64,000 bases of DNA from the NCBI GenBank assembly GCA_021792255.1, contig JAJYUZ010000003.1:256001-320000 (forward strand). Direction: 5' to 3'. Shown in pieces: positions 1 through 64,000 of this stretch (within the stretch, counting starts at the first letter, position 1; each line of letters starts with the position of its first letter). The notes beneath the pieces were generated by a model that saw only the letters and a program-made list of their open reading frames with translations, had not been told where the DNA came from and ran no database searches. This DNA is from Thermoplasmata archaeon (GTDB lineage Archaea; Thermoplasmatota; Thermoplasmata; Thermoplasmatales; GCA-001856825). The translations under genes and the position numbers were made by a program.

Positions 1-1
1 C

Positions 2-1000
2 GGGAAAGAAATAGCGACTATTCGCGTGTGGGGTAACAATGTATCGGTTCGTACTGCAGATGAAAATGCTTCCGTTAACGGAACCGCACCAGTGACCCCA
101 AACGGCACTGGCTGGATCCTCATCACTGGCAATCTGTTTAATGAGAGCGGTGGAAACGGATCTGGATGGAAGCTGGAAGTTTTCGTAGACAGGACCATAT
201 CGGTTTTCGCGAACATCAGTGCGCCGGTGGGATATTCGTACAGTGGGCTTGAAATCTCGTGTGTCCGGGGAAGTGTATTTTTCACCGACATAATCTTTTC
301 TAGTTATAACATGGCAGTGTTCCTGCCAGGTTATAACAACATGGAAGGATATGGTCAGGGATCAGGGTTTTTGGTAAATCTCCTGCAGCCATTCACCATT
401 CTTCATGCAGATTTCGTTCTCTACAATTGGTCTGTCGCTAGATACTCAACACTGAGTTTTCAGATAAACGCTATGAATTTGATTGCTGCGGAGAATCAAA
501 CGGCGAAAGGTTTCTTTCAACTAGGAATCGATCTTGACCCCAATGGAAAAATAGCCCCGTGGTACGTTGGAGGAAATAATGCAATCGCGGTCTATTTCAA
601 GAATTACATAGGTCCAGATTTTATGCCCGGGTTTAATACGCCCAGTGGAACTGTTCTGGGGCTCACCATTCAGTACCTCCCTCTAGAAAAGATAATATTT
701 TTCCAGATTGTCGACTACAACAAAACGGGAGAAACCAGGTTTTGTAATGCAAGCGTGTCCTATAGTGGTCCCGAATTTTATGCCGCTTACACGCAGCTTG
801 AGACCACATCCTTGGATGAATCTCAGCTTAACGGTTACCGCTTCAATGGAAGCGTATTCGATATTACGCACGGGTCAGATTTCTCGAGCATGACCCCATT
901 TAATAGCAGCTACATGTTGCCCTTTTCGATTGATACACCGGTCACTTGGTCTCTCACCTATTACAACAATTATGTGTCTGGCTACAATCAGGTTGATTAA
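2..1000 (+). CDS. Secreted/surface hypothetical protein, 5'-truncated by window
   Basis: Frame is open from base 2. Asn/Ser/Thr/Tyr-rich with many NxS/T sequons, typical of acidophile archaeal surface glycoproteins. Confidence 0.6.
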   Translation, partial: GKEIATIRVWGNNVSVRTADENASVNGTAPVTPNGTGWILITGNLFNESGGNGSGWKLEVFVDRTISVFANISAPVGYSYSGLEISCVRGSVFFTDIIFSSYNMAVFLPGYNNMEGYGQGSGFLVNLLQPFTILHADFVLYNWSVARYSTLSFQINAMNLIAAENQTAKGFFQLGIDLDPNGKIAPWYVGGNNAIAVYFKNYIGPDFMPGFNTPSGTVLGLTIQYLPLEKIIFFQIVDYNKTGETRFCNASVSYSGPEFYAAYTQLETTSLDESQLNGYRFNGSVFDITHGSDFSSMTPFNSSYMLPFSIDTPVTWSLTYYNNYVSGYNQVD

Positions 1001-1034
1001 CAGAGCGAAATTCTGAAGGTAAATCGGTCCTCTT

Positions 1035-1661
1035 TTATGCCACTGGACCCTGATTACTCAGTTCCTTCTTGAAATCGCTCATCAGCTCTTTTATATTTAC
1101 GATCTCGTATCTCACCCTCTTGTTAGAGATAGCGTCTCTGACCAGCCTTTCCCTCTTTATGAGACCCGAGCTCTCCCCACTCTTTATTTCCAGAAAAATG
1201 ACCTCCATCTCTTCCGTTTCGTCACTCAGCCCTCTGAAAGCTATGAAATCAACCGGAGTACCCAAGTGTCTGAAATCCTTAAGGTTGACACCAAATCTGT
1301 TTGAAAGAAGTACGGGAGAAAACTCTTCACCTATTTTGCCAAGCAGGGTGTTTATGGACTTTTGAATTGCATCCTCTCTGATCTTTTTCTCTTCCTGTTT
1401 CTTCCAGGACTCAAGCTGTACCTGATAGTCCTTCCTGACCGTGTCATTAATCTGGGTTCTCATAACATTGACGCTGGTTTCGGTCCATTGATTGAAGAGC
1501 TTTTGCGCTAATTCCTGGGCCGATTTTTGTCCTGTCAATCTTTCCCTCTCGATGAGTACTCTCAGTCTCGAGATTCTCCTTTCAAATATGAAACTGATAA
1601 TCAGAATTATTACTGCGGAAACAAGAAGCAGTCCTATTATCAGAGTGTCTGATAATGTCAT
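1035..1661 (-). CDS. Membrane-anchored Holliday-junction-resolvase-like endonuclease (Endonuc_Holl type)
   Basis: N-terminal TM helix, coiled coil, then GKIGEEFSP...FRHLGTPVDFIAF...FLEIKSG PD-(D/E)xK motif. Confidence 0.8.
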   Translation of the reverse strand: MTLSDTLIIGLLLVSAVIILIISFIFERRISRLRVLIERERLTGQKSAQELAQKLFNQWTETSVNVMRTQINDTVRKDYQVQLESWKKQEEKKIREDAIQKSINTLLGKIGEEFSPVLLSNRFGVNLKDFRHLGTPVDFIAFRGLSDETEEMEVIFLEIKSGESSGLIKRERLVRDAISNKRVRYEIVNIKELMSDFKKELSNQGPVA

Positions 1662-1780
1662 CTGAGATTATCATCATCAGACCTAAAAAGATTTAACTAT
1701 AATGCAGCCAAGGGAGGAATTCCTTTGATGACAGGTATCCAGAGATTCCTGACATATCTGTTCTTCAAAAGGCGTGAACG

Positions 1781-2146
1781 TTAAGATGTTACACTGGCCA
1801 TTACTGGCGAAATGTCCATGTATATTCTGTAGTCTTCTATCATATTCTCTCTGTACTTCAGGACACTGACAACTGGAATGGAAATTACTCTCCCATCCTT
1901 CATGGTGTAGTTTGCGACCGCCTCGACAGCATATCCATTTCCTTGCACATAGACCCCCTTGATATCGTGTCTAAGTCCATTTATCTTCGAGAAAAGATAG
2001 TTCAGTCCAGAAATTAATGCATCTCTTCCTGTCCATAGATCATTATTAGAAAATCGAAATTTCACATCGATAGTCATGAGTTCAGAAAATTCAACTGCAT
2101 TCATTTTGTCTGCAGTCCTAAAGACTTCTTCCACATTTTTGGTCAT
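1781..2146 (-). CDS. SnoaL/NTF2-like family protein
   Basis: 121 aa; FRFSN..GRDA, GLRH and C-terminal DYRIYMDISPV typical of SnoaL-like proteins. Confidence 0.7.
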   Translation of the reverse strand: MTKNVEEVFRTADKMNAVEFSELMTIDVKFRFSNNDLWTGRDALISGLNYLFSKINGLRHDIKGVYVQGNGYAVEAVANYTMKDGRVISIPVVSVLKYRENMIEDYRIYMDISPVMASVTS

Positions 2147-2244
2147 ATTTCCGATATCGCGATGGTGACTAAATTAGTTTCTTTTCCACACAATCACCTA
2201 CCGTACATCGACTCTGTACAACTTTACCGCCATCCGACCTGTTT

Positions 2245-2610
2245 TCACTTCGTTGCAATGACATCTATTTCCACCAAAATATCGTTGTTTGCAAATCCCG
2301 ATACTATTGTTGTTCTTGCAGGTGGGTCCGTCGCGAAGTACCTAGAATAAAGTTCGTTCATTTTCTGAAAGTCTTCACTCTTGGAGAGTTGGACTGTCAC
2401 CTTGACCACGTTCTTCAGAGTAAGTTCTCCGATCTCAAGGATTTTTGCACCTTCACCATTTCATTTCCAAACTGTTCCTCAAGGTTTGCGGCCCTGTTAG
2501 ATACCATACTACCTGTCCTGAGAGATACATAAAATTACCAGTGGCTACCGCATGGAAATAAGGTCCTGCATTGGCGATGTCTGAAACATTTATGTTTATG
2601 CATACCCATA
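2245..2610 (-). pseudogene. ridA: Frameshifted RidA/YjgF/UK114 family gene
   Basis: Minus-strand fragments in different frames: INVSDIANAGPYFHAVATGNFMYLSGQV and LKNVVKVTVQLS..FQKMNELYSRYFATDPPARTTIV..ILVEIDVIATK*. No single ORF spans both. Confidence 0.8.
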
Positions 2611-2774
2611 AGTCAGGTCCCGAAATTTAAGATTTTATTGATTTTGATATTTCTGTTTTCAATCGAGATTTTTTGACAGGAGTTTCTCGACAATTGTTAC
2701 GTCCTTCCATTCTCCATCAAGTTTACCGTGTTTTTAGTAGGTTCCAACTTCCCTGAATCCGACTTTCCTGAGAA

Positions 2775-3074
2775 GTGAACGACTTGCTGCATTTTCTACA
2801 AAGACTCTGGAAACAAGCTTCCACGGAACAGCCCAAGAATCAACCTGCACAGCAGAAACCAGTCCAGCCTCAGGGTGGCTGGAAATCCGAGGTTCTTAGG
2901 CTTCTCAACGAGTTCCCGCAGAATCTTGAGAGGAAATCGCAGTCCAAGATCCAGATTGTGAGGGAGATTCCAAGAAGCGACTGGAACATTGTGAAGAAAG
3001 GTTTTGAGAAGGAAGGGTGGATATACGACTGGAAGGAGAAGGCCTTCTTGATCTCCGAGGAGATGAAGGCATGA
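2775..3074 (+). CDS. Virus-like hypothetical protein (probably a C-terminal fragment)
   Basis: Q/P linker followed by compact domain ending GWIYDWKEKAF. Stop overlaps next ATG (ATGA 3071-3074). N-terminus looks non-coding. Confidence 0.55.
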   Translation: MNDLLHFLQRLWKQASTEQPKNQPAQQKPVQPQGGWKSEVLRLLNEFPQNLERKSQSKIQIVREIPRSDWNIVKKGFEKEGWIYDWKEKAFLISEEMKA

Positions 3075-3661
3075 CAGAAGAAAATGAGACTGCAGCCACT
3101 TCAGGTATTTACTATCAAATATGCCAAGAACGCCAAGATGAATGGAACGGCAATGAACTTCCATCTCCTTATCAGTCTGGCCCTAATGTAGAGGAGGATA
3201 AGGATGAAGTAAAGTCCAATGCAGGCGAAGAAACAAGGGACCGAGTACTTTATGTAAAAGAGAATCCAAGTATAGAAAGAGGGGTAGATGAAAAAGAAAA
3301 TGATGGGAAGCAACACGAGGATGAAGAAGTAGCCTGCAACGATCAAAGAGAAGGGCTGGAATCGGTTGCTCCCGACAAATTTAGCCCACCCTCTGCCCGG
3401 CTTCACCAGAAGTCCAAGGTAGCCAATGACGAGACCGGTAATGAGGATGTAAAGAATCTCAATCCAGTTGCTGATAAATTCACTAGACATTTAAGGAATA
3501 CCTTGGCAATATCATTTACAGCAGGTATAATAATTTCTTCGCTACTATCCACTCTCAGCTTCGATCTGGCCTTTATTGCTCTAGCTTCCGCTCTTGGCTT
3601 ATCTGGTGGACTGATTCTTTCGGAAGTCCTGTTTCTTGAAATAATGGAGGAAAAGGCATGA
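3071..3661 (+). CDS. Acidic protein with C-terminal TM helices (element gene)
   Basis: SD and ATGA coupling at both ends (3071, 3658). Start reassigned from 3017. Confidence 0.5.
   Translation: MTEENETAATSGIYYQICQERQDEWNGNELPSPYQSGPNVEEDKDEVKSNAGEETRDRVLYVKENPSIERGVDEKENDGKQHEDEEVACNDQREGLESVAPDKFSPPSARLHQKSKVANDETGNEDVKNLNPVADKFTRHLRNTLAISFTAGIIISSLLSTLSFDLAFIALASALGLSGGLILSEVLFLEIMEEKA
3101..3490 (-). CDS. Small multi-pass membrane protein, nested antisense
   Basis: 129 aa with about 4 hydrophobic segments and basic loops, entirely inside 3071-3661 on the opposite strand. Confidence 0.6.
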   Translation of the reverse strand: MSSEFISNWIEILYILITGLVIGYLGLLVKPGRGWAKFVGSNRFQPFSLIVAGYFFILVLLPIIFFFIYPSFYTWILFYIKYSVPCFFACIGLYFILILLYIRARLIRRWKFIAVPFILAFLAYLIVNT

Positions 3662-4275
3662 CACTCGAATCAGAAATCATTGAAATTTTCAGGACAAACA
3701 ACCTGAGGCATCTGAGCGCAGTTGTCACTTCTGACGGGCTGATCAAGGTCTCGATACAGGAGAGGAAACCTCCCAGAGTCAAGGGATTCGATCCGGCAGC
3801 ATACTATAGAAACAACAAGGAAAAAATCAAGAAGTACCAGCACGAGTATTATCTGAGGAAGAGAGGGAAGAACCAGAAGACAAGTATTGTCTCCGGAGGG
3901 ACTTATGTTCCGACTCCTGAAGATCTTGCTAAGGCAATGGCATCTCTCTATTCTAAAGATGGAACTGCTCTCAAGGCAGATGAACTCAGGGACACAGCTC
4001 TGCATGTGATGCAGTTCTTTGGGTTCGAGAGGGAGGTCGTTGGAAATCATCTGGAACCGGACGAGATATCGCTGATGTACCAGCTTGAGGACATCGGGCT
4101 GATAAGCACGAGAATAGAGGAACACAATCTCCTGGATGGGAAACCCTGGAGGGTCAACTACTTCATTCTCAATGTTGGGAAGATCAGGGAATATTCCTCA
4201 AAGACAATTGAAGGAAATTCAGCTGATGCGTGCCAGGTCTACGAGAATCTTCCAGAGGAGATGTGGGCGAGATGA
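3658..4275 (+). CDS. Element-encoded DUF6015-like protein with basic N-terminal extension
   Basis: C-terminal half aligns by eye with 19079-19432 (FFGFE..V.N.L...Y.LE..G..ST..E...L..GK.WR). N-terminus carries YYRNNKEKIKKYQHEYY. Confidence 0.75.
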   Translation: MTLESEIIEIFRTNNLRHLSAVVTSDGLIKVSIQERKPPRVKGFDPAAYYRNNKEKIKKYQHEYYLRKRGKNQKTSIVSGGTYVPTPEDLAKAMASLYSKDGTALKADELRDTALHVMQFFGFEREVVGNHLEPDEISLMYQLEDIGLISTRIEEHNLLDGKPWRVNYFILNVGKIREYSSKTIEGNSADACQVYENLPEEMWAR

Positions 4276-4436
4276 AGTATTTTTATTCAGATGCGTGCAC
4301 CCACAACCAGCACCCAATCTGCAAGGAGCAGGAATGCCAGTGCGGATGTCACTTCATTGCAAGAAACAACGGAATTACCCCGGAGGAGTGGAAATCCTAC
4401 CAGGCCAGGGTCGCGAAAGCGGAGGAATCGCTATGA
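4272..4436 (+). CDS. Small Cys/His-rich (Zn-binding) element protein
   Basis: MKYFYSDACTHNQHPICKEQECQCGCH; ATGA overlaps at both ends. Confidence 0.65.
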   Translation: MKYFYSDACTHNQHPICKEQECQCGCHFIARNNGITPEEWKSYQARVAKAEESL

Positions 4437-4732
4437 GGTACAATTGCTCCCTTGACTTCGGGGCTCTGGAAATAGACGGGATCGAGGCAAACAGTAGGGA
4501 GGAAGCCAGGGAAATAGCTATGAGGTCCTTCAAGCCGGTGATCCTCGCCATTGATGAAACAAGCATCAAGGCAACTGCAGGAGAAAGGAAGAGAAGACCG
4601 ATAATAGTCACTGGCCCAAGCACACTTGAGCCTGCCAAAAGGAAGGAATCTTCCAAAGAGATTTTTGAACGCAGGGTCAAGCGTTGCAGGTTGGTTGCAA
4701 AGAATGCTGAGCTGGAGACGGGAGTGAGGTGA
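4433..4732 (+). CDS. Virus-like hypothetical protein
   Basis: GGAGG SD and ATGA start at 4433; EANSREEAREIA resembles motifs in small phage proteins. The extension to 4136 is shadow. Confidence 0.6.
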   Translation: MRYNCSLDFGALEIDGIEANSREEAREIAMRSFKPVILAIDETSIKATAGERKRRPIIVTGPSTLEPAKRKESSKEIFERRVKRCRLVAKNAELETGVR

Positions 4733-4736
4733 GACA

Positions 4737-4850
4737 ATGAGCATGGAGAGCATTTTTCCATTTATCAAGAAAGAGGCAGACGACCGGATCGACGGGGAGC
4801 CAAACCTGCTGAGGTCACTGCTCAGGGTTATGGAGAGGGATGAGAGATGA
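4737..4850 (+). CDS. 37-aa ORF coupled to integrase
   Basis: GAGGTGA SD; MSMESIFPFIKKEADDRIDGEPNLLRSLLRVMERDER*; stop overlaps integrase ATG. Not in ORF track. Confidence 0.5.
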   Translation: MSMESIFPFIKKEADDRIDGEPNLLRSLLRVMERDER

Positions 4851-5815
4851 ACGGAGACCTAGGGATAAAATTGGAGGAGTACCGGATCTGGGCCTTAACG
4901 TTGGGACGCTACTCATCGTCGACCGTAACAAGGTCCGTGAGGAGGATAAGGGAGCTCTCGAAGGCGATCGACGTCCTGAGACCGACGCAGAAGCAGGTCC
5001 TTGACTTCTTTGCAAGGGAGGCAGAGAAGGGGATGAAGCCCCATACCATGAACAACCAGAGGAAGGACCTCGCGTCCTGGTTCAGGTTCCTGGGAATAAA
5101 GATACAGCTCCCCGTTTTCAAGGAGCCTCCTCTCCCGGATCCATGGATACCCACGGACGATGAGGTGAAGAAGGTGCTTGCTGCGGCGGAGAGGTCGGGG
5201 GACAGGATGAGTTCCGCTAGGAACAAGGTTATGGTCGAGCTGCTCTTCTTCGGGGGGATAAGGATAGGCGAACTGATCAAGATAAACCTCACCGACCTCA
5301 GGTCCAACGGAATAAGGATAAGGAGCGAGAAGGGCGAGGCCGAGAGGATCATAGGACTGCCCGGGAGCATCATGGAGGAAATAGCGGAGTTCGTGAGATA
5401 CTACAGGTACAACAGCGACCCTGCCGCATTCTTCACCACCAGGGATGGCAGGATGAGCTATTACTATGCCAGGAACATCCTGAGCCGAATCGGTGCAAGG
5501 GCAGGGGTTCCGAGGTTCCATGCCCATGCTGCAAGGCACTGGTGCGCCACTGCGCTCCTGAGGGGGATTTTCGGCCAAAAACCCCTGGACATCCGCATGG
5601 TCCAAATCCATCTGGGCCACAGATCCCTGAGGACCACCCAGAGGTATACTCACGTAACCCAGGAGGAAGTTGCGGAACAGGTAAGGGGGAGGCTCGCGGA
5701 CTTTTTTCGAGTCGATGAAGAAATGAATTTAGGCACGATGAAAGTCGAATCCGAACCAGAACCAAGTGGGGCTGCCCGGATTTGGACCGGGGTCACAGAC
5801 TCCCAAAGCCCGTAG
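4847..5815 (+). CDS. int: Tyrosine recombinase/integrase
   Basis: Catalytic set: GIRIGEL (R), SEKG (K), HAARH (HxxR), LGH, TQRY (Y). The last 16 codons lie antisense in tRNA-Pro. Confidence 0.93.
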   Translation: MNGDLGIKLEEYRIWALTLGRYSSSTVTRSVRRIRELSKAIDVLRPTQKQVLDFFAREAEKGMKPHTMNNQRKDLASWFRFLGIKIQLPVFKEPPLPDPWIPTDDEVKKVLAAAERSGDRMSSARNKVMVELLFFGGIRIGELIKINLTDLRSNGIRIRSEKGEAERIIGLPGSIMEEIAEFVRYYRYNSDPAAFFTTRDGRMSYYYARNILSRIGARAGVPRFHAHAARHWCATALLRGIFGQKPLDIRMVQIHLGHRSLRTTQRYTHVTQEEVAEQVRGRLADFFRVDEEMNLGTMKVESEPEPSGAARIWTGVTDSQSP

Positions 5816-5839
5816 GATACCAAGCTACCCCACAGCCCC
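5767..5839 (-). tRNA. tRNA-Pro(UGG)
   Basis: GGGGCTG/CAGCCCC acceptor stem, loop TTTGGGA. T-loop reads TCCAAAT instead of TTCAAAT; two G-U pairs in anticodon stem. Confidence 0.9.
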
Positions 5840-5882
5840 TTCCGACCTTATTTTCATTCGGTTTATATTCCTTTCCACGGGA

Positions 5883-6443
5883 TCAGTTTTTCATTTTCTT
5901 TTTTATTATTCTTGATATATTGTCCAGTACCTCTTTCCTTCCCCGATCCGCATTTACTTCAATACCAAAATTGAATTCTGTTGATTTCTTGTGTACCATT
6001 CTCGTTTCGTTTTCTCCAAGAGAGCTCCTCCTGGAAGCATCTCTTCGCATGCACACTTCCAGAGGGACCGCGAGTGTTATCACTATGCCCTCAAACTCTT
6101 TCAGCCGCCCAATCAAATCAAGAATAACACTCTTGTAATAGAAATTTCCGTCAAAAATTACGGGCAATCCGTTTTCAAGTTGCATCATTGATTCCTTCGC
6201 CGCAATTTCATTAACTCTCAAGAAACTCATTTCCGAAATATAGCCATCTTCCCATTCTTCGAGATTGAATTTTTCAAGAATTTCATCTATAGAGATGTGG
6301 TGAGCATTGTAATCTCTGGCTAATTCCTTGGAGATTGTTGTTTTCCCAGCCCCCAAAGGACCTCTGATTATGACGAAGAATGCTTGATGCACCTTTTCAC
6401 TACCTTGATTAATTCCTTTTAGTGCCACAACTTTCCCAGCCAT
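5883..6443 (-). CDS. P-loop nucleoside/small-molecule kinase (AAA_33-like)
   Basis: Walker A GPLGAGKTT; VIFDG; lid motif CMRRDASR. Confidence 0.75.
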   Translation of the reverse strand: MAGKVVALKGINQGSEKVHQAFFVIIRGPLGAGKTTISKELARDYNAHHISIDEILEKFNLEEWEDGYISEMSFLRVNEIAAKESMMQLENGLPVIFDGNFYYKSVILDLIGRLKEFEGIVITLAVPLEVCMRRDASRRSSLGENETRMVHKKSTEFNFGIEVNADRGRKEVLDNISRIIKKKMKN

Positions 6444-6476
6444 TAAAATTATCTACTAATTGTCGCTTCTAAGACC

Positions 6477-6911
6477 ATGAACTGTGAATTGTGTGGAAAT
6501 GTGATGGACCGCTACCACGAAGTCATCATAGACGGAGTGACGATGAAGGTCTGTCATGACTGCGCGAAATATGGAAAGGAGGTCAATAAGAAACCGGTCG
6601 CAGTCCAGAGGGAACAGATTCCACAAACCGTTCAGAAGAAAAATTTTATTCACGTGCCTCCGCCCCCTCCACCAAGAAGGAAGGCTGCAGGCAACCCTGA
6701 AGATACGGAAGAACCGATCATTGATTTTGGCAAGTCAATAAAGAAGAGACGGGAGGAGATGGGTCTGTCCCAGGAAGAGCTAGCAAACAAATTGCAGGAA
6801 AAGAAGAACCTGGTCGCTAAGATAGAGAGGGAAGAGATCAAGCCCGATAAACAAACCGCAAGAAAGATTGAGAAACTGATGGGCATAAAGATCCTTGAGA
6901 AGGTCCAGTGA
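6477..6911 (+). CDS. mbf1: Archaeal multiprotein bridging factor aMBF1
   Basis: N-terminal CELC...CHDC Zn ribbon plus C-terminal Cro-type HTH (GLSQEELA). Confidence 0.92.
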   Translation: MNCELCGNVMDRYHEVIIDGVTMKVCHDCAKYGKEVNKKPVAVQREQIPQTVQKKNFIHVPPPPPPRRKAAGNPEDTEEPIIDFGKSIKKRREEMGLSQEELANKLQEKKNLVAKIEREEIKPDKQTARKIEKLMGIKILEKVQ

Positions 6912-6962
6912 AGATCCCGAGTCTTATTGCGACTCTCTCTGCAACTTGTCCTATTCTTTGAG

Positions 6963-8405
6963 TCACTTCATTGGAGGGAACAGGATTACTTCCTTTATCG
7001 AAGTCTGATCTGTGAACAGCATTGAAGGTCTATCAATGGATATTCCGATTCCAGCAGTGGGAGGCATTCCGTACTCCATTGCCCCGATAAATTCCTCATC
7101 GAATGGAGGGGCCTCTTCGTCTCCCTTCTTCCTCTCTGTTTCTTGATCTTCAAACATTTTCCTCTGGTACATAGGATCTGTGAGCTCTGAATATGAGTTG
7201 GCGACTTCCATTTTTCCAACGTACAGTTCGAATCTCTCCGCGAGAAGCGGATTCCCTCTCTTTATCTTTGTCAGGGGGCACATGTATGCGGGAAAATCCA
7301 TGATGAAAGTTGGCTGTACGGTCTTGCTCTTCAGGTACTTGTCAAAGAGTGAATCTGCCACATGGTACGGGTCCGGATGTTTCAGCTCAAGTTTCTCCGC
7401 TTTGTTGATCTTCTCTGCCTCTTCATCCGACATCGTAGAGACATCAGTTCCCATAATGTTCTTCAGTTGTTCCACCCAGTACATTCTTGCAAACGGAGGC
7501 GTGAAATCTACAGTCTCGCCCTGATACTTGATTTTCAGAGTTCCAAACGTCTTGAGTACGAAGGAACTCAACATATCTTCCATCATTTTCATGAAAGTTT
7601 CATAGTCGCTGTAAGCTTCATAGTATTCTATTTGAGTGAATTCTGGATTGTGAGTCGTATCTGCATCCTCATTCCTGAAGTCTTTTGAGACTTCGTAGAC
7701 ACGCTCTGCGCCGCCGATGATCAATCTTTTCAAATACAGCTCGTCCGAAATCCTGAGGAACATCTGTTTGTCATCCAGGGTATGATAGGTCGTCTTGAAC
7801 GGTTTGGCCTTGGCACCACCGTAGACGTCTTGCAGAATTGGAGTCTCTACTTCGATTCCTCCTCTCGAATCGAGGGTATCTCGAACGTGACGTAAGAATT
7901 TTGATCGTATCTCAAAAGTTCTAAGGACTTCCTGATTCATCATCAGGTCCACGTGTCTGTACCTGTACCTAGCTTCCGTGTCCGTCAGCCCTTGCCACTT
8001 ATTCGGCAGAGTTCTCAACGTTTTTGAGAGCATGGTAATTTCTCTGACTCCAACGCTGATCTCTCCCCTCTTGCTTTTCATTACTATTCCTCTGATTCCT
8101 AGGGTATCGCCTATGGAGGAGTTAGCTAGTACCAGGAGTGATTTCTGGTCTAGTTCGTTGTTCCGAACCAGCGACTGAATCTTCCCCGACCGGTCCTGGA
8201 TATCTATGAAGGTTATTCCACCCATCTGCCTCATTTGCATTGCCCTACCTGCCATACTAACTTCCTTCCCTTCCATTTCATCAAAATTGTCCTTGATCTC
8301 CTTTGCGTGGTGGGTGACCGCATAAGAATACGGGTATGGTTCTATTCCAGCCATTCTTAGGGCATTTATACTCTCGAGCTTCGCCTCGTCTATAGTGGAA
8401 ATAAT
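6963..8405 (-). CDS. lysS: Lysyl-tRNA synthetase, class II (start uncertain; ORF open to 8522)
   Basis: OB-fold N-terminus; motif 2 FRNED..HNPEF; motif 3 YGMPPTAGIGISIDR. Confidence 0.95.
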   Translation of the reverse strand: MISTIDEAKLESINALRMAGIEPYPYSYAVTHHAKEIKDNFDEMEGKEVSMAGRAMQMRQMGGITFIDIQDRSGKIQSLVRNNELDQKSLLVLANSSIGDTLGIRGIVMKSKRGEISVGVREITMLSKTLRTLPNKWQGLTDTEARYRYRHVDLMMNQEVLRTFEIRSKFLRHVRDTLDSRGGIEVETPILQDVYGGAKAKPFKTTYHTLDDKQMFLRISDELYLKRLIIGGAERVYEVSKDFRNEDADTTHNPEFTQIEYYEAYSDYETFMKMMEDMLSSFVLKTFGTLKIKYQGETVDFTPPFARMYWVEQLKNIMGTDVSTMSDEEAEKINKAEKLELKHPDPYHVADSLFDKYLKSKTVQPTFIMDFPAYMCPLTKIKRGNPLLAERFELYVGKMEVANSYSELTDPMYQRKMFEDQETERKKGDEEAPPFDEEFIGAMEYGMPPTAGIGISIDRPSMLFTDQTSIKEVILFPPMK

Positions 8406-8496
8406 ACCACCTCGGTACGAATTAATGTGCGTAGCATTGTCACTATCATAAACTTCATTCACCACTGTTATGGAACAAACTGACCGCGCCGAATCA

Positions 8497-9099
8497 TTAC
8501 TTGAGCAACCTAGCTCTGACAAGAGACCTCAGCGGAACTCCGTCGATTTCGTCCTTTACCGTTTTGTTCGTTAGAACCACGACAAGTATTGGGTTTCCTT
8601 TCTCCTTCTTTACTGCGCTCAGTGCTTTGGAAATTGTTTCCCCAGTGCTCACAACATCATCGACCAGCACGACGTTCTTTCCGGAGATATCGGCGTAGTT
8701 ACTAGAAAATGTTCCCTCTCCCTTTGTGGTTATTGATCGGTAAATTCCGAGTTCCGTTCCGAGAATGTCAGAAAGGAAGGTTGCATAGGGTATTCCATTG
8801 ATCGTTATACCGACAATAGTGTCTATTTCCTTCTCCAGTCTCTGAGTTTCTTCCTCAATTATATCTGCCATTATTTCGGCAATATTGTAGATTCTGTTTG
8901 AATAGACCCCGATGCTTCTCCACCCTATCTTGACATCCCCGGGAGCCTTCTCAATCTTCGATTCGCCGCTGAGCAACCAAATTATGGTATTAACGGAAAG
9001 GTGCATCTCGGTAGCAATATCTTTGTCATTCATCCCTTTCTGCTTGAGTTGTTTTGCAGACTCTGCTAGTTCTTCGATACTCTTCATATTTATCACCAT
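8497..9099 (-). CDS. Orotate-phosphoribosyltransferase-like HTH regulator (GfcR-type)
   Basis: N-terminal HTH (DIATEMHLS..TIIWLL) plus PRT motif VVLVDDVVSTG. Confidence 0.85.
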   Translation of the reverse strand: MVINMKSIEELAESAKQLKQKGMNDKDIATEMHLSVNTIIWLLSGESKIEKAPGDVKIGWRSIGVYSNRIYNIAEIMADIIEEETQRLEKEIDTIVGITINGIPYATFLSDILGTELGIYRSITTKGEGTFSSNYADISGKNVVLVDDVVSTGETISKALSAVKKEKGNPILVVVLTNKTVKDEIDGVPLRSLVRARLLK

Positions 9100-9157
9100 T
9101 CAGCACTCATAGGGGTCATCACAGCCTTAGCTCAGCTGACCCTTATATCATCACACA
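9098..9157 (-). ncRNA. Box C/D-type sRNA
   Basis: Minus strand: C GTGATGA (9154-9148), 12 nt, D' CTGA (9135-9132), C' GTGATGA (9122-9116), 12 nt, D CTGA (9103-9100). TATA-like TTTATATT about 25 nt upstream. Confidence 0.85.
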
Positions 9158-9331
9158 TTCCAATATGTATTAAGAATATAAACTCTTTTTTGGGGATGAA
9201 TCACTAAGAGCCTTGCTTTTGGCATCTGTATTGCGCTCTAATTCAATTTATAGCCGTAGAGGAGGTGAGGGATGTACAGTGCTTATGCACTATGGCACAC
9301 AGCTAAAATATCAGCAGGTGATGTTCAGAGC

Positions 9332-10744
9332 GTGCACACTGTTTTGGACTCAAGAATTTTGGACGCTAACGCGCAGTTTTCGGGGGTCAACATGGAAGCA
9401 CTCATGAATCGTGCAGGTCGAGCAGTGGCTAAACTAGTCAAATCGTTGAACCCAAAGAGGGTACTGATCGTCTGCGGAAGAGGAAACAACGGAGGAGATG
9501 GATACATGGCTGCGTCTATCTTGAGAAAGGATGGAATCTCAGTAGATTGTTATCCAGCTTCCACCCCTTCAAGCGATCTTTGCAAGAAGAAACACGACGC
9601 CTTCCTCAAGATTGGAGGAAATGTCGTGAAATCATTAGACGGACAGAAATACGATCTGATAGTGGACGCACTCCTGGGAGTCGGAGTGTCTGGACCACCA
9701 AGGGAACCATACGCCTCGATCATAAAACGACTGAACAAGTCAGGCGTGAAAATACTCTCTGTCGACGTTCCATCTGGATTCCCTTCGAACAACGTGGTTA
9801 AACCGCAATTTACGGTCTCTATGCAGTTCCAGAAGGAAGGAATGACAAGATCCAATAGTGGAAAGATCGTGGTGTCAGATGTCGGTTTCACGAAGGACGT
9901 GATCGATATGATAGGTCCTGGAGATATGATTGCTTTCCCTTCTTCTCCTAAGTATTCCCACAAGGGAGAGAACGGAATATGCGTATTGGTGGGAGGGAGC
10001 AAGAAGTATTACGGCGCCCCGCTTTACATGGCAGAATCGGCACTTCGGATGGGACCAGATCTCGTGAACTTATTCACGCCGTCCAGCATTCACGAATACG
10101 TAGCTTCCAACTGTCAAGGCATAATACTTGGAAAATCAGGAATTGTCGATATTGAATTCAATTATGATCTCATGAAAATTCTCAAGGAGAGGGCAGATTC
10201 TCTCGCGATAGGACCGGGGATTTCCAAGAGCCCAAAAGCACTGGAAGAGGCATCCAAGATAATAGATTTCACTCTTTCTCAGAAGAAGCGCATGGTAATT
10301 GATGCGGATGCCCTAGAAGCAACAAGAAATATCAGTGACTTTGAGAGAAATACTGTTCTAACTCCGCACAGGGGAGAGTTCAGATCGACATTCGGCCTAG
10401 ATCCCACAGAAGAAAATGCAAAGAAAGTCGCTAGAAAGATCAATGCCGTGATACTCTTGAAGGGTGAGATTGACATTGTGACAGATGGAGAGATCCTGAA
10501 GAAAAACAAGTCCTTCCATCATCAGAGCATGACGCGGGGAGGGACTGGAGATCTTGTCACGGGATCCGTCGCCGGGATACTGGCGAGAAAGGTCGACCCC
10601 CTGCACTCTGCATTCCTGGCATCCTATATCGTAGGGCAAGCCGGCCTGACCGCATTCACGAGGATGGGATATGGCTATTTCACATCTGACCTATTGGCCA
10701 TAATGCCTGAAATTTTGGTTTCTGGCATAAAACAAAATTCATAA
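9332..10744 (+). CDS. nnr: Bifunctional NAD(P)HX epimerase/dehydratase
   Basis: GRGNNGGDG, VDALLG, SVDVPSG, SHKGENG, TPHRGEF, GGTGD. GTG start at 9332 after AGGTGA (ORF open from 9272). Confidence 0.92.
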   Translation: MHTVLDSRILDANAQFSGVNMEALMNRAGRAVAKLVKSLNPKRVLIVCGRGNNGGDGYMAASILRKDGISVDCYPASTPSSDLCKKKHDAFLKIGGNVVKSLDGQKYDLIVDALLGVGVSGPPREPYASIIKRLNKSGVKILSVDVPSGFPSNNVVKPQFTVSMQFQKEGMTRSNSGKIVVSDVGFTKDVIDMIGPGDMIAFPSSPKYSHKGENGICVLVGGSKKYYGAPLYMAESALRMGPDLVNLFTPSSIHEYVASNCQGIILGKSGIVDIEFNYDLMKILKERADSLAIGPGISKSPKALEEASKIIDFTLSQKKRMVIDADALEATRNISDFERNTVLTPHRGEFRSTFGLDPTEENAKKVARKINAVILLKGEIDIVTDGEILKKNKSFHHQSMTRGGTGDLVTGSVAGILARKVDPLHSAFLASYIVGQAGLTAFTRMGYGYFTSDLLAIMPEILVSGIKQNS

Positions 10745-10765
10745 CCAAGCTAACAATCGGTTATT

Positions 10766-11866
10766 ATGGTGTCGGTAGGAGAGATAATGACCACAAAACT
10801 GATTACACTGACTACCGAAGACTTCATTTCTATTGCAATCGCGAAGATGAGCGACAACAAAGTGCACCATATCCCCGTTGTTGACGGGAAGGGGGAGTAT
10901 GTTGGCATGTTAGATTACAATCTCCTCTACAAGAGGGAATCCATACCTGTCACGACTAAAGTGAAGACCGTAATGGAAAGAACTACCTCTATCTCAGCCG
11001 ATGCATCCGTCGCCGAAGCTGCAAGGCTAATGATTGACAGCGGATTGAAGGCACTGCCGGTTAGTGAGAAGAACAAGATAAAGGGAATCGTAACTTCGAC
11101 TGATATAGTTCATTCCATAAATTCCATTCCAGAAGTGGCAAATCTTCTCGCTTCAGATATAATGTCTGGAGAACCCATTACGGTCACCGAAGATGATGAT
11201 CTGGTCGAAGCACTTAGAAAAATGAGGGATATCGATGAGACGAGCATACCAGTGGTGAACGATGAAGGAAGAGTCACTGGTATGGTGAACATCAACGACA
11301 TTAGCAAAGAACTTTGGAGGGAAAGAGGGAGGATGAGGCAGGGTGAATATTACAGGAACAAGGCCAGACCGTCCGTCAAGGACGTCATGGTTGCCCCCCT
11401 CGTGACCAACCCGAACAAGAAACTGTCGTCGTGCATGAAAGACCTGATTGATTCAGAAGCGAGGGTATGCACAGTGGTCGATGAGAACATGATGCCAGAG
11501 GGTGTGATAAGTCAGGGCGACATACTCGGAGAAATCGTCAAAGGCTTCACTGGCGGATCTGTCCTAGTCAACCTGTCGGGCGCAAGATTTGACGACCCTG
11601 AGGTGTATGACAAGCTATATTCGATTATCGAAAAATCTGCAAAATCGATTGCGAAGTTCAAGCGCATGAAGCCCATGCTCATAAACGTCCACATAGAGGA
11701 ATACAATCAAACGGGGAAGGAGATCAAGTACTCAATAAGAGGAAAAATGGTCACCGAGTCTAAGACATTCTTCACTAGGAGCTGGGATTGGAATATCTTC
11801 AGAGCCGTCAAAGAACTTATGGGCCAGTTCGAGAAAATGGTCCAGAAAAATAAGAACTATAAATAG
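10766..11866 (+). CDS. CBS-domain protein (4 CBS plus C-terminal HPF-like domain)
   Basis: Repeated IM.../IPVVD/LPV/G.V+ CBS motifs; C-terminal KYSIRGK...SWDWN. Confidence 0.85.
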   Translation: MVSVGEIMTTKLITLTTEDFISIAIAKMSDNKVHHIPVVDGKGEYVGMLDYNLLYKRESIPVTTKVKTVMERTTSISADASVAEAARLMIDSGLKALPVSEKNKIKGIVTSTDIVHSINSIPEVANLLASDIMSGEPITVTEDDDLVEALRKMRDIDETSIPVVNDEGRVTGMVNINDISKELWRERGRMRQGEYYRNKARPSVKDVMVAPLVTNPNKKLSSCMKDLIDSEARVCTVVDENMMPEGVISQGDILGEIVKGFTGGSVLVNLSGARFDDPEVYDKLYSIIEKSAKSIAKFKRMKPMLINVHIEEYNQTGKEIKYSIRGKMVTESKTFFTRSWDWNIFRAVKELMGQFEKMVQKNKNYK

Positions 11867-11880
11867 ACGGGGGTGAAACT

Positions 11881-13263
11881 ATGGAAGAACTCGTAGACAA
11901 GGCGTTAGACTATGCTTCAAAGAGGTCCAAATTTGCCGAGGTAAGGTTCGCATCATCCACGAGGAATGTGGTGCTCACGAAGAACGGAACTATTTCGGCA
12001 ACTGGCTACTCGGTTGATTCTGGACTGGCAATAAGAGTGCTGGACAATTCCGTCGCATTCTCTTCGATAAACATACCTGAATGGAACCGAGTCAGAGACG
12101 AAATTGATAGAGCCTTGATGATGGCAAAGAAACATGGCAGGAACAGATTTTCTAACGAAAATCCAGTAAAGGATTCTTGGCAGGTAGACCAAATAAAAAG
12201 AATAGAAGACGTATCGTTCGAGGAGAGGGTCTCCCAGTTAAAGGGAATAGACAACCTATTGATCGATGAGAAAATTTCGATGAGAATACTGGCCCTGAAT
12301 GACAATGTGGAAGAAGAGTACAATGTCAACTCTGAGGGCCTATCGCTCAGGTCAAAACTTCCGAAAATTTCTTTCTTTGCAATGATCGGATTCATGGAGA
12401 ATGGCAATTTTGAGCAGGGAACCGTAGAACTTGGATATTCAGGAGGATACGAAGCACTTGGCGAATGGAAACTCGACAAAAGAGTGAAACACGAATCGGA
12501 CGTGCTAAAGAGCGCAGCGAGAGCAAAGAAACTGAAGGATGGCGTGTACGACTTGGTAGCTGGTCCGGAAATATCAGGCATCGTCGCACACGAAAGCTGC
12601 GGTCATCCGACAGAATCTGACAGGATATTAGGAAGGGAGATGGCTCAGGCAGGCGAGTCCTTCATTAAGAAGAACGATAAGGGGAAGAGGGTGGGATCGG
12701 ATGTCGTGAATCTCGTAGACGACCCGACACTGGAACATAGCTTTGGGTTCTACAGATACGACAGAGATGGCGTCAAGTCGAGGAAGAGGTATCTCTACAA
12801 GAATGGATTGATCAACGAATTCCTGAGCAACAGGGAAAGCGCTGGACGCCTCGACGTGAAGAGCAACGGTGCATCGAGGTCATCGGAGTGGGACAAGGAG
12901 CCTCTTGTACGGATGAGTACTACGTACATCGAGCCTAACGATCATACCTACGAAGAGCTGATTGAAGACGTCAAGGATGGGATCTATATGAAGAGTTTCA
13001 CTGAGTGGAACATTGACGACATACGGTTCAATGAAAAGTACGTTGGAAGAGAGGCTTATCACATTCAGAATGGTGAATTGAAGGAAACGATAAAGCGACC
13101 CGTCATTGAGACCACCACGATCAACTTCTATTCTTCAATAGACGCAATAGGGAAAGATCTGGAATTTTCTGCAGGTTCCTGCGGGAAAGGAGACCCAATG
13201 CAGGGGGTTGATGTCTGGATGGGTGGCCCCCACATCAGGTTACGTAACCTGAACGTGAGGTAG
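11881..13263 (+). CDS. tldD: TldD metalloprotease
   Basis: HESCGHPTESD and CGKG motifs. Confidence 0.92.
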   Translation: MEELVDKALDYASKRSKFAEVRFASSTRNVVLTKNGTISATGYSVDSGLAIRVLDNSVAFSSINIPEWNRVRDEIDRALMMAKKHGRNRFSNENPVKDSWQVDQIKRIEDVSFEERVSQLKGIDNLLIDEKISMRILALNDNVEEEYNVNSEGLSLRSKLPKISFFAMIGFMENGNFEQGTVELGYSGGYEALGEWKLDKRVKHESDVLKSAARAKKLKDGVYDLVAGPEISGIVAHESCGHPTESDRILGREMAQAGESFIKKNDKGKRVGSDVVNLVDDPTLEHSFGFYRYDRDGVKSRKRYLYKNGLINEFLSNRESAGRLDVKSNGASRSSEWDKEPLVRMSTTYIEPNDHTYEELIEDVKDGIYMKSFTEWNIDDIRFNEKYVGREAYHIQNGELKETIKRPVIETTTINFYSSIDAIGKDLEFSAGSCGKGDPMQGVDVWMGGPHIRLRNLNVR

Positions 13264-14568
13264 GTGCGTATGGAAATTGAGAAGATATACGAAAAACTTG
13301 AAAAGAAAGTCGACCAAGCTGCAGTAAAACTCTCGAGATCGAGGATTACCCAGATCAGATTTTCTAATAACATGATAGACATAAGCAACGAGTGGAATGA
13401 AGAGCTGGCGTCGGTATTCCTTGCTAAGAACGGAAGGACGTTCATATTCGATCTGAAGAGTGAAAAAGACCTTGAGAAGATAGTTCCTCGCTCGCTTGCT
13501 GCGATGGAAAATATTGAAAAGAACAGTGACTTCATCAGTCTCAACGACAAGAAGAACGTTTACAGGAAAAAGAGGATAAAAAACGAAAAGTTGAGAGAAG
13601 TAGACAGCCAGGAGTTTGTGAGCGGATTCGTTGATGAACTCAAGCCATTTGTGAAGAGGTTAGGTGGGGTATTCTACAAGAAAGAAATAGTGGAGGCGAT
13701 CAAGACTCCATTCAATAGTGGAAGCGAAGAACAGTTTGGAGTTGAATTCGTATCGAGAGTCTTTAACGACCATGATTATCCAGTTCAGATTTCATTCACA
13801 AGCTCGTCTGATGACGATCTGCCAGCACTGATGAAGAGGGGGAATGAAGCACTTGGCCTTTCCAGGAGGGTCAAGAACATAAAGGATGGAAGAGAAGGGA
13901 AGTTCAATGTGATATTCAGTCCCCTGTGTTTTGCCTCACTGGTGTCTTATACCGCTCCGATGGCCTCTGCGTTTCAGATAGATTCTGGAATGTCTATGTT
14001 TGCCGATAGAATGGGTGAAAGAATAGGAAGCAGTTTGTTCACCCTGTACGACGATCCGACAGATGATTCGATGCTGAATTCAAAGACCTTCGACGATGAA
14101 GGTACCTCAACAAGAAAGACTCCTGTGATAGAGAAAGGTATAGTTAAGAATTTCCTTCACAACTTCTCAACTGCAAAGAAATATAGCGTAGAGACCACTG
14201 GAAATGCAGGGATTATCAGTCCTAGTCCCTGGCAGATTTCGGTAGAGCCTGGAAGTGAAGATGTCGATGACATGATAGCATCTACTAAAAAGGGACTTTT
14301 CATAAACAATACCTGGTACACAAGATTTCAAGACTACAGGGAAGGAATTCTATCCACTGTCCCTAGGGACGGAATATTCTATGTGGAAAACGGTGAAATA
14401 ACGGAGAGTTGGGGAGGCATCAGAATTTCCGATTCCCTCCTTCATATGTACAAGAACATCGAAGGCATTAGCAGAGAAACCGAAAAGGTGAAGTGGTGGG
14501 ATGAAACAATGCACACCAAATCTCCATATGTTGCTGTAGCTGACGTGAACATATCCAGAAGCAAGTAG
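13264..14568 (+). CDS. pmbA: PmbA/TldE partner
   Basis: IRFSNN, FDDEG, TTGNAG; adjacent to tldD; lacks HExxGH. Confidence 0.88.
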   Translation: MRMEIEKIYEKLEKKVDQAAVKLSRSRITQIRFSNNMIDISNEWNEELASVFLAKNGRTFIFDLKSEKDLEKIVPRSLAAMENIEKNSDFISLNDKKNVYRKKRIKNEKLREVDSQEFVSGFVDELKPFVKRLGGVFYKKEIVEAIKTPFNSGSEEQFGVEFVSRVFNDHDYPVQISFTSSSDDDLPALMKRGNEALGLSRRVKNIKDGREGKFNVIFSPLCFASLVSYTAPMASAFQIDSGMSMFADRMGERIGSSLFTLYDDPTDDSMLNSKTFDDEGTSTRKTPVIEKGIVKNFLHNFSTAKKYSVETTGNAGIISPSPWQISVEPGSEDVDDMIASTKKGLFINNTWYTRFQDYREGILSTVPRDGIFYVENGEITESWGGIRISDSLLHMYKNIEGISRETEKVKWWDETMHTKSPYVAVADVNISRSK

Positions 14569-14652
14569 CGAAGCTTTAAGCTTGCCAGACTCCGGTTCTC
14601 TCAACTTTTGTAACTCAGAAATGTAGATATATTAAGTTCAGTTCCTCAATTG

Positions 14653-14688
14653 CTCACTGCCCCTTGGCCCCTCCTATCGGGCAGTGAG
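14653..14688. repeat. GC-rich 10-bp inverted repeat
   Basis: CTCACTGCCC (14653-62) / GGGCAGTGAG (14679-88) in AT-rich intergenic DNA. Confidence 0.7.
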
Positions 14689-15044
14689 TTTAAATTATCT
14701 CTGTGAATATCACAGTTGTCGGTTTAATTTTGAATTTAAGGTTCTATGACCTCCTCTTGCCTGCTGGTCTATCCATTTTTGCAAGTTTTATCCAAAAATA
14801 AAGATTGTTTGTCTCTTCCAAAGGTGCTTGACTAGACAGACAAACGTCTTCTATTTCGACTACTCTGTACTGCAGCTTTACTCCTTTCCATCCCAAGATC
14901 GGACCGCAATAACTAATGATGAGGCTCTGTACTATGACAAAAACGATTTACTCAATAAAGTTAAAAGGAAAATAGCCGATGCTGATGTTCCAAATCCGCT
15001 GAACCTGTCTCCTAATCTCGAAATGCTGGTGCCTAGTCCCTTGA

Positions 15045-15671
15045 TTATAGCAAACTCCCAAGTTTCTTGTTTGCCTCGTCCCAGTTGACTATGTGCCACC
15101 AAGCACTTACATAATCTGCTCTCTTGTTCTTGTACTGGAGATAATAAGCGTGCTCGAACTCGTCCAAAATCAGGACAATTGGCATCTCTGCGAGATGGTT
15201 CATGAAGTGATTTTCCACCGTCATGATGTTCAGATTGCTGTTCTCCTTGTCATACGTCAGGACAGCCCATCCTGTACCGGGATTTGAGTTTGCAGCCTCT
15301 GTGAATATCTTCCTGAACTTCTCATAGCTACCGTATTGCTGCTCTATCATGTCTCCGAGCTTGCCACCTGGCTTGTCTCCACCTTTGCCTTCTGGTGCCA
15401 TATTGTTCCAGTACAGCGTATGGAGCTTGTCCCCGTTAATGTTGAATGTGAGATTTCTCAATACCCCGTGAATATCATAGCTCTTTACCTCCTCCTTTAT
15501 AATTCCATTCAGCCGATCTATAAGATTATTGGCTGTATTTACATAGGCCTTATGATGGCCATTGTAGTGGACATCCACTATATCCCTGTTGATGTGGGGT
15601 TCTAGCCCGTCAATTCGGTAAGGTAGCTGGGGTAACTCATATTTATTTAATCCCTTATATTCCACCATCAA
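15045..15671 (-). CDS. sod: Fe/Mn superoxide dismutase
   Basis: [24 protein letters not shown]. Confidence 0.95.
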
Positions 15672-16036
15672 ATCACCGACTCAACATATGAAGGCTCGTT
15701 TTAATATTTTTGTCAAGATGTTAGGAAATCCTTTCAAAATTTCTTTGCCCTCGGCGAAAAAATTATGTACCCAAAACCTCAGTTCATAGCGAGTTTTGAT
15801 GGCAATGATGAAAGAGTGGATTTCGGATATCATTTTCGCTCTCTGAAGAATGAAACGACGTAGGATACAGTCTATCGAAATGCAGTGCAATCTCCATTAG
15901 GCTGGTACTTTCAAAATCCTTAGAATCGCTCTTAGGTATATTGACTGGTTACTCGCTGCTTGAGATTAAATCAGAGACCGGGGTATCAGACTAAAATCCC
16001 TGGAACCACTTTGGGATGGATTGTTGCTTTAACATT

Positions 16037-17164
16037 CTAGTTCTTAAGGAGAGCTTTTGCGATTACTATTTTCCTGACTTCTGTGGTTCCAGCTCCGATC
16101 TCGTAGAGTATTGCATCCCTGAGGTATCTTTCTAGCGGATATTCTTCGGAATATCCATATCCTCCAAATATCTGCAAAGCATCCTTTGTAATACTCGTGG
16201 CAGTTTCCGATGCAAGCATTATCGAAGCAGCTGCAAAGGAAGGGTCAGACACCTTCTCCTTCGCAAGGAAAGCCGCCTTGTAAGCGAGCAGTCTGGCTGC
16301 TTCTAGCCTAGTGAACATGTATGCCAGTTTTTCCTGAATGAGCTCGAACTCCCCAATCTTTTTCCCAAATTGCTCCCTCTGATTGCTGTAGTTCAGAGCT
16401 TCATCTAATGCTCTTCTTGCAATTCCAAGAGGACCAAATGCTAGAACGGCGCGTTCCGCATTAAGGCCATTGTAGATGATGCTCTTCGCTTGTCCCTCTC
16501 CTTTAATAATTCGTTCCTTTCCGACCCTTATATTCTTAAATGAGACCTCTCCAGTCGGAGAACCCCTCATGCCAAATTTCCTGATTTTCTTTGGAGTTTC
16601 GACCCCGTCTCCTCTTTCTAGGATAAATGCGGAATATGATTTTCCGTTTTTTGCATAGACCAGAAAAACGTCTGCTAGGGGGGCGTTCGTAATGAAGGTC
16701 TTTGAGCCATTTATTTCGTAACCATCTCCCTTACTTTCGTATGTGGTTCTCATGCCACCAAGCGCATCCGAACCAGCTCCAGGCTCTGTGAGGCACAATG
16801 AGCCCATTTTTTCTCCTGACACTAGTCCAGGTAAGTACTTTTCTTTTTGTTCCTTTCCTGCATTTCTGCTGATGTTGTCAGCGACCAGATTATTGTGGGC
16901 ACCATAAGAGAGCCCAAACGATCCTGAATAGTAGGATATCTCCTCCATCGCTACCCCCTCGGTAAGATAATCTAGCCCTGCACCTCCGTACTCTTCCGGT
17001 ATGGTGAGACCCAGCATCCCTAGTCTGCCCATCTCTCTGAAAATTTCAACTGGGAATTGATCTTCCCTGTCAATTCTTGCTGCGATGGGTTCTATCTTCT
17101 TCACTGCGAATTCCTTAATTAAATCTCTAATCGCAATGGTTTCATCCTTGAGTTTGAAATCCAT
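16037..17164 (-). CDS. Acyl-CoA dehydrogenase (isovaleryl-CoA DH-like)
   Basis: LSYGAH, LTEPGAGSD, KTFITN, REQFGKKI, EIGAGTTEV. Confidence 0.9.
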   Translation of the reverse strand: MDFKLKDETIAIRDLIKEFAVKKIEPIAARIDREDQFPVEIFREMGRLGMLGLTIPEEYGGAGLDYLTEGVAMEEISYYSGSFGLSYGAHNNLVADNISRNAGKEQKEKYLPGLVSGEKMGSLCLTEPGAGSDALGGMRTTYESKGDGYEINGSKTFITNAPLADVFLVYAKNGKSYSAFILERGDGVETPKKIRKFGMRGSPTGEVSFKNIRVGKERIIKGEGQAKSIIYNGLNAERAVLAFGPLGIARRALDEALNYSNQREQFGKKIGEFELIQEKLAYMFTRLEAARLLAYKAAFLAKEKVSDPSFAAASIMLASETATSITKDALQIFGGYGYSEEYPLERYLRDAILYEIGAGTTEVRKIVIAKALLKN

Positions 17165-17254
17165 CTTCCTTCATTTCTTTATCTTTATTCCAATTAAATA
17201 ATTTCTCCGAGTGAACAAAAGATTATTAGCACCAAGAAAGTATGGAAACATTCG

Positions 17255-17989
17255 ATGGAAATAGCATTTCCAGATGTGCCTGAATATCACTTCATCCTCA
17301 GGGGATTGTATTCTGACAAGTTCGCTTCTTATCCAAAATTTCAATGCGAAGCCCTTACAGAATTTGGAGATGAACTTACTGCTGATGTTGCCTTTGTCCC
17401 TGCACCGATTGCAATCCAAAACTCGCACAACTATCTCTTCTTGAGGGCTGGAAATATTTTTTCGTATTACTCTGGTCCGCAGATCCTGTCTGCACAGCCA
17501 GACGTCAAAGAACTCTTTGTAAGTAATGATGACTTTGTCTCCGAATACTACGCAAAAATCCTCCTGAATGACGTAACTGTGAGGAAGGGAGATGGTTTTC
17601 CTGCAATCATGGAACCTAGGATCGCAATGCTGAGGGGGCTGAGCGGGTACCCGAAAATTGACTTATACGGCAAATGGAAATCAGTCGCGAACAACCTCCC
17701 TTTCCCCCTCTATTCCGGATTAATAAAGAAGTCTATTAAGGACCTGAGGGGAATCGTGGAAGGCGCAGTAAATGCATCGATAAAATATGCACTTGACAAC
17801 TCTCCTGAGATCATCAAGGATATCGCAACCATGTACGGTATCGAAAACATCGAGATGCTCAAGAGGGTGATGTTTCAGTTCATCAACAAGAATACACTCT
17901 CGATCTCCGAAGATGAGATACAATCCCTGAAAGCCCTTAATCGTGAAATGGAGACCAGAGGTTACGCTGTTTCCAGCGTGATGTTTTGA
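17255..17989 (+). CDS. MqnA/MqnD-like (periplasmic-binding-fold) protein
   Basis: YSGPQI, DLYGKW..NLPFPL, SIKYA, FINK patterns resemble the MqnD family; divergent. Confidence 0.6.
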   Translation: MEIAFPDVPEYHFILRGLYSDKFASYPKFQCEALTEFGDELTADVAFVPAPIAIQNSHNYLFLRAGNIFSYYSGPQILSAQPDVKELFVSNDDFVSEYYAKILLNDVTVRKGDGFPAIMEPRIAMLRGLSGYPKIDLYGKWKSVANNLPFPLYSGLIKKSIKDLRGIVEGAVNASIKYALDNSPEIIKDIATMYGIENIEMLKRVMFQFINKNTLSISEDEIQSLKALNREMETRGYAVSSVMF

Positions 17990-18048
17990 GACTCTCAGGG
18001 TAGAGACAAAAACGTACCCTTTAATATCATTAAATTTCATGATGAACG

Positions 18049-18981
18049 ATGGAATATATCGAAGAAATTACGTCCCTTAAGGAGCAGATTTCATTCCGGG
18101 GGATGATAGATGTCCCGAGTGCAATAGACAATATCGTTATAGCGGGGATGGGGGGTTCAGGAATAGCCGGTAGGATCTTTAAGGAATTCTATACCAAGAA
18201 ACCAGTGACATTGGTCCGTTCATACGACATACCGGAGTTCGTCGGTCCGAAGACCCTATTTGTCGCAATTAGTTACTCCGGTAACACAGAAGAAACCCTA
18301 CTTGCTACCAAGAAAGCGAGAGAAAAAGGCGCCCAGATCACGGCAATTTCAACAGGAGGAAAACTCGCTGAACTTGTGAAGGACACCGTGATCGTTCCAG
18401 ACGGCTATCAACCGAGATCAGCGGTCGGTTACCTTACAATTCCTCTGCTAAGCGGTTTTGAACTGTTCAATGAGCCTGAGTTAGATGTCGCCAAAAAGTT
18501 GCTCATAAACTCGGATGTGAATGTGAATCCGTATAAGAAATTTGCAGATGAGATCTTTTCCGGGAGCAAGATCCCGGTGATATTTGGCACACCCGGATTC
18601 GATAGCGTTGCATACAGATGGAAAACTCAATTCAACGAGAACGCGAAAGTGCTCGCATACTCCACTTCATTCCCCGAACTGAATCACAATGACACTATGG
18701 CTCTTGAAAACACGTACAGGAAGGACGAATTCTACTTCTTCGTTCTGACTCACAAGCCATTGGAAAAGGAGATCGCTGACAGAATCAGGATCACTTCAAA
18801 ACTATGTAAGTTTGAAATGAAGGAAGTGGAAGGAGAGGGAACTTCGCTGTTTTCGAAAGTATTTACCCTGATACACAAGGGAGACTATATCTCGTATTTC
18901 CTTGCGCAGAAGAGAGGAGTTGACCCGAGGAACGTTGCAGTCATCGAGAATCTCAAGAATGAACTGAGAAAATCAAAATGA
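18049..18981 (+). CDS. Bifunctional phosphoglucose/phosphomannose isomerase
   Basis: GMGGSG, SYSGNTEET, RWKTQFNENAK, FPELNHN. Confidence 0.93.
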   Translation: MEYIEEITSLKEQISFRGMIDVPSAIDNIVIAGMGGSGIAGRIFKEFYTKKPVTLVRSYDIPEFVGPKTLFVAISYSGNTEETLLATKKAREKGAQITAISTGGKLAELVKDTVIVPDGYQPRSAVGYLTIPLLSGFELFNEPELDVAKKLLINSDVNVNPYKKFADEIFSGSKIPVIFGTPGFDSVAYRWKTQFNENAKVLAYSTSFPELNHNDTMALENTYRKDEFYFFVLTHKPLEKEIADRIRITSKLCKFEMKEVEGEGTSLFSKVFTLIHKGDYISYFLAQKRGVDPRNVAVIENLKNELRKSK

Positions 18982-19078
18982 CTTTTGTGCTGTGAAGCTA
19001 GAAGAGAATTCATTCGATATGCCGCCTAGGACTTAACATAATTATAAATATGTCTTGGATTTAAACCATGAAATCGAG

Positions 19079-19432
19079 ATGACGGTTATTAAAAGGGAAG
19101 AGCTGGTCACTGCCCTGAACGTCATATTCAAACCGTCAGGAATGAACCAAAAGGAAATTGAGGAACTGGCAGACTATGTACTTAGTTTCTTTGGATTTGA
19201 AGACACGCTGGTGGACAACATACTGTCACAGCAAGACAGGGATGTATTCTATACGTTAGAAGAGACGGGCATTCTATCGACCAGCAGCGAAGATATTACC
19301 CTCATGAAGGGGAAGACCTGGAGAATTCACTACTGGCACATCAACGATTTGAAGATCAAGAACATCCTCAGCACGAGAAAAGAGGGTGAAGAGAATATCT
19401 ACGACAAGATTTTCAGAGAAGAGCTCAAGTAA
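19079..19432 (+). CDS. Conserved Thermoplasmata DUF6015-like protein
   Basis: LADYVLSFFGFEDTLVDNIL..DRDVFYTLEETGIL..GKTWRIHYW. Family assignment is from recall. Confidence 0.75.
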   Translation: MTVIKREELVTALNVIFKPSGMNQKEIEELADYVLSFFGFEDTLVDNILSQQDRDVFYTLEETGILSTSSEDITLMKGKTWRIHYWHINDLKIKNILSTRKEGEENIYDKIFREELK

Positions 19433-19530
19433 GGAGCGCGTGTAAACCGGCAATCAAGTAGAGATTGTGTTCAGGAGAGACTCTTGCCGTTTGCTCAAGC
19501 TATTTATACGGATTTTCCCTTCTCAGATTA

Positions 19531-20880
19531 ATGGAAAACGAAGTACTCAACCTTCTTAGGAAAGGAAGGACAATGGTGCTCTCGACATATGGGGAGAGCC
19601 CCTGGTCTGCTAAGGTTTTCTATGCGCTCGAAGGTGGTCTTGTTTTCCTAGTGGAAAAGGGCAGCTTGACTCTCAGAAACATTCAGAAGAATGATAACAC
19701 TGTATTCACCATCGACTTTGATACTCCGGATGTCTTCGTCCAAGGGACGGGGAGAGTCACGATTATGGGCGAGCCCAAAGATTTCCATACGGAAAGGGGC
19801 ACTCTTCTTTACAAGGTCCCTGAAGATACTCTTTTCGTCAAGTCAGGACACGTCCTTTTGGCGAAACTTTCTCCCGACAATATCAGGTTTAGCGATTTCA
19901 GGGCACAGCCAAAAAAGACCGATGTGAAGTTCAAGCCTGAGGAATTCATTGAAAGGAAAACGTTCCGATACTGGAGAGCTCTTCGACCGTGGTCCTTCCA
20001 GCAGAGCGTGACCTCCCTCATATTTGGCGCGCTGCTAGCGTTTCAAGTCAGTTTTTCGTATCCCATCAATCTCTATCTTCTCGTACTCTCGGTTATCGCT
20101 TTAGTAATGGTACACGGAGCGTTCAACGCTTACAGCGACTATTTCGACTTTACACTAAAGACCGATAAACCTGAAGGAATGGGTTCTGCCGGAGCGAGGG
20201 TGCTGATAGATCGTTTAATCCCTACAAACAGATTCCTCTCCTTTACTACTGGAATCCTTGTTATAGGACTGGCACTTGGAATTTACCTAGTAGTCCTAAG
20301 ACCACAGATTCTTCCCTATGTAATAATCGGTGCGGTCGCTGGCCTGCTTTATGGCCTCCCCAAGTTCGGATGGAAGAGAATTGCGCTCGGGGACCTAGCC
20401 GTTTTCTTAGCCTTTGGGCCAGGAATATTCCTGGGATCCCTTGTTCTTCAAGGTGGTCAGGTGGGTATTCCCCAGCTTCTCATTTCTTTCTCCCTGGGGA
20501 TGATAATAGTTGCGATTCTTCATGGAAACAACTGGAGGGACATCAATGATGACAAGGAAGCGGGGATCAAAACCGTCGCTCTCTACCTTGGCGACAAGGG
20601 GTCCCTGATCTATTACGTCACTCTAATCTGGGTTTCCTACCCCTTGTTTGTTGTATCGGTAGTCCTTGAGCCAAGATTGTTCCCGATATTGGGTGCTCTT
20701 CTGACCATACCGTGGGCGATAAGGCTCACAAAAATAGCCAGAAACTCCAAGAACATGAAGAGAAACCTTCTGGACATGCTGACAGCGGGCTTCACTTCCC
20801 TCCACATTTACTTCTCTGTCGTATTCCTCACTGCATTCCTTGCAATCGTTTACTACTTCCCTTCGTTCCACTTGCCGTAG
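19531..20880 (+). CDS. Fusion: PNPOx-like flavin-binding domain + MenA/UbiA prenyltransferase
   Basis: N-terminus MVLST..PWSAKVFYA...VQGTG; C-terminus ALRPWSF, DYFDF..DK, GDLAVF, NNWRDINDD.AGIKT. Confidence 0.8.
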   Translation: MENEVLNLLRKGRTMVLSTYGESPWSAKVFYALEGGLVFLVEKGSLTLRNIQKNDNTVFTIDFDTPDVFVQGTGRVTIMGEPKDFHTERGTLLYKVPEDTLFVKSGHVLLAKLSPDNIRFSDFRAQPKKTDVKFKPEEFIERKTFRYWRALRPWSFQQSVTSLIFGALLAFQVSFSYPINLYLLVLSVIALVMVHGAFNAYSDYFDFTLKTDKPEGMGSAGARVLIDRLIPTNRFLSFTTGILVIGLALGIYLVVLRPQILPYVIIGAVAGLLYGLPKFGWKRIALGDLAVFLAFGPGIFLGSLVLQGGQVGIPQLLISFSLGMIIVAILHGNNWRDINDDKEAGIKTVALYLGDKGSLIYYVTLIWVSYPLFVVSVVLEPRLFPILGALLTIPWAIRLTKIARNSKNMKRNLLDMLTAGFTSLHIYFSVVFLTAFLAIVYYFPSFHLP

Positions 20881-20899
20881 TGCAGATTAAGGAAGGTGT

Positions 20900-21523
20900 T
20901 TAACTCTTTTTGGACTTTTGAACCAGAACTTCGGCGACCAAGTTGCTCAGCAGTTCTCTCATGAACTTGATTGCGTTCTCATCTGCGAACTCTCCTTTTT
21001 CGTTTATCTTCTTGTCTACGAAGTTGATTATCACTTCTGGTCTGTTTATGATCCTCGAATCCAAAAAAACGAATGACTGTCTAAGGTGATATTGTGCTCT
21101 GGATCCTCCCATCATACCGGTAGAGGAACTCATTATGGCCCCTATCTTCGTTGCAAACACGTTGTTCGGTACCGATGCCCAATCTATTACATTCTTCAAG
21201 AAGCCCGGCACTGAATAATTGTACTCCGGGGTAACAATTAGAAAACCATCCGACTCGAGGACGAGTTTCTTGAACTCGATTACCGATTTGTCCGGTTCTT
21301 TAACGTAATCCGAGTTGAATACTGGGATCGTGGAGATATCTGCGATTCGAAGGCTTGATCCACCAGGCATGAGGTCAGCTGCCTTCTCAAGTACCTTACG
21401 ACTGAACGATCCTTTTCTGAGGCTGCCTCCTATTCCGACGATCACTACTTCGTTTTCTGCGTTCATGTTAAAGAATTCAGAATTCATTATTAAATTTCTC
21501 CCATCTAGAGTTACAAATTTCAA
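20900..21523 (-). CDS. NADPH-dependent FMN reductase (ChrR-like)
   Basis: GSLRKGS, TPEYNYSVPGFLKN.IDW, GGSRAQYHLRQ. Confidence 0.9.
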   Translation of the reverse strand: MKFVTLDGRNLIMNSEFFNMNAENEVVIVGIGGSLRKGSFSRKVLEKAADLMPGGSSLRIADISTIPVFNSDYVKEPDKSVIEFKKLVLESDGFLIVTPEYNYSVPGFLKNVIDWASVPNNVFATKIGAIMSSSTGMMGGSRAQYHLRQSFVFLDSRIINRPEVIINFVDKKINEKGEFADENAIKFMRELLSNLVAEVLVQKSKKS

Positions 21524-21603
21524 AACACCTTCATCTGGAATGTCGCTCCTCTCGGTGATTCTTATTTGTCGCTTTTTTCCAAGCCAAAGTAATTAATTAA
21601 AGA

Positions 21604-22425
21604 TTGTTTGTGACAATTATGGAAGATGACTTCCCAAAAATCGATTATAGGGAAATTGGATCGACGGGAGAGAGAGTATCAATAATGGGGCTCGGGACAT
21701 ATGGCATAAGCAACTATGAAAAAGCTCAGGAGGCTTTTGTCTATGCAATCGAGAGAGGTGTGAATCTAATTGATACTGCTGAGATCTATAACACGGAGGA
21801 TTTTGTGGGAGAAGTAATAAAGAGAGTCGGAAGGGATAGGCTGTTCATAACGACAAAGGTGTCGCCAAAGAATCTGGTTTCTAAAGAGAGTACGCTCAGC
21901 GCTGCTAAGGGTTCCCTGAAAAGACTTGGAATAAAGGAAGTCGATCTGATTCTCATTCATTGGCCCAACGATAGCATGAGTATAAGTGACCAGGTCAAGA
22001 ATATTGAATCCGTGCTTACAGAGGGCCTGACTCGACATATAGGTGTGAGCAATTTCTCGGTCGAACAGATGGAAGAAGCAAGACATTCGACGAGGTCAGC
22101 AGAAATTGTCTGCAATCAGGTAAAATACAATATATCTGAGAAGGAAATCGAGAAGGACGTTCTTCCATATTGCGAGAAGAATCATATGACCGTTGTGGCT
22201 TACACCCCAATAAACAAGGGCAAGTTATCGAAAACTGGACAGGTAAAGGAGATAAGTAGGAAATCAGGAAAGACATCAATTCAAATAGCCTTGAATTTTC
22301 TGATGAGTCGATCAAACGTCATTCCGATACCGAAAACCGAAAGTCTGGATCACATGAAGGAAATAATTGGATCAATGGGATGGAAACTGACTCAAGAGGA
22401 AAGAAACGTTATCGAAGGAACATAG
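21604..22425 (+). CDS. Aldo/keto reductase
   Basis: GLGT, IDTAEIY, LIHWP, IGVSNFS, IPIPK. Confidence 0.92.
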   Translation: MFVTIMEDDFPKIDYREIGSTGERVSIMGLGTYGISNYEKAQEAFVYAIERGVNLIDTAEIYNTEDFVGEVIKRVGRDRLFITTKVSPKNLVSKESTLSAAKGSLKRLGIKEVDLILIHWPNDSMSISDQVKNIESVLTEGLTRHIGVSNFSVEQMEEARHSTRSAEIVCNQVKYNISEKEIEKDVLPYCEKNHMTVVAYTPINKGKLSKTGQVKEISRKSGKTSIQIALNFLMSRSNVIPIPKTESLDHMKEIIGSMGWKLTQEERNVIEGT

Positions 22426-22798
22426 CTGGAAATGACCGATCTACTGACAAATTCACACATTTTCACAGATTGCTTTCCATCAGGGACTTCATTGTATTGT
22501 CGGTGTAACTTGGGTCGGTAGAGAAAGTCTGATGCAATTATCTTACTCCGTTTAAAATAGTGTGAAGTACACCTCGCTGCGCACTTTAATTTTCAGCGTT
22601 TCAATAGTAAGGATTAGCTAAACTTCGTGAAGTCAAAGTAGCCCCTGACACCAACAGTGGAAGAATGATAAAGCAAAGAAGAAGAGTGTTTTAGAAACAT
22701 TGTAGAATTTTTAGATTTTGCTTTTGACCAGTTGCAATGACAGGTGGAGATTGTTCATAATTGTGGATGACTTCCCCATGATTTACCGCATCTTCATT

Positions 22799-23086
22799 TT
22801 ACTGTGAGATGAACAGGTAGAGAAGCAGGAATGCAACGAGGGATACTGCATTAATGCCGAGAAGTGGCAGTGCAACCCCTGAACCGTACCTGTATGAGAA
22901 TCCCACGCTGACGGAAACTACTAGCAAGGAGTATAGAAGCATGAGGGCAGAGAATAAAAAGAGCGTTCTGGTCACCCGAGCACGTGTTCTCCTATAAGTC
23001 CCGTGAGTCATCGCCACTATTAGCGCAAATAGCACAATCTCTGCCGCCCCTATGACTATATTCCCTATCCAGTAAACTCCTATCAC
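22799..23086 (-). CDS. Small 3-TM membrane protein
   Basis: Three hydrophobic helices with a basic loop YRRTRAR; abuts the regulator stop. Confidence 0.7.
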   Translation of the reverse strand: MIGVYWIGNIVIGAAEIVLFALIVAMTHGTYRRTRARVTRTLFLFSALMLLYSLLVVSVSVGFSYRYGSGVALPLLGINAVSLVAFLLLYLFISQ

Positions 23087-23419
23087 CTAAATGCCCCCTA
23101 TACTCTGTAGCGCACGAAAGGAAGCTTCGATGTACTCTTTCATTCCTTCAATTATGTAGAAGAGGGAGTTATACCTCCTGAAATCACCTTCAACAACATT
23201 ATTCTTTATTAGTACTGAAAGGTGGTGTTCTACCGTCCTGTAGTTAACGTTGAGCACGTTGCTCAGCTCGTTCTTATTCATGGGTCTTTCTCTAAGCATC
23301 AACACTATCCTGCTCCTCAATGCGCCACCCCTGGAGTAGAGGAAAAGATAATAGAAGAGTCTCCTGATCTCCTTGTCATCGATACTGAAATCGATATTAG
23401 ATCCTCCAGGGAATCGCAT
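23087..23419 (-). CDS. ArsR-like winged-helix regulator
   Basis: SRGG.LR.RI..L.ERPMN.NELS..L..NYRTVEHHL.VL. Confidence 0.85.
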   Translation of the reverse strand: MRFPGGSNIDFSIDDKEIRRLFYYLFLYSRGGALRSRIVLMLRERPMNKNELSNVLNVNYRTVEHHLSVLIKNNVVEGDFRRYNSLFYIIEGMKEYIEASFRALQSIGGI

Positions 23420-23471
23420 CGCATCACTCGCATGTTGAACTCCTTTATTAATATAAATTAGAAAAAAAAGT

Positions 23472-24977
23472 TTAAGAAAATGTACCTACCTGAGACAGCG
23501 GGCCGCTTTGTACGTTATCGAAGATCTCTGAGGCTATATAGAAGTTCCCTCCAATCATGACGAAGTGTATTGTATAGACAACGTCAATGTAAGAGAACTG
23601 TGAGAGGTTTGACGAACTCTGGACGACGAACTGGATGTCTGCAGTGACTGTCCCGCCTGTTATTACTCCTCCTGAGGAAGTTGCATTGAGTATTGGTGGC
23701 GCCTCGGAATAGAACCATACAGCATTCCATATTGAGAAGAACTTACTCCAGACGCTTCCTATATCGCTTGAATTTGTGTAGTTTCCTGAAAGTTTCCCCC
23801 CAATCCATTGAAGAGTTGAGTTGTTCAGATATTGGCTCATCGTAAGGGAAGCGTTCTCTATTGCTATGTCGTTCCAGTGTGCAAAGGCAGCATTGCCTAT
23901 TGCGTCGGACTGCAATGCCTCATAGCTCTTCGATGTGTAGGATATTGTGGAGGCAGATATTATACGCCACGTCTCCTTGACTATTTGAGGAGACCCGTTG
24001 ACAGTGTATTCAAGGGAATAGTTTGTAATTATATCGTTCACCTGTAGTGGAGTGGAATACGAAGTCAATACCCACTGCACTGTTGCGTTTACATAGTAGT
24101 TACTGCCCGATATTGATAACGAAGGTGGGGCCTCTGAATAGTACCAGACTGCCTGCCATAGATGTGAGAACTTCCCCCATACTGTGGGTATCTGGCTATA
24201 GTTGTACGTTCCCGAGAGGGGACCTCCTATCCATAACAGTGAGGCTCCGGAATAATACTGTTGCATTATGAGTGACACGTTCTCGATCGCAATGCTGTTC
24301 CAGTGTGAAAAGGAGTATCCCATCACGGCTTCCCTCTCGAGAGAAGTTACCTGTGAGGTCGGATAAGAGACTGTTCCGGATGCGACGATCTGCCACACTT
24401 CGTGAGAAATGTACCACGTTCCCCCGGTACTCTGATACTCAAGAGCATAGGAGATGTTCAAGAATTGCACCTGCAAGGGAGTTTTTACTGCAGTCAATAG
24501 GAACTGAACCTGTGCGCTGACGATGGACGTATTTCCTGATAAGGAGACGGTTGGAGGGGTTGGAGTATAGAACCAGACTGCTCCCCATATTCCGAAGAAT
24601 TTCGTCCAGACTAAGTCAATTGAGTTTATGCCACTGTAGTTTCCAGACAAAGGGCCTCCTATCCAAGTGAGTGTTGCGTTGTTCATGTATTGCCCATTCA
24701 TAAGCGAGACATTCTCTATCGAGATGGAGTCCCAGTGAGAGTAAGCATTTTCGAGGACAGATAGAGAAGTGGAATTGTTAACTTCCTGGCTCAGAGTTTT
24801 GCTATTTTTTGTGTATACGCTGAGTTCTTCGTTCAGCTGCGTTAAGTTTCTCTGTTCACCGCTAACCTTGTTTGTAAGTGTTGTGACTTTTGAGTTTGTC
24901 GAAGCATAGCCATACGCAAATCCTGCTGCGAGGACTACCAGTATCACTACTATTGCGATTGTCAAAGCCTTGTTCAT
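23472..24977 (-). CDS. Membrane-anchored glycoprotein with three tandem NTF2/SnoaL-like repeats
   Basis: N-terminal TM helix and coiled coil; three ~140-aa repeats HW(D/N)xIxIEN.SL...QY...WIGG.LSG.Y...W.KF...W.AVW(F/Y)Y. Confidence 0.8.
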   Translation of the reverse strand: MNKALTIAIVVILVVLAAGFAYGYASTNSKVTTLTNKVSGEQRNLTQLNEELSVYTKNSKTLSQEVNNSTSLSVLENAYSHWDSISIENVSLMNGQYMNNATLTWIGGPLSGNYSGINSIDLVWTKFFGIWGAVWFYTPTPPTVSLSGNTSIVSAQVQFLLTAVKTPLQVQFLNISYALEYQSTGGTWYISHEVWQIVASGTVSYPTSQVTSLEREAVMGYSFSHWNSIAIENVSLIMQQYYSGASLLWIGGPLSGTYNYSQIPTVWGKFSHLWQAVWYYSEAPPSLSISGSNYYVNATVQWVLTSYSTPLQVNDIITNYSLEYTVNGSPQIVKETWRIISASTISYTSKSYEALQSDAIGNAAFAHWNDIAIENASLTMSQYLNNSTLQWIGGKLSGNYTNSSDIGSVWSKFFSIWNAVWFYSEAPPILNATSSGGVITGGTVTADIQFVVQSSSNLSQFSYIDVVYTIHFVMIGGNFYIASEIFDNVQSGPLSQVGTFS

Positions 24978-25024
24978 GACTGTTTATCACAGCTTATGGC
25001 AAGAGTATTTTTCAAGATTATATG

Positions 25025-25042
25025 CAAATTGCATGCAATTTG
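25025..25042. promoter_or_regulatory. Perfect 18-bp palindrome, candidate operator
   Basis: CAAATTGCATGCAATTTG, 48-65 bp upstream of the 24977 start. Confidence 0.55.
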
Positions 25043-25599
25043 GGTACTGTATAGACCCGGTCACAATATATTCCTCAACCGTCATAGTTTCCTTTTACAG
25101 GGGCGCTGACTTTGGTTCACTATTAAGTGGAAGAGCTTCAATGTAAATCAAATAGGGAGGAGAAATTCGAATTTAAATGTCTGAGTGGGTATGGGAAACG
25201 ATAGGAGTGGAGATACATTTCTCTAGGCTTACGAAGGTAATTGAGGGAATCATAACAAAGTAGAAGAGGTGCTGAATACAGAAAACTTTGATGAGAAGAT
25301 ATGACCGTATTCCTCGTGGGGAATAATACAGTTGTAAACTGACCTGTTCAACGAATTAAATCACTTGTCACTCCTGCAGCCTACTGAAGCTTTGTATACC
25401 GCAATATCGATGACTAGTGGAGTTTGTACTGTTATATACGAGATTTCTACCTTGACGAGAAAAAATTGGCTGTATAAGTACTCTGATGTAGAATTTCATC
25501 AAATATCATGGGAGCCATCACAGATTTCCTAGTACCCTCCACAGATTCCTAGATACTTTATCTACTTGCCAAAGCCCTATATAGAATCAGGACATCCAC

Positions 25600-25771
25600 T
25601 GACTTGGAGAGTGAAGGGGGCATGTCTGATGAACCGCCTAATTGGCTTTTTCCGGTTTCAATATCCATACTCTCATCTTGGAACATTCCAAGCGAAAACA
25701 CTGCCGAGATGCTACAATGGTCTCGGGAATTTCACTGATTCACCGTGTTCAGATGATAGGAGTGACGATTA
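25600..25771 (+). promoter_or_regulatory. Long structured 5' leader of metal transporter (candidate riboswitch)
   Basis: TATA-like TATATAGA near 25578; several complementary segments before SD AGGAGTGA. Confidence 0.45.
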
Positions 25772-27172
25772 GTGTCTTCCTGGAAAAAGCATGTCTCAGT
25801 ACAACTTGGCCATGAAATGGAGGAGAAGATTAATTCCCTTCCTGCGGAAATTAGACTGAGAGCAGAGGACAGAATCCATATCAATCTGCACCGTCAAAGT
25901 CCTACGCTCATTTCCAGAATCGAGCTGTTCCTCATGCTCATCGGTCCTGGCATACTCGTTATGGTCGCAGACAATGATGCAGGGGGTGTGATCACTTATG
26001 CGCAAACTGGCTCTATATTTGGCTTAGGCTTCTTTATTCCCTTCATGGTGCTCATGCTCCCCGTTGCATTTTTCGTGCAGGAGATGACGGTAAGACTCGG
26101 AGCAGTGACGCACAGGGGTCACGCCGAAATGATATGGAAAAGGTACGGCAAATTCTGGGGTTCCTTCTCGCTGGGAGACTTAATCATAGCAAACTTTCTC
26201 ACGTTCATAACGGAATTCATCGGTATAACTATCGGTATGTCAGTGTTCGGCATTCCCCGTTTCGTCTCAGTTATAGTATTCGTATCGCTCGTTATAGCAA
26301 TACAACTCTTTCTCCGCTACTATACGTGGGAGAGAGTCTCACTCGTCATCGCAGCCTTCAATCTTGTCTTCATTCCCCTGCTGTTCTTTCTCCCTCATCC
26401 ATCCGTCAAGGACATTTTGGACAGTTTTGCAACATGGAGGATTAGCGGAGGGGTAAGCTCCCTTTTCATATACGTCCTTCTTGCAAATTTGGGTACTACT
26501 ATTGCACCCTGGATGCTTTTCTTCCAGCAGTCCGCCGTGGTTGACAAGGGCTTAACCAAGAAGGATATAAAGTTTGGACAGAGAGATACCCTCATCGGTT
26601 CAACTATCATGGTTGTTGTAGCAATCGCAATAATAATTCTCACAGGTACTACTGTCTATGGTTCAGATGCAAATGGAAGCTTGGGAATAACCGGCATCCT
26701 TCAGTTATTCGCCAAAAGAGTAGGATCATTCCCAATGGAGCTTTTCGCCGTTGGCCTTATTGAAGCTGGGTTCATAGCTGCCATTGCCATCTCGGCTAGT
26801 ACATCATGGGCAATCAGCGAGGCATTCGGCTGGAAAAGAAGCATAAATCTTCCAGCCAAGGACGGTGTGAAATTCTATCTCCCGAGTTTTATCGCCTTAG
26901 TCATCGCAGCTTCAGTCACACTTATACCAAACGCTCCCCTGGGCTATCTTAACCTCACGGTTCAGGTGATAGCAACAATATTCATGCCCGCTGCCATGCT
27001 GTTTCTCTTACTTCTCCTGAACGACAGGGGCGTAATGGGCAATATGGTAAACAAGAGATGGCAGAATGCGATAGGATTCACGATAATAGGATTCCTGATA
27101 ACGATGAACGGGCTGTATGGCCTTTCAGTTGCTACTCCTACAATATTCAATCACCTCGCAGGGGTGCTCTGA
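25772..27172 (+). CDS. NRAMP-related divalent metal transporter (DNDAGG, Mg2+-type subfamily)
   Basis: GPGILVMVADNDAGGVITYAQTG, QEMTVRLG, GTTIAPWMLFFQQS. Confidence 0.88.
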   Translation: MSSWKKHVSVQLGHEMEEKINSLPAEIRLRAEDRIHINLHRQSPTLISRIELFLMLIGPGILVMVADNDAGGVITYAQTGSIFGLGFFIPFMVLMLPVAFFVQEMTVRLGAVTHRGHAEMIWKRYGKFWGSFSLGDLIIANFLTFITEFIGITIGMSVFGIPRFVSVIVFVSLVIAIQLFLRYYTWERVSLVIAAFNLVFIPLLFFLPHPSVKDILDSFATWRISGGVSSLFIYVLLANLGTTIAPWMLFFQQSAVVDKGLTKKDIKFGQRDTLIGSTIMVVVAIAIIILTGTTVYGSDANGSLGITGILQLFAKRVGSFPMELFAVGLIEAGFIAAIAISASTSWAISEAFGWKRSINLPAKDGVKFYLPSFIALVIAASVTLIPNAPLGYLNLTVQVIATIFMPAAMLFLLLLLNDRGVMGNMVNKRWQNAIGFTIIGFLITMNGLYGLSVATPTIFNHLAGVL

Positions 27173-27187
27173 ATGGAGGCAAGTTAA

Positions 27188-27394
27188 ATGGTGACCGAAG
27201 GAAAGGAGAACGAGAGTGACTTAGAGAAGGAGCTCGAGGAGTTCCTAAAATCAGAAGAGCTGGATGAATATGACAAAATTCCAGTTGAAAGAGTGAAGCT
27301 CAGCAGAGGTGTTAAGGCAGTGTTTTGGTTTCTGAGGATATACATCGCTTTGATGGTTGTCCTTGTTGTCATAGGCTTCTCCCATGTGATATAA
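27188..27394 (+). CDS. Small single-TM partner of the NRAMP transporter
   Basis: GGAGG SD; acidic N-terminus then FWFLRIYIALMVVLVVIGF. Confidence 0.7.
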   Translation: MVTEGKENESDLEKELEEFLKSEELDEYDKIPVERVKLSRGVKAVFWFLRIYIALMVVLVVIGFSHVI

Positions 27395-28141
27395 GTTCGA
27401 TATTGTACATAGAAGCATGACCTTGCACTTAGAAAAGTTGAATGGCTCGTTAGAGAGGGTGACGGTATAACTTGGACGAAGATAATTAAATAAAGCCTAA
27501 CTTTGATGTTCTCATTAAGTTGGAGTGACATGAGCTATAGATTTTAGCAATGTAAAAAATTCCAGATTTATTATTCTCTTCCTCGAATTGAATGTGGTGA
27601 AGAAAACTGAGGTTTCAGTTTTATGAAACTGTTATGACTATGTATGGAATAATATCTGCTTAAAATAAGTGAGGAAAAATTAAGGTTGAAAAGGGCAATG
27701 AGGAAGGAGAAGAAACGTCAGGAGACTCTTGTTAATTTATCTCGCAGTTTGCCTTAATCTGTGTTAAACAATAGATACTATGTATCAATTTAAACAGACA
27801 AGATACTGGAATGCAAATATCTAAAACCTTAACTCGCGATGATTTAGGTGATATGTTGAGGTCCAGTAATTGTATAATGTCTTCGACTCACTTGGATATT
27901 TCCAGAAACCCGGTAGTTCCGACAGAGTATCTCACCGGATATACCCTCGACAGCTGCAGCAACACATCATTAACGGATTGCTTAAAACCTTATCAGTGAG
28001 TGTGTTCTGTAGCGCTGGTACAGGAGATAAAAGTAACGACGAAATAATCCCTTATGAATCCCGGTTATTTTTAGTCCAATCCTTTTAGATTTGTATTCTA
28101 GTACTTCGCCACATCGGAAAACAATGCTTCCTCATGACAAA

Positions 28142-28214
28142 TAGCCCCGGGCAGATTCGAACTGCCGTCGTCGGATTCAAAGTCCGAAATGCTTGTCCAC
28201 TACACCACGGGGCT
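28142..28214 (-). tRNA. tRNA-Gln(UUG)
   Basis: AGCCCCG/CGGGGCT acceptor; TCGGA-CTTTGAA-TCCGA anticodon arm; GTTCGAATC T-loop. Confidence 0.95.
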
Positions 28215-28245
28215 TCGAACACTCTATTTCAAATGAAATAAAAAT

Positions 28246-29490
28246 TTATCCCGATTTGTAACTCAGGAATTCCTTCCCCAGCAGCTCTCTCGCGATTATG
28301 AGTTTCATTATGTTTGTTCCTCCTTCGGCCCCTACGTAATATGACATCACTCCGCCCTGCGCAGCCCCCAGAGGAAGATCCTTCGTATAGGCTAGGGCAC
28401 CATGCCACACCATGATCTTTGTTACTATCTCGTGTGCGGTTGGAGGTGCTGTCATTTTAGCGAGTGAGATTGCTAAGTTCTGCTCGGTCAGCGGCACTTT
28501 TTCTTTGCTTCTATATACTCTATCAAGTATCCAGGCTGCTTTCTGAGTGAGAAGTCTTGAAGACTCTAACTTACCGTACATTTCAGCAAGCTCGAATTGC
28601 AATCCTTCCTGTTTTCCAAGGGGCTGATTGAACAGAATCCTGTTCTTGAGATGCTCCCTCCCCATAGATATTGCTTCGAGTGCTGCACCGTTGCACGCGG
28701 CAGCGACGTATATTCTTGCGATGTTGAACCCTTCCATTATTATGTGAAATCCTTGACCAATTTCCCCGACTCTGTATTTGTCTTCTAACTCGAGGTCATT
28801 GAAAGAAAACCCTCCCATGGATAGACCCTCCCTCGCAATATCTCTGAAGAGTGTAGTCGATACCATGTCATTCCTGCTACCATCCGTCTTCTTGATCATA
28901 AGTGCAAAAGTCGTGAATGCTTTCGGACCAAGACTCTTTTCTCCTGTCCTGAGCAAGGTAAGAAAGCCTCCACCTCCAGGCAAGGATGTCGCTTCCCTCA
29001 CTCCACTAATATAGACCTTTTCTCCTGAGGCTGACCAGATCTTTCCTTTCTTTACTGCGTTCGATTTCTCATTCATAACGTCCGATCCACCAGAAGACTC
29101 TGTGGATCCGATTCCAAGAAATGTTCTCCCTTTCACGATCGATGGGAGTATCTCTTGCTTTGCCTCTTCGCTCCCGTATTTTTCAAGCATTGCGGGCCAT
29201 CCGTTCAGTAGCAGAATGTATACAGGTAGAGCCATTGATACGTCCCCTCTAGCTAGCTCTTCTACTATTGCCGACATCTGCTGTATGGACCCACCAGCCC
29301 CACCATATTTCTCAGATACCGTGAATCCAATGAATCCTGCATCGGCAGCCCTCTGGATTAAATCTTCAGGAATCGAGGAGGCATAGGAAATCTTGTCTCT
29401 CCTAGGAATTATGTACTTTTGAACAAACTCTCTTGCGTTCTCTCTTACAAGTTCATCCTCTTCTGTGTTACTGAAGTCCATTACAATCAA
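28246..29490 (-). CDS. Acyl-CoA dehydrogenase
   Basis: STESSGGSD, GEKVYISG, R.LFNQPL, WHGALAY, AEG. Confidence 0.88.
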   Translation of the reverse strand: MIVMDFSNTEEDELVRENAREFVQKYIIPRRDKISYASSIPEDLIQRAADAGFIGFTVSEKYGGAGGSIQQMSAIVEELARGDVSMALPVYILLLNGWPAMLEKYGSEEAKQEILPSIVKGRTFLGIGSTESSGGSDVMNEKSNAVKKGKIWSASGEKVYISGVREATSLPGGGGFLTLLRTGEKSLGPKAFTTFALMIKKTDGSRNDMVSTTLFRDIAREGLSMGGFSFNDLELEDKYRVGEIGQGFHIIMEGFNIARIYVAAACNGAALEAISMGREHLKNRILFNQPLGKQEGLQFELAEMYGKLESSRLLTQKAAWILDRVYRSKEKVPLTEQNLAISLAKMTAPPTAHEIVTKIMVWHGALAYTKDLPLGAAQGGVMSYYVGAEGGTNIMKLIIARELLGKEFLSYKSG

Positions 29491-29731
29491 GTAGTGATAG
29501 TTTCTAAATATTTTAATCCTTGACTCCTCAATATTTATGTAATATATCCAGATCTAGCCTCATTTCGGATCTATAGCGTACACATACGTAATAGACATAG
29601 GAATTCTATCACCAGACATGGTGATAGGTCATCGCGAATAGCGAAGTTCCAGGACAGAGACTGGAAAATGGGAGGCCTATTCTGTAAAAATCAAGAAGTT
29701 AAGGTTTAATGGGTAAGCGTTCTATGATCTT

Positions 29732-30169
29732 CTAGATGGCCCGCTTGTTTACCAAGATCTTTTGACTTATCGCCATCACATTCACATTATCTTGGTTGTC
29801 TACTTCTATCATCAACTCCACCAGTCCATTTTTTTCCTTAGATTTCTTATTTTTCACAATGACGCGGCAAGTGAGTGTATCGCCTATTCTCACTGGCTTC
29901 TTTGCTTCAAATTGCAAACCAGCCATTGCAACAAAACCATCGTCAAATGGTCGGTTTGGAAGTTGATAAGAAAGACCAATAGCGATTGATGCCGTAAGCA
30001 TACCTGAGACAATTCTCCCTCTGAACCTAGTTCCTTCTGCATAGTTCTGATCGATGAAAAGGGGATTATAAGCTCCAGTCAAAGTAGAAAACAAGACACT
30101 ATCAGTCTCTGTAACTGTCCTTCCTTTCGTTTGAAAAGAGTCACCCAAATTAAATTCCTCAAAGTACAT
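29732..30169 (-). CDS. MaoC-like (hotdog) dehydratase
   Basis: YFEEF.LG...GRTVTETD...TGAYNPL...F.GRI..G; PVRIGDTL. Start at ATG 30169. Confidence 0.85.
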   Translation of the reverse strand: MYFEEFNLGDSFQTKGRTVTETDSVLFSTLTGAYNPLFIDQNYAEGTRFRGRIVSGMLTASIAIGLSYQLPNRPFDDGFVAMAGLQFEAKKPVRIGDTLTCRVIVKNKKSKEKNGLVELMIEVDNQDNVNVMAISQKILVNKRAI

Positions 30170-30366
30170 ATATTTTCGTGACTTTATAATTTTATATCCC
30201 TTAAACCTTTCTGATTTAAGTGAATCCGTCAATTGATTCGAAACGAGTACCTGTTTGACTTGGCTATTGCAAATCAAAGATTAGTCATTTAAGTTGAGGA
30301 TTACTCTTTGCGTCATGACTAATGAACCCTTCGAAGTCAATCCGTGCCAAAGATATGATGACTCAC

Positions 30367-31365
30367 TTAGTTTGTGGGGTAGCAGTTGATATTTTCTCCT
30401 GAATCGTCTACCATTATTTTGGCATCGTCTCTCAAAAAGATTATGTAAGAAAGCACTTCTCTCAAGGCAAGTACTTTGATGTGGGGAGAAAGTCCATTCC
30501 AAGGTCCAGAGCCCCAGCGAATATTGGCAGCAATTTTCTGAGGATTTGATACCCCGTTCTGAACCAGATGCTCAACCTCTGAAACTCTCTTCTCATGGTG
30601 CGCCATTATACCCTCTAACCTTTTCCGAGGTTCCGCAAAAGGAAGTTCATGCCCAGGAAGCGCGATTGATACGTCAAGTTCTTCGGCGAGGGCAAGAGAG
30701 GAAAAATAGTCCTTCAATGGGTTATGCCCTGAATAATATGGCCCAATGTTTGAATTTATTCTTGGCAACATAAAGTCTCCGGTTAGCAATGTTGTATCCT
30801 CTGGAATATACAGAGAGATGCTTCCAGGAGTATGGCCAGGCGTGAAGACGACTTTAAGAGAGATTTCGTCTACTAGAAAGGATTCCCCTCCTTTTAAGGG
30901 GTCAAAGCCTGAAATATCGATTCCATCATACGCACTGATTTTGTTCCTTTTTTCGAATCCATCGACCTCCTCAGGAGAGAGACCTGATTTGAGCAGAATT
31001 GAAGACAACCAGTCTACATACTTCATGTGGTTTTCCAGAACTTCCAATTCTTTCTTACTAAGATAAATACTGATCCCGAACTCACTTTTTAAATCCAAAG
31101 CTAAACCTAAGTGATCTTGGTGGTAGTGAGTGACAATGATTCCATTCAAATTTTGTATGGAATATCCTACTGAATCTAGCGCTCTTTTAAAGTTCAAAGA
31201 GTTAAATTCGTCGAGCCAGCCTGAATCTACGAGGAAGAAGCCCCTTTTGTTTCCAATAACATAGCAATTGCTGAATTTTACACTTCTTCCATTCGGTACT
31301 GGCACGCGTATTAAACTTATTCGACTCGATAGTTTCTCAGGTTGGAAATACTTGGCCCCTGGCAT
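30367..31365 (-). CDS. Metallo-beta-lactamase-fold hydrolase
   Basis: THYHQDH, TPGHTPG, TGD, LPGH. Confidence 0.88.
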   Translation of the reverse strand: MPGAKYFQPEKLSSRISLIRVPVPNGRSVKFSNCYVIGNKRGFFLVDSGWLDEFNSLNFKRALDSVGYSIQNLNGIIVTHYHQDHLGLALDLKSEFGISIYLSKKELEVLENHMKYVDWLSSILLKSGLSPEEVDGFEKRNKISAYDGIDISGFDPLKGGESFLVDEISLKVVFTPGHTPGSISLYIPEDTTLLTGDFMLPRINSNIGPYYSGHNPLKDYFSSLALAEELDVSIALPGHELPFAEPRKRLEGIMAHHEKRVSEVEHLVQNGVSNPQKIAANIRWGSGPWNGLSPHIKVLALREVLSYIIFLRDDAKIMVDDSGENINCYPTN

Positions 31366-31425
31366 TTTTACTCCGCAGCTAAGAGTGTCAACTATAGAAT
31401 AATCTGCCCTTCCGCAGTATTAATT

Positions 31426-32643
31426 CTAAATTACTCCCTCCTTACGCAATGAATCTAGCTGAACCTTGTCCTTTCCAAGTAATTCAGACAGTACGGCATC
31501 TGTATGTTCCCCCATCATAGGTGGAGGCAGATGAATTGAGCACTTCGACTCACTGAATTTAAACGGAATTCCCAAGAGTTTTAAAGATCCTATAGTTGGA
31601 TGTTTCACACTAGTTATCATTTCATTTGCCGCCAGCTGACTATCATTAAAAGCATCTTTGAGTGTTTTGACGGGTGCACAAGGGATATCGTTGCTTTCAA
31701 GAATCGCCAGCCACTCATCAGTAGTCTTTCTTTTAGTGACTTCGGAAATAATTCTTATCAGTTCTTCCCTGTTTACTACTCGGTTCTCGTTACTCTTGAA
31801 CCTGTCATCGTCTGCGATGCCCTCAAGTTCCAAAGTCGTACATATTCGTCTGAATAAGCTGTTTGTACCCCCTGCTATTACTATATAGCCATCCTTGCTT
31901 GGAAAAGCCTGATATGGTACAATCTGAGGATGACCTGAACCAAAGGGCTCAAAATCAACTCCACCATCAATGACTGGTACAGAATAATTGATTAGGAGGC
32001 TCATTGTAGCATCGAGAAGAGACGTGTCGACCTCTTGGCCAACGCCGGTCCTTTCTCTGTAAAATAGTGCTGAGACAATCGATGTCACACAGTAAACTGC
32101 TGTGCCAAGATCAGCAATTGAGGCACCTGGACGTACGGGTGGAGAACCTTTGTAGCCAGTAATGGACATTACACCTGACCTTGCTTGAACCGCTACATCC
32201 ATCCCCGCTTTGTCCGACATAGAACCGGATTGCCCGTACGCCGATATTGAGGCGTAAATTATCTTGGGGTTGACTGCCTTGATATGTTCGTAATCCAGCC
32301 CCAAACTGGTCATCACTCCAGGCCTGAAGTTTTGGACTACAATATCTGCCTTTTTCGTAAGTTCAAGTGCTATTTCTTTACCTTTTGGGTTCTTTAAATC
32401 TACTGTTATTGCCTTCTTGTTCCTGTTGATGGATAAAAAATAATCTCCTCCAACTTCTGGTATTCCACCTTTGAGGTTCGGGGTTACGTTCATATACCTA
32501 CTGGCATCCCCCCTGCCTGGCTTTTCTATTTTTATGACTTCACAGCCGAGATCGCCTAGTATTGTCGTAGCATATGGTCCCGCCACACCGTGTGTAAAGT
32601 CCACGACCATCAGGCCACTCAGCGGACCAGTCATCATTCCCAC
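31426..32643 (-). CDS. Family III CoA-transferase (CaiB/BaiF)
   Basis: AGPY...LGDLG.EVIKIE.P..GD..R, NRNKK, QNFRPG, IADLG. Confidence 0.92.
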   Translation of the reverse strand: MGMMTGPLSGLMVVDFTHGVAGPYATTILGDLGCEVIKIEKPGRGDASRYMNVTPNLKGGIPEVGGDYFLSINRNKKAITVDLKNPKGKEIALELTKKADIVVQNFRPGVMTSLGLDYEHIKAVNPKIIYASISAYGQSGSMSDKAGMDVAVQARSGVMSITGYKGSPPVRPGASIADLGTAVYCVTSIVSALFYRERTGVGQEVDTSLLDATMSLLINYSVPVIDGGVDFEPFGSGHPQIVPYQAFPSKDGYIVIAGGTNSLFRRICTTLELEGIADDDRFKSNENRVVNREELIRIISEVTKRKTTDEWLAILESNDIPCAPVKTLKDAFNDSQLAANEMITSVKHPTIGSLKLLGIPFKFSESKCSIHLPPPMMGEHTDAVLSELLGKDKVQLDSLRKEGVI

Positions 32644-33797
32644 CTTGCGATTGCTGGCCAGGGATTCGTGCTGGTATCCTTGGAGGGTAACTTTACCTCT
32701 GCAGTTGCGTGGGATATCTCTTCCCCGCGTTGATTGATGATCTTCAGATCAATCGATACCAGAGCATCACCTTTCGTTACTGTCTTTCCAGTCACTGTGC
32801 CGGATACGTGAGAAAGGTCGCCCACAAGATTCGGAGAATAATTTTTTGCGCTAAGTTTTGTGACAAATCCATTATCACCAACCCAGTTTGTCAGGCAGTG
32901 GCTGAACCAGTTGACCCTCATCCAGCCCTGATCATAAATACCTGGCATTCCGATCTCTGACGCGATTTCCGGATCCATATGCCCTGCTGCTGGATGGACC
33001 GGATAGCCTCTAGTGGGTGAATAATAAACATTATCAGGATGTCTGCGTCTTTCTTCGAAGGCTATCTTCAGAACATTGTAAACTGATCTTCTGCCTGCAT
33101 AGAATCCCACGATATCAACAATAGTCAAAGGGCCCTTGATGATAGATGGCAGTTGATCGCCGACATTAATTTCTTCCCAGTACAGAGTGCTTGATCCCCT
33201 GCGGAACTCGTTCAAATACTCCCTATCTATTTCAGAGATTTCCTCTCTGGAATACTTGTGGATTTCCTTCTTGGCATCGTAACCACGCATTCCTCCACCG
33301 CTTCTGGACCTTGGGACTCTCAGGGTTTCTGGGTAGTTCCGCGCAACGATGTGGTTGTGCTGGTTTACGTATATTACCTCTCCCTTCTGGTCAAAAAAAC
33401 GCGGGACATGCCTTCCTTTCTTCTCAATTAGGTCTATGAGACGTGCTCTTGCAACAATAGTATCTCCCGGTTTGATTACGTCATAAAATTCCCAGTTGTC
33501 TCCACCGTGGATCCATTGGACTCCTGGGAAACCGGGACCGACTATTGTGCTATCAATAGTGTAAGGGAACGTTGGAGGAGCAATGACGCTGCCCCAGATC
33601 GTTTTCTTTCCATAATCTACGTCACTGAAAAGGGGATTGTCGTCACCCATGCTGTAAACTGCCCATCTTCTTATATCGTGCAGGCTGATCTGTTCATAAG
33701 TTGCAGGCCAGTGAACGTCCCTACGCAACCATACTCCAATTAACTTTCTTGCCTTCTCTATCATCTCTTCATTTATTTCCGGACTATGTTCAACCAT
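32634..33797 (-). CDS. Double-hotdog MaoC/FAS1-like acyl-CoA (de)hydratase
   Basis: DIRRWA..MGDDNPL...IAPPTF; second domain YWEEINVGDQLP...GHMD..A...G. Confidence 0.82.
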   Translation of the reverse strand: MVEHSPEINEEMIEKARKLIGVWLRRDVHWPATYEQISLHDIRRWAVYSMGDDNPLFSDVDYGKKTIWGSVIAPPTFPYTIDSTIVGPGFPGVQWIHGGDNWEFYDVIKPGDTIVARARLIDLIEKKGRHVPRFFDQKGEVIYVNQHNHIVARNYPETLRVPRSRSGGGMRGYDAKKEIHKYSREEISEIDREYLNEFRRGSSTLYWEEINVGDQLPSIIKGPLTIVDIVGFYAGRRSVYNVLKIAFEERRRHPDNVYYSPTRGYPVHPAAGHMDPEIASEIGMPGIYDQGWMRVNWFSHCLTNWVGDNGFVTKLSAKNYSPNLVGDLSHVSGTVTGKTVTKGDALVSIDLKIINQRGEEISHATAEVKLPSKDTSTNPWPAIARWE

Positions 33798-33799
33798 TT

Positions 33800-35818
33800 T
33801 TATATCTCCTCCACTACTACATCGACTGCAACCGGCTCTCCACCATCGTAAGGTATTATGAGCGGGTTGATTTCTATTTCCTTTATTTTCTCATTGTTTA
33901 TATATAAATATTGAAATTTCATTATATAATCAACAAACTTCTCCTTGTTTGGCTTTGCATTTCCCCGTTTGTTGTCTAAGAGTTTTCCAATGTAAGACTC
34001 TCTTAGCATAGCATGAACCTCGCTGCGGTTAACCGGAACTATTCTGACGCTTACGCTCTTGAAAACTTCTGTAAGTGTACCTCCCACGCCTAAAGTCAAC
34101 ATAGGGCCAAAATTGACATCATTTCTTATGTTCGCTATTGCCTCGACGCCAGTTATCATTTTCTGGACGATGACTCTGCTCTGGTTCAGGCCTTTTAACC
34201 TTTCAACTGCATCTTTCAGTTCCCGGACATCTCTTATGTTTGTTACAACTCCTCCTATATCAGTCTTGTGAACATTCTCTGACGGGGCCAATTTGGCCAC
34301 AACTGGAAAGGATACGTCTGTTGAACTCAAATCTATGGGAGTCTGGAAATTGAGCCTGTTGTGCAAAAACAGATTCAGCACCCTATCAAATTGAAGCCTG
34401 TGAGACTCGCTTGCCCTTGATTGTATGTAAGGGCATTCCTCTAGAGTCTTTGGTTTGCGAAGAGCCCTGAGAACTATGGCTGAATCTGCTGGATCATCAG
34501 TCACTATAACCTTGTTTCTCAGAAGTGCTGACTTTTCAGAATCTTCAATTTTACCAGAAATTAGGGTGAGAATAATGGGTTTCCCATTCCTGGCAAGTTC
34601 GACCAGCTTCTCCCTGTACTCCCTTATGTATTCCACGCCCCTGTTGCCAAAGACGTTAACAGAGGAGCCAACGTTCTTTTCGCTCAGAACTATATCATTC
34701 AGTGTGGGAATAAGATCCTTAATGGTTAATTCACTTGCAACAGGGTCTATTGGGTTGTTTATACCTGCGAATGACGGGAGAATAGCAGAGAGTTTTGCCC
34801 TTGTGTCTGAACTGAACTGAGGTATGTTGATGTCATATTTCGCTAAGTTGTCAATAAACGTCAGGCGACCTCCACCTGACATACCAATTATTGCGGGCCC
34901 CTTTTCCTGATTACTATCGTTGAATGCCAGCACTCCCATCAGCAGCTCAAGTTCACGCAGTGTGTATGCCTGTATGATTCCAAGCTGCTCAAACGCCCCC
35001 TCATAGGCAACAGAATCAGTAATCATCTTGCCGGTATGTGACAGAGCCACTTCTTTACCGGCTGCTGTAGTTCCGCCGTGCAATGCAACCAATGATATGT
35101 GCCTGTCTTGAGCTTTTTTTGAGAGGTTAACCAGTCTGTTGCCAGAATTGAAGCCTTCAACAAACATGCCAATGACTTTAACTTTCGAATTTTCCACAAG
35201 CCATTCTGCAACATCTATTATGTCGACATTCGTTTCATTACCGACGCTGACCATGTATGAAAGGCCGATTCCCGACTCCTGAAATCTCCTGGCGATGGCT
35301 CCTCCGATGCTACCGCTTTGGGATACAAAGGCTAACGGGGCCTTGACTTTGGGGGCATCCCCTCTTGCAGCAGAACCAAAGGATATTATCATGTCATCCT
35401 CAAGGTTCCAGAAACCTTCGGAATTAGGGCCAATAGCCCTTATTCCGTTCTGATTCATAATTTCCTTCAATTTCTCCTCAAGTTCTGCGCCCTCTTTGTC
35501 AGTTTCTTTAAACCCTCCTGTAGAAATCACCAGTTTCTTGATTTTCAATCTCGCTGCTTCCTTTACCACATCTAAAACATAATCCCGTGAAATAAGGATA
35601 TAGACCATATCCGGTACCTCTGGTATTGATGAAAGATCTGGAAAGCATGCAATCCCGTCAATCTCGCTGTATCGTGGATTAACTGGATAAATTGACCCTT
35701 TGAATCCAGAACTTGTAAGGTTGACCAGTGCATTATGGCCCAACCTGTTGGTCTTAGACGCACCGACTATCGCCACCGATTTAGCCTTGAAAAAACCTTT
35801 GGGTAGACTTGATCCCAC
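33800..35818 (-). CDS. ADP-forming acyl-CoA synthetase (fused alpha-beta)
   Basis: SVAIVGAS, GPNS.G, SQSG, SHTG phospho-His, HKTDIGGV, EIEINPL. Confidence 0.9.
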   Translation of the reverse strand: MGSSLPKGFFKAKSVAIVGASKTNRLGHNALVNLTSSGFKGSIYPVNPRYSEIDGIACFPDLSSIPEVPDMVYILISRDYVLDVVKEAARLKIKKLVISTGGFKETDKEGAELEEKLKEIMNQNGIRAIGPNSEGFWNLEDDMIISFGSAARGDAPKVKAPLAFVSQSGSIGGAIARRFQESGIGLSYMVSVGNETNVDIIDVAEWLVENSKVKVIGMFVEGFNSGNRLVNLSKKAQDRHISLVALHGGTTAAGKEVALSHTGKMITDSVAYEGAFEQLGIIQAYTLRELELLMGVLAFNDSNQEKGPAIIGMSGGGRLTFIDNLAKYDINIPQFSSDTRAKLSAILPSFAGINNPIDPVASELTIKDLIPTLNDIVLSEKNVGSSVNVFGNRGVEYIREYREKLVELARNGKPIILTLISGKIEDSEKSALLRNKVIVTDDPADSAIVLRALRKPKTLEECPYIQSRASESHRLQFDRVLNLFLHNRLNFQTPIDLSSTDVSFPVVAKLAPSENVHKTDIGGVVTNIRDVRELKDAVERLKGLNQSRVIVQKMITGVEAIANIRNDVNFGPMLTLGVGGTLTEVFKSVSVRIVPVNRSEVHAMLRESYIGKLLDNKRGNAKPNKEKFVDYIMKFQYLYINNEKIKEIEINPLIIPYDGGEPVAVDVVVEEI

Positions 35819-35832
35819 GAATCATCCACCCT

Positions 35833-37179
35833 TCAATTCAGTATTCCTGGCAGAGTCTCTAGCTTCTCGAGCCTCCATAACTTAGCCAGCAATCCCTTGA
35901 TCTCGTCTTCCCCGGCAAATCTCCTCCCGAGTTGCATGAATTTAGTCTCCAGAACATCCTTGGTGAACGGCCTGCGAGGGTCCCCGGTCGGGACGTCCAG
36001 GTGTTCTGAATATATCCTCTCATCTTTTGTTGAAACCTTAACTGTAGACTGTGTCAGATCTGGATAGTTGGAACTGAAATCCCTGTTCTCGGTCGCTTTT
36101 ACCTTTGGCAGGAACTCCTTTACTCTCTTGTCGTTCCACTGTTCGTGCTCAAAGGATTCTGCAGTAAGATTCCCATTGAGGAATGACATCGTTATGCAGT
36201 AGGGGAGACTGTGGTCTGCGGTCTCTCTGGTAGTCGGTGACCACCGTGACTCATCTCCTGCTGCAGTCTTGATGGCTCTTGAAAATGTTTCAACCTCAAT
36301 ACTGCCTATTGATCTGTAATCCTCAATCTTTTCCTGAATCTTCAAAGCAGCTTCAATCGTGGTCTGCATAAAGTACTGTGCAGGGTATCGCTTGAGCCGA
36401 GTCTGAGTTATCCTAGTAAAGACACTACTATCCAGATTGAAGGCAGAAAAGTCAGGAGACAGGACGTTGATTATTCCAAATTTGCCTTCGAATATTTCCT
36501 TCGGACCCGTAATTCCGTGTTTTGCAAGATATGCTGAGTATACCCCACTCTTGCACGCGTAGCCTGCCGCAAGCCCTTTCCACATGGAAAGTTGTCCTAT
36601 TCTTGTCTGGAATAGTGAAATGGTCGAGGAGCCTGCTATCCTTATTGCCTCCACGATTTTTTCATATGGAAGGTCTAGGAGCAAGCTTGCCATAACGCTG
36701 GAAGAAATTGCACCGTAAAGGAGGTTGTCAAATCCCCTGTCGTCTAAGGCCCCAGAATCCGTCAACATACAGTTGATTTCGTATCCTACGCATAATGCAT
36801 TCAAAAACTCCTGTCCACTTTTTCCTGTTGATTCCGCAACCGCCCAAGCTCCCGGTAGATTGTCACTCGGATGACACGCCTGGTACTTGCCTAGGTAAAT
36901 GTCATTGTAGTCAAGATACCTTGCAGCTGCACTATTCACAAAGGACACGTTATCTGGTGACATTGTTTGGTTGGTGCCCCAGACATGCGCTGAAACCCCT
37001 TTTGAACCGAATGAGTTACCCATTTCCTTGAGCAGCTTGACGGGGGTAGAGTCGAGTGCCCCCAGTGCGCAACCGATAGTGTCGATTACCTTCTGCTTCG
37101 CCTGCTCAACTGTTTCGCTACTTTTCCGAGCATTTCTTGATGAGTCTGCATACTCGGCTATCTTCTCCTCACTTAGCAT
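35833..37179 (-). CDS. MmgE/PrpD family protein
   Basis: RYLDYND, HPSDN, LSMWKG, RETADHSLPY. Confidence 0.9.
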   Translation of the reverse strand: MLSEEKIAEYADSSRNARKSSETVEQAKQKVIDTIGCALGALDSTPVKLLKEMGNSFGSKGVSAHVWGTNQTMSPDNVSFVNSAAARYLDYNDIYLGKYQACHPSDNLPGAWAVAESTGKSGQEFLNALCVGYEINCMLTDSGALDDRGFDNLLYGAISSSVMASLLLDLPYEKIVEAIRIAGSSTISLFQTRIGQLSMWKGLAAGYACKSGVYSAYLAKHGITGPKEIFEGKFGIINVLSPDFSAFNLDSSVFTRITQTRLKRYPAQYFMQTTIEAALKIQEKIEDYRSIGSIEVETFSRAIKTAAGDESRWSPTTRETADHSLPYCITMSFLNGNLTAESFEHEQWNDKRVKEFLPKVKATENRDFSSNYPDLTQSTVKVSTKDERIYSEHLDVPTGDPRRPFTKDVLETKFMQLGRRFAGEDEIKGLLAKLWRLEKLETLPGILN

Positions 37180-37183
37180 TAGT

Positions 37184-38359
37184 CTACCACGCACTCCTAA
37201 GTATTCCTATAATCTCATCCTTAGAATTGACCGCTTTTGGGTTTCCAGCGATGGCAGTGTCAATGAGGGTCCTTTCTGCCAACATACCAAAATCATCCTC
37301 CTTTACGCCAATATCTCTGAGCCTTGTTGGAAGACCTAGGACCTTTATCAGGCTTCGAGTTGCCTCAATTGCATCTTCTGCTGTATTGCCTGCTCCTATT
37401 GCCTTAGCCATTTCACTGAGTTCGTGTCCAGCAACATCGCTGTTGAACTGCATCACATTTGGCAACATCACACTGGCTGCTATGCCGTGAGATATGTTGT
37501 AATAGCCACAAATCTGGTGATCTATTGCGTGCCCCACACCAACGTGGACATTCTTGGTACAGAACTGAACCATCCAAGAGGCGTAAAGCAAGTTATTTCT
37601 GGAATTCAAATCACTGGGTTTGTCGTGGCTCTGCTTAAGATTGGCAAAAAGTAGGGAAAGTGCGCCAAGCTGAATCACATCTGAAAATGGGTGATGTGTG
37701 TTGGAATATAGCCTTTCAACTCCATGATCTATAGCCTTTACACCGCTCGAAAGCCACAGTGTAGTTGGAGTGTCAAGAGTGATTTCGGGGTCGAGAATGA
37801 TGCTCTTTGCCAAAACATCCTCGGCATAGTACTGGTCTTTTCTTCCTGTATTCGTATCTGTAAGGCCTGCCTGATAGGTGAATTCAGCTCCGGATAAGGT
37901 TGTTGGTATTGCAAAAAGAGGGACTGATTCCCGGACGTGCTTGATTTTCTCATACCGGTAGGATACATTAGCCTTTTCTCTCTTGACCTTACCTATTAGA
38001 ATATCGAGATCCCCGTAAGTGTGTGCCATTATCATTCCTTTTGCCACGTCGACGTTGCTTCCCCCACCGAGGCTTATCACGGCATCCACATGGTTCTCTT
38101 TCATTTTTTCCAGGCCATCGTATACAGATGACAATGGAGAATTTTGTTTCGACCCAGCGTAGACGCAAGTGAGTTTACTGCCGAGAACATCCTTTACTTT
38201 TTCCAGGGCACTGCTCTTTGAAACGCTGTTGGTGGTGACTACGAGAACCTTGTTAGAATTGAACCTGTCAAGCTCCGACGGCAGCTTCTTCAGCGAATTT
38301 CTGCCGAATAGCACTTTCCAGTTCCTTTCGTTGTTGAATTCCCCTGCTATCTCGTTCAC
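37184..38359 (-). CDS. Iron-containing alcohol dehydrogenase family (maleylacetate-reductase-like)
   Basis: GGGSNVDVAK, PTTLSGAE, IDHGVE, GHAIDH, SHG. Confidence 0.85.
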   Translation of the reverse strand: MNEIAGEFNNERNWKVLFGRNSLKKLPSELDRFNSNKVLVVTTNSVSKSSALEKVKDVLGSKLTCVYAGSKQNSPLSSVYDGLEKMKENHVDAVISLGGGSNVDVAKGMIMAHTYGDLDILIGKVKREKANVSYRYEKIKHVRESVPLFAIPTTLSGAEFTYQAGLTDTNTGRKDQYYAEDVLAKSIILDPEITLDTPTTLWLSSGVKAIDHGVERLYSNTHHPFSDVIQLGALSLLFANLKQSHDKPSDLNSRNNLLYASWMVQFCTKNVHVGVGHAIDHQICGYYNISHGIAASVMLPNVMQFNSDVAGHELSEMAKAIGAGNTAEDAIEATRSLIKVLGLPTRLRDIGVKEDDFGMLAERTLIDTAIAGNPKAVNSKDEIIGILRSAW

Positions 38360-38386
38360 TTTATTTCACCCTTGCTTAGTTATGAC

Positions 38387-39793
38387 TTAAGATGCAACCT
38401 TCTCGAGCTCCATTTTGTTTGAATTTGGCATGAATATGACTGTAATGAAAATCACAACCATCGCCGAACCCACAAAAATGAAAACGTCTAGTACGCTCCT
38501 GATCAGAAGATATGCAATAATGTAAGAGGACAATGCGCCTGACACCCTGCTCATAGCGTACCCAAAACCGCCAGCACTAGCTCTTATACGGGTAGGGAAC
38601 ATTTCTTCCTGATATGCGTGTATAACTGGAGAATACCAGTTCGTCAAGATCGATAATATAACTCCGGTTATGACTATCAATACTATAGTCGGTGAATATG
38701 CGAACGCTAAACCGTCGGCCGCAACGAGAAGTGAAAGTATTCCAATCTGCCAGCGACGCTGAAAAACTTCGGCAAAGAGAGAGCCGATATAACCGCCGAT
38801 TGGAATGAACATTGCTATCAGGAAAGAATAGAACAATGCATGGGTTATGGTGAATCCCCTGGTCACAAGAATTGTTGCAGTGAATGATGCGAATCCAAAA
38901 TATCCTATTGACTGCATGAATTGAATGATACTCATGCCCAGCAATCTTTTTCCGTATTTTCCACTAAAAGCTTCTTTGAGAGGAACTTTCGTTTCCTTTT
39001 CGACCTTCGTGTCGGTCTTCACTGGAGGCAGGGTTATATTCAACTCTGAGGCTGCTCCGAGTTCAATCTCTTTTACCAACCGATCTGCTTTCTCATATTC
39101 TCCCTTTAACTCGTACCAGCGTGGAGTCTCAGTAAGTTTTCTGATCAATGGCCAAAAAAGGAGTGCACCAAATCCCCCAATTAGAAAGACCCATCTCCAA
39201 CCCGCTAGGAAAAAGGTACGAGGTACGAGCAAGAATGAGATAAAAGCAACTGTAGTGGCTGCCGTAAATCCTATAGTGTACGCATATACAACGTATTTAC
39301 CTCTCTTTGCTTTTGGAATAGTCTCTCCAAGATATGTGTCTACCAGAATGTACTGGGCCGCCATCGCTGCTCCTGCGAAAAACCTCGCAATAGTCATCAT
39401 CTGCCAGTTTACGGAAAGGGCAAGTATTATGGTAAATATGGAATACGCCAACAGAGTCCATAGGAACAGATGCCTTCTTCCGTATCTATCAGCAGTTATT
39501 CCCAGAAAGATTGATCCTAGCGCCATTCCTGAAAATTGACCTGCGAGAACTATGCCCACCTGAGACAACGTTAGAAAGTGGGCAGCAAGTAATGCAGCCA
39601 GAACATAGCTAACTGCATAAAGATCGTAATTATCGAACCACTCTCCTATTCCAACCCTCCCAAGCACTTTTCTATGGAAGCTGTAAATAGGAACATTGTC
39701 GAGTCGCTCCCCGACATTCACGGTGCTATATATTGCCTCTTTACCTGGCCCCGTCACCGGTGCCTGGTCACTTTCTTTCACACCTTTGTCCAT
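38387..39793 (-). CDS. MFS transporter (organic/aromatic acid:H+ symporter-like)
   Basis: ADRYGRR motif A, ETPRW, EMFPTRIRA; about 12 TM helices. Confidence 0.88.
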   Translation of the reverse strand: MDKGVKESDQAPVTGPGKEAIYSTVNVGERLDNVPIYSFHRKVLGRVGIGEWFDNYDLYAVSYVLAALLAAHFLTLSQVGIVLAGQFSGMALGSIFLGITADRYGRRHLFLWTLLAYSIFTIILALSVNWQMMTIARFFAGAAMAAQYILVDTYLGETIPKAKRGKYVVYAYTIGFTAATTVAFISFLLVPRTFFLAGWRWVFLIGGFGALLFWPLIRKLTETPRWYELKGEYEKADRLVKEIELGAASELNITLPPVKTDTKVEKETKVPLKEAFSGKYGKRLLGMSIIQFMQSIGYFGFASFTATILVTRGFTITHALFYSFLIAMFIPIGGYIGSLFAEVFQRRWQIGILSLLVAADGLAFAYSPTIVLIVITGVILSILTNWYSPVIHAYQEEMFPTRIRASAGGFGYAMSRVSGALSSYIIAYLLIRSVLDVFIFVGSAMVVIFITVIFMPNSNKMELEKVAS

Positions 39794-39848
39794 GTCACGC
39801 AAGAGACTGAGACGGGTATATTTATATTTATATGGACATGTCCCACTT

Positions 39849-40541
39849 ATGTTCTTTAAGGCAATGATTGATCACAGTGATTGCTGGAGCCAAGTTTTAT
39901 CTGGATACGACAACATAACTGGAGAGCTGATGTTTCAAAACGTTAGAGAGGATTCGATAGATGCCACCGTCCTTTTTAAGTGTATACAAAGAGGTGAAAA
40001 GAAAGTCTTTCAAAGTTTTTTCGAGGAGTTAAAGAATCACTCCAGAATACTATCCTTCAAGAGTACTACTTCCCTTGACCATGGTTATTGTAGAGTAGTA
40101 AGACTTGAGGCAAGTCGGGATGTAAGTTTCTCCGACCTATTGCTTAGATCGGACACTTACACCATTAAGGAATTTTTCATCAAAGGATATGAACTGTGGT
40201 ACTGGTTCGTGGGAACTTCCAATATGAACTATTTCCTTGAACAGGTGAAACCAAGGACCAAGTCTATCAGAATCAAGAATTTGGGGAATTCACTTTCGCT
40301 GGAGCAATTTACCTGGCTTAATGAACCGATGACTCCATCACAGGAAGAAATCTTGGGCGAACTTTTTTATAACGGCTACTTTGAAAAATCTCAGAGACCT
40401 GGCTTACGAGATATTTCCAAAAAAATGAATATAAGTAAATCCAGTTTGGCCCGAAAATACAGAAATGCGATCGGAACGTTGGTGTCAAATCATGTCGCCA
40501 AGATCAAAAAAATGGACGAACTCCTACAATTGGACTTATAA
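39849..40541 (+). CDS. Bat-type (HTH-10) transcriptional regulator
   Basis: N-terminal HSDCW; C-terminal MTPSQEEIL...GYFE..RPGLRDISKKM.ISKSS; divergent from the operon across a 55-bp gap. Confidence 0.8.
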   Translation: MFFKAMIDHSDCWSQVLSGYDNITGELMFQNVREDSIDATVLFKCIQRGEKKVFQSFFEELKNHSRILSFKSTTSLDHGYCRVVRLEASRDVSFSDLLLRSDTYTIKEFFIKGYELWYWFVGTSNMNYFLEQVKPRTKSIRIKNLGNSLSLEQFTWLNEPMTPSQEEILGELFYNGYFEKSQRPGLRDISKKMNISKSSLARKYRNAIGTLVSNHVAKIKKMDELLQLDL

Positions 40542-41334
40542 CGTGAATTGTCTCCACTGACAGAAATACAAACACTTTTCCAGTTCTCTTTGATTTAGTG
40601 GCGGTAAAAGAGGGGAGTTCGGGATTTTATCAGGTTGTAAAAAGAAGAAAAGAAAATAATTGATTAGGCGCGTGTAAATGGCAAAGTCCTTATCCTACAA
40701 ACAGTGACTTCACAAAAGAGGACTTTCGCAACAGTAGGGAACATATGTTATACCCTCGGAAACGCATATATCTAAGTCCTTGCAATAATCCGCTAACGAC
40801 AGAATCATCTTTGAGATTTAGTACATAAGGGCAATCTCAGATGCCCTCTTGTCTTCGGTTGTGAAATTGACATAGAAACTTCCAGGTTCATTTGTCGTTG
40901 GAGTACTAATTATGAAATTCTCTTCAATGGGTTCCATAATTCTCCAGACCACTGAATCATCTAACTAATTGCTATGCCCCACACCTTCTCAGGATTCGAA
41001 CAGTGCTACATTTATAATACTAGCGTGGAAGAATAACTGTAGATTTGCTTCTGAGGTCAAGTCCTTCAGTTGAAGAGAAGTTTCTTGTAGCCTTGGAACT
41101 CGTTTCAACTTCGACTAAGTTCGGGAGATAAAAAGTTAATATTTAATTCTAAACTCTGGAGATTTCCCAAAGTGAAGGTTCTATCGTATGAAAAATAGAG
41201 CCAAAAAAAGTATCTGATCCCGACGGGTTAATTCTTGCGATACTTGGAAGATTGGGACTTGGGTCTTGTCTATTCCATAACCCGATAGGATCTCGTTAAG
41301 CGTTTCTGCTTATTACTCTGCGCTTAACCTTAGC

Positions 41335-42027
41335 TTAGTGGACGTACAGCGTTCCTGCCATCCATCCTGGAGTGCTCATCGCACCCTCCCAACCGGTGGG
41401 TCCGCTGCCACACGATACTTCACACTGCCAGGTGTAGGTCCCTGGATGCAATATGAATGAGGTCTGGACCACGCTTGAGGGTGTGATCGGCAAGTTGAGC
41501 ACCACGTTACTCCCGTTCTGAACAGTGAATGTATGAGCAATGTTGTTGACTGGCACTGACGAAACCTGTTCGCTACCATTCAGCAAGATCCCGTTGGCGT
41601 TTTCTGAAGAGTTTACGTTAGTGTTGTTGAATATTGCCTCCTTTCCATTCAGAGTTCCGGTAACATTTGCATAAACAGCGCCAACTGAGCCATTCCCGTC
41701 GTCATAATTTATGATCGTCACGTCTATCTGTTCATTTGCTGGTATGGTTATGTTGGCCGATGATTTCAGAGTTCCATTCTGAAGAACAAAGAAGGCAGGT
41801 TGATATCCGGTACTAGTGTTATAAAAGTTGTTAGTTGTCACGACCAAAATTAACTGAAAGGGACCGCTGTTGGCTGAGGTAATCTTACCCTGGCTCGAAG
41901 TAAGACTGCTGTTCGCCATAAAATAACCCGCGAACAGACCAGTTCCGATGCCTAAGGAAATTATGGCGACAACAGCTGCTATTACGATAACATTCGTAAT
42001 GGTTTTATTATGCAATTTAGCCACCAT
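41335..42027 (-). CDS. Membrane-anchored cupredoxin-like (sulfocyanin/rusticyanin-related) protein
   Basis: TM anchor; AHTFTV...PGTYTWQCEVSCG...AMSTPGWMAG. Confidence 0.7.
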   Translation of the reverse strand: MVAKLHNKTITNVIVIAAVVAIISLGIGTGLFAGYFMANSSLTSSQGKITSANSGPFQLILVVTTNNFYNTSTGYQPAFFVLQNGTLKSSANITIPANEQIDVTIINYDDGNGSVGAVYANVTGTLNGKEAIFNNTNVNSSENANGILLNGSEQVSSVPVNNIAHTFTVQNGSNVVLNLPITPSSVVQTSFILHPGTYTWQCEVSCGSGPTGWEGAMSTPGWMAGTLYVH

Positions 42028-42256
42028 TAAATAATTACGACGTGGCATATCTCTTTTTGTGCACGTCTATGCACTTCCAGTTACTAAACCGTAGCAAGGT
42101 AACCATTACAGACAAGACAAATTTTCCTCCACTTTTCGAAGAATTTCTGAAGTTTAGAGGAGAATTCGCAACCCAAATTCAACTTTTATCATCCATTGCG
42201 ATACTATGACTCGAGTGGGCACAAGAAGTTAAATTCAGAAGAAACATTTGCCCAAA

Positions 42257-42341
42257 GCGGGGGTTGCCGAGCTAGGTTAAAGGTACCAGACTTAAGATCT
42301 GGTTCCGTAGGGATTCGGGGGTTCAAATCCCCTCCCCCGCA
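42257..42341 (+). tRNA. tRNA-Leu(UAA)
   Basis: GCGGGGG/CCCCCGC acceptor; CCAGA-CTTAAGA-TCTGG; long variable arm; GTTCAAATC. Confidence 0.95.
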
Positions 42342-42438
42342 TCCCAAAATTGTCCAGTGTTCCGCTGTCTTTGAATCTCTTCATTCTCTCTGAATCGCGA
42401 ATGCATAACAGTTAATAATTTGTGAAGGAATACCAATT

Positions 42439-43275
42439 ATGGATGTAAGCCCTGATATCCTCGCAAGAGGGAAGGCAAAGGTAGTCGCAGTCATAGGTGC
42501 TGGGAAAATCGGAGAAGCAATTGCTACAAAAATGTCAAAATCTGGAATTGTAAAAAAGGTAATTGTCACAAAGAGAAATGTTGACACTTTGAATATCTCC
42601 TCAAAGAAGATTCAAATCACATCCAACAACTCGCTTGCTGCAAAAGGAGCCGATGTGATCTTTCTGTCAGTGAAGGCTGCGGATGCAAAAGAAGTTCTTG
42701 GAGAAATATCGGGCCATGCAAAGGGAAAGCTCGTGATATCCGTAATGGCTGCAGTTTCGATCAAGAAACTAGAAAGAGCACTTCCTGGTTCGTTCATAAT
42801 ACGGGCGATGCCCAACATTTCTGCGATGATTGGAGAAGCGGTCACCGCTTATTCACTAGGTACCGGTGTGAAAGAAGAACACTCGAGCACTGCAAGAGTC
42901 CTTTTCGGAAGTTTTGGAACGCATGTCGAGGTACCAGAGTCCGCCATGGATGCAGTCACAGCAATAAGCGGAAGTGGACCCGCTTACATAGCGGTACTTA
43001 TAGATGCTATGATTAGCGGAGCACTGAAGGTTGGCCTCTCCAGAGATGTAGCCTTCAAACTCGTTACCAAGACTCTCACCGGAACTGCTGATCTTCTGGA
43101 GCAACACAAGATGCATCCTGCCGAATTGAGGGATATAGTGACCACTCCAGCGGGAACCACAATTGCGGGAATTTATGAGCTTGAGAAAGGTTCATTCAGG
43201 ACTAGTATAATGAATGCAATAGAAGCCGCAACACAGGCTTCTAGCAAGGTCGGTGCAAAATTCGAGAGTGAATGA
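42439..43275 (+). CDS. proC: Pyrroline-5-carboxylate reductase
   Basis: IGAGKIG, RAMPN, SGSGPAY, VTTPAGTT. Confidence 0.95.
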   Translation: MDVSPDILARGKAKVVAVIGAGKIGEAIATKMSKSGIVKKVIVTKRNVDTLNISSKKIQITSNNSLAAKGADVIFLSVKAADAKEVLGEISGHAKGKLVISVMAAVSIKKLERALPGSFIIRAMPNISAMIGEAVTAYSLGTGVKEEHSSTARVLFGSFGTHVEVPESAMDAVTAISGSGPAYIAVLIDAMISGALKVGLSRDVAFKLVTKTLTGTADLLEQHKMHPAELRDIVTTPAGTTIAGIYELEKGSFRTSIMNAIEAATQASSKVGAKFESE

Positions 43276-43333
43276 CCCCCTTTTCAGGTAAAATTCCATC
43301 AAGTTTATCTGTAAGGTTTCTTTATAAATCACA

Positions 43334-43942
43334 ATGGAAGAGTTTGAAATAGTTGAGCATGTACCAGATAAATCGGGCAAGGGATTCTCAGTAATTGCGA
43401 TAGATTTCAACGGTCCAAAGTTTGTGAAGATCAACGCAGTCGAAGAACCTAAGGCATACACAACGATAAAGATAGATGGAGACAAGGCACTCTATGGTGA
43501 GAAGCAAATAGGCAGAGTGACCGATAGGAAGGATTCAAGCGAAGTGAGAATCAGCACCAAGTACGACATCAAATATACAGGGGGTTATTCGCTAGACGGG
43601 AAGACCGTCTATCTGGACGAGCACTTCCCAAAGAAGCTGATGGTGGAAGGCAAGGAAATAAGTGCAGAAGAGAGCATTGGATTCCACCACGAACTGCCAG
43701 AAAAGTGGATGTCCGACATAGGTTACGAATATCCTCACGCGCACGAGATTGCGACCGGAATCGAAAAGAAGTACGTCGAATCTCAGGGAGTCACCTGGAA
43801 GGGGTATTGCACAGAAGTCGATAAGAATCTGAGACTCGTTTACAGGAACAAACTGGAGAAATCTCCACCTTCTCTTGACCTGGCACCATACCTTTATTGT
43901 AGGGACAGGGAAGCGCTAAAGGAGATAAGAGAGAGTAAGTGA
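43334..43942 (+). CDS. Hypothetical protein with putative metal site
   Basis: YDIKYTGGYSLDGKTVYLD...HHELPEK...YPHAHEIATGIE. Confidence 0.65.
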   Translation: MEEFEIVEHVPDKSGKGFSVIAIDFNGPKFVKINAVEEPKAYTTIKIDGDKALYGEKQIGRVTDRKDSSEVRISTKYDIKYTGGYSLDGKTVYLDEHFPKKLMVEGKEISAEESIGFHHELPEKWMSDIGYEYPHAHEIATGIEKKYVESQGVTWKGYCTEVDKNLRLVYRNKLEKSPPSLDLAPYLYCRDREALKEIRESK

Positions 43943-44022
43943 CTTTAGCCTATTTTTCCAAAATATTGCTCTTCATTTGAACAAGAGTTAATAGATAGCT
44001 TTACATTAAGAATGGAAGACAA

Positions 44023-44196
44023 ATGAGTCGTCAGATTACGAACCTGTCGTTTTTTCTTCTGATCATCTCATTTTTTATTGCGACCTTGGGGGTTTGGTAC
44101 TTGACCGGTCTATCGGTGAAGTACTTCGCACTGGCGACCAAAGATCATCTTCTCGCTTTTTTCAAAGGCGTCGTTGACTTCTTCAATGTCTTCTGA
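44023..44196 (+). CDS. 57-aa membrane peptide (not in ORF track)
   Basis: MSRQITNLSFFLLIISFFIATLGVWYLTGLSVKYFALATKDHLLAFFKGVVDFFNVF*. Confidence 0.5.
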   Translation: MSRQITNLSFFLLIISFFIATLGVWYLTGLSVKYFALATKDHLLAFFKGVVDFFNVF

Positions 44197-44308
44197 TGCC
44201 GAGTGGAAGGGACTTCCTTAACGGACCTATTTTCTGATTTGACTGGTTTATCGTGGAGTTACAGGTCTGTATTAGAAGAATAAATTTAGTTAGACGCAAT
44301 TCCCCCAC

Positions 44309-45472
44309 ATGGGTCCAAGAATCCTGTTGTACACAGGAAAGGGTGGAGTTGGAAAGACGAGCATCGCTGCTTCAACGGCGTGTTCGATTGCTAAGAGAAA
44401 GAAGAAAACGTTAGTCATTTCCACCGATCCAGCTCATAGCCTAGGAGATGCTTTTGGTACCGAGATAGGACCGAAACCTAAACAGTTGACGGAGAATCTT
44501 TACGCCCAGGAGATAAGCGTTAATGAGGCAATAAATACCCACTGGAATGAACTGAAGGGATACCTCACAGGATTGTTTCAGACGGAAGGACTGGATCCAA
44601 TTTCTGCGGAAGAAATAGCCACGCTTCCCGGGTTCGACGAAGCATCTCAGCTGCTCTACTTGAGACAGCATTATGACGAAAAGAAGTATGATGCGATCAT
44701 AATCGATAGTGCACCGACTGGAGAGTCCCTGAAGCTCCTCTCGTTCCCAGAAGCACTTACGTGGTACATGGACAAAATATTCCCAGTAGGAAGACTTGCA
44801 GCAAAGCTGGTTCGCCCCGTTTGGAATACTGTTTCAAATCTTTCTATACCAGACGACGAGGTCTTCAGGAGCGTTGAAAGCCTCTATGATTATCTTAGGA
44901 AGATCCGGTCAATCCTAACAGATTCCAAGATTTCTACGATCAGACTCGTAATGAATCCTGACAAAATGTCCCTCAGCGAAACGAAGAGAGCCTTCACGTA
45001 TCTTCTTCTCTATGGTTATCCAGTCGATTCAGTTTTTGTGAACAAGATTTACGACGAAACCACCGGTTCCTTCTTCAAAGGATGGAGGTCAAATCAAGGA
45101 GAAATAATCAAGGACGTCAATGATTCTTTTACGGATCTCAAGATATTCAAGGTACCGATGCTGAAGGAAGAGCCAATTGGCTTAGAGAGACTCGAAGATA
45201 TGTCGGATCTGATCTATACTGATACAGACCCTCTTGATACCTTTTCGAAGGAGAAGAGCATCCAATTCATCAAGAAGGATGGAAAATATATCATCAGACT
45301 GAAACTGCCATTTGCAGAAAAGAAGAATCTGGAAATATTCAACAAGGGAGGGGAACTCATAATTCAGCTCGGGAACTGGAAGAGAGTTTTTTATCTTCCA
45401 ACAGTCTTCTCTGACAGAAACCCAGTAAAGGCAGAGTTTATTAACGGCGTTCTTGATATAGAAATGGAGTAG
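44309..45472 (+). CDS. ArsA/GET3-family ATPase with C-terminal HSP20-like domain
   Basis: GKGGVGKTS, STDPAHSL, DSAPTG; C-terminal LKLPFA...GGELII..GNWKR. Confidence 0.88.
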   Translation: MGPRILLYTGKGGVGKTSIAASTACSIAKRKKKTLVISTDPAHSLGDAFGTEIGPKPKQLTENLYAQEISVNEAINTHWNELKGYLTGLFQTEGLDPISAEEIATLPGFDEASQLLYLRQHYDEKKYDAIIIDSAPTGESLKLLSFPEALTWYMDKIFPVGRLAAKLVRPVWNTVSNLSIPDDEVFRSVESLYDYLRKIRSILTDSKISTIRLVMNPDKMSLSETKRAFTYLLLYGYPVDSVFVNKIYDETTGSFFKGWRSNQGEIIKDVNDSFTDLKIFKVPMLKEEPIGLERLEDMSDLIYTDTDPLDTFSKEKSIQFIKKDGKYIIRLKLPFAEKKNLEIFNKGGELIIQLGNWKRVFYLPTVFSDRNPVKAEFINGVLDIEME

Positions 45473-45473
45473 C

Positions 45474-45662
45474 ATGGCAGAAGATGATAAGGAAGACAGG
45501 ATCACGATAGAAATCAAGATAACGGTACCTTCAATGAGCCACGGCGTTGGAAGTGCCCTGAATCACTTCTTAAAAGCATCCGAGGAAATAATGAAGGCAG
45601 GTAAGTCTGTCATGGTCAAGCCAGAAATAAAAACAAAAATGAAGAAAGTAGAGATAAAATAA
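45474..45662 (+). CDS. Small protein coupled to ArsA-like ATPase
   Basis: Starts 1 nt after the stop; amphipathic ALNHFLKASEEIMKAG; ends KKVEIK. Confidence 0.65.
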   Translation: MAEDDKEDRITIEIKITVPSMSHGVGSALNHFLKASEEIMKAGKSVMVKPEIKTKMKKVEIK

Positions 45663-45970
45663 CTACATCCTCGTCTCTTTGACTTCAGAAATACTGCACA
45701 GAATAGTTGTCGATTTAATTCCTAACCTTTTTCGTTTTCCCTGACTTTTTTTTACCCCAGTTTCATTATAATCTATGGAGAATATTAATCGTTAAATATA
45801 GTTGCATCATCCATAATACGTATGATTTCCATTGCTGCTCTTTTTGGTACAATAGGGAAAGGCATTCTCGGCTTGAGAAGCAGCTGGAGTTTTGCTAACA
45901 CGGTAGATCTGCTGCGTAGCTTCACAACAGCAATAGCGTTCAATAAAAAGGAGCGTCCGTTCCTTCTTTC

Positions 45971-46828
45971 TCACCTGGAGCTAATGAAAATTCCAATCGC
46001 AATTAGCACAAATCCACCTAGGTTCAATGGATTTAGAGTTTCGTTATTCAAAAATGTGCTGAACAAGATGGAAAGTGCTGGAACGGCAAAGAGATATGGA
46101 GATACGTGAGAGACCCTGTACTTCTTGATCAGACTCCAGTAGATGAAATATGCTGCGGAAGATCCAATAGCCCCCATATAGAGAGTGAGGAGGATGAAGT
46201 TGAAAGTTAGTGGTTTTAATCCACCATAGAAGAGGGTCACAACGAGTATTACGGGGATCGCGAACAAAAACTGGTAGGTGTTGACTGCCCCCATATCGGC
46301 ATCTCTCAGGTACTTCTTGTAATAAATTGTTCCAGCTGACCAAGAAACGGCAGATCCAACCAACAGGAACAGGCCTATGCTATAACTGACAGAGAGCTGA
46401 TTTATGAAAATTACTACTACCCCCACAAATCCTATGAACAGACCCAGAATCTTTCCAGTTGACAGCTTCTCCTGCAGAAACAACCAGGAAAAGAAAACAG
46501 AAACGATAGGATATGTGTATACAAGAATTGAAGAGATAGAAGAACTTTCGGTTCTCTCCCCCACGAACCATAGCCCCATGAATATTGAGATATTGAAAAG
46601 GCTCATCAAAAAGAGTTTACCAATGCCTATGCTCCTGAGTGACCTTAGAGCGGAATATGAGAAAGGAATTGAGAATACCGAAGCAAATATTATTCTGAAG
46701 AGGAGGGCCACCATCGGAGGCTCGTAGAGCAGTGCAAACTTCAGAAAAGAGTAGTTTAGGGCCCATGAAGAAGACATGATCAAGAAAAGCAAAATGTCAA
46801 GGGGTTTAGTTCCTCTGTAGTTCACCAA
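45971..46828 (-). CDS. EamA/DMT transporter
   Basis: Two EamA halves, about 10 TM helices. Confidence 0.88.
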   Translation of the reverse strand: MVNYRGTKPLDILLFLIMSSSWALNYSFLKFALLYEPPMVALLFRIIFASVFSIPFSYSALRSLRSIGIGKLFLMSLFNISIFMGLWFVGERTESSSISSILVYTYPIVSVFFSWLFLQEKLSTGKILGLFIGFVGVVVIFINQLSVSYSIGLFLLVGSAVSWSAGTIYYKKYLRDADMGAVNTYQFLFAIPVILVVTLFYGGLKPLTFNFILLTLYMGAIGSSAAYFIYWSLIKKYRVSHVSPYLFAVPALSILFSTFLNNETLNPLNLGGFVLIAIGIFISSR

Positions 46829-46975
46829 CGGTCAATCCATAGCGACCATATATCGTTTTTCAGATATTTTTCGTCCTAAGGTAATATGGGAATAATTTAC
46901 TTCTTTGTCAGAGATGTAATTAAGACCAGAAAAGTGTGTAGGTTAATTATATTAACTTAGTTTATATATGGGATT

Positions 46976-47335
46976 GTGCAACACAGTCATTATGACATGG
47001 AAACCAGAAAGAATTCCACTTGTCCTGTGGAAAGAACCCTATACATACTGAGGGATGTCTGGACTTTCATGATATTAAGAGATCTCGAGCCTGAATCTAA
47101 AGGATTCAACCAACTCAAGAAATCTGTCGAAGGTATCTCATCCCGAATGCTCTCGGAAAAACTGAAGTTTTTGGAGGAAGAAGGAATTCTCAGTAGAACT
47201 GTCAGTGATTCTAGGCCGGTGCGAGTCACTTACGCGCTTTCCGAAAAGGGGAAGTCTCTGAGCGCAGTAGTCGAATCAATGAGACACTGGGGAGATATGT
47301 GGATATCGACAAGTAGGGAGAACTGTGACAACTGA
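46976..47335 (+). CDS. HxlR-family regulator
   Basis: CPVERTL...WTFMILRDL...F.QL...GISSRMLS..LK.LE..G...V.Y.L. Confidence 0.88.
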   Translation: MQHSHYDMETRKNSTCPVERTLYILRDVWTFMILRDLEPESKGFNQLKKSVEGISSRMLSEKLKFLEEEGILSRTVSDSRPVRVTYALSEKGKSLSAVVESMRHWGDMWISTSRENCDN

Positions 47336-47906
47336 GAATCTATACTTAGAAGGAGAAGAAAAATTCGGACCTGTCACTTCCTTTTTGTTCGGTCTTAGCT
47401 CCGTTGTTCTAAACAAGTATTACGATGCAATCGTGGAAGATCTCAGGGGAAAGAAGTTCGGTAGTTTACTGGACTTGGGTTGTGGCAGGGGAAACCTCCT
47501 CATAAAGCTGGCAGGTGAGCTTCAAACCCCGAGTTTCTACGGCCTTGACCCCTCGCCATATATGCTAAAGAGCGCCCAGAAGAATCTCACGAAAAAGGGA
47601 TTGACATCCAGGTTGAAAGTGAAAATTGGAAGCAGTAGGGTCATTCCCTTCGATGAAAAGTTTGATGCAATTATATCGTCTTTCTCTTACCATCACTGGA
47701 AGGATCGTGATAGTTCCATTGCCACAATAGCTTCTCATTTGAGCGATGACGGTTTCATTTCCATATACGAACACGAGGTTGGACGTGATAGAATAAGCAA
47801 ATCCCACGGAATTAAGGAATCAGACTGGGAGCATCTTGAAGTCGAAGGTTTAAAAAAGACCGTAACGCACAATAATGGACTTATTATTCTCACACTGACT
47901 AGATGA
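47325..47906 (+). CDS. Class I SAM-dependent methyltransferase
   Basis: LLDLGCGRG, GLDPS, SYHHW. Confidence 0.88.
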   Translation: MTTENLYLEGEEKFGPVTSFLFGLSSVVLNKYYDAIVEDLRGKKFGSLLDLGCGRGNLLIKLAGELQTPSFYGLDPSPYMLKSAQKNLTKKGLTSRLKVKIGSSRVIPFDEKFDAIISSFSYHHWKDRDSSIATIASHLSDDGFISIYEHEVGRDRISKSHGIKESDWEHLEVEGLKKTVTHNNGLIILTLTR

Positions 47907-47971
47907 GATTTTAGGACAGTTTAAGTTGGCTAATTCTTTTATCTTCCCGCCTAATAATCTATGCTAACAGG

Positions 47972-49168
47972 ATGAGAAAACTCACTATTAATGGCTATAT
48001 CGCAATTGCGCTGCTACTCCAGATCAGTGTACTTTTAATTAGATTGACGGGAATGCTGATCTACAGGAACTTTGCGCTTCTCTTTGAGAGTTTTCACATT
48101 CTGACGGATCTGCTCGTAACGATCGTTGTTTTCGCTGCCGTAAAGCTCTCTAACAGCAGGTACAGCAAGAGGTACTCCTATGGATTGTTTAGAATAGAGG
48201 ATCTAGTGTCACTAGCAATAGCCGTTCTTATAGTATATACGGCTGTGGACCTTCTTTTCACAGTTTTATCCACTACTCCATCTTCAAATCTAGAATCTGG
48301 TATGATTCAACTTGCCTCGGTGGTACCACTGTATTTATCAGGAATAGTGAAGATAGTCGGAGGTCGAGCCGTAAATTCTCCGTCTCTAGTCTCCGATGGC
48401 TACCACAACTATTCTGATGTCTACGTAGGACTGGGCGTCGGGACCGGACTCTTGGTGAGCTTTGCGACCAATATTCGAATCTTTTATTTCTTAGCGATTG
48501 GCATGGCAGCCCTCGGAATCTTGTACACTGCGTTTAAAATAGGGAGGGATAGCGTCATAGGAATAATGGACTTGCCGAAAGACAAGAAAGTGATTCCCAA
48601 GATAGCTGACATTGTCAGGCAAAATAAAGAGGTCACCGATATCAGAACGATAAAAGCACGGTGGGCAGGACCCGTCATTTTCGTAGAGATTGTGCTCACC
48701 ATGAACAGCAAAATCACGATGGAAGAAGCCCATGATGTAGCCGATTCTCTAGAAAAGAGAATACTAAGTGAAATATCGGATGTAAGGGATGTCGTGATCC
48801 ATATAGAACCTTCCAAGGACTCTGAAAGAGTGGTCATTGTACCCACTTCTGAACACGATAAGATAGAGTTAAAGACGTCAAAATCGCTGAGTTATCTCAT
48901 CGTTACTATAAAGGACGGAAAGAGGGTCTCTTCTAAGAGTGTGCAGGTGAATTTGAAGGACATCACATCTGAGAAGAATGCTCAGAGAGTACTCTCGATT
49001 GCCAGACAACATCTGGTCACTGATGCCCTAGTCTTAAACAGCGGTGAAGTTCTTTCGTCTTTACTGGCGGTAAACCACATTGAAGTCTGGAAAGCCCAAT
49101 CAGAATCTGTCGAAGAGAATCTAGACTTGTTGGTCCAGAACAAACTCAACAGATTGCATTCCGACTGA
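47972..49168 (+). CDS. Cation diffusion facilitator (CDF) transporter
   Basis: ESFHILTD, YGLFRIE, DGYHNYSD, EEAH, IHIEP, plus a C-terminal extension. Confidence 0.88.
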   Translation: MRKLTINGYIAIALLLQISVLLIRLTGMLIYRNFALLFESFHILTDLLVTIVVFAAVKLSNSRYSKRYSYGLFRIEDLVSLAIAVLIVYTAVDLLFTVLSTTPSSNLESGMIQLASVVPLYLSGIVKIVGGRAVNSPSLVSDGYHNYSDVYVGLGVGTGLLVSFATNIRIFYFLAIGMAALGILYTAFKIGRDSVIGIMDLPKDKKVIPKIADIVRQNKEVTDIRTIKARWAGPVIFVEIVLTMNSKITMEEAHDVADSLEKRILSEISDVRDVVIHIEPSKDSERVVIVPTSEHDKIELKTSKSLSYLIVTIKDGKRVSSKSVQVNLKDITSEKNAQRVLSIARQHLVTDALVLNSGEVLSSLLAVNHIEVWKAQSESVEENLDLLVQNKLNRLHSD

Positions 49169-49623
49169 TCTCGATTTGGTCCGCTTCAAAGCATGTCCTT
49201 CGGATGTTCTAAGAGTACTTCGTCCGTTTATTCCGATAATGGAAATTGCCAGGTTTGTTCCCTTTTTGGAAGAGAAGAAAGGCGTCTCAGGATCTCTGGA
49301 AGCGTTATGCAAGGAGTCATTTCGTTAGGTGTGTTACACTTAGTGATGATAACTTTTACAACTCAGTGGTTCTGAATCCCGGGACTTTCTCTTGGGAGTG
49401 TACCCATTGCTTGACCGAACTTGCGTAGAGATCATTTGCGTCTACGGAATTTAAAAGGGCACCGTTTTCATTGAAGACAAAATGAAAGAGTATTTTATCT
49501 TGCCTTGAAAACTCAAAGTTCGACAATAAGGTCCGGACATCTAGTTCAGAATTTGAGGTAATCTCGCCATTATGATTCGTCTTACGAAAAAGAAATTAGG
49601 CTCCTCGTTATGAATGCAATGCT

Positions 49624-49863
49624 ATGCTGGACTTTGCTCAGGGAGTTGAGAAAGTAAGGAGCCACATGAAGCTTGCATTCAGCATCGATGAATTCAATAT
49701 TACAATGGCAAAATTCGAAAAAGATCAGACGAATGAGAAGGAAGTTTGGAGATACAATATTGAATATCTGTCCTCGGGAAAACCAAGCAAGGCGATGATA
49801 GAGATTAACGCAAACACGGGAGACGTAATTCTTTTCCAGCGGGAATCTCAGTGGAGACTATAG
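49624..49863 (+). CDS. Small hypothetical (PepSY-like end IEINANTGDV)
   Basis: 79-aa ORF. Confidence 0.5.
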   Translation: MLDFAQGVEKVRSHMKLAFSIDEFNITMAKFEKDQTNEKEVWRYNIEYLSSGKPSKAMIEINANTGDVILFQRESQWRL

Positions 49864-49961
49864 AACCCAGTCCTCTTCAAAGACTTTGAACGATAGCGAG
49901 CTATTCAGGGTAAGATTATGTATTGTGATGGAGTATCCTTTTTACCGAATGAGATGAATCG

Positions 49962-51854
49962 ATGAAGATACTGCAGCTGGACGTTGAAAACATGACTTAT
50001 GAGCTGTTAGAGCCGGAGGCGAGCGTTTACGACGAAAGCGAGGAGAAGAAGTATTCTATCGACGAAGCTGTGGTAATGTTGATTTCCGTTGAAAAGGGAG
50101 ACAATGAAGTAGTGGCAAGAGAGGCTATAGAGGACACTACTACTTTCATGGAGAGACAAAAAAGGAAGTTACTGCTCATTTATCCCTTCGCACACCTCAG
50201 TAGAAACCTCGCTCCGCCAAGGGAAGCAATGAGACTTTTGGAATTGATGCAGAAAATCGGGTCTGAGAAAGTTGAGGTAAAGAAAGCTCCATTTGGGTGG
50301 AATAAGAAATGGAGCATCGGAATTAAGGGTCATCCTCTCGCCGAACAATTGAAGAATTACGGGGGGACAGATCTGGAAGTAGCCATCTCAAAAGAGACAC
50401 AGAGAGAGATTGTCAAGGGAGGGATCTCTGATGCGATAAAGCAAGAAGAGAAAGTCAAATCTACGTGGTATATCTTGACCGCGGAAGGGGAGCTGATTCC
50501 GAGATCGGACTATAGGGAGAATGGGCATGAGAATCTTAAAAAATTTGCAGATTATGAAATAACAAAGGTCAGAACTTATCAGCAGGTTCCACCACACATA
50601 AAGCTGATGCAAAAGCTGCAACTTGTTGACTACGAGCCAGGGTCAGATCAAGGAAATATGCGTTTCTACCCTAATGGAAGATTGGTAAAGAGTCTTCTCG
50701 AGAGGTACGTTACCGAGAGAGCATTAAAATATGGTGCAATCGAGGTGGAAACGCCCATAATGTACGACTATGAACACCCCGCTCTCAAGGAGTACTTGAA
50801 CAGATTTCCTTCAAGGCACTACACCGTGAGATCCGACGACAAAGAGTTCTTCCTCAGATTTTCTGCGGATTTTGGACAGTTCCTCCTAATGAGTGATGCG
50901 ACCATATCCTACAAGCAGCTACCATTTAGGTTCTACGAAATGACAAGATATAGTTTCAGGAGAGAACTCAGCGGTGAGCTCACCGGACTGAAGAGATTGA
51001 GGGCATTCACAATGCCCGATATGCACACGATGTGCGCTGACATCGAGCAAGCGAAGGATGAGTTCAAGAAACAATTCGATTTTTGTGTATCAGTGCTCGA
51101 TGAGATTGGCATAAAGCGAGGTTCGTATGAAGCAGCTATAAGGTGCACAGACGAATTCTGGAGAGATCACAATGAATTCATCAAGTATTTGGTTGGAACG
51201 TTCGGTAGACCAGTGCTCGTGGAGATGTGGAACTTTAGGTATGCCTATTTTGATCCTAAGTTCGAATTTAACATAATTGATTCTATGGGCAAAGCTACCG
51301 CACTGTCTACTGTCCAGATGGATCACGAGAATGGAGAGAGATATAAAATGACCTATGTGGATGCGAACAGTAATAGGCAGTTCCCAATAATACTCCACGA
51401 TTCGCCGAGCGGAGCAATCGAGAGGGTTATCTATGCGTTACTCGAACAGGCGGCCGAGATGGAAAAGGAGGGTAAGATTCCATCTCTACCACTCTGGCTC
51501 TCCCCTACCCAAGTGCGACTCATTCCCCTCGGTGAAAGACACACGGAAAAGTGTATCGAAATCTCCAATTCAATGAGCAAAAGCGGTATCAGAGTGGATG
51601 TAGATGATACCGATGCGTCGCTCAATAAGAAAGTGAGGAATGCAGAACAGAGTTGGGTGCCATACGTATGTGTTATTGGTGATAGAGAACTGGAGTCAGG
51701 TAGGCTCACCGTAAGGATTAGGGGTAAAGCGAGCCAGTTTGAGATGTCGACGGAAGAGTTGGTGAATGGTATTCTAGGGATAGTCAAACAAATGCCAAAT
51801 GGAACACTGTCACTTTCAATGATGCTTTCCCGGAGACCGACCTTCAGGGGATAA
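49962..51854 (+). CDS. thrS: Threonyl-tRNA synthetase, archaeal type with N-terminal editing domain
   Basis: IYPFAHLS, KAPFGW, GHPLAE, FRRE..GEL.GL.RLRAFTMPDMH, GAIER. Confidence 0.95.
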   Translation: MKILQLDVENMTYELLEPEASVYDESEEKKYSIDEAVVMLISVEKGDNEVVAREAIEDTTTFMERQKRKLLLIYPFAHLSRNLAPPREAMRLLELMQKIGSEKVEVKKAPFGWNKKWSIGIKGHPLAEQLKNYGGTDLEVAISKETQREIVKGGISDAIKQEEKVKSTWYILTAEGELIPRSDYRENGHENLKKFADYEITKVRTYQQVPPHIKLMQKLQLVDYEPGSDQGNMRFYPNGRLVKSLLERYVTERALKYGAIEVETPIMYDYEHPALKEYLNRFPSRHYTVRSDDKEFFLRFSADFGQFLLMSDATISYKQLPFRFYEMTRYSFRRELSGELTGLKRLRAFTMPDMHTMCADIEQAKDEFKKQFDFCVSVLDEIGIKRGSYEAAIRCTDEFWRDHNEFIKYLVGTFGRPVLVEMWNFRYAYFDPKFEFNIIDSMGKATALSTVQMDHENGERYKMTYVDANSNRQFPIILHDSPSGAIERVIYALLEQAAEMEKEGKIPSLPLWLSPTQVRLIPLGERHTEKCIEISNSMSKSGIRVDVDDTDASLNKKVRNAEQSWVPYVCVIGDRELESGRLTVRIRGKASQFEMSTEELVNGILGIVKQMPNGTLSLSMMLSRRPTFRG

Positions 51855-51994
51855 CAGAACTTATTCCAAGATATCCCAATAGAGAATTGACCTACAGAAG
51901 CATAAATTCTTTAAATAGCTAAATTATTTGTTTTTGAGATGGTCTTACGACTATAGAACAAATTCTCGGCGACAAAAATGATAGAGAAGGAGAA

Positions 51995-52342
51995 TTGCTT
52001 GAAGAACTGAAAAAGATCAGAACCCTGCTGGAACCAAAACCAGCTGCCCCGCCTCCCAAAGGATTCGTGAAGGAGTTCAAGGCGTTCCTGGATCAGTACA
52101 AAGTTATGGGAATGGCAGTCGCTTTCATACTTGGTCTGTATTTAGGAATACTAATTCAGGCTCTGGTCACGGATCTGATTATGCCTTTTATCGACCTGCT
52201 GATGCCCGGCGTAGCGTGGCAGACCATACATTTTGGTCCCTTCCTTGTGGGACAATTTTTGGGAGCCTTGGTGACCTTCATAATAATTGCATTGGTGATA
52301 TTCCTGATGGTCAAGATGACCACAAAGGCTGGAATAAAGTAG
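51995..52342 (+). CDS. mscL: Large-conductance mechanosensitive channel
   Basis: EFKAFL...MAVAFILG...LVTDLIMP...GQFLGALVTFIIIA. Confidence 0.85.
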   Translation: MLEELKKIRTLLEPKPAAPPPKGFVKEFKAFLDQYKVMGMAVAFILGLYLGILIQALVTDLIMPFIDLLMPGVAWQTIHFGPFLVGQFLGALVTFIIIALVIFLMVKMTTKAGIK

Positions 52343-52428
52343 TTGCCCAGTCTTTTAGTTTGGTACAGGGACTTGACTCAATAGTCAGGGGTATGAGCTG
52401 AAGTTATGGTTATTTATATATATTAAGT

Positions 52429-52983
52429 ATGCATATCGTACTTATGGAAGCAACCGAAAATTCCAACAAATGGAGCATTGACAAATCACACAGCAACCTA
52501 GAGTTCTCTGTAAGACACATGATGATTTCCAACGTGAGGGGCCGGTTTAAGTCCTTTAGCGGAGATGTGAACCTAGACCTAGATAACACAGCAGATTCTA
52601 ATGTCAAACTTGATATAGATGCTGGTTCGATATTTACCAACGAGGAAGACAGAGATAAACATCTCAAGTCTCCTGACTTCCTTCACATTGAGAAGTTTCC
52701 CCTTGTAAAGTTCGAAAGTGCAAAGATAATAAAGGTAGGAAATCAGCTAGATATAGAGGGAAAGCTCACCATCAAGGATGTCACTAAGGACGTGTCCATC
52801 TCTGGAGAGCTTCAGGGACCGATCAAGGATCCTTATGGTAAGAAAAGAATAGGATTCGATGGTGGAACAACCATAGTCAGAAAGGACTACGGATTGACCT
52901 GGAATATGATGCTTGAGGGTGGAGGCATTTTGGTGGGAGACAACGTGAAAATAGACATTCACATGGAGCTAACCTCTCCATAA
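52429..52983 (+). CDS. YceI family lipid/polyisoprenoid-binding protein
   Basis: WSIDKSHS..F.VRHMMIS.VRG.F, RDKHLKS.DF. Confidence 0.9.
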   Translation: MHIVLMEATENSNKWSIDKSHSNLEFSVRHMMISNVRGRFKSFSGDVNLDLDNTADSNVKLDIDAGSIFTNEEDRDKHLKSPDFLHIEKFPLVKFESAKIIKVGNQLDIEGKLTIKDVTKDVSISGELQGPIKDPYGKKRIGFDGGTTIVRKDYGLTWNMMLEGGGILVGDNVKIDIHMELTSP

Positions 52984-53050
52984 TTTCTTTATTTTTGACG
53001 AACAATATAATCAACTGAATCGATCGAAGTTCGGGTTGCGTAAAGTTTAA

Positions 53051-54706
53051 TTGTGGCTTGAATTAAGTCACCTATTGAATATCAAACGTGACGCCTTCTC
53101 GATTCGATCCTTCTTAGAGGAACTTCGGAAAAGTCGACCCGAGGAGATCTTTGAGGTTGATACCAAGGTGAGGGTGGATTTTGAACCCACTGCTTATTAT
53201 TTGAACCTTAGTAAGAGTAACCCTGTAATATTATTCAATAAAGTGGATGGCTTTCATAACTTCTCTCTCGTGACGAACATTTTTGGCAGCGAAGAGAGAC
53301 TCGCTACGGTGGCAGGATTAAACTCCATAAGTGAGGTCGTGGAGCGATGGTCTTCCATCGCAAATAGCGAACCAAATGAGGCTTTACTCGTTTCAGAGGA
53401 GACCACACCTTTTATTTCTAAGATCACTGGAGAAGACCTAAATCTGTCCGATCTGCCGGTACCCTCGCATTACGAATTAGACGGGTCGAAGAAAGGATTT
53501 AGCAGATACATAACTTCTGGTCTGACTACCACTATAGATCCTGAGAATCAGTCCACCATCAACTTAAGTTTTTCAAGGATTCAACCATTTGAAAGAGACA
53601 AATTTGCATTTGATGCTGGGAGCCGGGGACACCTTTGGAAGCATCTAAGCGTATCCAGAGAGGCTGGAGAAAGGTTGAAAATGACAATACTTATTGGACC
53701 GAACCCCATATTCTATCTCTTAGCGGCATCATTCATTGATAATGAATACGTTAAGGCTAACAAATTCTTTAACGTCAAATTCTCAAAAGGATATCTGAAT
53801 AAAATCCCAATACCATCTGACACAGAGATCGCAATCGAAGCGGAATTTTTGCCTAACGAGACTTTTGATGAAGGCCCTTTTGCAGAGTATGTGGGTTATA
53901 TGGGGTATGACTCAACGAGGTTCGTGGCTAAGGTCAGGTCTATCCTAATGAAGAGGAATCCAATCTATTATGACATTCAGCCGTCCAATTCAAGCGAACA
54001 CGTTAATCTGTTTTCCGTGCCCAGATCGTCTCTTGTCATGAAATCGGTAAGAGAAGCACTTCCCAAGGACCCTATCTACGAAGTAAAGTGGCCTCACTAT
54101 GGCGGAAGGTTCATGTCATTTGGCTACGTGGATCACGCTGAATCTGGGCTAGCAAAACAGCTTGGAATAACGATTCTTGGACTCGACCCACTCTGGAACA
54201 AAATTGTCTTTATTAATGAAGGGAAGACTGAATTGACTCTCGAAAATGCTCTGACCAACCTAGCTCAGTTGACCGAATTCTCAGAGAATCACATCGCAAA
54301 AATATCTAACACTTTCATCATAAGTTCTGATCCAACTCGAAACGAACTCGGCAATTCTGGGAAAATTGTATTTGTGACCGAAGGAAAATCCACCAGAGTT
54401 GAGAGGGAAGTGAAGAGAGATATCGTAAAACTTAAGACGAAACAGGGTAACGTTTTGATCTCCCACGATTACACTGATGATCAAAAGGTAAATGTGATAG
54501 TCTCGCAAGATATTGACTTAAAGGATCTAGATCAGATTGGTTGGGCTATATCTACTCGCCTGAACCCAGATACAGATATCAACATAGAAAAAAATAAAAT
54601 TACTTTTTTGGCCACGAGAAAAGTTCCGCCAGTCGCTCGTGTGCCTAAAAGTGTTAAAGAAAAAGTCGATAGAAAAATGGCTTTACTTCGTGACAGAATC
54701 CATTGA
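53051..54706 (+). CDS. UbiD-family prFMN decarboxylase
   Basis: TNIFGS, DLPVP.H, EGPFAEYVGY, SEH, WAISTR. Confidence 0.8.
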   Translation: MWLELSHLLNIKRDAFSIRSFLEELRKSRPEEIFEVDTKVRVDFEPTAYYLNLSKSNPVILFNKVDGFHNFSLVTNIFGSEERLATVAGLNSISEVVERWSSIANSEPNEALLVSEETTPFISKITGEDLNLSDLPVPSHYELDGSKKGFSRYITSGLTTTIDPENQSTINLSFSRIQPFERDKFAFDAGSRGHLWKHLSVSREAGERLKMTILIGPNPIFYLLAASFIDNEYVKANKFFNVKFSKGYLNKIPIPSDTEIAIEAEFLPNETFDEGPFAEYVGYMGYDSTRFVAKVRSILMKRNPIYYDIQPSNSSEHVNLFSVPRSSLVMKSVREALPKDPIYEVKWPHYGGRFMSFGYVDHAESGLAKQLGITILGLDPLWNKIVFINEGKTELTLENALTNLAQLTEFSENHIAKISNTFIISSDPTRNELGNSGKIVFVTEGKSTRVEREVKRDIVKLKTKQGNVLISHDYTDDQKVNVIVSQDIDLKDLDQIGWAISTRLNPDTDINIEKNKITFLATRKVPPVARVPKSVKEKVDRKMALLRDRIH

Positions 54707-56092
54707 CATTCCTACAGATCCCGTATTTTTCAATTCCTTGAGCCTCTTCCTCTTGACGTACATTACAATGAACGTCGCAGCAGACCAGACTATAAATGTG
54801 CCAGTTCCTATCACCACCGGGGTGCTCAGACCAATGAATGTAGATCCGAGGATGAAAACGAATATGGCAATAGAGACGACACTGAGCGCAATGTTCTTCA
54901 CTCCGTATCTGCCCACGAATTTCTTGTTTATGGAGGGGAATGCTGAGTTTATGATTATATGTACGAAAAGCGTTCCAAGTGTTGCCCCGATAGCAGCCAT
55001 TATGAATGCAGTGAACCCACCTAGAATTTCTGCGCCTAAGGAGGAAATTATGAATGCTGAAATTGTTATGACCCCAGCGGAAATATAGGGTGTCAGTCTC
55101 TTGCTGTGCGTTTTTGACAGTGCCTTGGGTGCTAAACCATCCCTCCCCATAGTCATGAGGACTCTTGATGTGGCATTGGTCAGGACGACTAGTCCAGTTA
55201 GCAAGCTGTTAATGAAGAGTACTGTAATGACTATGGCAGCACCGACTCCTAGGTAACTACCCATTATCGTTATACCGGGAACTAGAGCGCCAGCATAGCT
55301 AGCCATGTTGGCTGGTCCGTACGCAACGGTGAAAACATAAGAAGCAAAGACGTAGAATATGCCCAGTATGATTACTGAATAGATTACCGACTTGCTTATG
55401 GATTCTTTTGGTTTCTTGGTTTCCTCACCCAATGGAGTGGATGCGCCGAACCCAGCAAATGCAGTATACATCAGCAAAACACCTAGCGCCACTCCCGTAA
55501 TTCCATTTGAGGAGTATTTGAGGGTAAATACCGATGGATTGTTGAGTGAAGGATGGGATATCAGGACGTAAAGTCCCATCACCACTATTACTGCAATCTC
55601 AATGAAAGCCATTATCATCGTGTACGAGGTTGAAATCTTGATTCCTCTGATCGATACAAAGAACCCATATGCCAGCGAGACTCCCAGCAGAGGAACCACG
55701 AATATGGATGAGATGTTGATGTTGAAGACGTAAGAAAGTGCGGCAGGAACGAATACGGCTATACTAAGTGCTACAAATGCGATGGCCATTATTTGATAGA
55801 AGATGTACATATAGCCTGCGAACAGTGCAACAGAAGGTCCATGCCCTGCCTTGACGTACTCATAATATCCACCAGATCCTGATACCTTTTGGGAAATTCT
55901 GCTTATTATGAATCCGTTTAGCAGGACGATCAAGAAGGCCAAAAGAGCGGCAAGTGGAAGTGCACCTAGCGCAAACAAAGCAGCGCCGGTAAACGTTGCT
56001 ACGGCAGCTCCCGCTGGTGCTGCACTTGCGACTCCCTGAAGCAAAGCATTCCTGAATCCGATTGCGTCAGAATGGAGCTTAGACTGATACAT
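54683..56092 (-). CDS. APC amino acid/polyamine permease
   Basis: SGGYYEYV, FAGF...LGEETK.P, SRVL..MGRDG, H....TPY. Confidence 0.88.
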   Translation of the reverse strand: MYQSKLHSDAIGFRNALLQGVASAAPAGAAVATFTGAALFALGALPLAALLAFLIVLLNGFIISRISQKVSGSGGYYEYVKAGHGPSVALFAGYMYIFYQIMAIAFVALSIAVFVPAALSYVFNINISSIFVVPLLGVSLAYGFFVSIRGIKISTSYTMIMAFIEIAVIVVMGLYVLISHPSLNNPSVFTLKYSSNGITGVALGVLLMYTAFAGFGASTPLGEETKKPKESISKSVIYSVIILGIFYVFASYVFTVAYGPANMASYAGALVPGITIMGSYLGVGAAIVITVLFINSLLTGLVVLTNATSRVLMTMGRDGLAPKALSKTHSKRLTPYISAGVITISAFIISSLGAEILGGFTAFIMAAIGATLGTLFVHIIINSAFPSINKKFVGRYGVKNIALSVVSIAIFVFILGSTFIGLSTPVVIGTGTFIVWSAATFIVMYVKRKRLKELKNTGSVGMSMDSVTK

Positions 56093-56485
56093 CAGAGATC
56101 ACCTGCCCTTCCGTCATCATAAGAGGCCGTCCTCCTAAGGTCATATTTATGCCATATTGCGATATTTCATACATTGTAGTTTTCATCTCAACTTCATGGT
56201 AGAAATTCATACTATATTAACCTTTTTTGTTCAGACAGAAGTATTTGGAGAACGTACGTCGCTCGAGAATCCAGAATCAGAGAAGGCATGAATAGACTAC
56301 AATGACTTGGGATTTTCCAGTACGTACCTAATTATTGCGCACTAAGTAAGCAAGAAATGAACAATGGTCATGAGGGCCCGATCGGGTCAGAAACGTAACC
56401 TCAGTTCTGAATGGTGAGTCAATCACCTATTTTTCAAGAGTCGGTGAGGTCAGATGAAACTAGCTTGCTGGAAAAGCAAGATTCT

Positions 56486-56995
56486 TCAGTATATGGTTAC
56501 TCCCCTGATTTTGCTCGACTTCTTCAGCTCCGGAATAATCGACGCTGGAATTGGCGAATCCGTTATGATGTACAGCCTTGGATCACTCTCGAGATCTGGG
56601 TCGTCTCCAATCGCTTGCCTAATGCTCACCTTGTGTTTCCATAGAACTTCAGCTGTCTGATAGATGATTCCGTAATCTCTTGCGTCGTATGGTTCAATCA
56701 CTAATTCTCCGAATCCGAGAAATGGTGCTACTCTTCCCAAGTGGATTGTCGACTTTAGGTTCTGGAATATTTTTGAAAGTTTCTTGTCAGATTCTATATT
56801 TCCGATTGCTGCCTTCACTGCCCTTAAGTCTACCTGGCATATCTTCGCAAGGGATCGTAGTTCTATCTCGATGTCATTGCACATTACTTTTTTATCCTCA
56901 ACTCGTAACCCGTATTCCAAAATCTTGAGAACCACCAGTTTCTGAGAATGAAACTTTGAAAATTTCTGTTCAATCGTTTCAGTTAAGCTTATCAT
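56486..56995 (-). CDS. ACT-domain regulator of amino acid metabolism (COG2150-like)
   Basis: ILEYGLRV...VDLRAV...SIRQAIGDDPDL..P.LYIITD. Confidence 0.8.
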   Translation of the reverse strand: MISLTETIEQKFSKFHSQKLVVLKILEYGLRVEDKKVMCNDIEIELRSLAKICQVDLRAVKAAIGNIESDKKLSKIFQNLKSTIHLGRVAPFLGFGELVIEPYDARDYGIIYQTAEVLWKHKVSIRQAIGDDPDLESDPRLYIITDSPIPASIIPELKKSSKIRGVTIY

Positions 56996-57120
56996 CGATA
57001 CCTATCTGCTTGCAAATATTTGTTTTTTCTGATAGGTATGTCTCAACGGACTCCTAATCCGGGAACATGAGGTGTAAAAGTCGGACACGACCAATAAACA
57101 TGGATTCCATTTTGGAACCC

Positions 57121-57154
57121 GAAAAAATTAGCGGTGAGCACATACTTACCGCCC
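57121..57154 (-). terminator. Hairpin plus T-tract after lysine-rich microprotein
   Basis: Minus strand GGCGGTAAGT-ATGT-GCTCACCGCT followed by AATTTTTTC. Confidence 0.55.
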
Positions 57155-57161
57155 TACACTT

Positions 57162-57269
57162 TCACTTTTTCTTTTTTGGGGTGGTCTTCTTTGCACTCTT
57201 GCCTTTTCCTTTCTTTACGGTAGATTTTGCCTTTGAAGCCACCTTCTTTGTCATTTTTTTCTTTGGCAT
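57162..57269 (-). CDS. 35-aa lysine-rich histone-H1-like microprotein (not in ORF track)
   Basis: MPKKKMTKKVASKAKSTVKKGKGKSAKKTTPKKKK*; 17 Lys, no acidic residues; followed by a terminator. Confidence 0.7.
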   Translation of the reverse strand: MPKKKMTKKVASKAKSTVKKGKGKSAKKTTPKKKK

Positions 57270-57418
57270 CGAATTGAAATAGATTTTACTTTACTTTAGT
57301 TTTGTGCTTCATTTACAAGTGTCTATAGCGCTAGGGGCAAACCGTCGAAACCTCAGAACAAAATCTCACCAATGTGGAGGAGTTGGTATTTCTTTGCAAG
57401 AAATACTTTAAATCCAAA

Positions 57419-57499
57419 CGCGGGGAGGGGGAATCGAACCCCCGATCCCATAGGGAAACGGCTTAGCAGGCCGTCGCCTTACCGCTCGGCTATCCCCGC
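57419..57499 (-). tRNA. tRNA-Ser(GCU)
   Basis: GCGGGGA/TCCCCGC acceptor; ACGGC-CTGCTAA-GCCGT; long variable arm; G discriminator. Confidence 0.95.
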
Positions 57500-57714
57500 T
57501 GTACCTTACCGTATTTATCTGACATCTCAGTAGCCAATTGTTCTAGAATCTCTTCGAGATCTTCTCCCTCCAGAACCAGCTCGTCCCCGTTTGAATAAGA
57601 TATGACTACCCTGAATGTTTCTCCATCGTGATAAACATCGACCTCTCCAAGTTTCTGCATCACAATCAATCGTGATAAATGCTCTATATTAACATTTTCT
57701 GTTCTCAATTTCAC
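57490..57714 (-). CDS. Small acidic hypothetical protein
   Basis: 74 aa; stop codon lies inside the tRNA-Ser 5' end. Confidence 0.6.
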   Translation of the reverse strand: MKLRTENVNIEHLSRLIVMQKLGEVDVYHDGETFRVVISYSNGDELVLEGEDLEEILEQLATEMSDKYGKVQRG

Positions 57715-57763
57715 TCAGTTTGCTATATGAATCTTTATTTATGCATTTGATTTCTTTATAGAG

Positions 57764-58288
57764 ATGGAAGGCTCTGATACTGAAGAGAGGAAAATATTCT
57801 ACAGAGGCGTTTCTACTTCCGTTAAGGAACCCTACGTAAACGAATCTTTTGCGGGACTTTTGAGTGCATTGGAGTCTGATAAGAAGGAAGGACTAGTGAA
57901 CATAGTTATATCTGACCGTGAAGTCGGGACGCTCAGGATAGAAGGTGGCAAGATATACCTCAATGAGATAGTAGACCAGACTCCCCAAGAGACAGAGCTT
58001 CTGAGAAAATATCCGGTCCATGGCAGAATTGCATTAAAGTCTTTAATGGAAAAGTATGTGGACACGGTCGCAGAAGACGCGATAGAGGATCTAGCCTTCC
58101 TGGAAGGAATAAAGAGTAGCCCCGACAAAAGGAGGGTGGATGATCAGCACTTCATTCTCCTTCTCTGGGACAGGTACTGGAATGTAACTTCAAGATTCAG
58201 AGGAGATGCCAGGGACGGGATTTACATTGTTTCCGAAAGGAATGTCTGGGACGAAAGAGACAATAATTCCTTCAACGTCAATGGCTAA
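57764..58288 (+). CDS. Hypothetical protein
   Basis: 174-aa ORF with host-like composition. Confidence 0.6.
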   Translation: MEGSDTEERKIFYRGVSTSVKEPYVNESFAGLLSALESDKKEGLVNIVISDREVGTLRIEGGKIYLNEIVDQTPQETELLRKYPVHGRIALKSLMEKYVDTVAEDAIEDLAFLEGIKSSPDKRRVDDQHFILLLWDRYWNVTSRFRGDARDGIYIVSERNVWDERDNNSFNVNG

Positions 58289-59547
58289 CTTGATCCTCTT
58301 ACCTTTTTCAGGATCTCCGCTGCAAAGTCGGCTCTTACCTTTCTTTCTTTGACCATCATTTCCGCTATCTTGTCCACTTCTTCGCCCTTTGCACCAGCCG
58401 CTATAGCGACATTTCTGGCGTGAAGAGACATGTGACCCTGCTGGATTCCTTCAACTGCTAGCGCCCTTATTGCTCCAAAATTCTGGGCCAGTCCAACTGA
58501 GGCCAGTACATTGGCGAACTCCTTTGCGGAAGATATCCCCAATATTTTTCTCATCAATTTTGCCTTAGGATGGGTAGCAGTTGCTCCTCCGATTATTCCC
58601 ACTGCCATTGGAAGTTCAATATATCCGGCTAGGTCACCGTCTTCGTTTATTTCCCATCTAGACAGAGAGGTATAACGGTTCATCGCTGCGTACGCATGTG
58701 CCCCCGCCTCTATAGCCCTCCAGTCGTTTGCTGTCGCTATCAAAACCGAATCGATTCCATTCATTATCCCCTTGTTGTGTGTCGTCGCTCTGTAAGGGTC
58801 AATGCTTGCAAACTTGTAAGCCTCTACTATTCCTTTGACTGCATCGTCTCCTCCCACCGACTTGTTATCGAAGACAGCGTAGGAACTGGTCATCCTATAG
58901 GTGGCGAGGTTGCTGAGAATTCTGAGCCTGACTTCCCCCTTTGAAATCTCAGAAATGTGGGGAGCGAGGTACTCTGCCATCGTATTGACGGCATTAGCCC
59001 CCATTGCATCTCTCACATCTACCAGGAGATGCACTACGAGCATGGGATCCTTCTCGTCGATTACTCTGACTTCTATGTCTTTGGCCCCTCCACCCACTTT
59101 CACCAGGACCGGATCTTGAGAATTTGCCAGTTCCAGGAGCTCCTTTTTCTTTTCAAGTATCCTGAATTTGGCTCCGAACGGATCGGTGACTCCTGAAAGC
59201 TCTATCTGGCCTATCATTATTGGTTCGGTGGAAACAGACCTGAACCCTCCCTTGATTCTAGCCATCCTGGCCGCATTTGAAGCGGCAGCAACTACACTAG
59301 GTTCTTCTATTGCCATGGGTATGAAATAGTCCTTCTGGTTGATCAGGAAATTGACTGCGATTCCGATAGGAATTTCCATAACCGAAACTACATTCTCTAT
59401 CATATGGTCAGCAGTGGATTCCCCTAGACTTCCCATATTCCTCAACATTGACATCTCCTCATCGCTGAGGTTCCCAATTTTTTTCAGGATTTCCCTTCTC
59501 TCTTCAACGGATAGCTTATAGAATCCCGAAATGCTAGAACTGGACAT
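58285..59547 (-). CDS. mvaA: HMG-CoA reductase, class II
   Basis: ENV, EEPSVVAAAS, DAMGAN, RATTHNKG, GIQQGHM.LH. Confidence 0.93.
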   Translation of the reverse strand: MSSSSISGFYKLSVEERREILKKIGNLSDEEMSMLRNMGSLGESTADHMIENVVSVMEIPIGIAVNFLINQKDYFIPMAIEEPSVVAAASNAARMARIKGGFRSVSTEPIMIGQIELSGVTDPFGAKFRILEKKKELLELANSQDPVLVKVGGGAKDIEVRVIDEKDPMLVVHLLVDVRDAMGANAVNTMAEYLAPHISEISKGEVRLRILSNLATYRMTSSYAVFDNKSVGGDDAVKGIVEAYKFASIDPYRATTHNKGIMNGIDSVLIATANDWRAIEAGAHAYAAMNRYTSLSRWEINEDGDLAGYIELPMAVGIIGGATATHPKAKLMRKILGISSAKEFANVLASVGLAQNFGAIRALAVEGIQQGHMSLHARNVAIAAGAKGEEVDKIAEMMVKERKVRADFAAEILKKVRGSS

Positions 59548-59602
59548 GGCAGATGATGAAGGGGGCGAATAAAGATTTATCTTTATTCACACTTCAAACG
59601 AG

Positions 59603-60088
59603 ATGTTAGGGGATTTGCCACTGATTCTTTACAAGAGTGAAGATGACCCGAAGAAGTGTACGGCCAGGAAATTAAGAAGATTCAAGCTTGCTGTCTTTAT
59701 CAGCAGAATTCCTTCAAACAGCATAATCCTGTACTCTGATTCCAAGGTGAGACTTTCTCCTGAAGATTCTTCTTATCAGCATCTTGTCGCCATAGATGTC
59801 TCGTGGGAAAACGTTGACAACTACAAATTCTCACAATATTCGACTCGTTCTCTGCCATATATGCTAGCTGCGAACCCAGTCAACTATGGCAAACCTTACA
59901 AATTATCTACAGTAGAAGCTATTGCGGCTTCCTACTATATAATGGGGAAAAAAGACGTTGCTGTGAAGCTACTCCAGAAATTCTCTTGGGGGATGCAGTT
60001 CATAAATTTAAACAAAAATCCTCTCGATGACTATTCTAGGGCAAAGAACTCTAATGAAATTCAGGAGATTGAAAAACTCTACTTCTAG
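59603..60088 (+). CDS. tsr3: rRNA aminocarboxypropyltransferase Tsr3
   Basis: DDPKKCT, DVSW, LP.MLAANPVNYGKP.KLST.EA, F.WG..F..LN. Confidence 0.93.
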   Translation: MLGDLPLILYKSEDDPKKCTARKLRRFKLAVFISRIPSNSIILYSDSKVRLSPEDSSYQHLVAIDVSWENVDNYKFSQYSTRSLPYMLAANPVNYGKPYKLSTVEAIAASYYIMGKKDVAVKLLQKFSWGMQFINLNKNPLDDYSRAKNSNEIQEIEKLYF

Positions 60089-61467
60089 TTCCATTCATCA
60101 TTCTCAAGGCGAGTCGTTCCTTTGGTGTACTCCCTTAGTATCCCCATTATCTTGTCCCTCCATACCTCGTCGATCATTTGGCTATCACTGAATAGTGGAT
60201 TTTCGTGAATCTTTTCCACGTGTTCCATGTGAGCACCATGGCTCCCCTTGGATATGAGGAATTTACAATGCTCTCTCTCATCTTTGTCTATCCTGAATTT
60301 TCGCCCAAGGTACGTATTCGAGAAATCTAGTATGTCCTGTTCCTTGTAGTTTATTATTCTTGGATCGAGGGAATTTGCATTGAGGAAGAGAAGAATTCCG
60401 TCGCACTTGGTGCACCTTCCGCATGGAATTATCTTGCCATCCTCATCGTGGCAACTGTGACACGATCTCTGCAGCTTTGCAAGTTCTGGATATCTGTTGA
60501 ACAGAATTCTCTCCTCTATCAGCCCGGTAATATTTCTAAGAGCGGAATAGAACTTGATATCGTATCCTATGCTTTGAAAATAGCTGTTGAGAGCGACGTC
60601 AAAGAATTGTGTTTGATCGTAGATCGCATAGTAGTGATTGATTCCGAATTCCGGCTTGAACTCCCTTGGATCGTCGAATTCGTCCCCTTTCATTACTCCA
60701 GAGATGCCGAATTTCATGTAGTATGGAAGAGAAGAAAAAATGTAAACTGGGAAGATGAAGAGCTGGACTGGATAGGTATCGGACCACATAGCAAGTGCTC
60801 TGTCGTTCAGCGCCTTGACTTTTGAATTCATCTTCCTGTAGAATCTGTCTATGGTCGTCCATACTCTTAGTGTGTTCTGGTGATTTGCCTGGAAATAATC
60901 ATAGGCAACACTTGCCGTCTTCCAATGGCCACCTGACTCATTTATAAATATCGAATAAACGTTGGCTCCTATCTCCTTCATCAATCCGTAGGTCAGAAGG
61001 CTGTCCTTTCCTCCGCTCGACATGATTGCGACAGAGCCATCGTTCTTGAAGGGATTCCTAGAATTTTGCTTTATATTTATGTTCATAATGGGAGAGTAGC
61101 TGGCCTCCTCGTTGCTGGGGCTCTTAGGTATGAATTCGTCCCTGTAGAATTCCTTCCTCTTAAGCAGCTTGTTCACATATATTTCCCTACTGTTTATCAC
61201 CATCATTTCCTTGATGAAGTCATAATCCTGCTGTGTGATTGGGAAGTCTGCATCTATCCGTTCGATAAATAAAGAATAATTAACCAGCGGAATAAGGGAT
61301 AGCAGCCTGAGATCTTGCTTGTCCATGGAGATTGGAAAGTCGTATTTGAACGAAAGGATAACCTCTTCTCCATCAACTACGTACTTTATTGAAATAAGAT
61401 CATTCCGGAGTTCCGGTTCCAACAATCTTACTTTCTCAATCGATGATAATTTGCCTCTGGCCTGCAA
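60085..61467 (-). CDS. PP-loop ATPase, MurL/QueC-like
   Basis: SSGGKDSLL PP-loop; C-terminal SCHSC...CGRCTKC; 460 aa with extra N-terminal domain. Confidence 0.65.
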   Translation of the reverse strand: MQARGKLSSIEKVRLLEPELRNDLISIKYVVDGEEVILSFKYDFPISMDKQDLRLLSLIPLVNYSLFIERIDADFPITQQDYDFIKEMMVINSREIYVNKLLKRKEFYRDEFIPKSPSNEEASYSPIMNINIKQNSRNPFKNDGSVAIMSSGGKDSLLTYGLMKEIGANVYSIFINESGGHWKTASVAYDYFQANHQNTLRVWTTIDRFYRKMNSKVKALNDRALAMWSDTYPVQLFIFPVYIFSSLPYYMKFGISGVMKGDEFDDPREFKPEFGINHYYAIYDQTQFFDVALNSYFQSIGYDIKFYSALRNITGLIEERILFNRYPELAKLQRSCHSCHDEDGKIIPCGRCTKCDGILLFLNANSLDPRIINYKEQDILDFSNTYLGRKFRIDKDEREHCKFLISKGSHGAHMEHVEKIHENPLFSDSQMIDEVWRDKIMGILREYTKGTTRLENDEWN

Positions 61468-62491
61468 ATTCAGCCACCAATTCTCCTAGTCTTTCAATAT
61501 CAAGCATTGGAATGATTGCGGGAATGCGATACTTGGACTCGTACCACTGTGATGCCTGTAGTGCCTCCTGTGCCGTCAGGTTTTGTGTGTTGATTGTGAT
61601 TGCGACTACTCTCTTCCCCGATAACAGTTGCAATATTTTTATGACCTTTCCTACATCCGGCATTGGATAGGTCTCGAATCCGTCCAGGAATTTTCTTCCA
61701 GGTGCGTCTTGAAGTATGATCGCGTCTGGTCTCCCCGCTGCGATTATCTCAAAACTTCCAGGATATGCTGGGTGGACTACGGAACCCTGTCCTTCTAGAA
61801 GTATGAAATCGGGAGTAGTCTTTCTCCAAGCAGTCACCACTTCATTCTCAATTGCACCTGCGACAAAATCGTTGACCGTCGCATCTATGACTGTTGTGTG
61901 CTCGATGCCCTGCATCCAAGAAGTCTGTCCCGTCCCGATCATTTCCGCAGTAAATCCCCTTCTCTGCAGTTCTCTCATCAGCATGATTGTAGTTGTTCTC
62001 TTTCCTATAGCGCTGTCCGTTCCAAGGACAGCGATCTTGAACGATTTGACCGTCTCGATTTCTCCGGTAAATGGAATCTTTCTGTCTCTGAACATTTTCC
62101 TTACGTCTATGATCTCAACGTTCTTTTCTTGCGCTAACCCATACAACTCGGGATCGTCAGAAATGAAATCGTGAAGTCCATTGACGATGTTCATTCCTTT
62201 CAGGATTGCTTGCTTGACGATTTCTCTGTATTCTGCGGGAAGTACACCCCCGTCAGTGGCTGCGCCAATTATCAGATAGTTCGGATTGTATCGCAAAGAA
62301 TCTTCAAGAGATGCAACTATTGGAATTCCTTTGTTTCTTCCCTCGAGATATTCACCAGCATCCAGTCCTACTAGTTGGGAGTCTATGACCGCCACGATCT
62401 TGTATCTTGTCGAAAATCTAACGAGTCCGTGAGCCGTCTTGCCATATGTGGAAGAGAACACTTTCTCAGCCAGAATTACCGCGCTCTCCAT
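61436..62491 (-). CDS. DUF1611 family protein (DgcN-like D-Glu N-acetyltransferase)
   Basis: GKTAHGLVR, NGLH, GTDSAIGKRTT, TGQT, EGQGS..HPAY. Confidence 0.85.
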   Translation of the reverse strand: MESAVILAEKVFSSTYGKTAHGLVRFSTRYKIVAVIDSQLVGLDAGEYLEGRNKGIPIVASLEDSLRYNPNYLIIGAATDGGVLPAEYREIVKQAILKGMNIVNGLHDFISDDPELYGLAQEKNVEIIDVRKMFRDRKIPFTGEIETVKSFKIAVLGTDSAIGKRTTTIMLMRELQRRGFTAEMIGTGQTSWMQGIEHTTVIDATVNDFVAGAIENEVVTAWRKTTPDFILLEGQGSVVHPAYPGSFEIIAAGRPDAIILQDAPGRKFLDGFETYPMPDVGKVIKILQLLSGKRVVAITINTQNLTAQEALQASQWYESKYRIPAIIPMLDIERLGELVAEFAGQRQIIID

Positions 62492-62496
62492 GTCGC

Positions 62497-62751
62497 TCAC
62501 AAAACCCCTCCAACATTTCCCAACCACAATGGATGCAGTTGGTCCCTTATCTTGGAATATGCAACTCTTTTCTTATCTAAACCTAATGTGTTTAGTCTCT
62601 TCAGTTTTTCAAAAAACCATCCAAGACCGAACAGGTACTCTATACGGGTGACACGTAAAACGGACGTGCCGCCTGGGTCCGAATCTTCGTTTTCTTCCTC
62701 GGTCAAATTTAACAGATCCTCCTCAGAGGTCAGGTGATAGAAGAAAAACAT
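62497..62751 (-). CDS. Possible small hypothetical protein
   Basis: 84-aa ORF ending in the GGAGGGG SD of the DUF1611 gene. Confidence 0.35.
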   Translation of the reverse strand: MFFFYHLTSEEDLLNLTEEENEDSDPGGTSVLRVTRIEYLFGLGWFFEKLKRLNTLGLDKKRVAYSKIRDQLHPLWLGNVGGVL

Positions 62752-62862
62752 GTTATATAAGAATTGTGCACTTACGAGCAGATGCCGTCCTGACTTTTCA
62801 CTATAGCATTACAAATTTACTCCTCAAGAAAAGGCTAAGAATATAGAGAAAATAGAGCTTTC

Positions 62863-63285
62863 ATGTTTGAACTCCAAGTCAAACTAAAGAACGCTTCAGT
62901 AAGCAACGATATTGATAGGCTCCTTTCCGAGTTCCTCTTCGACATTGGATATCTGGAGGAGAGAGGAGAGTTCAGCCTGGAAACAGTAAAAGAAAGCGTT
63001 CCATTCAGGTTGTTCAAGGAAGTATTCCTGACGAGGGCGGATAAAACGTGGCCAGTTAACGAGTTGATGACGTATCTGGACACCTCGAAGCCTACTCTGT
63101 ACAGACATCTCAACAGACTTAAGGGACTTGAAATCATTCAGGAAGTTCAATTAGGGAAGGAAAAAGGATATGTGATGAGATACAATTCACTTTCTCTCGC
63201 CTGGAATTTCGTCGAATCAAATGTGAAGATGGCAATGGACAACTATAGGAAGAGAGTAGAAAATATACAGGCGATGACAGGGTGA
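62863..63285 (+). CDS. Winged-helix transcriptional regulator
   Basis: ELMTYLDTSKPTLYRHLNRLKGLEII. Confidence 0.78.
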   Translation: MFELQVKLKNASVSNDIDRLLSEFLFDIGYLEERGEFSLETVKESVPFRLFKEVFLTRADKTWPVNELMTYLDTSKPTLYRHLNRLKGLEIIQEVQLGKEKGYVMRYNSLSLAWNFVESNVKMAMDNYRKRVENIQAMTG

Positions 63286-63291
63286 AACAAG

Positions 63292-63549
63292 ATGATGACT
63301 CAATTGACAAAGGGATCGCGATACAAGATAGTTTCGGCTAGTTCGACTGAGGAAAACGTAGTTTCTGAAGGAATTCTTCAAGGGTTCCTTACAATGGGTG
63401 AGGAGCCAGCCATACTGTTGAATATTGGAGAAGACAAGAAAGAAATGCTAAGAATAATTCCTGTTAGCACCATACTGTTCATAGATGTGATCGAACAGAC
63501 AGAGGAGAAAGAGAAACAAGAGAAGAGAGAGGTCAATTACATAAGCTGA
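63292..63549 (+). CDS. Conserved small archaeal hypothetical protein
   Basis: LTKGSRY.I...G...G....RIIP...I..IDV...Y; SD GGGTGA. Confidence 0.65.
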   Translation: MMTQLTKGSRYKIVSASSTEENVVSEGILQGFLTMGEEPAILLNIGEDKKEMLRIIPVSTILFIDVIEQTEEKEKQEKREVNYIS

Positions 63550-64000
63550 TACTTCTGGATTTCGTTGTAAATCGGGCCATCTGGCCTAAGTATGGATTCA
63601 AACAATGAAAAGGAAGTAACTTTGCTTTCCAGGAAAACGGTGTCTTCATATTTCGAGATAAGTTCAGAAAAATTTCTTCTGTCCTTTACTCTCAGAATTG
63701 TTATGTGTGGATTGAAGGGATGATCTAAGGGTATCTCCCCGGTTTTGGAGTTGACTGCTTGAGCAAGCTTTCTGAGTTGATCTTCCGGATAAGCTCTCAC
63801 GAACAGCACTCTACCATTCTGGGCATTCGGAAAGGCCCCCATTCCTTTTAGAGTTATTGAAAACCTGCTAGACACTATTTCTTCAAGCTTTTTCCTTATT
63901 TCTTCGACGTTTGTTACCTCACCCAAGAACTTGAGCGTAAGGTGAAGATTCTTTCCCTCTACCACTTTGCCCATCGGCCTTACTCCCAATAGGACCTTAT
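63537..64000 (-). CDS. thpR: RNA 2',3'-cyclic phosphodiesterase (2'-5' RNA ligase), 5'-truncated
   Basis: Two HxT motifs (NLHLTLKFLGE, PHITI); GPIY; frame open to window end. Confidence 0.9.
   Translation of the reverse strand, partial: KVLLGVRPMGKVVEGKNLHLTLKFLGEVTNVEEIRKKLEEIVSSRFSITLKGMGAFPNAQNGRVLFVRAYPEDQLRKLAQAVNSKTGEIPLDHPFNPHITILRVKDRRNFSELISKYEDTVFLESKVTSFSLFESILRPDGPIYNEIQKYQLM

Follow-up and report, generated by a model that had tools for sequence, protein, structure and literature searches.

Phage Xis proteins are winged-helix proteins that control excision, and those of the lambda type are small basic DNA benders encoded beside a tyrosine integrase. Among archaeal elements that target tRNA genes, the pNOB8 type keeps its integrase gene intact, as opposed to the SSV type. 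The archaeal transcription factor TFE docks at the clamp of RNA polymerase. Passages of two reviews describe the Thermoplasmata as having neither TFE-alpha nor TFE-beta, and their RNA polymerase was concluded there to open promoters without such a factor (PMC4495717, PMC7289017). A direct action of an archaeal mobile-element protein on the host RNA polymerase is reported for ORF145/RIP of the Acidianus two-tailed virus (PMC5123050).

The locus studied here lies in a window of 64,000 nucleotides from a Thermoplasmata archaeon, by which we mean the whole stretch of DNA that was analysed. The open reading frame at 3658–4275 in this window, itself intact, is the hallmark gene of a family of small elements whose tyrosine integrase places them at tRNA genes, and its product belongs to a deeply diverged, element-specific branch of the DUF6015 family, which we call E-type. 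Like the pNOB8 type, the element encodes a tyrosine integrase, targets a tRNA gene and has an integrase gene that insertion did not disrupt, but it is very small (about 3.3 kb), and the only named families recognised in it are the integrase and DUF6015, with no replication, conjugation or capsid gene. The E-type protein is like lambda Xis in being a small winged-helix protein encoded beside a tyrosine integrase. It is, like ORF145/RIP, a protein of an archaeal mobile element, although its action on host transcription is only proposed; and it is the homolog of a host core family, whereas ORF145/RIP is not presented as a host-factor relative in the account given of it (PMC5123050). The features that the argument requires are the following.

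2418..2774, no strand: left junction of the inserted element; synteny with relatives stops at about 2417, and no gene or att repeat is recognised
2775..3074, plus strand: g1, 99 aa; tblastn matches in related elements, no Pfam or PHROGs match
3071..3661, plus strand: g2, 196 aa; 30% identity to a 190-aa gene of related locus L005, no family match (Pfam, PHROGs)
3658..4275, plus strand: element-type (E-type) DUF6015 protein, 205 aa; Pfam, alignment, model and clade support
4272..4436, plus strand: Cys/His-rich protein, 54 aa; recognised from its sequence, no Pfam or PHROGs match
4433..4732, plus strand: g5, 99 aa; 43–47% identity to equivalently placed genes of L005, L074 and L075, no family match
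4737..4850, plus strand: g6, 37 aa; 49–61% identity to equivalently placed sequence of L005 and L006
4847..5815, plus strand: tyrosine recombinase (integrase), 322 aa, intact; PF00589 (Phage_integrase) 92.9 bits, phrog_1 E 8.8e-35
5766..5839, minus strand: tRNA-Pro(TGG), targeted by the integration and forming the element's right end; ARAGORN
19079..19432, plus strand: chromosomal DUF6015 paralog B; Pfam, model, fold searches and neighbours

That the gene sits in a mobile element, as the initial annotation proposed, is borne out by several features of the locus. The last 50 nt of the integrase gene overlap tRNA-Pro in antisense, and g6 lies immediately 5' of the integrase, overlapping its start. 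The G+C content of the element is 51–56%, against about 44% in the flanks. A congeneric genome (G361, contig C1) carries the empty site, with both flanks and a tRNA that is 95% identical; the flank-to-flank distance is about 270 bp there and about 3.65 kb in the window, and the size of the insertion is about 3.3 kb.

The homology to a chromosomal gene also stands. Both open reading frames exist as first described, 19079 being the in-frame ATG of a longer frame at 19055–19432, so that paralog B has 117 aa from this ATG, which is the form in databases, and 125 aa from an in-frame TTG at 19055. It is flanked by an SIS/PGI gene and a UbiA-family gene. BLASTP of the element protein against the 19055 frame gives 61.6 bits (E 2e-17), with 35% identity over 103 residues and 2 gapped positions; the stretch that had been quoted as aligning without gaps is indeed ungapped. 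Membership in DUF6015 (PF19479), at first only suggested, follows from an HMM search, in which the element protein scores 40.3 bits and the 19055 frame 60.7 bits for a gathering cut-off of 27 bits. A third copy of 138 aa lies on another contig of the same genome (G000:C3). The family is a host core family, as had been supposed: in the class, PF19479 was detected in 298 of the 301 genomes sampled, among them all 200 of high quality, and in the phylum each of the 151 Thermoplasmatota genomes sampled contains DUF6015, in most cases with two paralogs on the chromosome, A and B. The literature searched does not mention DUF6015 or PF19479.

The element protein conforms to the family core motif, FFG ... 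N-x-L ... Y-x-LE-x2-G-x3-T-x2-E ... WR-x2-Y, and the A, B and E subfamilies agree, at 85% identity or more, in 16 columns of the alignment. Its identity to chromosomal paralogs A and B is 33–35%. In the same alignment the E-type replaces seven positions that are invariant in the host proteins: D57, D61-R62-D63, F65, H92 and W94 in the numbering of paralog B become G, E/D-I-A, M, N and F. A C-terminal tail of the form Y-x2-[LI]-P-acidic-acidic-x-W is common to the element protein, which ends YENLPEEMWAR, and paralog A. Cysteine is absent from paralogs A and B and occurs once in the element protein. The element protein is a distinct subfamily and not an ortholog of A or B.

Phylogenetically the E-type proteins form a long-branched clade, with support of 99 in a FastTree analysis of 137 rows and an SH-aLRT value of 100 in an IQ-TREE analysis of 56 rows. 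In the databases 72 clusters are related to the element protein, whereas DUF6015 as a whole counts 678 representative clusters, with clades that include fusions of 300–970 aa; all 35 E-type relatives pass the DUF6015 cut-off, and 17 columns are invariant among these 35 sequences. Of 401 class genomes sampled, only 2 proved to have an E-type copy. An integrase lies 3' of the E-type gene and on the same strand in every other locus that could be assessed (10 of 10, assessable loci being those with at least 400 bp of downstream DNA), and three of these integrases are at tRNA genes, for tRNA-Ala (L006), tRNA-Asp (L039) and tRNA-Arg (L081). The gene is thus no isolated recent duplicate, an outcome that the initial annotation had named as refuting its reading. 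A tree had been suggested for detecting a clade confined to proviruses; the separate clade tied to integrases is there, but the word provirus is not supported, no viral hallmark having been recognised.

So strict a linkage raises the question of a role in recombination, i.e., of an integrase accessory or recombination directionality factor that would control excision versus integration, or the expression of the integrase. In the window, as in each of the ten other assessable loci, the E-type gene precedes an integrase that has the same orientation, and such a role fits this arrangement at least as well as a role in transcription does. The pairing also persists although the integrases of E-type loci diverge to 26–39% identity, and in three minimal loci (L078, L080 and L081) the two genes lie 200–700 bp apart. 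However, what stays constant in the protein is an acidic winged-helix domain (net charge –7, pI 4.8), unlike the basic Xis proteins, and the one strongly basic helix is absent from many family members (those of 125–133 aa). No Xis or excisionase family in Pfam or PHROGs matches at E 0.01 or better, and the homologs of the domain form a chromosomal family that is universal and without recombinase linkage. We regard a recombination factor as an unlikely, though not a far-fetched, account of this gene.

The architecture of the protein bears on this and on a further alternative. Residues 1–45 form an alpha-beta-beta domain in the predicted structure, followed by a basic Tyr-rich helix at residues 46–75, a disordered linker, the acidic winged helix at residues 84–181 and the acidic-aromatic tail. 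The added N-terminal domain and basic helix, together with the constant neighbourhood of an integrase, set the element protein apart from the chromosomal A and B proteins. The Tyr-rich basic segment YYRNNKEKIKKYQHEYYLRKR, to which attention had been drawn at the outset, is present with a net charge of +8 over residues 46–75 and recurs in relatives in 1 to about 5 copies. An ESM Atlas search with residues 1–85 gave scores of 0.83, under the useful range. In the three subfamilies net charges range from –5 to –7 for the winged-helix domain and from –3 to –4 for helix 3. The helix in the recognition position is thus acidic in A, B and E alike, and because of this charge on the helix that normally reads DNA, docking to a protein would be likelier than docking to DNA.

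The acidic helix weighs against the element protein being an ordinary DNA-binding regulator or origin-binding protein, which would repress or activate element promoters or start replication through the basic Tyr-rich helix, the winged helix or both. The short E-type forms are without the basic helix, and three related loci (L005, L006 and L076) already encode a separate, divergently transcribed winged-helix regulator of the PadR/HxlR/HTH_45 type. What speaks for a regulator is the winged-helix fold itself, the strongly basic helix at 46–75, the extra N-terminal HTH domains in 5 of 33 long DUF6015 proteins scanned, and the lack of any recognisable replication gene among those of the element. 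On balance we consider it quite unlikely.

The resemblance to the winged helix of TFE-alpha, which had been put forward in the initial annotation, is supported by two independent models, one for the element protein (m038a81874817, pLDDT 72) and one for paralog B (m49c91d984b99, pLDDT 77.6). In Foldseek the TFE family takes ranks 1–3 for the element model (best E 2e-3) and ranks 1–8 for that of paralog B (best E 1.7e-3), with no E-value reaching 0.001 for either. The top VIA-align rows are the TFIIE-alpha entry 8byq_W and Pyrococcus furiosus TFE-alpha for both models, with Z 6.5 over 90–95 residues for the element protein and Z 7.2–7.4 with 95–100 residues aligned for paralog B, although Z values of 6.5–7.4 are in the range that the tool calls common and are within 1 of those for the Fur, PerR and ArsR winged helices. 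TFE-alpha/TFIIE-alpha (PF02002; PDB 1Q1H, 6XJF/6PLN, 6KF4 chain G, 5GPY) is the best and longest structural match of both models.

Profile comparisons point the same way. An hhalign comparison of B with Thermoplasmatota TFE-alpha gives E 2.3e-4 over 92 columns, and none of 150 column shuffles reaches its score; the hhalign probabilities of B, A and the E-type are only 44%, 2% and 0.2%, and helix 3 and the wing fall in one register in the alignments of all three to TFE. PF02002 (TFIIE_alpha) is the sole recurrent secondary Pfam family, found in 19 of 56 family members and 11 of 35 E-type proteins, where every other family occurs at most twice. Its scores for the element protein (13.7 bits) and paralog B (16.3 bits, E 0.0089) are below the gathering cut-off of 22.9 bits, the strongest match by any DUF6015 protein has E 5.8e-5 to 1.2e-4, and the same profile also matches ordinary TrmB/MarR-type regulators at 28–33 bits. 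One B ortholog is named 'transcription initiation factor IIE alpha subunit' in IMG. Nothing in the element's own genome exceeds the PF02002 cut-off or matches TIGR00373, and sequence searches of the PDB returned nothing for the A profile and only the TFE chain 6kf4_G, at E 0.66, for the B profile. Among the best PF02002 matches in the class, two loci were considered as TFE and set aside, one encoding a TrmB/MarR-type regulator and the other a 139-aa winged-helix protein, neither being a TFE with a zinc ribbon.

The predicted DUF6015 fold is like TFE-alpha in including extra helices at the N- and C-terminal ends, in having the motifs R-x2-[LF]-Y-x-L and W-x4-W in one register, and in the acidity of the domain. 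It differs in being without the zinc ribbon, which in true Thermoplasmatota TFE-alpha shows as C-P ... C-P motifs, and the family is found mostly as two chromosomal paralogs per genome plus an element-borne clade; the E-type moreover is without the conserved Arg and the second Trp. The two models, both structure aligners, the profile comparison and the sub-threshold Pfam matches agree in this likeness, and none of them is individually decisive. There is moderate support, from profiles and predicted models, for reading the DUF6015 domain as related to the extended winged helix of TFE-alpha/TFIIE-alpha but devoid of the zinc ribbon. True TFE-alpha, with 52–84 bits and a zinc ribbon, occurs alongside DUF6015 in about 9 of 101 genomes of the phylum, so DUF6015 is not simply its diverged ortholog, and a simple replacement of TFE by DUF6015 was likewise rejected.

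Gene neighbourhoods offer a further lead on the host family. An XPD/Rad3-type helicase (DEAD_2 + HBB) lies directly 3' of the A-type gene, on the same strand, in 15 of 30 loci of the class; these loci come from four families, and their helicases are 36–71% identical to each other. The host family could then act with XPD in DNA repair or recombination instead of transcription, with the element copy interfering with that pathway or borrowing it. The adjacency is, however, absent from the other 15 loci and from the element's own genome, in which C7 carries XPD and C3 carries paralog A. It is a feature of paralog A alone and is also compatible with a link of the TFIIE-TFIIH kind; we hold the repair account to be very unlikely. 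The neighbourhood of paralog A with ABCE1 was discarded as a functional lead, being present in the genome studied but in none of 30 other loci.

A role of the element protein on the host transcription machinery is a plausible proposal. The whole explanation, to which we incline tentatively while granting that it may well be wrong, is that an element-borne E-type DUF6015 protein with a TFE-like fold acts on the host partner of A or B in transcription. It would occupy that partner by means of its retained fold core and its acidic-aromatic tail, which is likewise conserved, and this is the weakest step. The replaced D-R-D, His and Trp positions, together with the basic Tyr-rich helix that many members, including this one, possess, would then give a different output, either by redirecting the transcription machinery to the genes of the element or by competing with the host factors. 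A mimic or dominant-negative, as suggested in the initial annotation, is compatible with the pattern of a retained fold core and tail and replaced host-invariant residues. If this is how the protein works, an archaeal mobile element encodes a homolog of a host protein that is like a basal factor. The altered copy of the element family is itself a naturally occurring variant, suited to finding out which surfaces are important, and Thermoplasma species are cultivable.

The observations can also be joined in a bolder way, which we put forward as a doubtful proposal. DUF6015 would have originated as a paralog of the TFE-alpha winged helix without the zinc ribbon, ahead of the loss of TFE-alpha and TFE-beta from most of the phylum, and it would now do the job of both at the RNA polymerase clamp, being the 'missing' initiation factor of the Thermoplasmatota. 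Paralog A and the XPD helicase would form a link like that of TFIIE and TFIIH, in archaea, and elements would have captured a copy that competes or redirects. Even short of this, DUF6015, being highly conserved throughout the phylum and matching the TFE/TFIIE-alpha winged helix best in structure and profile, is a concrete candidate with which to test the claim that Thermoplasmata have no TFE and open promoters without such a factor.

The gene 3' of the E-type gene may be relevant to the same proposal. The start of the 54-aa gene overlaps the stop of the DUF6015 gene (ATGA), and a counterpart is kept directly 3' of the E-type gene in L005, L006, L039, L074 and L075. With its conserved pattern, C-x-H-x2-H-x2-C-x4-C-x-C-x-C-H, the protein probably binds zinc; the captured copy and this separately encoded mini-protein would then make up a split TFE-like pair. 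The product of g2, on the other side, is acidic in its N-terminal part and hydrophobic at the C-terminus, where by eye there seem to be membrane segments.

The viral origin that had been assumed for the element is not supported. Capsid or packaging genes were not recognised, the only PHROGs match being the integrase, and neither IMG/VR nor the phage records nor the BFVD folds contain a relative of the element protein; a plasmid collection gave nothing relevant. One match in IMG/VR (L004) was dismissed, the only common feature being the motif KKYQHEYYLRRK, on a contig that by eye resembles a eukaryotic large DNA virus. With no viral hallmark gene and no relative in the viral databases, 'integrative element' fits better than 'provirus', though a small archaeal virus of a novel kind may be the source.

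The left end of the element is less regular than the right. By tblastn g1 is 82–83% identical to genes at L005 (7400–7903) and L006 (1107–1607), but only to their residues 81–168; it matches just the C-terminal 88 residues of a gene of 167–168 aa and is thus N-terminally truncated or replaced. Flanking attL/attR direct repeats were not found for the tRNA/att region with seeds of 10 or blastn-short, and the best local Smith-Waterman alignment has a score of 19, within the range of the shuffles (mean 16.7, maximum 24). Given the missing repeat and the truncated first gene, the element in the window may be immobile, and it may have decayed at its left end. One could go further and see the whole as a dead remnant whose DUF6015 gene has no current function in this genome, particularly as four congeneric genomes hold C-terminal remnants of an integrase beside tRNA-Pro and no RNA run is listed for the element. 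All seven open reading frames are nevertheless intact and tightly packed, with 4-nt overlaps at four junctions, and residues are strongly conserved within the clade, as the 17 invariant columns show, which makes a mere relic highly improbable.

The contigs of three DNA runs (X1, X4 and X8) show the element at single-copy depth, the same as its flanks, and none of the contigs of this strain is an excised or empty-site form. One contig joint, from 5879 to 6438, comes from strains without the neighbouring kinase gene; another, from 4173 to 4284, is weak, with sides of 30 nt.

The DUF6015 genes (Pfam PF19479) of the window and of the 1.59-Mb genome to which it belongs (11 contigs) are the following:

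3658-4275, + strand: element-borne (E-type) DUF6015 ORF, 205 aa
19055-19432, + strand: paralog B, a DUF6015 ORF of 125 aa when read from a TTG; started from the ATG at 19079, it has the 117 aa of the database form
Contig C3 of the same genome: paralog A, a DUF6015 protein of 138 aa

The initial annotation had described the first of these as a homolog, carried by a mobile element, of a host core gene represented by the second, and on these points our analysis agrees. The E-type protein matches paralog B with 61.6 bits in BLASTP (E = 2e-17, 35% identity over 103 residues), the segment quoted at the time aligns without gaps, and both proteins exceed the Pfam DUF6015 cut-off of 27 bits, with scores of 40.3 (E-type) and 60.7 (B). 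With paralog A, the E-type protein shares 33% identity across 121 residues, the C-terminal tail among them (E = 2e-25), and A and B are 41% identical to each other.

The host gene does belong to the core of the class, and indeed of the phylum. PF19479 was found in 298/301 sampled genomes of the class (a tally that counts G098 and G212, two genomes flagged unpublished with 2 matches each, which enter no other result) and in 200/200 of the high-quality ones, the three genomes without it being 61-78% complete. Most class genomes have two copies and those of family f9 have one. The phylum survey found the family in 151/151 genomes (high-quality, 124/124), compared with 0/14 control genomes of other groups. 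Among 1.84 billion representative proteins, a profile search retrieved 678 clusters at E <= 0.001. Paralog A is strongly conserved: it has 2,538 clusters in the database and is 55-60% identical to proteins source-named Thermoplasma volcanium and Methanomassiliicoccales-type archaea, and paralog B is more divergent (48 clusters). The E-type gene is a diverged branch of this phylum-wide core family.

The carrier is a mobile element, as an integrase, its overlap with a tRNA gene, raised G+C and an empty site in a related genome all show:

2775-5815, + strand: element of seven tightly packed ORFs, with 4-nt overlaps at 4/6 junctions
Last ORF, ending at 5815, + strand: tyrosine integrase (PF00589, 92.9 bits; PHROGs integrase), its final 50 nt overlapping the tRNA gene
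5766-5839, opposite strand to the integrase: tRNA-Pro(TGG)

The G+C content is 51-56% over 4200-5800 against about 44% in the surroundings. The congener G361 has both flanks and the tRNA with ~270 bp between them, where the window has ~3.65 kb, and its site is an empty site. In contigs of the DNA sequencing runs X1, X4 and X8 the depth of the element equals that of its flanks, which is consistent with a single integrated copy, and the left junction is covered without differences. The left end is unclean, since no att repeat was found at the element and only the C-terminal half of the 167-168-aa relatives of its first gene is matched, so the window's copy may no longer be mobile. That the E-type gene is itself a dead relic is one of the lesser alternatives.

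The tRNA-Pro gene is a recurrent insertion site, because four congeners (G381:C2, G385:C20, G353:C10 and G377:C2; loci L046, L040, L048 and L049) carry beside it stretches similar to the final 60-370 nt of the integrase gene, with the rest of the element absent, and because metagenome depth across 5446-5913 is 10-100x that of the flanks. Immediately to its right lies a variable P-loop kinase-like gene (5883-6443, - strand; AAA_33/AAA_18), which is present in G385, missing from G361, G381, G353 and G377, and bypassed by a joint of 5879 to 6438 in X1, X4 and X10 contigs. Directly adjoining the undefined left junction of the element, a RidA/L-PSP gene (2245-2409, - strand) is present only as its C-terminal third (Pfam positions 67-120 of 121). 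A further joint, of 4173 to 4284, occurs in contigs of three runs and leaves out 110 nt where the DUF6015 gene ends; its shorter side fits over 30 nt only, so these contigs are probably derived from related elements whose tail differs.

The E-type gene is not an isolated recent duplicate. Its relatives make up 72 database clusters, of which the full-length forms are 40-69% identical to it, while many 125-133-aa forms that lack the N-terminal part are 72-77% identical. All E-type rows fall in one branch with support 99 (FastTree, 137 domain rows clustered at 62% identity), and the clade has an SH-aLRT of 100 in an IQ-TREE analysis of 56 rows, in which the E label was taken from the FastTree clade; neither tree fixes the placement of the clade relative to A and B. 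We examined twelve other E-type loci (L005, L006, L039 and L073-L081). In 10/10 loci whose contigs extend 400 bp or more beyond the gene a same-strand integrase follows, the other two contigs ending too soon to judge, and the integrase 3' ends adjoin tRNA-Ala (L006), tRNA-Asp (L039) and tRNA-Arg (L081). Across loci, identity to the window is 26-39% for the integrases and 40-74% for the E-type proteins. A 54-aa Cys/His-rich gene overlaps the E-type stop codon, and the same order is found in five other loci. With the E-type query at E <= 1e-25, the gene was detected in 2/401 sampled class genomes, this one and one congener. We regard it as established that elements of this tRNA-integrating family have the E-type gene as their hallmark. 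Its strict pairing with the integrase keeps alive the main rival to the mechanism that we propose, namely an accessory role in recombination. The protein is unlikely to be an ordinary repressor of the element, because related elements already have a separate, divergently transcribed winged-helix regulator of the classical kind.

The suggestion that the element is a provirus found no support. Its relatives were found neither in IMG/VR, nor in 50,697 phage records, nor in 72,556 plasmid records; BFVD folds gave no relative at E <= 0.001; and PHROGs and Pfam named no family on the element beyond the integrase (the only PHROGs assignment) and DUF6015. These results justify the label 'integrative element' rather than 'provirus'. 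One low-G+C IMG/VR contig, which by eye resembles a eukaryotic large DNA virus, encodes a 94-aa ORF (L004:9026-9310, + strand) that has KKYQHEYYLRRK in common with the E-type basic helix, and the Tyr-rich repeat may be a short module of wide distribution.

In the E-type model (built with 35 relatives, pLDDT 72), a small N-terminal domain of alpha-beta-beta type is followed by a long helix that spans the Tyr-rich basic segment, then by a disordered linker and, at residues 84-181, by a winged helix. The model of paralog B (56 family members, pLDDT 77.6) has the same winged helix with an additional N-terminal helix and a long C-terminal helix. In Foldseek against the PDB the first three ranks for the E-type model were 7nvs_W, 5gpy_A and 7nvr_W (E 2e-3 to 1e-2), and the first eight for B were 5gpy_A, 7nvs_W, 7nvr_W, 7o4l_W, 6pln_A, 7o4i_W, 6o9l_Q and 6xjf_G, with 6kf4_G ('Transcription factor E') at rank 15. 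The titles of 6pln and 6xjf name P. furiosus TFE-alpha; the W and Q chains, like 5gpy_A, we take to be TFIIE-alpha/Tfa1. VIA-align (48,161 chains; Z < 8 is flagged as common) gave for the E-type model 8byq_W (Z 6.5, 95 residues aligned), 6xjf_A (Z 6.5, 90) and 1q1h_A (Z 6.1), besides Fur/PerR domains (Z 6.3-6.4, 66-78), and for B 6xjf_A (Z 7.4, 95), 6pln_A (Z 7.2, 98) and 8byq_W (Z 7.2, 100), with Fur next (Z 6.9, 79). The likeness to a TFE-alpha winged helix that had been suggested at the outset thus stands in part: the TFE family comes first, with the longest coverage, in 4/4 structure searches, but by margins of less than 1 Z unit, and no Foldseek E-value against the PDB reaches 0.001 for either model.

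Sequence comparison gave a similar picture. Seven of eight true TFE-alpha sequences from Thermoplasmatota loci (winged helix plus four-cysteine ribbon) were aligned as A3. In hhalign against A3, paralog B reached a probability of 44% (E 2.3e-4, 92 columns), A an E of 0.021 and the E-type alignment 0.32. Helix 3 and the wing fall in one register across all three, and the TFE-invariant R, Y, L, W and W are matched in A and B by the same residues, likewise invariant; the observed score was reached by 0/150 column shuffles for B and 2/150 for A. Against all PDB sequences the B profile placed the TFE chain 6kf4_G second of seven in the same register (E 0.66), and the A profile had no matches. When each member was run singly against Pfam (E <= 0.1), 19/56 family members and 11/35 E-type proteins matched PF02002 (TFIIE_alpha), including the window's E-type protein (13.7 bits, E 0.06), and every other family was matched by at most two members. 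The PF02002 scores of the window's proteins are all under the cut-off of 22.9 bits, and ordinary regulators of TrmB/MarR-like type in the class score 28-33 bits with the same profile. One B ortholog is IMG-named 'transcription initiation factor IIE alpha subunit'. On balance we lean towards the DUF6015 domain being an extended winged helix of the TFE/TFIIE-alpha type.

According to passages in Blombach et al. (2015; PMC4495717) and in a 2018 review (PMC7289017), Thermoplasmata have neither TFE subunit, and our searches are in line with this. The genome of the window has no PF02002 match over the cut-off, the best (18.2 bits) being an open frame that by eye is an Lrp/AsnC-type regulator, and no match to TIGR00373. 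Among 101 near-complete class genomes 15 exceed the PF02002 cut-off, with a maximum of 32.7 bits; the two best loci are not TFE. In the phylum, 13/101 genomes match at E <= 1e-5, nine of them at 52-84 bits, and 8/8 translated loci of these nine have the zinc-ribbon cysteines:

L065-L072 (genomes G422, G481, G407, G415, G449, G429, G434 and G418): true TFE-alpha

True TFE-alpha thus occurs in a minority of Thermoplasmatota families (9/101 sampled phylum genomes), so that the absence of TFE holds for the class of the window but does not extend across the sampled phylum. Six of the nine genomes were also surveyed for DUF6015, and 6/6 carry it. Since the two families coexist, we rejected the possibility that DUF6015 is simply a diverged TFE-alpha ortholog; it resembles an older family, paralogous or analogous, that was retained when TFE was lost. 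DUF6015 is already catalogued as a family without function, and neither 'DUF6015' nor 'PF19479' is named in the full-text literature searched, a scope outside which most subscription-journal papers fall. What we rate as new is a TFE-like winged-helix family that lacks the zinc ribbon and has an element-borne clade. A 139-aa protein of G119 (L059:1471-1890, - strand), also without zinc ribbon, has PF02002 as its best family (28.1 bits, above cut-off, positions 2-102 of 105) and could be either a MarR-like regulator or one more TFE-like protein without the ribbon in the class. Many proteins of 300-972 aa (P0252, P0260, P0286, P0349, P0386 and others) have DUF6015 as their C-terminal domain; of 33 such long proteins scanned, five have an extra N-terminal HTH (MarR/TrmB, HTH_3, HTH_31, sigma-70 region 4), and the N-terminal parts of most had no family match.

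The winged helix is acidic in E-type, B and A alike, with net charges of -7, -6 and -5 respectively and a pI of 4.8-5.0, and the helix placed for DNA recognition has a charge of -3 to -4. A Thermoplasmatota TFE winged helix is also acidic (-8). Such charges favour docking on a protein over DNA reading of the classical kind. A role of the E-type protein as a DNA-binding regulator or origin binder is a lesser alternative. Sixteen columns are identical across A, B and E-type, and seven host-invariant positions are systematically changed in E-type proteins (D57, D61-R62-D63, F65, H92 and W94 in B numbering). A C-terminal tail, Y-x2-[LI]-P-acidic-acidic-x-W, is common to A and E-type and disordered in the model. 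The extra basic helix of the E-type protein (net +8) is absent from the short forms, and in relatives has one to about five YYxxNxExIxxYQxEYY-like repeats. We infer a more specific form of the mimicry first suggested: the E-type protein would take the place of host DUF6015 proteins at their partner, and its altered surface patch would yield a different output.

In eukaryotes, XPD is part of TFIIH, which is recruited by TFIIE. A link to XPD is another lesser alternative. The genome of the window has no XPD gene next to its A-type DUF6015 gene. An XPD/Rad3-type helicase (DEAD_2 + HBB) lies directly 3' of A-type DUF6015, on the same strand and at times overlapping, in 15/30 class loci of four families (L008, L009, L011-L014, L017-L020, L025, L027 and L034-L036; e.g., L012:1423-3383), and these helicases are mutually 36-71% identical.

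Follow-up and report, generated by a model that had tools for sequence, protein, structure and literature searches.

An integrase gene running antisense into a C55 tRNA-Pro(UGG) gene in a Thermoplasmatales genome, probably the remnant of an integrative element

The stretch of DNA that was analysed, referred to here as the window, comprises 64,000 nt of a Thermoplasmata genome (G000; 11 contigs, 1.59 Mb) in which 45 tRNAs are predicted. Near its left end a tyrosine integrase ORF on the plus strand, preceded by several small co-oriented ORFs, runs into and terminates within a tRNA-Pro(UGG) gene encoded on the minus strand. The features considered below are as follows.

2775-3074, 3017-3661, 3658-4275, 4230-4436, 4433-4732 and 4737-4850, plus strand: small ORFs upstream of the integrase gene (int) and co-oriented with it
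2810-5766, plus strand: inserted DNA of ~3 kb, probably an integrative-element remnant (synteny break, GC, Pfam/PHROGs; left limit approximate)
4847-5815, plus strand: tyrosine integrase ORF, 322 aa (ORF call, PF00589, alignment, AlphaFold2)
5767-5782, no strand assigned: putative attachment (att) core (by homology with two two-ended relatives only)
5767-5839, minus strand: tRNA-Pro(UGG) (ARAGORN and Rfam RF00005; left limit 5766 or 5767)
5783-5785, plus strand: TGG codon (W313), the complement of tRNA positions 57-55, which would be TGA if position 55 were U

The tRNA gene was recovered with Rfam RF00005 at 51.8 bits (gathering score 29, E 6.1e-09), and ARAGORN predicted no other proline tRNA with a UGG anticodon in the genome. 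Position 55 is U in nearly all tRNAs; the conserved T-loop of elongator tRNAs contains U54-U55-C56, and its canonical sequence is given as UUCAAAU. Although the cloverleaf of tRNA-Pro(UGG) is intact according to both ARAGORN and Rfam, its T-arm reads CCCGG-UCCAAAU-CCGGG, which places C rather than U at position 55 (window base 5785 being the complement of C55). A first-pass annotation of this DNA had already described the T-loop as non-canonical and the anticodon stem as containing two G-U pairs, and both descriptions hold. The pairs are G28-U42, common to all 29 related tRNA-Pro(UGG) genes that were compared, and G30-U40; U40 occurs in nine of these relatives, including two that lack the integrase. 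An assembly error at base 55, which the same annotation had raised as a possibility, was ruled out, since an identical tRNA gene is present in four independent assemblies (L006, L007, L008 and L014) and since the contigs of four public sequencing runs from three studies, when aligned to the window, show no alternative letter at a frequency of 10% or more anywhere within 5657-5839.

The integrase ORF begins with a start codon that overlaps the stop codon of the preceding ORF (ATGA, 4847-4850) and ends in the sequence ...SGAARIWTGVTDSQSP*. Its assignment is supported by Pfam (PF00589, 92.9 bits against a cutoff of 27.1, over residues 103-273) and by PHROGs (phrog_1 integrase, E 8.8e-35). In an alignment of 36 sequences R139, H227, R230, H258 and Y267 are invariant and K162 is present in at least 90%; judging by position, these residues presumably fill the catalytic roles R, K, H-x-x-R, H/W and Y. 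The full domain and the alignment thus bear out the earlier statement that every catalytic residue is kept in the integrated form of the gene. The last 16 codons, S307 to P322, and the TAG stop fall antisense within the 3′ part of the tRNA gene, and W313 is specified by the TGG codon that a canonical T-loop would convert to a TGA stop; here, too, the first-pass reading was correct. By themselves, the 10 additional stop-free codons are not beyond chance. The AlphaFold2 model, computed from the family alignment, has a mean pLDDT of 83.9, its last helix spans residues 272-288, and pLDDT falls below 50 for residues 290-322, a segment predicted to be disordered. In the model the part encoded by the tRNA comes after both the complete catalytic domain and the last helix; most likely it is a disordered extension with no function.

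The DNA to the left of the tRNA appears to have been inserted. Synteny with three integrase-free relatives breaks near window position 2593 and picks up again at the tRNA, and the distance between the neighbouring host gene and the tRNA is 246 nt in relative G013 and 274 nt in relative G011, as against ~3.2 kb in the window. GC content is raised across 4000-5800. ORF 3658-4275 matches DUF6015, and the other five small ORFs have no match in Pfam or PHROGs. In relatives from the same genus the corresponding position beside this tRNA is occupied by a full integrase gene (80% identity), by C-terminal halves, by frameshifted copies or by 36-aa stubs, a series that, as far as can be read from the sequences, points to repeated integration followed by decay from the distal side.

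Several minor features were observed in and around the inserted DNA. In three runs the summed contig depth of two segments, 2770-2923 and 4002-4309, is several-fold above that of adjacent sequence; these parts of the insertion seem to be present in further contexts or variants within the same communities. One contig joint skips 4173-4284 inside the insertion. To its left, a RidA-like (Ribonuc_L-PSP) host gene at 2245-2626 on the minus strand is open only in two differing frames, where relatives have a single intact ORF; either the gene has become a frameshifted pseudogene or the assembly is in error here. Short open stretches on the minus strand at ~2640-2895, broken across frames and similar by eye to the C-terminal end of an acetyltransferase, may mark a deleted left edge of the element.

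The first-pass annotation had proposed that the element contributed the 3′ half of the tRNA, C55 included, under selection for an int frame open across attP, and that the host pays for this with a tRNA lacking U55. C55 does abolish a TGA in the int frame, and all 10 of the relatives with an integrase match at tRNA-Pro(UGG) carry it. The distribution of C55 in the genome, in related genomes and in the class speaks against this proposal. Within the window's genome a T-loop beginning UCC was found in 8 of the 45 predicted tRNAs (Glu-CUC, Glu-UUC, Gly-UCC, Gly-CCC, Thr-CGU, Thr-GGU, Ile-GAU and Pro-UGG), and a genome-wide tblastn search placed no integrase relative beside any of the seven others. 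The matches that this search did return lie at tRNA-Pro(UGG), at tRNA-Gly(GCC), whose T-loop is canonical, and at two further places, both weak (25-27% identity). Among 121 genomes sampled from the class, a C55 T-arm motif, CGGGTCCRAATCCCG, was detected in 33, with no hits for a reversed control; it is clustered by family, being present for example in 9/9 and 11/11 genomes of two families and not found in many others. As a separate observation, the Thr-UGU tRNA of the window's genome carries C54.

The orthologous tRNA was then compared across relatives. Of 60 related genomes searched, 59 gave a match, and the tRNA-Pro(UGG) locus was taken from 29. Base 55 is C in 21 of these and T in eight; by tblastn, an integrase match reaching past the tRNA-coded tail accompanies the tRNA in 10 of the 21 and is lacking in the other 11, and none of the eight T55 relatives has an integrase match at this tRNA. 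This association between C55 and the integrase is confounded by phylogeny. To the 3′ side of the tRNA at 10 of the 11 integrase-free C55 loci, 26 stop-to-stop ORFs of at least 90 aa were searched with Pfam; PF00589 was absent from them, and the matches were to RidA-like, SnoaL-like, Holliday-junction-resolvase-like, radical SAM, short-chain dehydrogenase and similar housekeeping families. The flank of the eleventh locus is only 149 nt long. Whereas the first-pass annotation expected T55 in element-free relatives, and took C55 there as evidence against its own proposal, C55 is what these 11 relatives carry, and with C55 present in eight tRNAs of the genome and in most of the orthologues, neither selection to hold int open nor a special cost to this host is borne out.

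The other bases in which the window's tRNA-Pro(UGG) differs from the commonest form, U40 and U44, were considered as element-derived variants and rejected: they track the host lineage, and relatives G013 and G017, which have no integrase gene, possess a tRNA identical to that of the window, U40 and U44 included. G013 is nevertheless not a naive site. Some 20-30 nt adjoining its tRNA translate like an integrase tail (ESLIAPH-GAARIW, a short tblastn match), and integration followed by excision may have taken place earlier at this hot spot in close relatives. Some of the seemingly empty tRNA-Pro(UGG) sites are scars, the tRNA being an integration hot spot.

The share of the tRNA that an element could contribute was delimited with two family members that retain both ends. 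One, of ~10 kb, occupies the same tRNA in Thermogymnomonas acidicola; direct repeats of 16 nt border it, and their identity ends at ...GGATT, which is T-loop position 58. The host tRNA there has T55, and translation in the int frame gives GAARI* across the tRNA junction and GAARI-PYDLTESLRGVFA* across the other. The second is located in the window's own genome on contig C11, where an integrase of 305 aa (109240-110157), 43% identical to that of the window, terminates as ...ASAGI*, its stop being the TGA in the T-loop of tRNA-Gly(GCC). Its 16-nt direct repeats are 2.2 kb apart and end at T-loop position 59, and the other junction reads ASAGI-YAFLCKSQEALA*. This mini-element (G000:C11:107977-110211, outside the window) adjoins tRNA-Gly(GCC) with both ends kept. 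In both elements the 16-nt core overlaps the last int codons and int is intact. Because the repeats stop at position 58 or 59, the crossover leaves base 55 on the host side. Carried over by homology to the window's copy, these limits would make 5767-5782 the most that the element could have supplied, corresponding to tRNA positions 73-58 (the discriminator, the 3′ strands of the acceptor and T-stems and three T-loop bases).

Counterparts of this core were sought more widely. No second copy of the 3′ part of the tRNA was found in the window (45-nt pattern, up to three mismatches) or in the genome (86-nt BLAST), and a genome-wide 12-mer search for copies of either this part or the core yielded nothing convincing; one 13-nt match, 138 kb away at C7:123129, was attributed to chance. 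For a left copy of the core, window positions 1-5700 contain no match of 12 or more of its 16 bases (hits of at least 11/16 were examined) and no P′-arm-like motif. With no left repeat, the window's copy is best read as a remnant, probably immobile, whose left end (attL and adjacent genes) has been lost; such a loss would probably make excision impossible. No attP form of a close relative (>70% identity) was found: nine integrase loci in viral contigs are all merely 24-36% identical, and the 80 loci kept from metagenome contigs, at 27-39% identity, are too distant to represent close-relative attP forms.

The wider family is consistent with the limits set by the two-ended elements. The family set consists of 77 integrase relatives (E <= 1e-34), and those with names belong to Thermogymnomonas, Ferroplasma, Thermoplasmataceae and other Thermoplasmata, with two hits in metagenome-assembled genomes labelled Micrarchaeaceae and Nitrososphaerota. 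In 25 of the 77 the protein terminates at G-x-x-[REG]-[IV], as predicted from a T-loop TGA, and T55-host members that stop there keep the full catalytic domain. Eighteen terminate GAARIWTGV(S/T)(D/G)SQSP, the product of a tRNA-Pro(UGG) with C55, and two each run on into tRNA-Ile(GAU) (C55) and tRNA-Met (G57). By eye, the remaining 30 comprise ~15 with non-tRNA tails from the same point, ~9 that read a tRNA in another frame and six that are truncated. From their sequences, the non-tRNA tails would correspond to attP-type or hybrid junctions, and the attP-type tails diverge directly after GAARI, before position 57. The int ORF ends within a predicted opposite-strand tRNA at 24 of 45 genome loci examined, the targets being Pro-UGG, Pro-GGG, Met, Ile-GAU and Gly-CCC. 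One of the loci, L058, forms a tandem on one contig with another element of the same tRNA, L056, with L058 ~35 kb upstream, while at L059, L065 and L070 the sequence runs on into more element genes.

These observations are best accommodated if the window holds the remnant of an element of this Thermoplasmatales family at the 3′ end of tRNA-Pro(UGG) and if C55 is a trait of the host lineage's tRNAs, neither brought nor selected for by the element; to this explanation we assign a probability of about 0.85. A small integrative element would have inserted at the 3′ end of the host tRNA gene, with its int gene ending atop an attachment core that matches the last ~16 bases of the tRNA gene. Since int ends on that core, its frame after integration would enter the host tRNA, passing from element DNA through the shared core to the first stop encountered. 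A canonical T-loop (UUCAAAU) provides that stop, as the TGA from positions 57-55; in tRNAs that lack this TGA, by virtue of C55 or G57, the frame extends 10 to 20 codons more. Given seven C55 tRNAs without an adjacent integrase relative, C55 in 11 relatives without an integrase match past the tail (10 of them also without the domain in flanking ORFs), a motif spread over several families of the class, att repeats that end before base 55, attP-type tails that part from the tRNA before position 57 and T55 hosts whose integrases are complete, an element-supplied and selected C55 is highly improbable.

The first-pass annotation also held that excised and integrated forms encode integrases with different C-termini, and that this constitutes a recombination-controlled protein switch. 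The first part stands at the level of the family: the junction readings of T. acidicola and C11 differ as described, and the C-terminal difference between recombination states is real. The difference looks incidental, and the switch itself finds no support, the tails being short, unconserved in both sequence and length across the family, and predicted to be disordered. At attP-type junctions in relatives the int frame reads on into element sequence, and none of 15 whole-contig loci bears the terminal direct repeat of a circular form. The proposed analogue was mycobacteriophage BPs, in which integration reportedly strips a degradation tag from the repressor, with a regulatory role said to be demonstrated. 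In both systems integration alters the C-terminus of an element-encoded protein through an attP located in its gene; the altered protein there is a repressor, whereas here it is the integrase, with unconserved tails that are predicted to be disordered.

Directly beyond the core, a small ORF of 48-68 aa begins at or just before the stop of the int frame in 5 of 5 attP-type or attL junctions.

L058:10995-11153: small post-core ORF
L065:11011-11163: small post-core ORF
L070:7166-7324: small post-core ORF
L054:916-1122: small post-core ORF (attL)
G000:C11:108028-108174: small post-core ORF (attL)

Four of the five look mutually related by eye. Against Pfam they give only sub-threshold matches, one of them to a MerR DNA-binding domain (19.7 bits, cutoff 25.4), and the small ORF may encode an excisionase or regulator. 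The overlap of int with attP could on this basis be construed as a sensor of integration. Free Int would carry an element-coded tail of 12-25 aa and be translationally coupled, through a stop overlapping the next start, to a small DNA-binding and possibly excisionase-like gene; integration would replace the tail, end the frame at the host T-loop stop and uncouple the two genes, biasing the direction or expression of recombination. If so, the difference between free and integrated Int may help to set the direction of recombination without classical separate control. The family-wide difference between tails at integrated and attP-type junctions fits such a scheme, as does a comparable coding sequence spanning attP in excerpts of a study of haloarchaeal pleolipoviruses (PMC7911831). 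Nevertheless, tails without conserved sequence or length in a region predicted to be disordered, subfamilies that read the tRNA in a different frame, integrated tails whose length (0, 10 or ~20 residues) is set solely by the host T-loop, and the lack of circular forms among the 15 loci all argue against it, and we consider it quite unlikely, both as a sensor and in its specific form of a coupled pair of genes.

The state of the window's own element was considered separately. Its int ORF is unbroken and has every catalytic residue, whereas the copies in relatives decay, which is unexpected for a pure relic and, to judge from the sequence, leaves some room for activity. The element might accordingly be complete and very small, its left att site diverged or located elsewhere, and its integrase active, possibly in trans. 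The overlap of the int start with the upstream stop and the six co-oriented ORFs ahead of it would suit a compact functional unit, and the C11 element, 2.2 kb between two repeats, is an example of such a size in the same genome. The left part of the window lacks a core match and a P′-arm-like motif, as noted above; the insertion contains no replication gene match, unlike L070 with its MCM helicase, and nothing resembling the small post-attP gene is seen among its listed ORFs; the same locus decays stepwise in relatives; and in four runs no contig joins across the insertion, a weak point and no evidence of immobility, given that rare forms drop out of contigs. A complete element is thus unlikely, and the remnant remains the preferred description.

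Archaeal integrases are divided into two types in passages of PMC7253208 retrieved by keyword. The 'suicidal' type I (SSV) has its attP within int, which integration cuts into two inactive fragments; type II (pNOB8), which follows the lambda Int paradigm, has an unbroken int gene and an attP apart from it. Archaeal integrases are described as preferring tRNA 3′ ends as targets in keyword-retrieved parts of PMC8371274, where Thermoplasma appears solely in connection with XerA. The window's family resembles the pNOB8 type in that a tyrosine recombinase targeting a tRNA 3′ end leaves a whole, catalytically complete gene (322 aa in the window) after integration and in that tandem integrations occur, here L058/L056; it differs in that attP is not separate from int, the att core lying inside the last int codons with a tail that varies with recombination state. 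With the SSV type it shares a tRNA gene target and an att site translated within the int frame, as G-A-A-R-I, at the extreme 3′ end of the ORF; it differs in that int is not split, only a disordered tail of ~10-25 residues past the last helix being exchanged while the enzyme stays intact. Having one defining feature of each type and lacking the other, the family is intermediate between them.

The nearest described architecture found is that of haloarchaeal pleolipovirus-like proviruses, where, in the excerpts of Genes 2021;12:149 (PMC7911831), a CDS spans attP between int and the next co-oriented gene. Common to both are a coding sequence across attP that is broken by integration and a tight packing in which co-transcription is likely. 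In the proviruses the spanning sequence is a separate CDS starting near the end of int, as opposed to the int ORF itself, and the downstream gene encodes a CxxC protein rather than the 48-68 aa product with a sub-threshold DNA-binding match. A family with attP inside the ORF and an unbroken enzyme was not mentioned in the keyword-matched passages of PMC7253208 and PMC8371274. Keyword searches of an open-access subset of the literature likewise returned no description of the Thermoplasmatales integrase family, a result that speaks for that subset and not for print as a whole, and nothing evident on C55 in Thermoplasmata.

Taken alone, what the window shows is an unremarkable integrase remnant at a tRNA integration hot spot, of little wider import. 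Of specialist interest are the in-between integrase family and the sizeable fraction of C55 tRNAs in several Thermoplasmata families. Such tRNAs would be unable to carry pseudouridine 55, and bear on T-loop/D-loop pairing and on pseudouridine-55 enzymes in these families.

Three further features were observed in the window and its genome. An ARAGORN call of a 90-nt 'tRNA-SeC(tca)' at G000:C9:21881-21970 may represent an intron-containing tRNA or a mis-call. At 9098-9158 on the minus strand, a C/D-box sRNA-like sequence matches Rfam sR3 at 29 bits, below the gathering score of 41, and its C, D′, C′ and D boxes are clear in the alignment. Located 5′ of the tRNA, an ORF of 186 aa (5883-6443, minus strand) resembles P-loop kinases (AAA_33); it is missing from community contigs, which join 5879 to 6438 in 3 of 4 runs, and from relatives, whose alignments skip 5879-6437, and represents a variable insert at the opposite flank of the tRNA.
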